The position numbers and the translations under genes were made by a program. Below, piece by piece: positions 1 to 36,325 of a stretch of 36,325 nucleotides of DNA. Below the pieces are notes generated by a model. The model was not told the DNA's origin. It was given only the letters and a program-made list of their open reading frames with translations, and ran no database searches. The stretch is taken from the UHGV virus genome UHGV-0211079; one strand, written 5' to 3'. The stretch comes from a virus. Every line of letters starts with the position of its first letter. Within the stretch, counting starts at the first letter, position 1.

Positions 1-6
1 ATAAAC

Positions 7-930
7 GTGGCAAGACCGACGAAGAAAGGTCTTGATTATTTTCCTCTAGATGTCGATTTTTTATCAGATCTAAAAGTTCGAAGAATTATTAAAGCATGCG
101 GTAAAGAAGCCGTTCATATACTGGTCGCCCTGCTGGCTAATATTTATCGTGATGAGGGGTATTACGTTTTGTGGGATGACGACCTTGCGTTCTTAGTGGC
201 TGACGAAGTTGGTACGAAGGAGGGCACAGTAGAAGAACTGGTGAAAAAAGCCGTACAAGTAAAATTCTTTGATAAAGATATTTTTGATAAATACTCCGTA
301 TTAACTTCTAAAGGTATTCAAAGCAGATACATTTTAGCCACTAAGGAACGCAAAAAAGTTGAGCTTGAATATAAGTATTTGCTGACAAATGAAGTTAATC
401 GATCGAATATCTCGATTAATGGGCGGAATAACTCGGTTAATCAGGGGAATAATCAACAAAGTAAAGAAAAGGAAAGTAAAGAAAAGGAAATAAAAGAAGA
501 TGCTACTGCGAGCGAGAGTGCGTCTCTTGAAACTTTTCAAAAGTTATGGCTCTTTCCGAATGTTGTACAGGTCGATGATCTACTTAATCTGGTGGATATT
601 TATGGCGATGAACTTGTAAATGCTGCAATTAAACTTGCTGGTAGTAAGGACGTTCCTAAGAATCGAGCCATTAGTTTTTTAACAGCTTCTCTACAGGAAT
701 GGGCAGATGCTAACGTAAAAACCATTGAACAGGCAAGGGAGTACCAACGGACAAGAGGTGCTAAAAAGCAAAGCTATAATCAAAAGCCGATTCGTGAAGA
801 ACAGCTTCCTGATTGGGCAGAAAATCCGGTTGAAGAACCTCAGATTTCTCCAGAGAGACAGGCAGAAATCGATGCCAAGCTAGCTGCCTATTTAAGCAAA
901 AAGAATCAGCGAAAGGAGCAAGTTGAGTGA
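7..930 (+). CDS. phage replisome organizer / DnaD-domain replication protein
   Basis: GTG start at 7 with AGGAGGA lying at the extreme 3' end of the window (continuity across the ends). N-terminal DYFPLDVDF... organizer-like segment. KE-rich linker encoded by a 15-nt tandem repeat (agtaaagaaaaggaa x2, ~460-489). C-terminal DnaD-like segment (FQKLW...IYGDELVNAAIKLAG...AISFLTASLQEW). Confidence 0.75.
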   Translation: MARPTKKGLDYFPLDVDFLSDLKVRRIIKACGKEAVHILVALLANIYRDEGYYVLWDDDLAFLVADEVGTKEGTVEELVKKAVQVKFFDKDIFDKYSVLTSKGIQSRYILATKERKKVELEYKYLLTNEVNRSNISINGRNNSVNQGNNQQSKEKESKEKEIKEDATASESASLETFQKLWLFPNVVQVDDLLNLVDIYGDELVNAAIKLAGSKDVPKNRAISFLTASLQEWADANVKTIEQAREYQRTRGAKKQSYNQKPIREEQLPDWAENPVEEPQISPERQAEIDAKLAAYLSKKNQRKEQVE

Positions 931-1334
931 AACTCATTATTCCTATTGCGCCTAAACCACAGTCGAGACCACGGTTCACCAAGCATCGTAAGACTCCTTA
1001 CGAGGAAACAGCAATGAAATCATACAAAAATGCGGTTAAGTATCACGCTATGGCCACAAAGCCGATGCTGATTGAGAAAGGGCCTGTAATGATTGATGTC
1101 TGCTTTTTTATCTATCCACCGGCTTATATCTCGAAAGTAAAGAAAAACAGGACTTTGCTTGATAATGAGACCATGTACTGCGATAAGAAGCCAGATATTG
1201 ACAATTACTTTAAAGCTGTAGCTGATGCAGTAAACGGCATTTTGTATAAGGATGATGGACAGATTGCTGTGAATGTAAGCCGCAAGGTATACAGCTTGAA
1301 CCCACGCACAGAAATTGAAATTCAACCACTTTAG
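927..1334 (+). CDS. rusA: RusA-family Holliday junction resolvase
   Basis: GTG start overlaps the upstream stop (GTGA); RBS aaaggag at 912-918. Motif PDIDNYFKAVADAVNGILYKDDGQI is typical of RusA. Confidence 0.8.
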   Translation: MKLIIPIAPKPQSRPRFTKHRKTPYEETAMKSYKNAVKYHAMATKPMLIEKGPVMIDVCFFIYPPAYISKVKKNRTLLDNETMYCDKKPDIDNYFKAVADAVNGILYKDDGQIAVNVSRKVYSLNPRTEIEIQPL

Positions 1335-1345
1335 GAGGAAAAACC

Positions 1346-1624
1346 ATGAGAATACAAGACACTTTTGTCATTCATCCGGAGGGACGTCGCTTTGAGATTC
1401 AACCGAAGGTCAGACCAGCAAAAACAAAAGTAAAAGTCGGCAAAATTTACAACTGTGCCATTGAAGGATTTTCGGGAATGGTTAGAGCGGAATGTCTGAA
1501 AATTTATGAGAAATCCGCACATGTGAGAATTATTGTCTGTCATAAAGAAAGAGACGAGTGGCGTCAGAAAGTTCTTGGTGATCAAACTGTTGTTAAGCTG
1601 AAAAATATGGTTTTGGCTAGATAA
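1346..1624 (+). CDS. hypothetical early protein
   Basis: ATG with RBS ttaggagga 8 nt upstream, tightly packed after rusA. No recognisable motif. Confidence 0.55.
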   Translation: MRIQDTFVIHPEGRRFEIQPKVRPAKTKVKVGKIYNCAIEGFSGMVRAECLKIYEKSAHVRIIVCHKERDEWRQKVLGDQTVVKLKNMVLAR

Positions 1625-1652
1625 GGAGTTTGTAATCGGAAGATATTACGGA

Positions 1653-1895
1653 ATGCGAGGAATTTTAATGACAGAAATAAAACGTCAAAAACTATTAGTT
1701 GATTCGGTTTTATACACTGTTGAAAGAGAAATAATCGAAGAATGGGCTGATCTAACTGCCGAAGACTATTTAGATGATGTAACAACAGAACACAGGGAAG
1801 AACTAGATGACTTAATTCAAAACTGGTTCATAAAGCACAAATATTTACCTAACTGGTACAACATTTATGAAATTGATGAAATTAGTGTGATCTGA
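1653..1895 (+). CDS. hypothetical small acidic protein
   Basis: ORF in early-gene array. Acidic DE-rich composition. Confidence 0.45.
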   Translation: MRGILMTEIKRQKLLVDSVLYTVEREIIEEWADLTAEDYLDDVTTEHREELDDLIQNWFIKHKYLPNWYNIYEIDEISVI

Positions 1896-1937
1896 TTCCA
1901 CTATCCACCAAAATAGCAAACTGAAAGGAGGGCACCA

Positions 1938-2699
1938 ATGATCGTTTGGGCGCTATTCGACAGCGGAAATGGTTGTTATTCAAAAGCTGCAAAAAAGTTT
2001 GAAGATATTGAGATTTATTCGATTGGAATTGACCGCAAGAACAAGAGTAATCATTTTATCAATCTGAACTTAGCAGATTATTCTAGGTTGTTTGGAGATA
2101 ATACTTTATTCGATCACTTAGATAGCTTGCCAAATCCAGATCTTATCATTGCAAGTCCGCCGTGTGAATCCTGGTCTGTGGCAAGTGCTATGGATAATGG
2201 GAATGCCTGTTGGAAACAAGAAAAGGGAGATGGACTCTTTGAGCCGCAAGTACCTTTATCTCGCTTTACTATCAGATACAGGAGTGACTACGATCGGTAT
2301 CAATTCAAGCCAGAAAAGTCACTAATGACGCGAATAAATGGCGAGCTTTGTGCATTTAACACGATTGAAATCATCAAACGATATCAACCAAACGTTTACA
2401 TCATAGAGAATCCGGCTCATGGCCGTTTGTGGGAATATATTGAGAAGATTCTAGGCTTTGAGATTCCCTATGAGAATCTCACTTATTACAACAATTATGA
2501 TTATCCAATTAAAAAACCTACTAAATTCAAAAGCAATATAGATTTAGACCTAAAAAAAGATATTATCCCAAATGAAGTTGAGTTTAAGTCTGGCTTTAGT
2601 AGAGACTATAACGAGCGATCAAATATACCGGCTGCATTAGTAGAGGACATATTTCATAAAGTTCTGGCGATGGGTTTAGTTAGTAATCCGACGAAATAG
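1938..2699 (+). CDS. putative orphan DNA (cytosine-5) methyltransferase-like protein
   Basis: RBS aaaggaggg, then ATG. C5-MTase-like motif order: motif I LFDSGNG (F-x-x-G-x-G), motif IV ASPPCESWS (PCE instead of canonical PCQ), motif VI IIENPAHGRL (ENV-like). Short at 253 aa with a very small target-recognition region. No cognate nuclease nearby. Confidence 0.5.
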   Translation: MIVWALFDSGNGCYSKAAKKFEDIEIYSIGIDRKNKSNHFINLNLADYSRLFGDNTLFDHLDSLPNPDLIIASPPCESWSVASAMDNGNACWKQEKGDGLFEPQVPLSRFTIRYRSDYDRYQFKPEKSLMTRINGELCAFNTIEIIKRYQPNVYIIENPAHGRLWEYIEKILGFEIPYENLTYYNNYDYPIKKPTKFKSNIDLDLKKDIIPNEVEFKSGFSRDYNERSNIPAALVEDIFHKVLAMGLVSNPTK

Positions 2700-2728
2700 C
2701 AAACAAAAAAGACTAATAGAAATTAGCC

Positions 2729-2938
2729 TTAAAGTTTGCCTTTAGAACGTTTAGTAGCAAGTAACATATTCAAGACAAAGTTTACAAAAAATAAGAAGCT
2801 AGCAATCTTTAATCCGGTACTTCCATTGTTTATGAAGACCAAAAGTAATGCACTAACAAAGTTGACGAGGGCGATAAATAGATAGAAATTTAGTAAGGTT
2901 CTTTTTTTCAAAGTACTCACCCCTTTTATAAATATCAT
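2729..2938 (-). CDS. small hydrophobic membrane peptide (69 aa), doubtful gene
   Basis: Only minus-strand ORF in a 300-bp gap of an otherwise plus-strand block. Two predicted TM segments. No Shine-Dalgarno upstream. Confidence 0.25.
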   Translation of the reverse strand: MIFIKGVSTLKKRTLLNFYLFIALVNFVSALLLVFINNGSTGLKIASFLFFVNFVLNMLLATKRSKGKL

Positions 2939-3004
2939 GATAAAAGAAAAATATAATTAATTCAACAATCGTCAGCGATAAGTAAATGGAGGGATAAGGT
3001 AATT

Positions 3005-3220
3005 ATGGAAAAATGTAAAGCATGTTCCGACTATTTCAAATGGGATGATGAAGTAATAGAAGTGGATGATGAGTATTATCACAAAGACTGCGTAACTCTC
3101 TATCCAACAGGATATGTCGCTTTTTTAGATGATGACTTCCTCGGAGAAACTGAAAATGCAGATGGAGCTACGGCTTATAGTATTTTGGAAGAAGGTCAAT
3201 ATATAGATGACGAAGATTAA
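3005..3220 (+). CDS. hypothetical Cys-containing acidic protein
   Basis: RBS ggagggataagg, then ATG. CxxC...C pattern. No family recognised. Confidence 0.5.
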   Translation: MEKCKACSDYFKWDDEVIEVDDEYYHKDCVTLYPTGYVAFLDDDFLGETENADGATAYSILEEGQYIDDED

Positions 3221-3425
3221 GAGTAGGAATAAGCAAATGAATGATAGTCTATCCATCATCATAATACTGTTATCGATCGCAGGCCTAAGTTGGCTATCCT
3301 ATACAATTGTGGATAAACAGAAGCAGATTGAACAACTTCAAGAGCAACTGCAACACGAGCAATTCAAATACAAAATGTTATATCGTGATCCAATGGTAAA
3401 AAAAGCAATCGAGAGTGGAGGATAA
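3207..3425 (+). CDS. hypothetical membrane/coiled-coil protein
   Basis: ATG overlaps the previous stop. N-terminal TM segment followed by a QLQEQLQ coiled coil. Confidence 0.45.
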   Translation: MTKIKSRNKQMNDSLSIIIILLSIAGLSWLSYTIVDKQKQIEQLQEQLQHEQFKYKMLYRDPMVKKAIESGG

Positions 3426-3427
3426 GA

Positions 3428-3523
3428 ATGACAGTTGCAGTGTTAGGGTTTACAGGATTCGTGTTATTAATGATTGCTGCAGTCGTTGTAGGAAAGAAGA
3501 TGGACGAAAGAGAAGGCAAATAA
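3428..3523 (+). CDS. small membrane peptide (31 aa)
   Basis: ATG at 3428 after RBS gagtggagga. Hydrophobic sequence MTVAVLGFTGFVLLMIAAVVVGKK. Below the ORF-track length cutoff. Confidence 0.3.
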   Translation: MTVAVLGFTGFVLLMIAAVVVGKKMDEREGK

Positions 3524-3617
3524 AAAAGCATTAAGCAGTCGCCCAATGCCCTACAAAATAATGATTTTGTACCCGCCAAGGTAATTTCATTATACCAAAT
3601 AAAGGGGCGATTGAGCA

Positions 3618-4031
3618 ATGATGCTATTAAGAGAGATAGATTTTCGTAGGACTAGGCAGAATGCAAAAAGCATTTTGAGAAATTATCGTCGGTTGGAGCG
3701 GATTGCTGGTCGATCTAAGATTGATGTCCGCTCACCGATCATCACTGATATGCCTAAAACACCAAGTAACGGCAACAAGTCAGAAGATGCGATCATCCAG
3801 ATGATGGATGCGGAGGCAGAAAGGGATGCTATTGTAGTAGCTCTTTTGGCGTTGGGAATAGATAGTCGCCAAGTTTTGTATTATTCGTATTGCACTGTTG
3901 ATCGATACTCAAATGTTGGAATTGCTCAGCAAATGGGTTACTCGGTCAGGACAATCGAAGACTACAAGGCAACTGCCTTGATTGAATTCGCTGAAGCCTA
4001 TCGAAAAGGAAAATTAATAGAATATTGCTGA
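3618..4031 (+). CDS. ArpU-family phage late transcriptional activator
   Basis: N-terminus MMLLREIDFRRTRQNAKSILRNYRRLERIAG matches the ArpU family signature. Sits in the usual position immediately upstream of the terminase genes. Confidence 0.8.
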   Translation: MMLLREIDFRRTRQNAKSILRNYRRLERIAGRSKIDVRSPIITDMPKTPSNGNKSEDAIIQMMDAEAERDAIVVALLALGIDSRQVLYYSYCTVDRYSNVGIAQQMGYSVRTIEDYKATALIEFAEAYRKGKLIEYC

Positions 4032-4263
4032 ATCGATGTGGTTTTTATGTGGAAATACTGCGGTTTTTAAATGATTTTACGTAGTATTATTGTATTATCA
4101 ATTATTGTAAATAACAGGGCGCACTCCTTTATGATTGTTGGCAGACCTCCTTTCTGAATTTCATTTTCAGCGCCCTGTATTTAAACTAAGACGGCGACAA
4201 AAAAATTATAAATAGAATGGAGTTGAATTCACTCCTTTTCTTCATTCGCTAGCCGTCTTTTTT

Positions 4264-4337
4264 CAGGAATTGGCTCAGTTTGGTAAAGCGCTACTTTTGG
4301 GCAGTAGAGAGCGCAGGTTCGAATCCTGCATTCCTGA
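4264..4337 (+). tRNA. tRNA-Pro (anticodon UGG)
   Basis: Hand-folded cloverleaf. 7-bp acceptor stem caggaat/attcctg with the C1:G72 pair characteristic of bacterial tRNA-Pro, and discriminator A73. D-loop contains GG. Anticodon stem ctact/agtag with loop tt-TGG-gc (U33, G37). 5-nt variable loop. T-stem gcagg/cctgc with T-loop TTCGAAT. No encoded CCA. Confidence 0.75.
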
Positions 4338-4388
4338 TTGGGAGTTGTCAATTAGATTACTCACATGATCTTTGGCGCTTCCTACTAA

Positions 4389-4412
4389 ACAGTCCTTTAG
4401 GGCTGTTTTTTT
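4389..4412 (+). terminator. intrinsic terminator downstream of tRNA
   Basis: Hairpin acagtcc-ttta-gggctgt followed by TTTTTTT. Confidence 0.5.
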
Positions 4413-4479
4413 GATTTTGTGGCAACGTTATTGCCTTTAGGGTAAAATATCATTAAAAAAGATTATAGGAGTGACTTAT

Positions 4480-5076
4480 ATGAATAACCCTATTATTAAT
4501 CCTGATGTTTGGTCTCCAGTTGGATTTGATGTATACAGACAAACAATATCAACACAAAAATATACTTGCGGATATTGTGTTCGTGATGTTGGAGTACAAA
4601 AAGGATTACAAGGCTACACAAACGACGGAGATATTATCTTTGCATTAGTCTGTTCGAATTGTGGTTGTATTTCAATGTTAAGTGAAAATGGTTTTCAATT
4701 ACCTGGGTCCCTATACGGAAAGGACATTGATAATTTACCTCAAGAAATTAAGTACTTATACAATGAGGCAAGAGAATGTTTTAAAGCTGGGGCATATACA
4801 GGTGTGGTTTTACTTGCTAGAAAGTGTTTAGCAAATGTTGCAATTTACTTTGGTGCAGAAGATGGACAGAAGTTTATTATCTACGTTGACTATTTAACTA
4901 ATAATGGATATATTGCACCAAAAAGTAAAAAATGGGTGGATGAAATCAGAAAAGAAGGTAATTCTGCAACCCATAATAAAGAACCCAAAAATAAAGAAGA
5001 GGCAACGAAAATTTTAAGATTTCTTGAGATGCTTCTTTTGATTAATTTTGAATTCAATGATTTAGAGTTGGAATAA
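4480..5076 (+). CDS. zinc-ribbon + DUF4145-like (possibly HEPN-related) domain protein; accessory/moron gene
   Basis: ATG at 4480 after RBS ataggagtga (the ORF track begins at an upstream GTG at 4471). N-terminal CGYC...CSNCGC zinc ribbon. C-terminal ARKCLANVAIY...IRKEGNSATHNKEP...ATKILRFLEMLL resembles DUF4145 from memory (R-x7-H motif). Own terminator downstream. Confidence 0.55.
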   Translation: MNNPIINPDVWSPVGFDVYRQTISTQKYTCGYCVRDVGVQKGLQGYTNDGDIIFALVCSNCGCISMLSENGFQLPGSLYGKDIDNLPQEIKYLYNEARECFKAGAYTGVVLLARKCLANVAIYFGAEDGQKFIIYVDYLTNNGYIAPKSKKWVDEIRKEGNSATHNKEPKNKEEATKILRFLEMLLLINFEFNDLELE

Positions 5077-5084
5077 AGCAAGTT

Positions 5085-5110
5085 AAGACCTTATATGAGG
5101 TCTTTTTTTT
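5085..5110 (+). terminator. intrinsic terminator
   Basis: Hairpin aagacc-ttatatga-ggtctt followed by TTTTTTT. Confidence 0.65.
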
Positions 5111-5158
5111 ATACATAGAATTACAAAACAAACACAGATTGCGAGGTGGTGGAAATGG

Positions 5159-5914
5159 ATGGCTAGACAAAGAAATCCTATGCGAGATGAAGCATATCGC
5201 ATTTGGATAGAATCTAATAAACAAAAGCCATTGAAAGATATTGCTGAAGAATTGGGAGTATCTTCTTCAACTGTCCGAAAGTGGAAATCTGAGGATAAGT
5301 GGGATGGCGAAACGAAACGGAGCGCTCCGAATGAAAGAGAGCGTTACGAATCAATGCGCGGCAATCAAAATGCAAGAGGGAATCCTGGGGGAAAACCACC
5401 GCCTAATAATAAAAATGCTGTAAGCCATGGTTTATTTGCTAATTGGCTGCCAGACGATACGAAACAAATTATTCAGGAACTTTACACCTCAGAACCTGCA
5501 GATATTATTTGGAACAACATCATGATTCAATACACTGCTATCATCAGATCACAAAAGATTATGTATGTTAAAGATGAGTTTGACTCTACAGAGGATGTTG
5601 TAAGCGCAGAAATCAATCCGATGTTAGTAGATCCGGATACAAATAAAGCAGTCCAAACAAAGTTAACCCGACAATTTCAATACGCTTGGGATAAACAAGC
5701 TACTTTCTTAAATGCTCAATCAAGGGCGATGGGAACCTTGTCAAATCTCATCAAACAATTCTTGGCCATTGCTGATGAGCAAGATGAACGCAGGAAGAAG
5801 CTTGAGTTGATGGATGCTCAAATCGCAAAACTCAAATCATCTACTAATGATGATTCGAACACCGGCGGCGGTGATATTGTTATTGTCGATACTTGGGGTG
5901 ATTCAGATGAATAG
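5159..5914 (+). CDS. terS: terminase small subunit
   Basis: RBS gaggtggtgg, then ATG. N-terminal HTH (LKDIAEELGVSSSTVRKWKSEDKW) typical of Gram-positive phage TerS. Immediately upstream of and overlapping terL. Confidence 0.8.
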   Translation: MARQRNPMRDEAYRIWIESNKQKPLKDIAEELGVSSSTVRKWKSEDKWDGETKRSAPNERERYESMRGNQNARGNPGGKPPPNNKNAVSHGLFANWLPDDTKQIIQELYTSEPADIIWNNIMIQYTAIIRSQKIMYVKDEFDSTEDVVSAEINPMLVDPDTNKAVQTKLTRQFQYAWDKQATFLNAQSRAMGTLSNLIKQFLAIADEQDERRKKLELMDAQIAKLKSSTNDDSNTGGGDIVIVDTWGDSDE

Positions 5915-7220
5915 GATTGACATCCAAAAAGAAGTAAATCCTCATTTCAAGTCAGTTTGGATCAGTAAGAAACCATACAACATCCTACGAGGTGGACGGA
6001 ATAGTTTCAAATCGTCTGTCATTGCGCTCAAGCTTGTTTTTATGATGGTTGGATACATTATGACCAGAAGAAAAGCAAACGTTGTAATCATTCGTAAGGT
6101 GGCAAATACAATACGTGATTCAGTTTTCTTAAAAATCCAGTGGGCGCTTGGAAAATTCTTTCTCTTAGATCAGTTCAGCTGTACTGTTTCTCCATTTAAA
6201 ATCACACATAGGAAAACAGGTTCTACGTTTTATTTTTATGGCCAAGATGATTTTCAAAAGCTGAAATCTAACGACATCGGGAACATCATCGCTGTATGGG
6301 TCGAAGAAGCTGCAGAGTTTAACAGCGCAGAAGAATTTGACCAAATGAAGGCTACGTTTATGCGGCAGAAGCCTGTAGATGCCAAGCAAGTTCAGTTCTT
6401 TTATTCATACAACCCTCCAAGAAATCCGTATCACTGGATTAACGAATGGACCAATGAATTAGAAGGACATAAAGATTACTTGATTCATTCATCCAGCTAT
6501 AAAGATGATGCTTTAGGCTTTGTTACGCAGCAAATGATAGATGAGATCAACCGGATCAAAGAAAATGACTATGACTACTACTTGTATCTTTATGAAGGCT
6601 TGCCAGTTGGATTCCAAGACAATGTGTACAACGTTGAAACATTCAGAAAAATAGTAGATTTACCTAGCGATGACTATGTCACCGCTATTTTTTATTCCCT
6701 TGACGGTGGTCATGCTCAGTCAGCAACAACAGTTCTTTGTTTAGGATTGACGGCAAAACAAAAAGTCGTATTGCTAGACACTTACTATTATTCACCTGCC
6801 GGAAAAAGCGTGAAGCTTGCACCTTCCCAGCTTTCCACAGAGGTGCATAAGTTCATTTCTAAAACACTTGAAGATGATCGGTGGAAGAATGCTCAAGTTA
6901 TTAATAGAACGATTGATAGCGCTGAGGCGGCTCTTAGAAATCAGTATTATCTCGATTATCATATACGCTGGAATCCAGTCGCTAAGAAAGATAAACAAAC
7001 CATGATTGACTTTGCGACAAATTTATTTGCGCAAGGTCGTTTTTATTATCTCGATACAGAAAGCAACAAGATTTTCTATGAAGAACATAAGCACTACCGG
7101 TACAAAGAAGGTACTGCCGATACGGATAACCCGGTCGTAATCAAAGAAGATGACCATACCTGTGATGCATTTGAATATTTCTGCGTAGATAATGCATCTA
7201 TTTTAGGAATAGCAGTCTAG
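5907..7220 (+). CDS. terL: terminase large subunit (PBSX/XtmB-type)
   Basis: ATG at 5907 with RBS ggggtg; overlaps the terS stop. The ORF track start at 5814 would overlap terS by 100 nt. Walker-A-like GGRNSFKSSV, and acidic nuclease-domain residues near the C-terminus. Confidence 0.9.
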   Translation: MNRIDIQKEVNPHFKSVWISKKPYNILRGGRNSFKSSVIALKLVFMMVGYIMTRRKANVVIIRKVANTIRDSVFLKIQWALGKFFLLDQFSCTVSPFKITHRKTGSTFYFYGQDDFQKLKSNDIGNIIAVWVEEAAEFNSAEEFDQMKATFMRQKPVDAKQVQFFYSYNPPRNPYHWINEWTNELEGHKDYLIHSSSYKDDALGFVTQQMIDEINRIKENDYDYYLYLYEGLPVGFQDNVYNVETFRKIVDLPSDDYVTAIFYSLDGGHAQSATTVLCLGLTAKQKVVLLDTYYYSPAGKSVKLAPSQLSTEVHKFISKTLEDDRWKNAQVINRTIDSAEAALRNQYYLDYHIRWNPVAKKDKQTMIDFATNLFAQGRFYYLDTESNKIFYEEHKHYRYKEGTADTDNPVVIKEDDHTCDAFEYFCVDNASILGIAV

Positions 7221-7231
7221 GAGGTGACATA

Positions 7232-8746
7232 TTGGGACTAATTCAGTCAATTAAAAGCTTATTTAGAAAGGGGGCAGATACTATCTTGCCAGTTCAAAGT
7301 CTTAACTCGATCTTGGACCATCCGAAGATCAACTTAGAGTCAGAAGAATACAACAGAATCATTGAAAGCCTCAGATACTATGAGGGCAAGCATGATGATA
7401 TTCAATTTAAGAATAGCAACGGAAAGACAAAAAAACGCCCTTTTTCTAGCATTAACATGATGAAAAAAGTTGCTGGGCAGTATGCAACAGTAGTTTTCAA
7501 TGAGCAATGTGAGATTGAAGTAGATGGCGATGCTAAAGAGTTTATCGAAAATGTATTCGAACACAACGATTTCAAGAAGAACTTTGCTAAGTATCTAGAG
7601 CCAATGTTTGCACTTGGTGGCCTAGCATGTAGACCGTATTTGGATAAGAAAACCAATCAAATTGAATTTTCTTGGGCATTAGCAGATGCCTTTTATCCAT
7701 TAGACAGTAATTCGAACAATATCAGTGAATGTGCTATTCCTTTCAGGACTATTCGAACAGAAGGCGGAAAACAGGTCTATTACACACTGCTAGAATTTCA
7801 TGAATGGCAAGAAAATGGGATGTATACAGTCACAAATGAGCTATATCGATCGGAGATTCCAGAAATAGTAGGATCGCAGGTCATTTTATCTTTGCTTTAT
7901 GATGATCTAGAACCTCAGTCAACTTTCAATACAGGCGTATTGTCCAGACCGTTATTCGCATATCTAAAAACAAGTGGGTTTAATAATATTTCTCCATATT
8001 CTCCCTTGGGATTAGGTGTTTGTGATAACTGTAAGAAGACATTAGACCGCATTAACCGGACGTTTGACGAATTCAATGAGGAAATCAGACGAGGAAAGAG
8101 ACGAATCGCTGCGAGTGAGATGCTTCTGAAAAGTCGTGTAGAGAATGGTCAAGTCAAAATGTACTTTGATGATGATGAAGACACATTCCAAATTATCCCT
8201 GGGGCCAATATGGATGATTACACAATCAAAGATCTAACAAGTGACATTCGAACGACTGAGTACGTTGCTGCAATCAACCATCATCTGAGAACCTTGGAGA
8301 TGGAAACAAATCTTTCTAGCGGAACATTTAGTTTCGATAGTTCTGGAAAGTTATCGACAAAAACAGCTACAGAAGTGGTCAGCGAGAACTCTCAAACTTA
8401 TCAGACACGTTCAATGCAAATCACTAATATTGAAAAGTTTGTTAAGGAACTGGTTGTCACTGTTTGCGAGCTGGGTAAATCATTAAATGTCTACGATGGT
8501 TCAATTCCGTCATTTGATGATGTAGGTGTCAATTTTGATGATGGAGCATTTACATCGACGAGTGAAAAACTTACATTTTATCAGCAACTGATAACTCTAG
8601 GCTATCCAGTTAATAAAGCTTTTGAGAAGATTTTGAATCTTCCAGAAGACGAAGCATTGGAACTTTATCAGTTAGGATTGCGACAAAGTGCGGATAAGTT
8701 ATCCGGAATGATGTCTAATGCAGGTCTACCAGAGGAAATGGAGTGA
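7232..8746 (+). CDS. portal protein (SPP1 gp6-like)
   Basis: TTG start after aggaggtga. About 500 aa, immediately after terL. Confidence 0.75.
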   Translation: MGLIQSIKSLFRKGADTILPVQSLNSILDHPKINLESEEYNRIIESLRYYEGKHDDIQFKNSNGKTKKRPFSSINMMKKVAGQYATVVFNEQCEIEVDGDAKEFIENVFEHNDFKKNFAKYLEPMFALGGLACRPYLDKKTNQIEFSWALADAFYPLDSNSNNISECAIPFRTIRTEGGKQVYYTLLEFHEWQENGMYTVTNELYRSEIPEIVGSQVILSLLYDDLEPQSTFNTGVLSRPLFAYLKTSGFNNISPYSPLGLGVCDNCKKTLDRINRTFDEFNEEIRRGKRRIAASEMLLKSRVENGQVKMYFDDDEDTFQIIPGANMDDYTIKDLTSDIRTTEYVAAINHHLRTLEMETNLSSGTFSFDSSGKLSTKTATEVVSENSQTYQTRSMQITNIEKFVKELVVTVCELGKSLNVYDGSIPSFDDVGVNFDDGAFTSTSEKLTFYQQLITLGYPVNKAFEKILNLPEDEALELYQLGLRQSADKLSGMMSNAGLPEEME

Positions 8747-8750
8747 TTAA

Positions 8751-9899
8751 ATGGCAATCACTCAACGACAACTAGACATTAAATCTGCTGCAATACAAGA
8801 TTCTTACTTAACTCTTGAAGAAGAAATTATGCAGCTAGTTGTTGATCGATTAAAGATTAAAACTAATGCAGAACTCTCCAAGGATACTGTTTTTCAGTGG
8901 TATCTTGAAAAATTGGATCAACTGGGGCTACTTAACTGGGATACAATCAATGAGTTGGTTGAGGAAACCAACGGTGTTACCAAGAATGAGCTAGCCGATA
9001 TTGTTACAAAAGAAGGCTACAAAAAGAATCTGCAAGAAAACAAGAAACTTGCTAATTTGGCCAAAACACCCGTTAAAGAATGGACTAACTTGGATCAAAT
9101 ACTCAACCAATATTTCGAAAGTCAATGGTTAGATTTTGAGAATCATATCAATCAGACACTTTTGTCTACCAATTATCAAGTTAACTCAATTGCAAAGATG
9201 TATCAGCAAGTTCTGAATGATACGGTCGCAAGAATCATCGGGGGTCTGGTAACGCCACAGAAAGCTTTTAGAAGGGCAATTTACGAGATGGTTCAAAAAG
9301 GGATTGATGTCAGCCTAAAAGACAAGTCTGGCAAGACGTGGACTCTTGAGACGTATGTCCGGACCGTGATTAAATCAACAACAGGCACTGTATTTAATGA
9401 TTTGAGGATCGAAAGAGGTATAAGCGAATATGGAATAGTTACAGCTCTTATGAGCCATCATCCGGCGGCTCGTGACGCTTGTAGCAAAATCCAGGGCAGA
9501 TATGTTCTGATGATTCCCAAGAATCAAGCTCCAGAAGAATTCAAACATTTACCTAGCGTATATGACTATGGTTGGAAGACACCTGCCGGATGTAACGGTA
9601 TTAATTGTAATCACCGTTGGTATTCTCAACTACCTATGGAAGATACTGGCATGAAAGATCCAGTTTCTCCTGAAGTTGCTCAACAAAACGCTAAAATTAT
9701 TGCTAAACAACGAAGATTAGAGCGATCAATTAGAATGGCTAAGAAGTCGCTCAAGGCTTCGGAATGGATAGGTTATCAAGAAGATATCGAACACTTTAAA
9801 TCGATTGTACGAGCAAGACAAGCTGTCCTGCGTCAATTTATTGAAGATAACAAAACTCTTTTACATCGATCATATGACCGGGAACAAGTTTATTCATAA
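8751..9899 (+). CDS. minor capsid / head morphogenesis protein (Phage_min_cap2 / SPP1 gp7-like)
   Basis: Position after the portal. About 380 aa. Confidence 0.55.
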   Translation: MAITQRQLDIKSAAIQDSYLTLEEEIMQLVVDRLKIKTNAELSKDTVFQWYLEKLDQLGLLNWDTINELVEETNGVTKNELADIVTKEGYKKNLQENKKLANLAKTPVKEWTNLDQILNQYFESQWLDFENHINQTLLSTNYQVNSIAKMYQQVLNDTVARIIGGLVTPQKAFRRAIYEMVQKGIDVSLKDKSGKTWTLETYVRTVIKSTTGTVFNDLRIERGISEYGIVTALMSHHPAARDACSKIQGRYVLMIPKNQAPEEFKHLPSVYDYGWKTPAGCNGINCNHRWYSQLPMEDTGMKDPVSPEVAQQNAKIIAKQRRLERSIRMAKKSLKASEWIGYQEDIEHFKSIVRARQAVLRQFIEDNKTLLHRSYDREQVYS

Positions 9900-10021
9900 T
9901 CCATATCCAAAAGTCTAGTATTGCTGGGCTTTTTTGTTTTGCTTTAGACCTGCTCGGATGTCTCTAAAAGACGGACTCGAAGCGGGAGTTGCCGCTCTAA
10001 AAACACTTAGGAGGAATATTG

Positions 10022-10588
10022 ATGAAAAAAGAAGACTTAATCGCTTTAGGAATTGACGAAGATACGGCTAAAAATGTGATGGCTTTGCACGGTAAGACAG
10101 TAACGCAACTTAATGCGCAAGTAGCTACAGCAGAAAGTGAGCGTGACAGTGCGAAACAGGAACTGCAAGCCAACCAAGCTGAATTAGACACGTTGAAAGA
10201 ATCAGCAAAAGGTAATGAAGATCTCGAAAAGCAACTTGCTGACTTACAAACAAAGTTTGACGAATCAAAAACCAATTCCGAAAAGCAACTTGCTGAACAA
10301 CAGAAAGATTTTGCTATCAAATTGGCGCTTAAAGAAGCACAGGCGCTTGATGAGGACATTGTCCTTACTCAATTAGACAAGGACACGATTAAAGTCGTTG
10401 ATGGCAAATTACAAGGATTTGATGAACAACTAAAATCCCTACAAGAAAGCAAAGCATTCTTATTTCAGCAACGAGAACAAAACGAGGATAAACCAACTCC
10501 TACGATCTTTGCTGGGGGCATTCCTAAAGGAGCTGGCAGCAATGAAAAAACGATGGTACAAAAAATTCAAGAAAGATTAGGTGAATAA
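10022..10588 (+). CDS. scaffolding protein
   Basis: ATG after aggagg. Highly charged coiled-coil protein immediately upstream of the major capsid gene. Confidence 0.55.
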
Positions 10589-10590
10589 AT

Positions 10591-11451
10591 ATGGCTTTAG
10601 TATTAGACAGTAAAGACTTAGCAACTATTGATAAGGAATTCCGTGCCGATTCTCAAGTTTGGGATGTTCTGACTCAAGGAGCAAAGAGCATCACTGCAGC
10701 TGACTTTGTCGGAGCAAACGAAGTTCGAATCAATAAAATGAGTGGATTTGTGGAAGCAACACAATACAAACGTAACCAAGACAATGCTAGAAGTGCAGTT
10801 AGCATTGAGAAGGAAACGATCAAACTTACTCATGAAGACTGGTTTGCATATGATGTAGATCAGTTAGATCAATCTGAGAGTGCAGCTTTGACAATTAACA
10901 ATGTTGTAACTGAACATAAACGATTGATTACCGTTCCTCATCGTGACAAAGTGGCTATTCAAGTTATGTTCGACAATGCAGGTAAAAAAATCAATGAAAC
11001 TTTGACTGCGGCAAATATTCTCACTGCATATGACGCTGCAGAAGAATACATGACAGACAATGAAGTTCCTGGCGGATATGTGATGTTTGTTTCGGCAGCT
11101 ACTTATCGATTATTGAAAAATGCTGATGGAGTCAGCAAAACTTTCTCCACAAATCAAATGCAGATTAACGGAATCAATCGTACGGTTGCTCAAATTGACG
11201 GTGGTGTGCCAATCATCAAAGTTGCAAAAGGCCGTATGTCTGGTTTGACAATTGAAGACACTGTAAACTTTATCATTACACCACTAACAGCAATTGCTCC
11301 AATCGTTAAATTTGGTACGGTTGACACTGTTCCGGCTAGTCAAGATCGCAATGGCTACCGTGATACAATTAAAGGTTTGGACTATTACGATGCGATTGTA
11401 TTTGATAATGCTAAAAAAGCAATTTATGTATCATACGTCCCAAAAGCGTAG
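10591..11451 (+). CDS. major capsid protein
   Basis: RBS aggtgaataaat, then ATG. 286 aa, in the position after the scaffold gene. The 3' end carries the heptamer C_CCA_AAA (11439-11445). Confidence 0.7.
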
Positions 11452-11708
11452 CCCCATCGGGAGTGACGTTAGATCAAACGACGTTATCTCTTGAAGTTGG
11501 GGGCACAGCGACGTTGAAAGCTACCGTTTCGCCTGCAGAAGCAAGTGACAAATCAGTTCAATTTAGTTCAAGCGATACGGGAATTGCGACTGTCACTCCT
11601 GTACAAGGGAAAGTAACAGCGGTAGCGGCTGGATCTACAACGATCACAGCAACAACAGTAAATGGCAAAACTGCAACTTGCCAAGTCACCGTGACGGAGG
11701 GAGCTTAA
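11439..11708 (+). CDS. -1 frame extension of the major capsid gene encoding a Big_2 (bacterial Ig-like) domain
   Basis: The -1 frame is open from 11415 to 11708 with no plausible independent start or RBS. It encodes [40 protein letters not shown]...[10 protein letters not shown], a Big_2-like sequence. The X_XXY_YYZ heptamer CCCAAAA lies in the zero frame 6 nt before the capsid stop. Confidence 0.5.
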
Positions 11709-11737
11709 TAAGCTCTCTTTTTTGGAAGGAGGGACTT

Positions 11738-12127
11738 ATGGCTTACTTGACTTATACGGAATACAACGAAATCGGATATACATCAATGACTGAAGACGAG
11801 TTCGATGAGTTAGTCAACAAAGCTTGTGATCTTGTTGATGTACAAACAAGAAATTTTTATCAGTTCAACGATCTAGAATCTGACATTGACTTTCGCAAAT
11901 CGAAATTCAAAAAGGCAGTTGCAGCTCAAATAGAATATATGTATCAAGCGAATGCTACTTCGACACTTGAGATCAACAGTCCTCAAAGCTGGTCAGTAGA
12001 TGGTATGAGCGTAACTGAAGCTAGCAGATACAATAATACAGGAGCAAACGAGTCGCCCTCTATTATATCCGACGATGCTATCCTGCTTTTATCAGGTACA
12101 GGGTTGCTGTTTAGGGGGTTAGGGTAA
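11738..12127 (+). CDS. head-tail connector (gp6/gp15-like DNA packaging) protein
   Basis: ATG at 11738 after ggaaggaggg. Position and size. Confidence 0.5.
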   Translation: MAYLTYTEYNEIGYTSMTEDEFDELVNKACDLVDVQTRNFYQFNDLESDIDFRKSKFKKAVAAQIEYMYQANATSTLEINSPQSWSVDGMSVTEASRYNNTGANESPSIISDDAILLLSGTGLLFRGLG

Positions 12128-12465
12128 TGGGTTATTATCGTTTACCACCAAAAAAAGCGTTCTGTCACACGATTACCTATAAGGAAGTAATCGGAGAAGA
12201 TGATTGGCAAAAGCCTATTACTAAAAACTGGACGGTTGAAAACTGTTGGTTTAACTTTGCTTCAAAGTTTACTCGTTCAGGAATAAACTCTACTGATGAT
12301 GCTCCAAACGCTTCTATTACCATGACAGATCGCTACTGTGGACCGCTACCTTATTTCAAAGTATCAACCAAAATTAAGTTCAATGGCGATGAGTTTACTA
12401 TCATTACTTCTAAGCCATTGATTTTGAACGGACAATCCATTGGTTGGCGATTGGAGGTAGTCTGA
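12127..12465 (+). CDS. head closure / head-tail adaptor protein
   Basis: TAATG overlap with the upstream gene. About 110 aa, position. Confidence 0.5.
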   Translation: MGYYRLPPKKAFCHTITYKEVIGEDDWQKPITKNWTVENCWFNFASKFTRSGINSTDDAPNASITMTDRYCGPLPYFKVSTKIKFNGDEFTIITSKPLILNGQSIGWRLEVV

Positions 12466-12797
12466 TGTCTGGTATCAAAGTTGATTTAAGTGGAGTTAGG
12501 AAAAAGTTGTCAACTGAAAATTTTGAGCGTGGTCAGTTCAATATGGCATCAAGGATGCATTCAACGATGAACGAAAACTTTGTTCCTGAAAAAGACGGCG
12601 ATCTTCGTAAAATGAGTAATGTCGCTCCAGATGGTAGTCAGATTGAATGGATTTCCGTATACGCTAGACGCCAATTCTATGCGCCGGGCGGTTGGAAGTA
12701 CACGACTCCAGGAACCGGACCAAGATGGGATCTAAAAGCAGAAGCAATCTTTATGAGCGACTGGATAAAAGCATTTAAGAAAGGAGCCGGGTTGTAG
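12465..12797 (+). CDS. neck / tail-component protein (HK97 gp10-like or minor capsid family)
   Basis: TGATG overlap; RBS ggaggt 6 nt upstream. Confidence 0.45.
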   Translation: MSGIKVDLSGVRKKLSTENFERGQFNMASRMHSTMNENFVPEKDGDLRKMSNVAPDGSQIEWISVYARRQFYAPGGWKYTTPGTGPRWDLKAEAIFMSDWIKAFKKGAGL

Positions 12798-13204
12798 TGG
12801 ACTTTATAGAACGCTTAAATCAATCAGTGAACACTATTCCGAGCCTGCCACTCAAATGTGTTCTGGGTTATTTACCACCAAAGGATGAAGCTTTTGTTTT
12901 GTACCCGTTAGCAGGTGGCCAAGTGACCCAAGAATTCTTTGACGGTACAAAAGACCAAGAGTTGAACTTTGAATTTGCAATGAAGTCACAAGATCAGCAG
13001 AAAATAAGTAATGCACTTTGGCTTGTACAAAATTATCTAGAAGAGCTGTCGGAGCTAAATAGTTCTGATGGCTCTTTTGATTTCGATTCTATTAGCATTA
13101 CAAACAAACCATTCATCAATCAGCTGGATGAAACAGGTACTTACATCTTTTTGGTTGATATTAAAGCAAAAATCACAACTTATCCTAAGGGGGAAACAAA
13201 CTAA
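12797..13204 (+). CDS. tail completion / tail terminator-like protein
   Basis: GTG overlapping the previous stop (TAGTG). Position before the major tail gene. Confidence 0.45.
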   Translation: MDFIERLNQSVNTIPSLPLKCVLGYLPPKDEAFVLYPLAGGQVTQEFFDGTKDQELNFEFAMKSQDQQKISNALWLVQNYLEELSELNSSDGSFDFDSISITNKPFINQLDETGTYIFLVDIKAKITTYPKGETN

Positions 13205-13662
13205 TGGCAAGAAAAAAGAACGCGCTACGGCAACATTTTGTTGCTGACTATGATGCAACGAAACCTGATACTAAACCATTGGAAGACGCCTATAAGAAAT
13301 TTGGGCGCTACGTAACGACTGTTGAAGATGATGGCGATGTGCAATCGGAAGATTATGCCGATTACGCAGGCGATGGTACTTTATCAACCGATGTTACTGG
13401 CGTAACCGAAAAATGGAATTTTTCTGGTTATTGGGATCCAGAGCAAGAAGCTCAACAACTTGTCAAAAAGAAAAAACGTGCTAAAGGCGATGATCGAAAA
13501 GTTTGGCATAAAATCATTGAAACAGACGGAACGACAATCGAAGGAGTTGGAACTCTTAGCGAGAAGATCGTAGCCGGTTCTGGGGAAGCTTCTGATTGGG
13601 AAGAATTCAGTTGTGCTATCACTTATGACAAAACACCAGAAGTAACGGAACCTACACCCTAA
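13204..13662 (+). CDS. major tail protein
   Basis: TAATG overlap. About 150 aa, followed by a strong terminator and the tail chaperone genes. Ends ...CCC TAA. Confidence 0.6.
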   Translation: MARKKNALRQHFVADYDATKPDTKPLEDAYKKFGRYVTTVEDDGDVQSEDYADYAGDGTLSTDVTGVTEKWNFSGYWDPEQEAQQLVKKKKRAKGDDRKVWHKIIETDGTTIEGVGTLSEKIVAGSGEASDWEEFSCAITYDKTPEVTEPTP

Positions 13663-14002
13663 TGCGCCCCGGAACGTAACCGGGGAAATCAAAGAAGATG
13701 GATCAATTTTGCTTAGCTGGGAAGCTGTCGAAGAAGCTCAGAGTTACATTATTCACTATGGAAATGCTAATCAGTCAGACCCAGCTCAAGCGGTCAATAT
13801 GGGTTATGCAGAAACCAACTCATGGACATTGGCTGCTGGTGATGTTCCAGAGCTTACAGCTGGAGATAAGATTTATCTCTATGTTCAGACATATAGAGAA
13901 AAAGGTGTAGGTGCGACGGATGTTGAGAAAGCTCGTTTCTTGCATGACGGTCCTTATACCGGTTCAGCTTGGTCAACACCAACTATTTTAACTAAAGACT
14001 AA
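13646..14002 (+). CDS. +1 frame extension of the major tail gene encoding an FN3-like domain
   Basis: The +1 frame is open from 13646 and overlaps the major tail stop, with no good independent start. It encodes LSWEAVEEAQSYIIHYG...KIYLYVQTYREKGVG, an FN3-like sequence. CCC_UAA at 13657-13662 is a classic +1 shifty stop context. Confidence 0.5.
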   Translation, partial: RNLHPNAPRNVTGEIKEDGSILLSWEAVEEAQSYIIHYGNANQSDPAQAVNMGYAETNSWTLAAGDVPELTAGDKIYLYVQTYREKGVGATDVEKARFLHDGPYTGSAWSTPTILTKD

Positions 14003-14004
14003 AA

Positions 14005-14030
14005 GGGAGGGCTTATTGCCCTCTTTTTTT
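14005..14030 (+). terminator. intrinsic terminator after the major tail gene
   Basis: Hairpin gggagggc-ttatt-gccctctt followed by TTTTTTT. Confidence 0.65.
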
Positions 14031-14047
14031 ATTAGGAGGAAACAAAC

Positions 14048-14491
14048 ATGCAATTTGAAGTTAAACGTTCTGGATTCCCTATCAATATCGGAGAAATTGA
14101 GTTTTTCTTTGGAACAACAGTCGAAGAGTTAACACGCTTTTTCGATGTTCAAGACGAGGTCGAAGAAAAGATTGCGCCATTAGTGAAAAAGCGAGAAAAA
14201 TTAGTGATCGATCAAGAAAATATTACTAAACGTGATGCTGAAAGTCTTATTGAGATCTCTAATGAACTTAATGCTATTCAGTACGATGCACTTCTTGGTG
14301 ATGGATCCTATGAAAAAATCTATTCGAAGTACCAAGATGCAATTCAATTGTTCGATTTATTTGATCCAATCTTTGAGACCATTATTGAAGCGATTGAAAA
14401 CTATGCAAAAGAGCGCGAAGACAAGTTAGCACAACGCAAAGCAAATATGCTGAAGAAGAAAGCTCTTAAAAACAAAAAGAAGAAAAAGTAG
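14048..14491 (+). CDS. tail assembly chaperone (gpG-like)
   Basis: RBS ttaggagga. Acidic with a K-rich C-terminus. Position between the major tail and tape measure genes. Confidence 0.5.
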   Translation: MQFEVKRSGFPINIGEIEFFFGTTVEELTRFFDVQDEVEEKIAPLVKKREKLVIDQENITKRDAESLIEISNELNAIQYDALLGDGSYEKIYSKYQDAIQLFDLFDPIFETIIEAIENYAKEREDKLAQRKANMLKKKALKNKKKKK

Positions 14492-14500
14492 GTGATCTAG

Positions 14501-15070
14501 ATGCGGTTGAATGACCCATTGACCACTGAAATTGAATTTGAAGGTATTACGTATCCACTAGATCTGGCTTTTGATAATGTCTTGGATGTGTTAGATGCCA
14601 TCTCTGATAAGTCATTGATGGCTTGGGAAAAGGTTGATTTGGCGCTCAATCTCCTTGTAGGCGAATCTAATCTTACCTTCGAGAAACAAATGGAGCTTTG
14701 GGAGTTGATTCTGAATCGGCATATCCAGATTGGGAGTCAAGAGAAAGTGGTTTACGACTTAGAAGGCAATCCTATGCCAACACCTAAATCATCTGATGAC
14801 AAGAAAAGTATGGACTTGGTCCAAGATGCTAAGTACATATACGCCTCATTTCGACAGATTGGTATCAATTTATTTGAAGAACAAGGAAAAATGCATTGGG
14901 AAGAATTTCAAGCTATCCTAGAAAGTCTTCCAGATGACACAATTCTTCCAAAAATTGTTCAAATCCGCAACTGGTCGCCTAGTAAAGGCGAAAGCGAAAA
15001 GGAAAAAGAGCGCATGAGAGAACTGCAACTCAAATACTCCTTAAACAAGGAGGTGGATGCTGATGGCTGA
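14501..15070 (+). CDS. tail assembly protein (second chaperone, gpT-like)
   Basis: Position immediately upstream of and overlapping the tape measure gene. Confidence 0.4.
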   Translation: MRLNDPLTTEIEFEGITYPLDLAFDNVLDVLDAISDKSLMAWEKVDLALNLLVGESNLTFEKQMELWELILNRHIQIGSQEKVVYDLEGNPMPTPKSSDDKKSMDLVQDAKYIYASFRQIGINLFEEQGKMHWEEFQAILESLPDDTILPKIVQIRNWSPSKGESEKEKERMRELQLKYSLNKEVDADG

Positions 15071-18000
15071 TGGAAAAATTGTTATTGCTGTGGATGTTGA
15101 TGGAAAACAGGTGTCTGTATTAAATAAGAATTTGGATCAATTGGAAGGAAAGTCTTCCAAAGCCGGAGCTTCCATAAAAAACATGGCTGTCAGCATGGGG
15201 CTTGTAAAAGTTGCCGGTGCAGCATTTAAAGTCCTAGCAAACTCTTTAGATAGTGCGATAAGTCGATTTGACACGATGCAAAAGTTTCCCAAAGTAATGA
15301 ATGCACTAGGTTTTAGCGCAAAAGAATCACAAAAATCTATTGATAAACTATCCAATGGGATCGACGGTCTTCCTACTAAGCTTGATGACGTTGTTGCAAG
15401 CACCCAGCAAATGACTGCTATCACAGGGGATTTGGATAAATCTACCGATACTGTTCTAGCCTTGAATAATGCTTTTCTCGCATCTGGAGCTTCTACAGAG
15501 GATGCTAGTCGAGGAATGCAACAATTTAATCAAATGTTATCAACAGGCACCGTTGACTTAGAAAGTTGGAAAACTCTTCAAGAAACGATGCCTTTAGCTT
15601 TGCAAAAGACCGCTGAAGCTATGGGATTTGTTGGCAAGTCTGCTCAACGAGATTTATATGCAGCTTTGAAAGATGGAACTGTAACATTTGACCAATTCAA
15701 TGACAAGCTTATTGAACTCGGAACTGGCACAGGAATGCTTGCTGATCTTGCGAAGGAAAATAGTTTAGGTATTGCTACTTCTTTTGGAAATTTGAGTAAT
15801 GCTGTAGCTAAGGGTGTAGCCAATGTAATTACTAAGTTAGATGAGTTTTCTCAGGCTTTGACTGGTAAAACAATTGCTCAAAACATAGATAGTGTTAAAG
15901 GTGTCATTAATAATGCATTCTCAACAGTTACTGATTCTATACAAATTGTTATCGATAATTCAGACCAGTTGGTATCTGCAATTGGCGTTTTGAAAGACAC
16001 CGCTGAAATAACTGCCCCATTTTTGGTGGCACTTGCTGGAGCAATGCTTTCATTAGAAATTGCTTCTGCAGTGTCTACTGCGATTAACTTTCTAACTGCC
16101 GCGATAACTGGTCTAAAAATAGCATCGATGACACTGAGTAATTTAGGACTTGCTGGAACAATTAAAATGTTAGCTGGTTTTATGAGTCCTGTTAGTTGGA
16201 TAATAGCAGCGATTGGTGCATTAGTTGCGTTATTCGTATACTTTTACAAAACAAACGAAACCTTCCGAGAAGGAGTTAACAAAACTGTATCAGTCCTAAA
16301 AGAAGGTCTTGTCTCTGCTTTCAACTGGCTAAAAACTGTTTTAGCTGGTGTTTTACCAACGCTTCAAAAAGTAGCTTCAATAGTCGGTACGGCAATAGTC
16401 AATGGATTCAATAAAATGGTAGTTGTTGGTTCGGCAATTCTGTCCGTCGTTGTTCCAGCCCTACAACGATTCGCAAGTGCTGCAAAGGAAGTTTTGTCTT
16501 CCGGATTGGAAAAAATGGGTTCAATTTTATCCACAATCGGCAATATTCTTTCGGGCGCTTTTTCCTCTGGCATACAACTAGCAGGCGATTTGTTAGAACG
16601 TTTAGGTGGTTCTTTTGGGAAAATTGGTGGTGTAGTAAGTATTGTGATTAGCGTACTGACGAAACTGGCACTTGTTGCTTTGGGATTAACAGGTCCATGG
16701 GGAACTTTGATTTCCTTGGTATTATCATTTGTTGCGGCGTGGGTCAAAACAGGAGACCTCTCGGCAGATGGAATCACTCAAGTTTTTGATAACTTGGAGT
16801 CAACAATCACAAATGTTGCTAGTTTTATAAGTTCCAACTTACCCAAGTTCGTGCAGCTTGCAACAGACCTTATTACCGGATTTTTGAACGGATTGACTGC
16901 AGCTTTACCAGGAATTGTTTCTGTTGCTACAGAAATCATTCAAACTCTGGTTAATGCTATAACTACAGTTTTGCCTCAAATTATTTCATTAGCGACGCAA
17001 GTGATCACTACTTTAGTTCAAGGGTTAGCAATGGCATTGCCAGCGTTGATGATTGTAGCTTCTCAAATAATTGTCCAGCTTATTACGGCTATAGCTGATG
17101 TCTTACCACAATTGGTAGAAGTTGGCGTCTCTGTCCTTAAAGCCCTAATAGACGGGATAACGAGTGCGCTACCAGTCATTATCAAAGCAGCAATAGATAT
17201 CTTGAATGCACTAATTGATACTCTTTTATCAGTTTTGCCAATGTTGCTCGATGTTGGTCTGCAAATTATCACTACATTATTAGACGCAATTATTTCGGCA
17301 CTCCCTGCGTTGACGGAAGCAGCAACAACGATTGTCACTGGATTACTGACAGCCTTTATAACAGCTTTACCAATGCTTATCGCTGTTGGGGTACAAATAT
17401 TAATGGCACTGATTCAAGGGCTGTTATCAATACTTCCAACATTACTAATGGCAGTCTTACAAATTATTATGGCACTTGTGACAGCGTTGATTGCGGCATT
17501 GCCACAAATCCTTGAAGCCGGAATTCAATTATTAATGGCGCTGATCCAAGGCATTTTGTCAATCTTACCTCAACTGATTGATGCGGCTATTCAGATCATT
17601 AGTGCACTATTAGGCGCTCTTATCGAAGCCTTACCACAGTTGATTGATGCAGGTGTTCAATTGTTACTAGGATTAGTCGCCGGTGTAATATCGGTACTTC
17701 CACAACTTGTTGCAGCTGCTTTGCAACTAATTGTAGCTCTTTTAGGCGCATTGATTGGTGCTGTTCCTCAGCTGCTCTCTGCAGGTGTTAAGCTAATTGG
17801 AGCTCTAATCAGTGGGGTATTAAGCTTGTTGGGACAATTACTATCTGCTGGAGGCAAGTTAATTAGTGGACTTCTTTCTACAATTTTAGGATTCTTAGGA
17901 GACTTATTGTCAGCAGGCGGAAAATTAATCGCAAGCCTTGTATCTGGAATAGGTGGAGCGATTGGTGATGTATTTTCTGCAGCAGGAGATATTGCTAGTG

Positions 18001-18554
18001 CAGTTGTTGATACTATTTCGGGAATTGATTTGTTTGGCGCTGGCAAAGCTATTATCGATGGCTTTTTAGGAGGCTTAAAGTCAGCTTATGAAAACGTAAA
18101 AGACTTTGTTGGTGGAATTGCAGACTGGATCCAAGAACACAAAGGGCCTATTAGTTATGATAGGCGTTTGTTAATTCCGGCCGGACGAGCAATCATGGGC
18201 GGATTCGATGAAAGCTTGCAGTCAAACTTCAAAAATGTACAACGTACTGTTAGTAGTATGGCTGACCGATTAAATTCAAGTTTTAATTTGACTCCAGAAA
18301 TGGCTTTAGGTGTAAATAGAGTAGGAACTACTTCTGGCGTTACAAATCAGATCATAAATCACAATGTTTATAATAAGAAAAATAGCAATGAATTTGAAAA
18401 GCTGATAAATGCAATCAATAATAGACCAATCTTTACTCAAGCAATTGTTGATGCCCAGAGCTTCAACAAAGCAAATGCGCCGTATCAATCGGGAATTTCC
18501 GCAAGTCGGAACAGACAGGCAGAAAGGGGGTTAGCATTTGAAACAAGAATTTAG
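15063..18554 (+). CDS. tail tape measure protein
   Basis: About 1165 aa. Long central hydrophobic/helical repeat region. ATG at 15063 has better SD spacing than the ATG at 15057. Confidence 0.9.
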   Translation: MADGKIVIAVDVDGKQVSVLNKNLDQLEGKSSKAGASIKNMAVSMGLVKVAGAAFKVLANSLDSAISRFDTMQKFPKVMNALGFSAKESQKSIDKLSNGIDGLPTKLDDVVASTQQMTAITGDLDKSTDTVLALNNAFLASGASTEDASRGMQQFNQMLSTGTVDLESWKTLQETMPLALQKTAEAMGFVGKSAQRDLYAALKDGTVTFDQFNDKLIELGTGTGMLADLAKENSLGIATSFGNLSNAVAKGVANVITKLDEFSQALTGKTIAQNIDSVKGVINNAFSTVTDSIQIVIDNSDQLVSAIGVLKDTAEITAPFLVALAGAMLSLEIASAVSTAINFLTAAITGLKIASMTLSNLGLAGTIKMLAGFMSPVSWIIAAIGALVALFVYFYKTNETFREGVNKTVSVLKEGLVSAFNWLKTVLAGVLPTLQKVASIVGTAIVNGFNKMVVVGSAILSVVVPALQRFASAAKEVLSSGLEKMGSILSTIGNILSGAFSSGIQLAGDLLERLGGSFGKIGGVVSIVISVLTKLALVALGLTGPWGTLISLVLSFVAAWVKTGDLSADGITQVFDNLESTITNVASFISSNLPKFVQLATDLITGFLNGLTAALPGIVSVATEIIQTLVNAITTVLPQIISLATQVITTLVQGLAMALPALMIVASQIIVQLITAIADVLPQLVEVGVSVLKALIDGITSALPVIIKAAIDILNALIDTLLSVLPMLLDVGLQIITTLLDAIISALPALTEAATTIVTGLLTAFITALPMLIAVGVQILMALIQGLLSILPTLLMAVLQIIMALVTALIAALPQILEAGIQLLMALIQGILSILPQLIDAAIQIISALLGALIEALPQLIDAGVQLLLGLVAGVISVLPQLVAAALQLIVALLGALIGAVPQLLSAGVKLIGALISGVLSLLGQLLSAGGKLISGLLSTILGFLGDLLSAGGKLIASLVSGIGGAIGDVFSAAGDIASAVVDTISGIDLFGAGKAIIDGFLGGLKSAYENVKDFVGGIADWIQEHKGPISYDRRLLIPAGRAIMGGFDESLQSNFKNVQRTVSSMADRLNSSFNLTPEMALGVNRVGTTSGVTNQIINHNVYNKKNSNEFEKLINAINNRPIFTQAIVDAQSFNKANAPYQSGISASRNRQAERGLAFETRI
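16860..17990 (+). repeat. tandem ~66-nt (22-aa) coding repeats within the tape measure gene
   Basis: Protein shows a periodic ...ALPQLIDAGVQLLxALIxGxLSxLPxL... pattern with LP every 22 residues, at least 14 units. Coordinates are approximate. Confidence 0.6.
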
Positions 18555-19278
18555 AAATAATCGCTGGAATTATGGTGTCTTTTTTAATGGGCACCATTCT
18601 ACGGAATTCGGATTAGATGCACTAGACAAGAAAATCGTGGGTTTTCCAGAAAAAAAGAAAATAATTGTTCAGCCTCCCTTTTCAAATGCTGTTTTTGATT
18701 TTTCTAACGTTTATGGGGGACAACAATTTGAAGAAAGAACCTTCTCTCAAACATTCAATGTTATTGATCGTAGATCCTGGGATAAAGAAGGCACGTATAG
18801 GATGTGGACGAAAGTTGTTAATTGGTTAATGTCAGCCAACACTAAGCAACCTCTCTATGATGACATTATGAAATCATACTATTACCTAGCCGAAGTTCAA
18901 AAAGAACCGAATTTTGATGAATTTCGAGTTAGAGGAGAGCTAACAATAGAATGGACTTGCTATCCTTTTCGTATTTATGAGTTGCAAGAAGGAAACGACA
19001 TTTGGGATAGTTTTGATTTTGAGCTAGATATTGCACAGAATACCTTTTTTGAAGTTAAAGGAACAAAAAATATCGTTTTGTTCAATACAGGGACACCCTC
19101 AATAAAGCCAAGGATCAAAGCAAGTAGCGAAATGAAACTCGTAAAAAACAATACTCAACTAATCATTCCGGCAGGAACTTCCAACTCTACTCGTTTTAGT
19201 TTAGAGGCTGGGGAGAATCGATTTTCGCTGATTGGAAACGGAACGGTAGAATTTATCTGGCACAAGGAGTTGATTTAG
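18538..19278 (+). CDS. distal tail protein (Dit)
   Basis: TTG after agggggt. About 245 aa, immediately after the tape measure gene. Confidence 0.55.
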   Translation: MKQEFRNNRWNYGVFFNGHHSTEFGLDALDKKIVGFPEKKKIIVQPPFSNAVFDFSNVYGGQQFEERTFSQTFNVIDRRSWDKEGTYRMWTKVVNWLMSANTKQPLYDDIMKSYYYLAEVQKEPNFDEFRVRGELTIEWTCYPFRIYELQEGNDIWDSFDFELDIAQNTFFEVKGTKNIVLFNTGTPSIKPRIKASSEMKLVKNNTQLIIPAGTSNSTRFSLEAGENRFSLIGNGTVEFIWHKELI

Positions 19279-19279
19279 T

Positions 19280-20782
19280 TTGTATGGTGTTTATATTCAA
19301 CAAGGACCCAGTGGAGTGCAAGAAACGATTCATTCTCCGCAGACGGATGATTTAAAGTTGTTTGATCCGAAAATCGTAAAAGCTGTCGGCGCGATCGACA
19401 GCTTTTCTTTTTCTATATATCCCAATCATTCAGCGTATAACAAATTGAATTACCTCACAACATTAGTCGAAGTTTGGAACGAGATGGAAAATATCCTACT
19501 TTTTAAAGGTAGGGTATTAGAACCAACCGATTCAATGAAGGAAACTGGTGAGTTTTTTAAAGAAATTATATGTGAAGGAGAACTAGCTTATCTACATGAT
19601 AGCGTTCAAAAATGGGGCAAATGGCAAAATTTAACGCCGGCCCAGTTCTTTAAAGCTTTGATTGACGAACACAATAGTCAAGTGGAAGAGTACAAGCAAT
19701 TCACTGTTGGGCAAGTGAACGTAACAAACTCGACTGATAATGTTTACCGCTATACAGATGACGATGTGGACACATACGACACTATCCAAGATAAACTCAT
19801 AGAGCGCTTAGGTGGAGAACTGCAAGTTCGATATGAAAACGGCGTGCGGTATATCGATTATCTGGAACAAATTGGAGACAAAGGATCCCAAAAGATTGAG
19901 CTAAGTGTCAACTTACGATCTATTTCTAGAAAAGTAGATCCTACTGAAATGATAACAGTTCTAAAGCCTTTGGGAGAACGCTTAGAGCAAGAAGATGATA
20001 ATACCGATGCTTCTGATCCTCGCTTGACCATTGCCAGTGTCAACAACGGAAGTCCATATTTAAGAGACGAAGAAAAAGTCGCTCAATTTGGAGTGAGAGT
20101 AGCTGCACAAGTTTGGGATGATGTAACAGTTCCGTCAAACTTGAAATCAAAAGGCCAAAGTTTTCTTCAAAATCAAAAAACGGCGCTTGTTCAATATCAA
20201 ATTGATGCAGTTGATTTAGCACCATTAAAACTCACTATTGATAGTTTTAAATGTGGATGGTGGTACGAGACTTATAATCCTTTGATGGGAATTGACGAAG
20301 AGTTACGAGTTGTTGGACTGAGCATAAATTTAAATGATCCAACTGCTTCAACTTTGTCCATTGGAGACAAAATACTTTCTCAAGAACAGTATAATAAAAC
20401 CTTGAAACAACAGGCACAATCGGCCCAGCAGCTTAAAGGAAGTGTTAATCAGCAATCAAGAAAAATTGCAACAATTCAAAGTACATTATCAGAGACTGAA
20501 AAAAACCTATCAAAATTACAAGAAGCAGTATCTTCCTATTCCAGTGAAGTTCAAAATCAAATTACAAGTTTAATAGAAGAACTTCAGATTGTCATCAATG
20601 AAGTGCAGAACATTGCTGCTAAGATCCCTTCAACTGAAACAATTGAGGAACTTAAAAATGCTGTGCAAGGCCTTAATGTTTTTGTCGAAACACAAAAAAA
20701 TGTAAACTTAAAGCAAGCTGAGATAAATGCAGATATAGAAACACGAGTCAAAGCATTAGAAGAGAGCGGAGGTGAGGGTTAA
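19280..20782 (+). CDS. tail-associated protein / Tal (baseplate hub) with C-terminal coiled coil
   Basis: TTG start after aaggag. 500 aa in the position after Dit. C-terminal Q/E-rich coiled coil. Confidence 0.5.
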   Translation: MYGVYIQQGPSGVQETIHSPQTDDLKLFDPKIVKAVGAIDSFSFSIYPNHSAYNKLNYLTTLVEVWNEMENILLFKGRVLEPTDSMKETGEFFKEIICEGELAYLHDSVQKWGKWQNLTPAQFFKALIDEHNSQVEEYKQFTVGQVNVTNSTDNVYRYTDDDVDTYDTIQDKLIERLGGELQVRYENGVRYIDYLEQIGDKGSQKIELSVNLRSISRKVDPTEMITVLKPLGERLEQEDDNTDASDPRLTIASVNNGSPYLRDEEKVAQFGVRVAAQVWDDVTVPSNLKSKGQSFLQNQKTALVQYQIDAVDLAPLKLTIDSFKCGWWYETYNPLMGIDEELRVVGLSINLNDPTASTLSIGDKILSQEQYNKTLKQQAQSAQQLKGSVNQQSRKIATIQSTLSETEKNLSKLQEAVSSYSSEVQNQITSLIEELQIVINEVQNIAAKIPSTETIEELKNAVQGLNVFVETQKNVNLKQAEINADIETRVKALEESGGEG

Positions 20783-21039
20783 TGGCACAAGAAATTAATC
20801 GCGTGGGTAAAATCCAAAAAATTATGGAAAAGGATGTTTTGTTTAAAGAGCGGGAATTCGGAAATATTCAAGTGCTTGATGGTACATCTGTCACTATTGA
20901 AATAACTAATAAATCTGATGAAGGTATCTATGTTGAAACATTGAACATTCCGTATGAAGCTTTTCACTTAAATATCGAGAAAGCCCTTTGGGATTTAGTG
21001 GATGAAGTGAAAGAGAAAGGAGAACAGATTAATGTCTGA
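20782..21039 (+). CDS. hypothetical small baseplate-region protein
   Basis: ATG overlapping the previous stop. Confidence 0.45.
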   Translation: MAQEINRVGKIQKIMEKDVLFKEREFGNIQVLDGTSVTIEITNKSDEGIYVETLNIPYEAFHLNIEKALWDLVDEVKEKGEQINV

Positions 21040-22474
21040 TACGAATTATAGGGATCCAACTCACAATAATTTTCCAAATGATTATGATCAAACAAATGTT
21101 GACACTCGTGTATTAACAAGAACAAGAGCTGTACGAGAAAAAATGTATGGAATAGATACAAGAGAAGCTATGGCTCAAGCAGAAGAAATCAATTCTGTTG
21201 TTGCGAATGAAGCAAAGAAAGTAGCGAATGAGGTTGAACAGCGGCAAACAGATCTGGAGAATCGCTATGAGGATCAGATTGCTGGAAACACAGACATAAA
21301 CGAAGTAATTGATGCAAGACGTCCTCTAGCGACGAATCCTTATGAAACTTTAGGAGAAAGATTAAATGCAATGACTGAGCAAACCGAGGACGCCATTCGA
21401 CAGAAAAATCACGATGACGTTTTTAAGGCGCTTGAGGGCGGGATGCACCAATATCTAATTGATTTTTATGAAAATAATAGAAATGAGATTGGTAATGATG
21501 GTAGTGTGAAAATTAATCTCATAAATGATCTTCATGCTCAGAAAAGCGTTTATCCTTCGCCTTTAGTCGATCATGGTGAAAGTGCGAAGCGTGCGTTTCA
21601 ATATCTGCTGTTGCATGGTTTATTTTCTAAACATGTCGATTTTTCGATTATTAATGGCGATCAAATTCATGGTCGAGAGCCAATACAATTGTGTAAAGAC
21701 CGAAACCAATCGATTAAAAGTATTTGCAACTTATATGATTCTCCGGTTTATTATAATCTAGGCAATCACGAAGACGGCGATTGCTATAAAGTCCCTAAAA
21801 CAAGAGAAAATTTAATCACTAAACAGGAATTGCTTGATATTTATGGAATAAGTAGTTTTAATCAATCAATTATTAGTAAAGAGCAAAAGCTGAAAATCTT
21901 AATTGTAAGTGTTTATGATAACCCGGAAATTTATGTCGATGGAGTTAATATCCATCCTCGCGATCAACATTCTGTAATTACTAATCAAACTTTCGATTTT
22001 GTAAAAAAAGAATTAGAGGTTACTCCTGATGATTATTATGTTCTTGCTATTATGCATAATGTTATTTCTTCAAATGACTCTGACTATTCGGTAAATCATT
22101 ATGCATTAACTCGTTTATTTACAAACTTTAATCAATCAACTAGCGAGCATATCACGAGTAACTTGCCATACTATTCAATTGATTCTACTGTAGATTTTTC
22201 TAACCATCCAAAAAATCGGTTTATTGGAATTATTGGAGGTCACAGACATAAAGATGAGTATGATAACAGCCGTGGGTGGCATGATATCACCCGTACGTGT
22301 CAAGTATGTAGCGATCCTGCGGACCATACAGGCACACCGATTCGTGTTTTAGATACGGAAACTGAATTGATCACTGATATTGTTACTATCGATACTGAAG
22401 AAAAAAAGTTGTACATCAAACGATTTGGCTATGGTGAATCACTTGATCTATCTTTTGGAGGTATGACTGAATGA
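21032..22474 (+). CDS. baseplate/receptor-binding protein with calcineurin-like metallophosphoesterase domain
   Basis: RBS aaaggagaa. Metallophosphoesterase signature motifs in order: INGDQIHG (GD), LGNHEDG (GNHE), IIGGHRHKDE (GHxH). Sits in the tail-tip block. Confidence 0.55.
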   Translation: MSDTNYRDPTHNNFPNDYDQTNVDTRVLTRTRAVREKMYGIDTREAMAQAEEINSVVANEAKKVANEVEQRQTDLENRYEDQIAGNTDINEVIDARRPLATNPYETLGERLNAMTEQTEDAIRQKNHDDVFKALEGGMHQYLIDFYENNRNEIGNDGSVKINLINDLHAQKSVYPSPLVDHGESAKRAFQYLLLHGLFSKHVDFSIINGDQIHGREPIQLCKDRNQSIKSICNLYDSPVYYNLGNHEDGDCYKVPKTRENLITKQELLDIYGISSFNQSIISKEQKLKILIVSVYDNPEIYVDGVNIHPRDQHSVITNQTFDFVKKELEVTPDDYYVLAIMHNVISSNDSDYSVNHYALTRLFTNFNQSTSEHITSNLPYYSIDSTVDFSNHPKNRFIGIIGGHRHKDEYDNSRGWHDITRTCQVCSDPADHTGTPIRVLDTETELITDIVTIDTEEKKLYIKRFGYGESLDLSFGGMTE

Positions 22475-23265
22475 AAGATGTTTCTATAGAATTGTTATAT
22501 AATTTACTCATGAATCACATAAAGAATTCAGGAGACGAAGTCCACGAAATTGCCAGACCGGGAACTTCCGGATTTGTTCCTGGATCAGAAGCAGCTAGTT
22601 TGATACATGGGGTTCTCGGTGCAAAAGGTAGTTTGATAGGTCAAGCTCCTGATCTAAATCAGTTAAGACATGGTGGACTATATTTAATTGGAATGGATGC
22701 ATTAAATAGTCCTTGGACGGGTGGATATGTAAATGCTAATAGCAGTGTTTTTGTATTTCGGAATTTTTCAACAGCATTTGATGGTCGTGAAGATCAAATG
22801 GCCGTGATACAGATAGTAATAAGTCATAATCCCGATCCTGATATTGCATTTAGATATTCATCAAATAATGAATATCGTGAATGGAAATATCTTACTCCAT
22901 ATCTTCTTTTTACCGGAAGCGCAGGAGCAAATGGTACTAAGATAGCTCTTAAAAAAAATCTTTTTAGCTTTACTCATTTAGAAGTTGAATACAGCGGTAT
23001 AAATTCTAATTCTAGAAAAGTAGCGAAATTTCACATAATGGGAGCAACAGATGTTTATAATATTGATGTTCATAATCTTCCAAACAGCACAGATGCAGTG
23101 ATAAGAAAGCAAGAAGGAGAAATGAGGCTGAAACCTTCAGCAGATGGTATGTCATTTGATGTCTCTGAAACAACAATAAAAATAGACAGCGATGGAACAC
23201 ACTATGACGATGACACGCTCAATGTGATGCGGATTTATCGTATAAAAGGAATCAATAGTATATAA
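22471..23265 (+). CDS. tail fibre / receptor-binding head domain protein (hypothetical)
   Basis: ATGA overlap. Last gene of the tail block before a terminator. Confidence 0.45.
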   Translation: MKDVSIELLYNLLMNHIKNSGDEVHEIARPGTSGFVPGSEAASLIHGVLGAKGSLIGQAPDLNQLRHGGLYLIGMDALNSPWTGGYVNANSSVFVFRNFSTAFDGREDQMAVIQIVISHNPDPDIAFRYSSNNEYREWKYLTPYLLFTGSAGANGTKIALKKNLFSFTHLEVEYSGINSNSRKVAKFHIMGATDVYNIDVHNLPNSTDAVIRKQEGEMRLKPSADGMSFDVSETTIKIDSDGTHYDDDTLNVMRIYRIKGINSI

Positions 23266-23271
23266 GATTTT

Positions 23272-23298
23272 GAACACACTTGTTTAAGTGTGTTTTTT
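23272..23298 (+). terminator. intrinsic terminator ending the tail operon
   Basis: Perfect 9-bp hairpin aacacactt-gttt-aagtgtgtt followed by TTTTTTT. Confidence 0.7.
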
Positions 23299-23315
23299 TA
23301 TTGGGTGGTGAAAGA

Positions 23316-23558
23316 ATGCCAGAAAAAGATGACCTACTTTGGAGGGAAGTTTTACAGCGTTTGACTAGAATTGAGGAAAACACTAAACATGTTGACTTAA
23401 TAACTAGCAAAGCCAACAAAGCTCTAATCAAAGCAGAAGAAAATGAAAAAGACATTGCGGAAATTCGAGAGAATCAAAAATGGACATGGCGGACAATTGC
23501 CGGAATGGGCGTGTCCGTCATTGTTTATATGCTAACAAAATTTCTAGGAGGGCAATAA
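23316..23558 (+). CDS. XhlA-like holin-associated membrane protein
   Basis: ATG at 23316 after ggtggtga. N-terminal coiled coil and a single C-terminal TM segment. Confidence 0.5.
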   Translation: MPEKDDLLWREVLQRLTRIEENTKHVDLITSKANKALIKAEENEKDIAEIRENQKWTWRTIAGMGVSVIVYMLTKFLGGQ

Positions 23559-23560
23559 TT

Positions 23561-23821
23561 ATGAAGTTAACCACAGAACAATATAATATCGTGAAAAAAA
23601 TTCTGACCATTGGTGTACCAGGAATTTCCACACTGATTGTTACTTTAGGAGGCCTATACGGTTTTCCTACAGATGTCGCGGTAGGAACACTTACTGCACT
23701 CGCTACATTTGCAGGTGTCGTTTTACAAATTATCAGCAATAACTACGACAAAGAAAATAAAAATGATTATGGTGATGGCCAATCAGAAACAGAAAACTTA
23801 ATGAATAAAGACGAAGGGTAG
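23561..23821 (+). CDS. holin
   Basis: ATG after aggagggc. Two TM segments and a charged C-terminus, immediately upstream of the endolysin. Confidence 0.6.
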   Translation: MKLTTEQYNIVKKILTIGVPGISTLIVTLGGLYGFPTDVAVGTLTALATFAGVVLQIISNNYDKENKNDYGDGQSETENLMNKDEG

Positions 23822-23861
23822 TCGATTGACTGCTCTTTTATTTTAGAAAGGATGATATTAA

Positions 23862-24836
23862 ATGAGTATAAAATCAGTTCATGCAGGTCATGGAGGACGT
23901 AAAAATGGGAGCTCTTGGACAGATCCAGGGGCAGTTGGCTGTGGTTATAAAGAAGCAGATGTTGCTCGTACGATTACAGCTATGATGGTAAAGAAAGCTG
24001 GATTAAAAAATGTTACTGACAATGCAGGAACAACTGCAAATGCGATTGTAAATAACGTTGCGAACAATATCAATAAGTGTGCCGATGGTTGGCATATCTC
24101 CAATCATTTGAACGCTTTTAACGGATCAGCAACAGGAGTAGAAGTGTTGTACGGTTCGTCTGCCAGCAAAGCTACTGCTGCTAAACTCTCCGCAGCGATT
24201 GCAAAAGCATTAGGATTAGTGGATCGTGGTGCTAAAGATGGAACATGGTTAGGAATTGCACGTAATTCGGGAGCCGGAAAGAAAGTTCTCTTGATTGAAT
24301 GGGGATTTATTGACAACAAGAAAGACATGCAAGCACTGATGGCTAAAATGGAGAAAGCTGTTGATGCTGCATTGGCTGTATTCGGATATGTCACAAATTC
24401 ATCAAATGATAACTCAGCTGCAAATAAGCCTTCTACTTCCACAACCAGTTTCAAAGTGGGAGACAAAGTGAAGATTGTTGATGCACTTTACAAAGATAGC
24501 ACAGGAGCTGGGCGTTCGACTGCTAGTCGTGGCAAAATAGGAACAATCAAGCGTGTAGTTAGCGGAAACAAACCATATCTTATAGACAGTCTTGGATGGG
24601 CGCATAAGAACGACATTCAGCTTGTGACAACTAGTAATGCGACGCACAAAGTTGGCGATACTGTCACAGTTCAAAGTTTCGCCACGAATTACCAAACTGG
24701 TCAAAAGATTCCGAATTGGGTTAAAGGACAAAAGTACAAAATTAAGCAAGTGAAATCTGTTAACCAATCAAAATCTAAAAAGGCATACTTGCTGGACAGT
24801 GTGAACTCTTGGTTCCTTGAACAAGATGTTAAGTAA
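23862..24836 (+). CDS. endolysin: N-acetylmuramoyl-L-alanine amidase (Amidase_3 type) with two C-terminal SH3b-like cell-wall-binding repeats
   Basis: N-terminus MSIKSVHAGHGG... Repeated KVGDKVKIV... and HKVGDTVTVQ... modules. Confidence 0.85.
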   Translation: MSIKSVHAGHGGRKNGSSWTDPGAVGCGYKEADVARTITAMMVKKAGLKNVTDNAGTTANAIVNNVANNINKCADGWHISNHLNAFNGSATGVEVLYGSSASKATAAKLSAAIAKALGLVDRGAKDGTWLGIARNSGAGKKVLLIEWGFIDNKKDMQALMAKMEKAVDAALAVFGYVTNSSNDNSAANKPSTSTTSFKVGDKVKIVDALYKDSTGAGRSTASRGKIGTIKRVVSGNKPYLIDSLGWAHKNDIQLVTTSNATHKVGDTVTVQSFATNYQTGQKIPNWVKGQKYKIKQVKSVNQSKSKKAYLLDSVNSWFLEQDVK

Positions 24837-24871
24837 ATTAAGAAAACTCTTTTTCATATCCGATTAGGAGG

Positions 24872-24900
24872 TCTTTTTTTATTGAAATGCAAACTGACGT
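24872..24900 (+). promoter_or_regulatory. sigma-70 promoter for the post-lysin moron
   Basis: -35 TTGAAA (24872-77), 17-nt spacer, -10 TATAAT (24895-24900). Confidence 0.6.
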
Positions 24901-24935
24901 TTGCTATAATTGCCACATAATCCTCATACGATTAT

Positions 24936-24979
24936 ATCTGCTATAGGAAGTCTAGGAAAACGCTTGTTTTCGAGGCTTC
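24936..24979 (+). promoter_or_regulatory. leader hairpin + U-tract (possible attenuator) in the moron 5' UTR
   Basis: 8-bp stem ggaagtct/aggcttcc with an inner aaaac/gtttt hairpin, followed by TTTTGGTTT, about 45 nt before the start codon. Confidence 0.35.
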
Positions 24980-25024
24980 CTTTTGGTTTAATTTAATTAG
25001 CAGATATGATTGGGAGTGAATATT

Positions 25025-25561
25025 ATGGATTCAGTAGGAATTAACGCCGGCTATAAACCATCTTTGGTAAAATTCTATTTTCATGATGAAAATAGGAATG
25101 AAATCAATAATATTGTAAAAATAAATGTAGGTGAATCAATTGAATTATCCGTAACAGCGATATTTACAGGAATAAATAGCGAATTTTTAAACTACAGCGA
25201 ACCCAGGGATACAAGATTTATCAACCTGTGTGTCTATGAGAAAAATAGGAGCGGAAAAGGCTATAAAATAATTAAGTTTTTTTCATTTAATATTGACTAT
25301 TTTTATAGTAAACAAGATATTGTAGAAATTTCAGCACCGTTAGTAACAATAACTGAAAATACCCAACCACTTCAGGGAGAATTTGAAGGCATAGAATTTG
25401 ATAAAACGTATAATTATAGAGACACTTTTATGGCTTTAAAAATATTTTACTCTTCTGAAAAAGTTAAAAATATTGAAGAATTAGATAGGCTCTTTAATAA
25501 GGTAAGCGAAGCTGTTTTAGATACAAAGCTTCCATTTATGGTGGTGGGAGAAAGTGCCTGA
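25025..25561 (+). CDS. hypothetical moron protein A (178 aa)
   Basis: ATG at 25025 after gggagtga (the ORF track started at TTG 25010). Very AT-rich codon usage unlike the structural genes. No motif recognised. Confidence 0.5.
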   Translation: MDSVGINAGYKPSLVKFYFHDENRNEINNIVKINVGESIELSVTAIFTGINSEFLNYSEPRDTRFINLCVYEKNRSGKGYKIIKFFSFNIDYFYSKQDIVEISAPLVTITENTQPLQGEFEGIEFDKTYNYRDTFMALKIFYSSEKVKNIEELDRLFNKVSEAVLDTKLPFMVVGESA

Positions 25562-25940
25562 AAAAGCTCGTGGCCAGGTTATTAGTTTACCCCAATTTGA
25601 AGGTCTCAGTATTTCAGATGGAAGTGGCGGAGGAGATGATGGCCAAATGACAAAATACGTTACAAAGCAAGAATTCGATTTAACAGTAAAAGAATTAACT
25701 CACCAAATTGAAATGAATCAAGAAAGATTAAATTCCAAATTAGATTCAATAGGTCAAAAAATAGATACTGGTGGAGAAAAAAATTCAGAAAAAATAAGTA
25801 GCGCAAAAGAAGTGCTGTCTCAAAAAATAGACTTTTTAGATACAGATATAAAAAAAACAGATTCTAAAACAAACTGGATAATTGGTTTAATTTTAACGTC
25901 ATTTTTAATTCCAGTATTATTAAAATACTTAGGAATTTAA
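25554..25940 (+). CDS. hypothetical tail-anchored membrane protein B (128 aa)
   Basis: GTG overlapping the stop of protein A. Gly-rich N-terminus, central coiled coil, single C-terminal TM segment (NWIIGLILTSFLIPVLLKYLGI). Confidence 0.5.
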   Translation: MPEKARGQVISLPQFEGLSISDGSGGGDDGQMTKYVTKQEFDLTVKELTHQIEMNQERLNSKLDSIGQKIDTGGEKNSEKISSAKEVLSQKIDFLDTDIKKTDSKTNWIIGLILTSFLIPVLLKYLGI

Positions 25941-25945
25941 AAATA

Positions 25946-25969
25946 CCCCTTACTCGTTCGAGTAGGGGG
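25946..25969 (+). terminator. GC-rich hairpin ending the moron transcript
   Basis: 10-bp stem ccccttactc-gttc-gagtaggggg. Only a weak U-tract on plus; TATTTTT follows on the minus strand. Confidence 0.4.
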
Positions 25970-26036
25970 ATTATATTCATTTTACTTGCAGTAATTTAGT
26001 TTATGCTATAAATTAGTAGATGCGTGCAATACTTTA

Positions 26037-26100
26037 CGAAGAGTAGTTAGGCGGTGGAAACTTGGGGAAGTGCGCCTAACACTCTTCGATTTTTATTTTA
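26037..26100 (+). repeat. long stem-loop + U-tract element, copy A
   Basis: 16-bp stem with a 1-nt bulge (cgaagagtagttaggcg / cgcctaacactcttcg), 19-nt loop containing cttggggaag, followed by ATTTTTATTTTA. Confidence 0.5.
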
Positions 26101-26203
26101 TCATTATTTCATTTTAATAGATATTATTGTTTAGAATATCGTCTAAAATATTTTTATGTTTTTCAGCATATTATAATTGGGAATTCATGACACAATAGAG
26201 AAA

Positions 26204-26237
26204 CTCCTTACTCAATTAGAGTAGGGAGCCCTTTTTT
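26204..26237 (+). terminator. intrinsic terminator (possible 3' end of a small RNA)
   Basis: 10-bp stem ctccttactc-aatta-gagtagggag followed by CCCTTTTTTC. Stem sequence is related to the 25946 hairpin. TATAAT lies about 30 nt upstream at 26172-77. Confidence 0.5.
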
Positions 26238-26314
26238 CATTGCTTCAAATTCAAATCATTTGCAAAAAATAATCTTTTTTAATATGTTTATATTACAACA
26301 TGCATTTACTCTAA

Positions 26315-26388
26315 GAAGAGTGCTAGGTGATTAAGAAGATTGGGGAAGACTATCTTAACGTATGCCTAACACTCTTCGTTTTCTATTG
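26315..26388 (+). repeat. long stem-loop + U-tract element, copy B
   Basis: 13-bp stem gaagagtgctagg / cctaacactcttc with one C.A mismatch. Loop contains ttggggaag. Followed by GTTTTCTATTG. Shares the 15-nt gcctaacactcttcg with copy A. Confidence 0.45.
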
Positions 26389-26418
26389 TAACATAGTTAT
26401 GATTGAATAGATGCTTGC

Positions 26419-26432
26419 GACGAAATTTCGTC
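26419..26432. promoter_or_regulatory. perfect 14-bp palindrome GACGAAATTTCGTC (operator-like)
   Basis: Exact 7+7 inverted repeat in the intergenic region. Confidence 0.3.
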
Positions 26433-26520
26433 AATATATATTCAAGATAGGCTATTGAATTATCAATCAAAATCGATTACACTTTATTTACCTAGAACCT
26501 TTCATTTTTATTTCTGTGAA

Positions 26521-26549
26521 CCCACTCTCCCCCGAGAGTGGGTGTTTTT
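26521..26549 (+). terminator. intrinsic terminator
   Basis: 9-bp stem cccactctc-cccc-gagagtggg followed by TGTTTTTA. Confidence 0.55.
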
Positions 26550-26607
26550 AACTACCAATGTAGATCCTTATATGTAATTTTTAGTATTTTAAAAAATGAT
26601 TTACTAA

Positions 26608-26637
26608 TTGTAACTATAATAGTATTATTGGTATAAT
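26608..26637 (+). promoter_or_regulatory. sigma-70 promoter for the PanA-like/toxin operon
   Basis: -35 TTGTAA (26608-13), 18-nt spacer, -10 TATAAT (26632-37). Confidence 0.5.
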
Positions 26638-26670
26638 TTTGTTAGAATAATAATAAAAGGAGTGATAAGA

Positions 26671-27156
26671 ATGTTGAAAGCTAAAGATATTGCTGAATAT
26701 TTTTTACGAAAAGACGTTGATGGCAATTGCTTTAATTTCAATTTACGCGAAGAAAACGGACATACATTTTATGAAGGAAACGCTCGGTTAAATAAATATC
26801 TGCATATGTCGCAAAATTTATTTCTTGCTAAATACGATACACTATTATTTGAAGATAAATTAGTTGCTTATGATAACGGAGCAGTTGTTCCTTCAGTACA
26901 AAGAAATTTTTCAGTTCTTGTAGCAAAAAAAAATGAACCTTTTTTGCCGGAAAATGTTAAAGAATTTTTAGATAAAGTGTATATTTTTTTCTCGAATGCT
27001 ACTATTGATGAGCTGATTGAACTATCGCACGAGGATAATGAATGGATTGAAAAAAATAGAAACAGATTAACAGGGCAAGAAATGAATACATTATCACGAT
27101 CTGATGAGTATAAACAACAGTATTCAGATGCTTTGTTTGTAATTGATAGGATGTGA
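26671..27156 (+). CDS. Panacea-domain (DUF4065, PanA/SocA-like) putative antitoxin
   Basis: ATG at 26671 after the strong RBS aaaggagtga. N-terminus KDIAEYFLRKD, and NARLNKYLHMSQNLFLAKYDTLLFEDKLVAYDNGAVVPSV matches the Panacea pattern L.K.L...Q....LF.E...A...G.VVP.V as recalled. Confidence 0.65.
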   Translation: MLKAKDIAEYFLRKDVDGNCFNFNLREENGHTFYEGNARLNKYLHMSQNLFLAKYDTLLFEDKLVAYDNGAVVPSVQRNFSVLVAKKNEPFLPENVKEFLDKVYIFFSNATIDELIELSHEDNEWIEKNRNRLTGQEMNTLSRSDEYKQQYSDALFVIDRM

Positions 27157-27601
27157 AGCTTTGTTTGTTGTAGGTCAAGTTCTTTCTCTAAAAATTCGTT
27201 TTAATAATAATGGGGTGATTTCTAATAATAATCACCCCTATATCATTGTAGATGTAGATACTATCAACAATCTTATTGAGATAGCTCAAATCGATAGTTT
27301 AGAATTTAAACCACATAAAGCCGCTTTTAAATCTAACCACGTAATATCGTGTTCAGATCCAAATGAAACCGTTATAGATAAAGATAGCTTTGTGCAGATG
27401 GATAATATATTCAAGGTTGATGTTTGTCCAGAATTACTCAAATGTAGAAGACAACCTGATAAATTATCGGATTTTAAACTTAAAAAGCTAATAGAGGCAT
27501 ATCAAGAATACCAAAGTAATAATGAAATCGATGAAATAAAGATTGTATACATGAATAGGGAAGAAATTTGTAGTTTAAATGGTCTTTCTTTAAGCGCATA
27601 A
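27143..27601 (+). CDS. putative toxin partner with weak MazF/PemK-like (CcdB/MazF fold) similarity
   Basis: TTG at 27143 (or 27161) overlaps the upstream gene by 14 nt; first in-frame ATG is only at residue ~86. GQVLSLKIRFNNNG....HPYIIV resembles the Kid/PemK N-terminus (GEIWLVSLDP...RPVLIV). SFVQMDNIFKVD resembles the C-terminal S..ADQIRTID motif. About 50 aa C-terminal extension. Confidence 0.4.
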   Translation: MIGCEALFVVGQVLSLKIRFNNNGVISNNNHPYIIVDVDTINNLIEIAQIDSLEFKPHKAAFKSNHVISCSDPNETVIDKDSFVQMDNIFKVDVCPELLKCRRQPDKLSDFKLKKLIEAYQEYQSNNEIDEIKIVYMNREEICSLNGLSLSA

Positions 27602-27632
27602 AATAATATTTTTAGTTTGAATATATACTCCA

Positions 27633-27657
27633 AACCACTATATTTAGTGGTTTTTTT
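27633..27657 (+). terminator. intrinsic terminator after the TA-like operon
   Basis: 8-bp stem aaccacta-tatt-tagtggtt followed by TTTTTTT. Confidence 0.6.
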
Positions 27658-27909
27658 GCACAAAAAAGCACAGCGTATTTACATACACTGCGCAAGTGAA
27701 ACTATGTTTCTACATCGTAATCATTATAGCGTATTTAACGTTCTATTTAAAGACTCGAATTCAATCATAATCTTCGTTTTGCCAAGTACACTATATTTCC
27801 GCACAACAAACTGTTTACGATCGTTAAACTCACCAGCCACCACAACCTGCATTCCTTCATCCACATCGGCTAGAAAATTAAACTATGTGCAGCAATCAGA
27901 CAGTTTACA

Positions 27910-28179
27910 TTATCCAGCGAGAACCGAACCAAAGGGGTCCTCGACATTTTCAACACTCGTATCTTCGAAACTACACCTTTCAATGATTTCATAGTGATCG
28001 CCTCCGTATCGTTGTATATAGTAACTATAATCAGTTTTGCCTAACGTTAGATTGACATAATGCTCAACGCAACGAGTTCCAAAAACACACTCTTGAGATT
28101 CGGATATAGAATCCGGAAACTCTTCTAGAAACTCTGAATAAGAAATATAGCCCTGCTCATACTGACTGATTACATTCAT
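27910..28179 (-). CDS. hypothetical acidic protein (89 aa)
   Basis: ATGA overlap with the upstream YolD-like gene. Followed in the same frame by two stops and further open sequence (possible decayed longer gene). Confidence 0.4.
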   Translation of the reverse strand: MNVISQYEQGYISYSEFLEEFPDSISESQECVFGTRCVEHYVNLTLGKTDYSYYIQRYGGDHYEIIERCSFEDTSVENVEDPFGSVLAG

Positions 28180-28535
28180 GAGAGATCAAACCATTTCAAT
28201 TCTCCTTGATAAAATTCTACATTTCGAATTTCCTCATATTCAACGAGAGTAGAATCAACGTAAATTCCTATTTCATTATGCCCGGAAAGGCGGCCTACAA
28301 TGTCCGGCATGAATTTGTCATTCTGTGTATAGTTGAGCTGAACAGCAATCTTTTTATTTTTCAAAAGAGCCTCTTGTAAAAATTCTCCAATTTCTTCAAT
28401 TTCCATTTCCGGTTTAGGTAAATTAGTGTAAGCCCGTTCCTCTTCAACTTTATTTACACTTGTTGTATGTTCCGATAAAAAGAAACCTATCCATTTTAAT
28501 TTTTTCCGGTCCTCGTAAGGCTTAATCATTCCCAT
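28176..28535 (-). CDS. YolD-like protein
   Basis: Minus-strand ATG at 28535 after gaggagtga. EDRKKLKWIGFFLSEHT matches the YolD-like R-G/K-KW..F.LPEH signature. Confidence 0.5.
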   Translation of the reverse strand: MGMIKPYEDRKKLKWIGFFLSEHTTSVNKVEEERAYTNLPKPEMEIEEIGEFLQEALLKNKKIAVQLNYTQNDKFMPDIVGRLSGHNEIGIYVDSTLVEYEEIRNVEFYQGELKWFDLS

Positions 28536-28638
28536 AATTATCACTCCTCACGGAAATTATACGAACGTTTGTTCGTTTTGTAAAGCGAACAGATCTTTAA
28601 ATTGTAACGTGAGAACGAGTAGAAAAGATGAGAATTTT

Positions 28639-28662
28639 TGGTGATAGTTTCGGTGATAGCGA
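28639..28662. repeat. arm-type direct repeat copy 1 (tggtgatagtttcggtgatagcga)
   Basis: Internal tandem of ggtgatag. 22/24 identical to the copy at 28903. Confidence 0.55.
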
Positions 28663-28902
28663 AAAGAAAATATCGAAATGATAGAAAAGAAAAATTAGAG
28701 GAGAAACGTTGATATAATGGTATTTTTAAAATAGAGAAATACTAGAAAAAGGGTAGAATGTATAAGAAAAACATGTTCGCATTGCTTGGCAAACCAGGCT
28801 TCGAAGAGCTTGCAAAAGAATTGAACGAACGTCTATAAATCAATGCTTTTACCACTTATATAAATTGGTGGTGAACGAAACATGTTCGCTTTGATTCATA
28901 AC

Positions 28903-28926
28903 TGGTGATAGTTTTGGTGATAGTGA
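28903..28926. repeat. arm-type direct repeat copy 2 (tggtgatagttttggtgatagtga)
   Basis: See copy 1. Located just 3' of the integrase stop. Confidence 0.55.
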
Positions 28927-28932
28927 CAGAGT

Positions 28933-28957
28933 AAAAGCACTCATTGTGAGTGCTTTT
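28933..28957 (+). terminator. hairpin + T-tract overlapping the integrase stop
   Basis: aaaagcactca-ttg-tgagtgctttt followed by TTTTCTTTCG on the plus strand. Probably blocks plus-strand read-through into int. Confidence 0.4.
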
Positions 28958-30164
28958 TTCTTTCGCTTTCGATGTAGTTTTCGAACTGTTCCATGGACCT
29001 CTTTTTGACCTCTGGAGAAATATGGGCATAGATTTGAGTTGTTGAAATATCCTTGTGACCAAGAAAGTCTTTTATGTCTTCTAAGGACAATCCAGCTTGA
29101 CGAGATCGGACAGCAAAAGTATGGCGGCCATCGTGGACTCTAATTTTCGGCAATTCAGCTTTTTTAGCAATCCGATTAAATGCGCCATTCACTGATCGAT
29201 CACGGACAATTTTCCCTTTGTATCTCTTGCTGGTTTGCAAGAAGATAAATTGTTCTCCATCTTCAGTGGAAGGGAAGGTACCAAAGATGTTTAAGATATG
29301 ATTTCTAAAAGCAAGCAGAGCTTGTTTACTTCTTTTGGTCATTGGCATGCTTCTGACTCCTGCCGGTGTTTTCGGATCGTCTGTAATAATTGCATTGACG
29401 TTTTCACCTTTTTCAACTGCTCCTAAACGTTCTCTTTCAATGCTTATCATGTTCCCGCCAAAGTCAATATCTTGCCACTGTAATCCCATTACTTCTGATT
29501 TCCTCAATCCTTGATCGAAGATTAATAGGAAAAAGGGGTACCACAAAACCTCAGATTCTTTTTTCGCAAACTCTAGAAATCTATCTGCTTGCTGCAAATC
29601 GTAGTATCTGACAGATTCCTTTTTCTCAATCATTCTTGGAAACTCAACAAACTGAGTAGGGTTTTCCTTTATATATCCTAATTGAATTGCTTTTTTAAAA
29701 GCATTGCTGAGAGTAGCATTTACGCTTTTGACAGTAGTGATGGACAACCCTTGACCACTTCGACCTAGTCCTTTCTTATTTAACAGCATATTAATGAACT
29801 TTTGATGGTTGGCTCGTGTGTATTTGTTTAAAGAATATTTCCCTATATAGGGTTTAATATACATTCGTATATTCGCTCTGTGGACCACACGAGTGCCTTC
29901 TTTTACAGCCTGCTTATAATTAGTTACCCAATCCTCAAGAAATTCTTCTATTGTTAAATTCCGAGGATTTTCTTTGAAATATTCCTCGGATGCTATTTTT
30001 CCTTCAATAATTTTGGCATAACTATTTGCTTCTTCATAGGACTTAAATCCTTTTTTGTGTATCTTGTTTTGTTTACCAGTTCCGGGATTAATTCCATTAG
30101 AAACGAAAACTTCATATCTATATTGTTTTGTTTTCTTCAAATAGTATTTCTTTATAGAAGCCAC
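28941..30164 (-). CDS. int: tyrosine-type site-specific integrase
   Basis: C-terminal catalytic motifs RVHDGRHTFAVRS...LGHKDISTTQIYAH (R..H.R...Y). Likely GTG start at 30164 with RBS aaaggag 7 nt upstream (MASIKKYYLKK...); the track ATG at 30191 lacks an RBS. Confidence 0.9.
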   Translation of the reverse strand: MASIKKYYLKKTKQYRYEVFVSNGINPGTGKQNKIHKKGFKSYEEANSYAKIIEGKIASEEYFKENPRNLTIEEFLEDWVTNYKQAVKEGTRVVHRANIRMYIKPYIGKYSLNKYTRANHQKFINMLLNKKGLGRSGQGLSITTVKSVNATLSNAFKKAIQLGYIKENPTQFVEFPRMIEKKESVRYYDLQQADRFLEFAKKESEVLWYPFFLLIFDQGLRKSEVMGLQWQDIDFGGNMISIERERLGAVEKGENVNAIITDDPKTPAGVRSMPMTKRSKQALLAFRNHILNIFGTFPSTEDGEQFIFLQTSKRYKGKIVRDRSVNGAFNRIAKKAELPKIRVHDGRHTFAVRSRQAGLSLEDIKDFLGHKDISTTQIYAHISPEVKKRSMEQFENYIESERKKHSQ

Positions 30165-30295
30165 TAGAATTCTCCTTTCGTAATTTCGCATAATAAATTC
30201 GAATAATCGAGTGATTTCAATCGAATAATCACTTGAATATTAAAGAATTCGAAGTTTTTTGTTAATTATCCGAACGTATGTTCTTTTCGATTTAA

Positions 30296-30322
30296 AAAGA
30301 AAAGCCCGAAGGCTAATCTTCA
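30296..30322 (-). terminator. weak terminator after the repressor-operon distal gene
   Basis: Minus strand: agcc-ttcg-ggct hairpin followed by TTTCTTTTTAAA. Confidence 0.3.
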
Positions 30323-31120
30323 TCATAGACCCAATAAATCGTTTTTCTTTTTTTCAAATTCATCTTTAGAGATAATCCCATCGTCTAAGAGTTCTTTGAA
30401 TTTTCGTATCTCATCAGCGTTACTCAAAGTCTCTATTGTTGATTCTTGTTGTTCTAAATCTGCAGAGTCTTCAAATTGAGATTCTAATAAATAGACAATT
30501 TTTTCTGCTTCTTTTACAGCCGTTTTGTAAATTATAGAAGTTCTCTTAGTTTTGGAACTTATCAAATCAATAAAAAGAACAGGGGTTTCAATATCGGCCA
30601 TTAGTATTTTAACTTGTAAGGATTCAATAATAGAGGTTGAATGTTTTTTACCGGTAATGGCACCAACAATTGCTCCAGCACCTCCAAACGTTAATGCTCC
30701 AACAGCAGCTCTTCCCAAGCCTCCCGAGGTGACTGATCCTCCGTTTTCAACTATTTCATATCCTCGTATTGAATCTAAATCATGAATAGTAAGGCCATTT
30801 ATTAGGCCTTTAATCTTGAATTGTCTTTTTTGGCTATCAATGAATAAGTAGGAAGAAACCTTTAAATCCGCCTTAAATTCCTTTAGCCGATTGGCATTTT
30901 CTATTTGTTGTTGTTTTTTATCGAGCTTCAATGCTTTCTTTTCAGCTTTGGCATCTCTTTTTAAATCGTCCAATGTAATAGATCTAATCTCGTTAAAAGA
31001 ATTCGTCATGCCATATCCTGCTTTTTTCATACATTTTGCACAAGCACGTTGACCATCAGATATCTTATAAGATCCAAATCCAACTTTTTTACCACAGACA
31101 GCACACACTTTTTCAGCCAT
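30323..31120 (-). CDS. zinc-ribbon / glycine-zipper / SHOCT-domain membrane-associated protein (candidate superinfection-exclusion factor)
   Basis: N-terminal CAVCGKK...CAKC. Central GGLGRAAVGALTFGGAGAIVGAITG glycine zipper. C-terminal EIRKFKELLDDGIISKDEFEKKKNDLLGL, SHOCT-like. RBS aggaga. Same strand as and contiguous with ImmA/XRE. Confidence 0.55.
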   Translation of the reverse strand: MAEKVCAVCGKKVGFGSYKISDGQRACAKCMKKAGYGMTNSFNEIRSITLDDLKRDAKAEKKALKLDKKQQQIENANRLKEFKADLKVSSYLFIDSQKRQFKIKGLINGLTIHDLDSIRGYEIVENGGSVTSGGLGRAAVGALTFGGAGAIVGAITGKKHSTSIIESLQVKILMADIETPVLFIDLISSKTKRTSIIYKTAVKEAEKIVYLLESQFEDSADLEQQESTIETLSNADEIRKFKELLDDGIISKDEFEKKKNDLLGL

Positions 31121-31131
31121 CTTTCCATCTC

Positions 31132-31605
31132 CTAAAAATTATTGAATGATTTTAAAACTGCAACAGTCCCATCTGGTTGAAATAGGAGAGTGTAGTTGTT
31201 TTCTGTTTTAATGCCATCCCATTTTCTCGCATACCACTTAATGGCATCTTTAAAAGTTATTTCCGGAATTTGCAAATATTCAGCACATTCCCAGACACTA
31301 GTACATCCGAATTCAAAACAGTTAATGATATCAGTAGGTGAAACGAGCATCACAGCTCCAATATCACGAGCTTTACGTTCTTGTTTCATACATTCTGGCT
31401 TGCTTAGATCTGATATATCTCCTACAGATGTGAGATAGTGAGCAATTTCCTCCGCAATCGTAGCCGTCAGTTCAGCTGTTGATTGTCCAGGTCTTAAATA
31501 AATTGTATCCCCAATAATTAATCCGTCCTGCTGTACAGGCATACTTGGTTCGAACTTGTACTTCAGCTCGGGATACTGAGCCATAAGTTGTTCAGCTTCA
31601 TTCAT
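31132..31605 (-). CDS. ImmA/IrrE-family metallopeptidase
   Basis: HEXXH motif in AEEIAHYLTS. Directly downstream of the XRE repressor on the same strand. Confidence 0.8.
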   Translation of the reverse strand: MNEAEQLMAQYPELKYKFEPSMPVQQDGLIIGDTIYLRPGQSTAELTATIAEEIAHYLTSVGDISDLSKPECMKQERKARDIGAVMLVSPTDIINCFEFGCTSVWECAEYLQIPEITFKDAIKWYARKWDGIKTENNYTLLFQPDGTVAVLKSFNNF

Positions 31606-31617
31606 TCAAAATTTTCC

Positions 31618-31941
31618 CTACTCTCCGCCATGATCTCTCATTTTTATAAATTTGATGAAATCTTGAACTTCTTTTTTCTGTTTTTCAGTCAAGTCATCAT
31701 CTACGTGAGTTGCAACAAGGAGGTTTGAATCCTCATTTAACTGATCAGTTCTACCATGAAGATAGTCTAAGCTGACTTCAAAATAATCAGCAATCTTATT
31801 TTGAATATCTGTATCTGGGGTTCGCTTACCTTGTTCATAAGAGGCGTACGTGGTTTTTGCGACGCCTAAAATATCAGCCATATTTTGTTGGGTTAAATTT
31901 TTTTTAGATTTTCTCAAACTTTTTAAGCGTTCAGCAAACAT
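31618..31941 (-). CDS. XRE-family HTH lysogeny repressor (CI-like)
   Basis: RBS aaggagg. HTH LTQQNMADILGVAKTTYASYEQGKRTP. Divergent from a Cro-like gene. Confidence 0.85.
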   Translation of the reverse strand: MFAERLKSLRKSKKNLTQQNMADILGVAKTTYASYEQGKRTPDTDIQNKIADYFEVSLDYLHGRTDQLNEDSNLLVATHVDDDLTEKQKKEVQDFIKFIKMRDHGGE

Positions 31942-32101
31942 ACAAATCGACCTCCTTATCTAATATTACTACGACAAACAGCGTACAAAAAGGACAAAAT
32001 AAAAAGTATCAAAAAAAGAGTACAAAACTATTTACAAAGTACGCGTAATGTATTATTATAAAAGTACGCAATACGTATCTCTTTTGAAAGGGGTGAAGAT
32101 T
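31942..32101. promoter_or_regulatory. genetic switch region: divergent promoters and repeated operator half-sites
   Basis: Repeated AAAGTAC(G/A)C motifs at ~31979, 32011, 32037 and 32068, including the palindrome TACGCGTA. Rightward promoter -35 TTTACA (32031-36), 17-nt spacer, -10 TATTAT, overlapping the operators. Confidence 0.5.
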
Positions 32102-32332
32102 ATGCCAGACTGGTTGAAAAAAATACGAGAACAACACGGATACACTCAAGAAAGCTTTGCTAGACGTGTCGGGATCGCCAAAACAACGTATTCATCATAT
32201 GAACAAGGATATCGCACGCCATCTGTAAACACAGCAAAAAAAATGGCAAGCGTACTTGGAGTTCCATGGACTATTTTTTTTGATGATGATGTACTCGATA
32301 CGTATTATAAAAAGGAGGCAACACATTGCTAA
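32102..32332 (+). CDS. Cro-like XRE-family HTH regulator
   Basis: ATG at 32102 after aaaggggtga. HTH YTQESFARRVGIAKTTYSSYEQGYRTP. The track start at 32048 lies within the operator region. Confidence 0.75.
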   Translation: MPDWLKKIREQHGYTQESFARRVGIAKTTYSSYEQGYRTPSVNTAKKMASVLGVPWTIFFDDDVLDTYYKKEATHC

Positions 32333-32670
32333 AGCAACAAGTATTGAAATCAGAGAATATCCAATCCATCGAGCTTAACGCTAACGGGTCAGATAAGTGC
32401 TATACGAATCCAATTGTGATTAACGGACTAAAAGCTGGCAAAGGTATCAAAGCAGTCAAATTAGATTTAGTAGCTGATAAAGTTCCTAAAGTGATCATTA
32501 TCGGAACACCTCCACTTATTTCAGATGAAGTCAATAAAGGGTGGGGCTTAGTTGATTCTGAATGGGAAGATACTACAGACGGTACGGTAACGGTTAATGT
32601 AAAAATTGAAGGTGTACCAGAAAACACACTACCACTTGATTATCTGGTAAATAACCAAGCGGAAAAATGA
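32326..32670 (+). CDS. hypothetical early protein
   Basis: TTG start after the strong RBS aaaggagg (7-nt spacing); overlaps the cro stop. Confidence 0.5.
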   Translation: MLKQQVLKSENIQSIELNANGSDKCYTNPIVINGLKAGKGIKAVKLDLVADKVPKVIIIGTPPLISDEVNKGWGLVDSEWEDTTDGTVTVNVKIEGVPENTLPLDYLVNNQAEK

Positions 32671-32671
32671 A

Positions 32672-32875
32672 TTATTTTGTGAAAACTATAGGAGCGGTAT
32701 TGCTGTAATAAACTTCTGTCTCTTGGATGTTCTTAGGATTTAACTGAGCAAAATGATTCACAGTATCGGCTACGTCTTGTTGATCAAATTGAGGAAGAGT
32801 ATATTCCGATTGTCCTTCTGGAGCATTTTTATACAATTCCCTGATTTCAACAGCAATAGATTCTTTATAAGCCAT
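32672..32875 (-). CDS. hypothetical small acidic protein (67 aa), minus strand
   Basis: ATG at 32875 after aaggtggtga. Convergent with the upstream plus-strand gene and divergent from the 32969 gene. Confidence 0.45.
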   Translation of the reverse strand: MAYKESIAVEIRELYKNAPEGQSEYTLPQFDQQDVADTVNHFAQLNPKNIQETEVYYSNTAPIVFTK

Positions 32876-32968
32876 AATTTCACCACCTTCCATAATGAAA
32901 TTATAGCAAATGATATTGGCGAGAAACCACATATTTCCCGCCGAATTACCACACAAGGAGGTTTCCAA

Positions 32969-33223
32969 TTGAAAGACAAACCACAAACAATCAAAGCAAA
33001 TATCGATTCTGGATTTCTTAAACGGTACGTTGAAATGATTGTTCCAGCAATCAAACGTAAATTTAATATCTCTATCGGTATTGAAGGCGAACTGTTTATA
33101 AACACTGGCGGTGTTGAAGAAATCATTATTCGTTTCTTAGCTACTGATGAAGTAGCACAGGACATTTATTCATATATTGATGAAAAATGGCAGTTCGCCT
33201 CAACACCAAAGCTTTTAGCTTAA
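32969..33223 (+). CDS. hypothetical protein (84 aa)
   Basis: TTG after aaggaggt (6-nt spacing). The track ORF began at 32753, overlapping the minus-strand gene. Confidence 0.5.
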   Translation: MKDKPQTIKANIDSGFLKRYVEMIVPAIKRKFNISIGIEGELFINTGGVEEIIIRFLATDEVAQDIYSYIDEKWQFASTPKLLA

Positions 33224-33287
33224 ATTCATTTTAAGCGATTATTGACCGTTTGGACCAATAACAATAACGAATATAAGGAGTGATAAC

Positions 33288-33836
33288 GTGCCGAAAACAG
33301 CAAAAATTGGGCGATCTTTAAAGCTAGCATTATTTCTTTCGAGTAAACGTCAGAAAGAATTAGCCATCGACGCCAAAACACCAAACGCAACGATCAGTGA
33401 TCATTTTAACGGAGCCAATGTCCCTATTGATAAGGCAATCGAGTATCTAGAAGCCATGAAAGAAAATGGGTATCAAGCAACTGATGAATTAACAGGAGAC
33501 ATCAGTTATCAATACTTAGGATTTTTCAAATCAATGGATGGCCAGCTGGCAGATGTCAAATCAACGAATGATTTAGAAATTTTTCAAGAAATCGAGTCAA
33601 ACGAGAGGAAAGAACGGAAGAAAGTAGTCCAGAGAATTGTTGCTGAATCTCAAGTTAGGATGCTAACTGATGTTGAAAAAACAGAGCTTAGGAATTACAC
33701 AGACGAGTTTCTTGATGAAATCATTGTTGAAATGGCAATCGTCTTCTCCATCCTAAAGATTCTGAACATCACTATTCAAGAGGCAATTAAGGAGCGTATG
33801 CCTCACTGGATTAAAAAAAGATATATGAGGGGATGA
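33288..33836 (+). CDS. putative HTH DNA-binding early protein
   Basis: GTG after aaggagtga. N-terminal HTH-like IGRSLKLALFLSSKRQKELAIDAKTPNATISDHFNG. Confidence 0.45.
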   Translation: MPKTAKIGRSLKLALFLSSKRQKELAIDAKTPNATISDHFNGANVPIDKAIEYLEAMKENGYQATDELTGDISYQYLGFFKSMDGQLADVKSTNDLEIFQEIESNERKERKKVVQRIVAESQVRMLTDVEKTELRNYTDEFLDEIIVEMAIVFSILKILNITIQEAIKERMPHWIKKRYMRG

Positions 33837-33842
33837 TCTAAA

Positions 33843-34091
33843 GTGAAAATTTCTCAAATGAAGAATGTTGTACCGCTTGAGAGAAAAAAAGAAATTACCG
33901 AAGTCGAGTGGAAAAAAGCCAAAGAAATCGCTGATTATCTAGGCATCTCAAGACCAACATTATCGAAGTTAACACATCGGAAAATAGATCCAATTCCTTA
34001 TTCAAAACTTAGTGGGATGCTTCAATATGATCTGCAAAAAGTGAAAGAATGGGAAGAACGTAATCGAACATACAATTATAAGGAGGCATAA
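33843..34091 (+). CDS. excisionase-like HTH_17 (MerR-type) protein
   Basis: GTG after gagggga. ITEVEWKKAKEIADYLGISRPTLSKLTHRK...YDLQKVKEWE is typical of the Xis/HTH_17 family. Confidence 0.5.
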   Translation: MKISQMKNVVPLERKKEITEVEWKKAKEIADYLGISRPTLSKLTHRKIDPIPYSKLSGMLQYDLQKVKEWEERNRTYNYKEA

Positions 34092-34094
34092 AAC

Positions 34095-34286
34095 ATGAAA
34101 CGATCAGTTAAAGATACATTCATCGTCACAGCACTATTGCTTTTTGTAGTAGCTTTTACAGCAATTCATGTAGTAGCAGGATTAGTTTTAGTATTTCTAT
34201 GGTCTTTCGCAAATATCGTCTATGACATGGCTGTAAAAGACTATCAAGACAAAGAAAAAAGACTTGCTAGCCGTCCAAAGCAATAG
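34095..34286 (+). CDS. small membrane protein
   Basis: RBS aggaggcataaaac, then ATG. Two TM segments. Confidence 0.4.
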   Translation: MKRSVKDTFIVTALLLFVVAFTAIHVVAGLVLVFLWSFANIVYDMAVKDYQDKEKRLASRPKQ

Positions 34287-34435
34287 CAAGTCACAAGAAA
34301 TTCTTTTGAAAATATCTTTGTCTCCATTTTAAAACAGAAAAGGGGAAATGACAATGAATTCTTTCGAGAACGCATTAGATCAGTATCTAACAACACCGGG
34401 TTGGGGACAGCCGACTCAAAGAGAGGAGCCAGAAA

Positions 34436-35380
34436 ATGATGAGTAAATCGACTCTTGAACTGACTCATGACGAGTGGCTGTTGGACCGACGGAAAGGCAT
34501 AGGCGGTTCAGATGTTGCCACTATTTTAGGACTGAATAAATGGAAATCACCGTATCAACTTTGGCTAGAAAAGACTGGTCAAATCGATTTAGAACACACT
34601 GAGAGCGAGCCAGCTTATTGGGGAAATGTCCTAGAAGAAATTGTAGCAAAAGAATTTCAAGAACGTACTGGTAAAAAGGTCCGTCGAAGGAATCAAGTGT
34701 TTGAACATCCGCTACATCCTTTTCTACGAGCGAATATCGATCGGGATGTAGTTGGAGAAAACGCCATTTTGGAATGTAAAACAGCTAATGCATTTCTTGG
34801 TAAAGAGTGGGAAGGCGAAGAGGTTCCTTTAAGTTATTTGTGTCAAGTACAGCATTACATGAACGTGTTAAATAAAAAATATTGCTATATAGCTGTTCTA
34901 ATCGGAGGACAGAAATTCATCTGGAAGCGAGTTGATCGTGATCAAGAGCTAATTGACATGATTACTGAACGACTTGTTGAGTTTTGGGAAACAAATGTCC
35001 TGGATGGACAAGAGCCAGTTATAGATGGCAGCGAAGCCACATCAGAGTTTTTAAAAGAAAAATATTCGAACACTAAGGAAGACGAAACAACGTTACCTGC
35101 TTCTTTTGATGACTTAATTGAGCAAAAAAGGGAACTCAAGAAAGCAAAAAAGGATATTGAAACAGCCATTCGCCAGGTGGATAACGAAATCATAAGCGAA
35201 CTTGGCAAAAGAAATGCGAGTATCGGTATCGCTCAAAAGAACATCGTTTCTTGGAAGATAGTATCCACTAGAAGAATGAACAGCAAGAAACTTGCTGAAA
35301 AATATCCAGAAGTAGCTAAAGACGAAGAAATCTATAACGTTACTGAATCACGAAGACTTACAGAAAAGGAGATCAAATAA
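34436..35380 (+). CDS. YqaJ-like viral recombinase-domain exonuclease (lambda Exo-like, PD-(D/E)xK)
   Basis: N-terminus LTHDEWLLDRRKGIGGSDVATILGLNKWKSPYQLWLEKTG is typical of YqaJ. Followed by RecT. Confidence 0.85.
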   Translation: MMSKSTLELTHDEWLLDRRKGIGGSDVATILGLNKWKSPYQLWLEKTGQIDLEHTESEPAYWGNVLEEIVAKEFQERTGKKVRRRNQVFEHPLHPFLRANIDRDVVGENAILECKTANAFLGKEWEGEEVPLSYLCQVQHYMNVLNKKYCYIAVLIGGQKFIWKRVDRDQELIDMITERLVEFWETNVLDGQEPVIDGSEATSEFLKEKYSNTKEDETTLPASFDDLIEQKRELKKAKKDIETAIRQVDNEIISELGKRNASIGIAQKNIVSWKIVSTRRMNSKKLAEKYPEVAKDEEIYNVTESRRLTEKEIK

Positions 35381-35381
35381 T

Positions 35382-36293
35382 ATGGCCACAAATGATGCAT
35401 TAAAGAACCAATTAGCTGAAAAGAGTACACAGGTTGTTGATCCATCTAAATTAGGATTCAAAGCTTTGATGAACACTCCAGCTATGAAAAAGAAATTTAC
35501 AGATATTCTTCATGAGAAGTCGGATTCCTTTATGGGATCCCTTATGACTTTGGTTGGTGGAGATAATTATCTATCACAAGCCGAGCCAATGACAATTATT
35601 GCATCAGCTTTAAAAGCAGCGACAATGGACCTGCCAATTGATAAGAACCTTGGTTATGCCTATGTGGTTCCCTTTAATCGATCAGAAAAGGTGGGAAACA
35701 AATGGGTCAAGCATAACGAAGCTCAGTTCATTCTAGGATACAAAGGTTATATTCAACTTGCTCAACGAAGTGGACAATATAAAGCTTTAAACGCTCTGGC
35801 AATCTATGATGGTCAATTGATCGATTGGAACCCGCTTACAGAAGAGTTCACGTTTGATTACAAAGCGCGGAAGTCAGATGAAGTGATCGGGTATGTCGCA
35901 TTCTTCGAACTCTTAAACGGCTTTAAGAAAACAGTTTACTGGACCAAGCAGGAAATCGAAAGTCATCGAATCAAGAATGCTAAGGGTTATGACAAAGAAA
36001 AACTAAGTGGTGCTTGGGTCGATAATTACGACTCAATGGCCATTAAGACAGTTCTTAGAAATATGCTCTCCAAGTGGGGCCTATTATCTATTGAAATGCA
36101 ATCAGCAATAACTTCAGATGAGAAAGTCTTTCGAGTAGACGAAAACAACGATTTGATTGAGGAGACTGATTTATCAGATATGGAGCCGATGCCAAATGAT
36201 CTTAAAGAAGCAGAAAAAGTTGTTGATGACCCGATAACAGACGAAGGACAAGAATCATTGTTCGATTCATCAAATCCACCGTTAAACAAATAA
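35382..36293 (+). CDS. recT: RecT-family single-strand annealing recombinase
   Basis: RBS aaaggag. About 300 aa, downstream of the YqaJ exonuclease. Acidic C-terminal tail. Confidence 0.8.
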   Translation: MATNDALKNQLAEKSTQVVDPSKLGFKALMNTPAMKKKFTDILHEKSDSFMGSLMTLVGGDNYLSQAEPMTIIASALKAATMDLPIDKNLGYAYVVPFNRSEKVGNKWVKHNEAQFILGYKGYIQLAQRSGQYKALNALAIYDGQLIDWNPLTEEFTFDYKARKSDEVIGYVAFFELLNGFKKTVYWTKQEIESHRIKNAKGYDKEKLSGAWVDNYDSMAIKTVLRNMLSKWGLLSIEMQSAITSDEKVFRVDENNDLIEETDLSDMEPMPNDLKEAEKVVDDPITDEGQESLFDSSNPPLNK

Positions 36294-36295
36294 TG

Positions 36296-36314
36296 AGGGA
36301 GTTTACCTCCCTCT
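36296..36314 (+). other. 7-bp hairpin gagggag-tttac-ctccctc between recT and the RBS of the first gene
   Basis: Perfect inverted repeat with no U-tract. Directly followed by AGGAGGA at the window end. Confidence 0.4.
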
Positions 36315-36325
36315 GATTAGGAGGA

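Follow-up and report, generated by a model that had tools for sequence, protein, structure and literature searches.

Candidate small-RNA genes with an invariant G-rich loop in the accessory region of a temperate phage of the Enterococcus casseliflavus/gallinarum group

The window (the whole stretch of 36,325 nucleotides analysed here, UHGV virus genome UHGV-0211079) represents a temperate phage, circularly permuted, from the Enterococcus casseliflavus/gallinarum group. Between its lysis module and its attP/integrase end lies a gap (25941–26661), at the position where such phages usually carry accessory genes. An earlier note had described this gap as ORF-free, which is correct: no ORF of at least 60 aa overlaps it on either strand, and the longest have 34–40 aa. 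The structures listed in that note were all found where it had placed them, with two corrections, and the region has four terminator-like sites against 0.5 expected. The first of these structures is a hairpin at 25946–25969 (assigned to neither strand), which closes the lysis-module ORF 25554–25940 and forms the left boundary of a module referred to here as module A. It has an A-tract on its left and a poor T-tract on its right, and should thus terminate transcription better on the minus strand, or in both directions. Homologous hairpins are present in other loci, and the homology of three related loci (L001, L002 and L014) to the window begins at 25969.

The 16-bp bulged stem with a U-tract reported previously as element A was confirmed as a plus-strand hairpin at 26037–26088 (CGAAGAGU(A)GUUAGGCG / CGCCUAACACUCUUCG, 16 bp with one bulge), followed by the tail GAUUUUUAUUUU, with a folding energy of -24.8 kcal/mol (z = -3.0). 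It is preceded on the same strand by a predicted promoter at 25986–26014 (TTGCAG at 25986–25991, a 17-nt spacer and TAAATT at 26009–26014), which is overlapped by the sequence TGcTATAAA at 26004–26012 and is 96–100% conserved in the 31 class-A loci. The candidate small RNA A would extend over about 80 nt of the plus strand (26020–26099, the ends being placed from the promoter and the U-tract) and would consist of a leader (AUGCGUGCAAUACUUUA), the hairpin with its apex (CUUGGGGAAG, 26061–26070) and a U-tract (26089–26099); it scores 94.9 bits with the covariance model described below. The block 25973–26150 is uniformly conserved in class A, the roughly 50 nt beyond the U-tract being as conserved as the hairpin, and an RNA ending at the U-tract does not explain the conservation of these downstream nucleotides.

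Element B proved to have all the attributes ascribed to it: a 13-bp stem, a U-tract, a 15-nt 3' arm identical to that of A and the same loop motif. Its hairpin (26315–26377, plus strand) has a 13-bp outer stem with one C.A mismatch, plus an inner stem, folds with an energy of -24.1 kcal/mol and is followed by the tail GUUUUCUAUUG. The predicted promoter of this unit (26260–26288, plus strand) consists of TTGCAA at 26260–26265, a 17-nt spacer and TATGTT at 26283–26288, and both hexamers are retained in an E. gallinarum copy (L058; TTGCAA-N17-TATGGT) with an overall match of only 72%, in which the inner stem is unlike that of B and the apex is identical. The candidate small RNA B, of about 94 nt (26295–26388, plus strand, its ends likewise placed from promoter and U-tract), would comprise a leader (ACAACAUGCAUUUACUCUAA), the apex (AUUGGGGAAG, 26339–26348), the inner stem and the U-tract; it scores 57.8 bits, and B is found at 98.7% identity in another locus (L017). 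Exact copies of the 15-mer GCCTAACACTCTTCG lie at 26074 and 26364, a level of 3 matches being reached in 0 of 100 shuffles; TTGGGGAA occurs at 26062 and 26340, and the homology between A and B runs about 35 nt past the stems (78% over 49 nt). The two elements are paralogous members of a single family. The spacing of 290 bp given previously is right for the 3' arms; measured from stem to stem, B starts 278 nt after A.

Other features are found between and after these two units. A promoter-like box, 'P2', follows hairpin A on the plus strand (26098–26127, TTATCA-N18-TATTAT; TTAACA-N18-TATAAT in one subtype), and the same bases read on the minus strand give an extended -10 sequence, TGATAAAAT, abutting the stem. 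The 'RNA2' unit (26134–26237, plus strand, about 100 nt) contains TATAAT at 26172–26177 and the invariant sequence TTCATGAC, ends in a terminator (26204–26228) with a T-tract, displays 75–95% identity in about 20 loci and is located after two different hairpin subtypes. The earlier note proposed that this TATAAT and the terminator delimit a small RNA; both sequences are present, but the case for TATAAT as a conserved promoter is weak, the box being poorly conserved on the plus strand (TGTAAT in 6 of 16 homologues), and the conserved promoter of RNA2 is more likely to be the TTATCA-N18-TATTAT at 26098–26127. The kinship noticed between the 25946 and 26204 stems is borne out by their repeat families (D7 and D13), and the further terminators reported at 25946 and 26521 correspond to the hairpins at 25946–25969 and 26520–26543. 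The latter belongs to unit C (26398–26549, plus strand), which consists of a -10-like TATGAT (26398–26403), the palindrome noted at 26419 (GACGAAATTTCGTC, 26419–26432, also a hairpin) and the terminator at 26520–26543 with its CCCC loop. The 5' part of unit C is similar to the stretch of unit A that holds its promoter and leader (repeat family D5); the complete unit is found only in L017, the palindrome-to-hairpin distance in L058 is the same as here, and a related GCGAC..GTCAAT leader is present in units of L031, L045 and L025. At the right end of the gap, a promoter on the plus strand (26608–26637, TTGTAA-N18-TGnTATAAT) belongs to an inserted toxin-antitoxin cassette (PanA, SocA_Panacea; 26662–27650) and not to the RNA units.

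The arrangement of these units differs between related loci. L001, L002 and L014 have module A only, and L017 has modules B and C only, joined directly in each case to a homologue of 27651/27755–28179. As A and B each occur singly at the same position elsewhere, two alternative modules stand here in tandem, and comparison of the loci shows that modules move between phages as units. The PanA cassette, an insertion unrelated to the RNA units, is missing from L017 and L025, in which the homologue of 27651 onward comes immediately after a unit of the B type or a relative of it. In other loci, the units have entirely different neighbours. The flanking ORFs matched no PADLOC defence model and retrieved nothing from PHROGs, and the suggestion that units and flanking operons together make up a larger defence locus is not supported. 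With a slight preference over other readings, the gap can be described as a row of protein-free, self-contained plus-strand transcription units ('non-coding morons').

Pattern scans and a covariance model applied to 566 kb of related loci (about 50 contigs) yielded 63 copies of the hairpin unit, 48 of them distinct, all from one narrow group of phages and hosts, such that many copies are not independent. Matches in host genomes were obtained for E. casseliflavus, E. gallinarum and E. entomosocium. A locus may contain up to six copies, and some have arrays of 5–6 copies within 4 kb, in one orientation throughout. The comparison of related phages advocated in the earlier note showed the elements to be present in them, with pairing in 96.5% of cells of the stem alignment and changes on both sides in 7 of 15 pairs; none of 500 shuffles reached the observed pairing or covariation score, and sliding the 3' partners by 1–3 columns left just 32–59% of cells paired. 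The stem is thus maintained by compensatory changes. The apex, CUU-GGGG-AAG, is invariant across the family. The search patterns imposed parts of the arms and loop, and reciprocal scans offset that. TTGGGGAA occurs 79 times in 439 kb, as against about 10.6 expected, with 63 occurrences inside hairpins, and scans fixing only the two arms recovered the motif in all five genomic and all 29 viral loci. In the subtype GAGCAATGG..CCATTGCTC, the stem is unrelated and the tip (CTTGGGGAAGT) is unchanged. Some members have two G-tracts, and variants with two G-rich motifs 10–15 nt apart are found (GGGGGAAGCUUGGGGAAG and UUUGGGGAAGUUUCGGGGGAAG, with GGUGGAAACUUGGGGAAG in A). Most members have T-tracts, a few of them weak, and both A and B have the form of an intrinsic terminator, with a stable stem-loop followed by a U-rich tract. 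The scan against Rfam that had been proposed placed no known RNA family in the region: at the gathering threshold of Rfam 15 the only match in the window was a tRNA-Pro (4264–4337), and a permissive search (E<=10) of the region and the L049 array gave at most 29 bits and a best E of 0.0099, all far below threshold. A BLAST search of the region against sequenced phages and plasmids gave no match. It is fairly secure that the family members, previously undescribed, are plus-strand small-RNA genes, predicted at 75–105 nt, in prophages of the E. casseliflavus/gallinarum group.

When the units are grouped into 14 classes of mutually unrelated upstream sequence, class A among them, every class has a promoter of the form TTGnnn-N17-TAnnnT, which ends 19–27 nt upstream of the stem. 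Shuffled flanks passed the same test in 0.74 of the 14 classes on average and in 4 at most, and both opposite-strand controls in 0 of 14; this positional test is decisive, scoring by match count being uninformative in AT-rich DNA. A unit with its own promoter at a conserved position has what is expected of a stand-alone small-RNA gene, and the family members would appear to be such genes. The sequence common to A and B (3' arm and tail) lies in different reading frames in the two units, and the small ORFs around them are not kept among homologues; A and B are therefore non-coding, and a coding explanation was rejected. The view that the region holds genes for non-coding or regulatory RNAs is thus strengthened for A and B, as predicted genes, by the covariation of the hairpin, the invariant apex, the fixed promoter and the lack of a common frame.

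The reading preferred here, to which we give a probability of about 0.55, is that A and B are paralogous, self-contained plus-strand small-RNA genes, expressed from the prophage and perhaps acting in trans through a G-rich apical loop. Each gene would have four parts: a promoter of the housekeeping type (TTGnnn-N17-TAnnnT), a single-stranded leader of 15–20 nt, usually with UGCA, a long bulged hairpin with a tip that is always (C)UU-GGGG-AA(G), and a U-tract, which together with the hairpin would also terminate the transcript. The RNAs would be transcribed from the prophage, and their exposed G-rich tip would be the first part to touch a C-rich sequence of another RNA, whether a transcript of the host or a phage or a regulatory RNA rich in C; the counterpart of the tip in 5' UTRs or small RNAs would be (C)UUCCCCAA(G). 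The variable leader and stem would confer specificity on each paralogue, and host genes or competing phages would be regulated as a result. Contact through the tip is a tentative part of this scheme, and rather doubtful in its own right. A loop of four bases offers little room for a kissing contact; the tip complement, CTTCCCCAA, is absent from the window, and the best leader and loop duplexes within the phage did not rise above shuffled controls, the strongest one for the loop (large-terminase gene, 6818–6839) ranking only 2nd among 31. Terminators with C-rich loops are found nearby (e.g., 26520–26543), but a four-base loop is a weak partner, and these terminators were discarded as partners of the G-loops because tetraloop-tetraloop contacts are doubtful. 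Mimicry of the anticodon loop of tRNA-Pro(GGG) was also dismissed, as the flanking bases form no anticodon stem. A bolder proposal, which we consider improbable, is that a rapidly diversifying multigene family of G-loop small RNAs, with as many as six members at one prophage end, is borne by the temperate phages of motile enterococci. These RNAs would capture C-rich regulatory RNAs of the host or a protein that binds RNA, or would pair as sense and antisense with C-loop RNAs of the opposite strand, and would reprogramme the lysogen or exclude related phages, in a lysogenic conversion based on RNA alone, with no protein.

The strand of the functional RNA is the main point on which another reading can be defended. 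On that reading, the minus strand would be transcribed, alone or together with the plus strand as a cis-antisense pair. The 5' end of the minus-strand RNA would lie at the foot of the hairpin, and its exposed tip would be C-rich (CUUCCCCAAG), with two such tips in some cases; class-A transcripts would terminate at the 25946–25969 hairpin. The plus-strand RNA would be the antisense partner of this RNA, which would act, by analogy, like the small RNAs of Firmicutes in which C-rich loops pair with ribosome-binding sites. Such an RNA would account for the uniform conservation of the whole block 25973–26150, and the hairpins to the left of class-A units, with A-tracts on their left, should terminate better on the minus strand. 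On the minus strand, 13 of 21 classes have an extended -10 sequence (TGnTAnAAT) at a distance of 6–9 nt from the stem (TGATAAAAT, TGTTACAAT, TGCTACAAT, TGGTAAGAT), with variation confined to the positions tolerated by a -10 box, and in RNA2 a minus-strand TAYAAT is retained where the plus-strand TATAAT is lost. However, a T-rich terminator tail in reverse resembles TAAAAT by composition alone, a TTG-type -35 is present in 0 of 14 classes on the minus strand and in 14 of 14 on the plus strand, most non-A classes have no minus-strand terminator, and no conserved minus-strand ORF or target was found. The wobble pairs of the lower stem favour the plus strand (five G.U, no A.C), whereas higher in the stem a number of A.C mismatches would become G.U pairs if read on the minus strand; over the whole stem, without the top pair and the pair beside the bulge, the variants include 12 G.U and 8 A.C. 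Counts limited to the stem in this way are weakly informative as to strand, and a call based on folding energies is confounded by the G-rich loop. A functional minus-strand RNA is, on balance, unlikely. It is still harder to regard the hairpins as mere intrinsic terminators or insulators closing the late operon and separating accessory modules, with a tip retained by descent and promoters belonging to neighbours, despite a strong stem and T-tract in every copy (a few of the T-tracts being weak), the location of copies at module boundaries, where phage mosaics break, and the bidirectional look lent to some copies by upstream A-tracts. Termination does not need a fixed loop, yet the tip stays the same on stems of unrelated sequence; the promoter 19–27 nt upstream in 14 of 14 classes implies a transcript of little beyond leader and hairpin, arrays of 5–6 units have no genes to terminate, and class A already has a separate hairpin after the lysis gene.

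The GGA within the tip (one or two GGA-containing motifs per RNA), the two G-rich motifs 10–15 nt apart in several variants, the multi-copy nature of the family and the motility of the host enterococci would fit RNAs that, like CsrB and RsmZ, titrate an RNA-binding protein, such as a CsrA-type protein recognizing GGA in hairpin loops, with extra copies raising the dose. This seems very unlikely: the usual context of a CsrA site is A(N)GGA, which GGGGAA does not match, the CsrA of Firmicutes is reported to be antagonized by the protein FliW rather than by RNAs, and a literature search for CsrA in E. casseliflavus returned nothing. Action as DNA sites (for attachment, recombination or cassette exchange, packaging, or as miniature mobile elements) is highly improbable, even though modules are shuffled between loci, bulged hairpins recall recombination sites and the L059 units lie within about 600 nt of a prophage-host junction. 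Module breakpoints fall at terminators and not within hairpins, copies are few and tied to prophages, with no match in plasmids or sequenced phages, and the promoter evidence favours transcription. Arm-type repeats (GGTGATAG), in two pairs at 28640/28652 and 28904/28916, adjoin the integrase gene (28941–30191), and similar repeats abut host DNA in L059; attP can therefore be placed at about 28590–28940, and its presence in the gap was rejected. An arms-only scan with a strict pattern, one genome per species, for dispersed repeats of the BOX/EFAR type gave no more than 1–2 matches per species for three Enterococcus species, most of them at the ends of prophages, and the elements are not known to resemble any CRISPR repeat, as a solitary repeat acting as an RNA anti-CRISPR would. 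The enterococcal phage phiEf11 integrates into the 4.5S RNA gene (PMC12540744), and its ffs core had no match here with up to 8 substitutions allowed. Toxin-antitoxin systems were considered separately. A type I system (par/Fst-like) was rejected, there being no conserved hydrophobic peptide on either strand; the minus-strand ORF 25864–25980 has lost its start codon in L057. A type III system (ToxIN-like) was rejected for lack of a tandem repeat in the gap, the only tandem array nearby (25842–25874) lying inside the upstream ORF, and of a same-strand toxin gene after the units elsewhere.

The accessory regions of prophages tend to be examined for their protein genes, and a seemingly empty stretch of 720 bp is here packed with conserved, structured non-coding units equipped with promoters. 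If expressed, these units would add a phage-borne family of regulatory RNAs to the enterococci, in which a role is known for very few small RNAs. The arrays, with as many as six diverged paralogues, point to selection for diversity, which would be expected of elements engaged in conflicts between host and phage or between phages. The invariant GGGG tip provides a simple experimental handle, and the covariance model from this work is suitable for annotating the units in Enterococcus genomes.

The units share features with several known systems. Like ordinary intrinsic terminators, they have a GC-containing stem followed by a T-tract, but they differ from these in their invariant loop, dedicated upstream promoter and occurrence in arrays without genes. 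The antisense RNAs Sok, CopA, RNA-OUT and par RNA II (the last from the Enterococcus plasmid pAD1), which belong to plasmids, phages and transposons, present a recognition loop on a long stem together with a single-stranded tail, and the 5' tail, long bulged stem, small conserved loop starting with UUGG and U-tract of the A/B family are similar; this loop start fits the YUNR U-turn pattern. Unlike those systems, the family has no toxin ORF, replication gene or transposase that could be found opposite or adjacent to it. LhrC1–5 of Listeria are tandem sibling small RNAs, chromosomal and stress-induced, with C-rich UCCC motifs. They too are adjacent paralogues, each with its own promoter and terminator, with a short loop motif in common and the rest diverged, whereas the motif of the A/B family is G-rich on the plus strand and its genes are phage-borne. 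The prophages of pathogenic Escherichia coli encode small RNAs and anti-sRNAs (PMC4104026), which are likewise small non-coding genes in prophage accessory regions, acting on host RNA networks as is proposed here; those RNAs are Hfq-dependent, belong to Gram-negative hosts and bear no structural resemblance to the A/B family. The closest functional analogy for the GGGG tip is with RosA of Bacillus subtilis (10.1101/814905) and RsaI of Staphylococcus aureus (10.1101/278127), stand-alone small RNAs with a G-rich region that binds C-rich small RNAs, namely RoxS, FsrA, RsaE and RsaG (10.1101/814905; 10.1101/278127); by this analogy, a sponge role is a candidate function here. The A/B family differs from RosA and RsaI in being phage-borne, shorter, multi-copy and built on a single hairpin, with no sequence or Rfam similarity to them, and RosA and RsaI have C-rich partners, whereas no C-rich enterococcal partner is known for the A/B family. 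The likeness lies in a Firmicute setting, an own promoter and terminator, and conserved G-tracts in a hairpin domain, the exposed G-tract of RosA and RsaI having its counterpart in the invariant GGGG tip.

The gap at 25941-26661 contains two paralogous hairpin units, A and B. They are members of a previously undescribed family of candidate small-RNA genes that Enterococcus prophages carry as non-coding accessory modules. All the features listed for the gap in the earlier note were found: no ORF of at least 60 aa overlaps it; hairpins A (26037-26088) and B (26315-26377) each have a U-tract and share an identical 15-mer (at 26074 and 26364) and the loop motif TTGGGGAAG; a TATAAT hexamer lies at 26172, terminators at 25946, 26204 and 26520, and a perfect palindrome at 26419-26432. 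There are four terminator-like sites in the gap, versus 0.5 in shuffled sequences. The Rfam searches proposed in that note gave no usable match for the region, and membership of an Rfam family was rejected, as was coding capacity, from the small ORFs around A and B examined in homologues.

The window is the circularly permuted genome of one temperate siphophage. Its right end encodes RecT and a YqaJ-type exonuclease; its left end encodes a DnaD-like initiator and RusA, which are followed by a phage-borne tRNA-Pro (UGG; 4263-4338), terminase, structural genes, XhlA (a clear match at 23280-23558), holin and amidase; genome matches indicate the Enterococcus casseliflavus/gallinarum/entomosocium host group. 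Two small ORFs reach up to 25940, the last encoding a second, weak XhlA-like coiled-coil membrane protein (25554-25940; Pfam E = 0.002). The gap is followed by a PanA-type pair, two - strand ORFs, a 400-bp non-coding stretch, a tyrosine integrase gene (28941-30191, - strand) and the lysogeny region. Next to the integrase gene, about 250 bp are bracketed by GGTGATAG repeats, one pair on each side (28640/28652 and 28904/28916), which look like integrase arm sites, and similar GGTGATTG repeats adjoin host DNA in the related locus L059 (~6880-6920), which points to 28586-28940 as the likely attP with arm-type sites; the gap itself was rejected as attP. A 46-bp piece (28540-28585) is common to the window and the related loci L014 and L002. 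Lying between the lysis genes and attP, the gap is thus where accessory genes ('morons') usually sit.

A 15-mer scan of IMG/VR found A in three contigs and B in one, and a pattern of 5' arm plus loop retrieved 31 true loci, all of which have a complementary 3' arm. Such patterns impose parts of the sequence, a point addressed by reciprocal scans: with both arms fixed and the loop free, the scan recovered five copies in Enterococcus genomes and 29 viral loci, every one with the TTGGGGAA tip, and a loop plus downstream-box pattern with the stem free added 13 further true loci, some with new stems (a 14th new match, L073, was a chance match). R1, the covariance model built from the family, detected 63 copies at E<=1e-7, 48 of them distinct, in 566 kb, together with weaker, more diverged copies; the homologues are all from a narrow clade, and these counts overstate the number of independent events. 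The finding is real, and more than chance. Arrays at prophage right ends hold five or six diverged units per ~2.7-4 kb of almost ORF-free DNA, with six copies in 4 kb in L049 (8059-12057) and five each in L051 (9760-12675) and L052 (1719-5178); the block X3-X4-X5 is conserved and the order of the other units is shuffled among loci. Copies are uniformly oriented within each locus, with no ORFs of note between them. A dispersed chromosomal repeat was rejected by a strict-pattern scan of one genome per Enterococcus species. Enterococcus gallinarum NBRC 100675 has a B-like unit (L058, 1605-1687) that shares the tip and comes with its promoter and the palindrome downstream; it lies ~120 nt after a sortase gene of a pilin cluster. 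The 6 kb examined there contain no phage genes, and the unit may be a copy belonging to the chromosome or what is left of a prophage.

Stem covariation in related phages, suggested as a check in the earlier note, is borne out: 96.5% of cells in the model alignment pair, and seven of 15 pairs have changed on both sides, with compensatory changes such as UUAGGC/GCCUAA versus UUAGAU/AUCUAA, and UAUUAGG/CCUAAUA versus UACUAGG/CCUAGUA or UAUCAGG/CCUGAUA. No shuffle reached the observed pairing values, and sliding the partner cut pairing to 32-59%. The tip, (C)UU-GGGG-AA(G), is a short helix closed by four G. It is kept across differing inner stems (UUAAGA/UCUUAA in B, ACAAAAG/CUUUUUGU in the E. gallinarum copy and CAGAAAACUU/AAGUUUUUCUG in the L028 type) and with the entirely different stem GAGCAAUGG...CCAUUGCUC of one subtype; TTGGGGAA is also about seven-fold over-represented in family loci, 63 of its 79 occurrences lying within hairpins. 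This retention across unrelated stems and enrichment in hairpins show that selection acts on the loop sequence itself; a plain terminator would have no need of this. The rival readings of the units are a - strand RNA or antisense pair, a pure terminator, titration of a protein, and a role as a DNA site.

The best reading of A and B is as + strand small-RNA genes (probability about 0.55-0.7), because of the position of the promoters and the G.U variants of the lower stem. Grouping by upstream sequence gave 14 unrelated classes, all of which have, on the + strand, TTGnnn and TAnnnT exactly 17 nt apart, the TAnnnT hexamer ending 19-27 nt before the stem (TTGCAG-17-TAAATT for A, TTGCAA-17-TATGTT for B); shuffled flanks gave a mean of 0.74 of 14 and a maximum of 4, and the pattern occurred in none of the 14 classes on the reverse strand or opposite flank. 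The B hexamers are kept in the E. gallinarum copy, where the region matches at only 72%. The predicted transcripts begin 15-20 nt before the stem, with a leader in which UGCA recurs (GCGUGCAAU, CAACAUGCAUU, ACGUGCAC); with the U-tract as their 3' end, they would be ~80 nt (A) and ~94 nt (B) long. Non-Watson-Crick variants of the lower stem are only G.U on the + strand, by 5 to 0. Transcription of the - strand, or of an antisense pair, is a less likely reading that two findings favour. Conservation as high as that of the hairpin extends ~50 nt past the U-tract, and in 13 of 21 classes these bases read as a - strand extended -10 at 6-9 nt from the stem; in addition, the hairpins lying left of class-A units face the way that would stop transcripts of the - strand. 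On the + strand these ~50 nt also read as a promoter of the following unit, TTATCA-N18-TATTAT (TTAACA-N18-TATAAT in one subtype).

After A comes RNA2 (26130-26245), a module conserved in ~20 loci that ends at the 26204 terminator and is preceded by two different hairpin subtypes. The TATAAT that the earlier note took as the promoter of a short unit is present inside RNA2, but reads TGTAAT in 6 of 16 homologues. The module includes an invariant TTCATGAC (26187-26194 and homologues, alignment A5); the adjoining palindromic ATTATAAT is ATTGTAAT in 6 of 16 loci, the -10 then being kept only on the - strand. Unit C (26398-26549), after B, occurs whole only in L017. The distance between its 5' palindrome and the hairpin is unchanged in E. 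gallinarum, and a related small hairpin is the leader of another family subtype; the palindrome is most likely the 5' stem of a transcript, or an operator. A terminator family with the stem (G)CCCACU(C/U)U../..GAGUGGG and a CCCC-containing loop is found in the window (26520-26543), L025, L039, L049 (7919-7943), L052 and L059 (~7270). The L049/L059 version holds UCCCCAAG, the exact complement of CUUGGGGA in G-loop units, which may be coincidence or mark a partner.

Module A (25969-26240) is joined directly to the homologue of 27755-28179 in L001, L002 and L014, whereas in L017 modules B and C (26231-26549, 98.7% identical) are joined to the homologue of 27651-28179. In the window, two alternative modules thus stand in tandem, together with a PanA cassette that has been inserted. 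The cassette (26662-27650) is missing from L017 and L025, in which its flanks are directly joined, and is probably a mobile toxin-antitoxin cassette: a SocA_Panacea antitoxin-domain ORF (26662-27156) overlaps the second ORF of the pair (27143-27601), with a strong promoter of its own (26608-26637) and a terminator (~27632-27655). PADLOC gave no match for the pair. A second recurring non-coding element, always directly after a terminator and predicted to form an imperfect hairpin (consensus TTTTTTGCAcAAAAAAGCACAGCrTAT..CATAC..GyGCA.GTGrAACTATG), lies at 27646-27739, twice in L049 (9790-9852 and 11440-11537), in L059 (7721-7785) and in ~12 other loci. Module breakpoints are located at terminators. 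In E. casseliflavus NBRC 100478 (L057, 2995-4681), a 1.7-kb segment is inserted between the homologues of 26195 and 26199. Within it are the 3' remnant of a lysin gene, three - strand ORFs and additional copies of two terminator families, CCCTTACTC..GAGTAGGG and CCCACTCT..GAGTGGG, a composition that points to recombination at terminators. The proposed link to a defence locus formed with the flanking operons is not supported: the mosaic joins differ and no flanking ORF matches a defence model, so the hairpin units are independent of their neighbours.

Type I and type III toxin-antitoxin layouts were rejected for the gap, and a target search within the phage genome found none for the family RNAs; TGCACCTTCCCAGCTTTCCACA (6818-6839, large terminase gene) pairs with the loop region of RNA A at 18 of 22 positions (-27.3 kcal/mol), ranking second of 31 against shuffled queries, which is not significant. 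A tentative and rather doubtful proposal, by analogy, is that the RNAs are expressed from the prophage and act in trans: the G-rich tip would seed pairing to a C-rich partner, and specificity would be tuned by the leaders and stems, which have diverged. It is modelled on two likenesses. The family units have the layout of fast-pairing antisense RNAs: the 5' tail is single-stranded, the stem is long and bulged, the loop is small, conserved and begins UUGG, and a U-tract follows. The precedent is provided by the Firmicute small RNAs RosA (10.1101/814905) and RsaI (10.1101/278127), whose hairpin G-tracts are reported to bind C-rich small RNAs.
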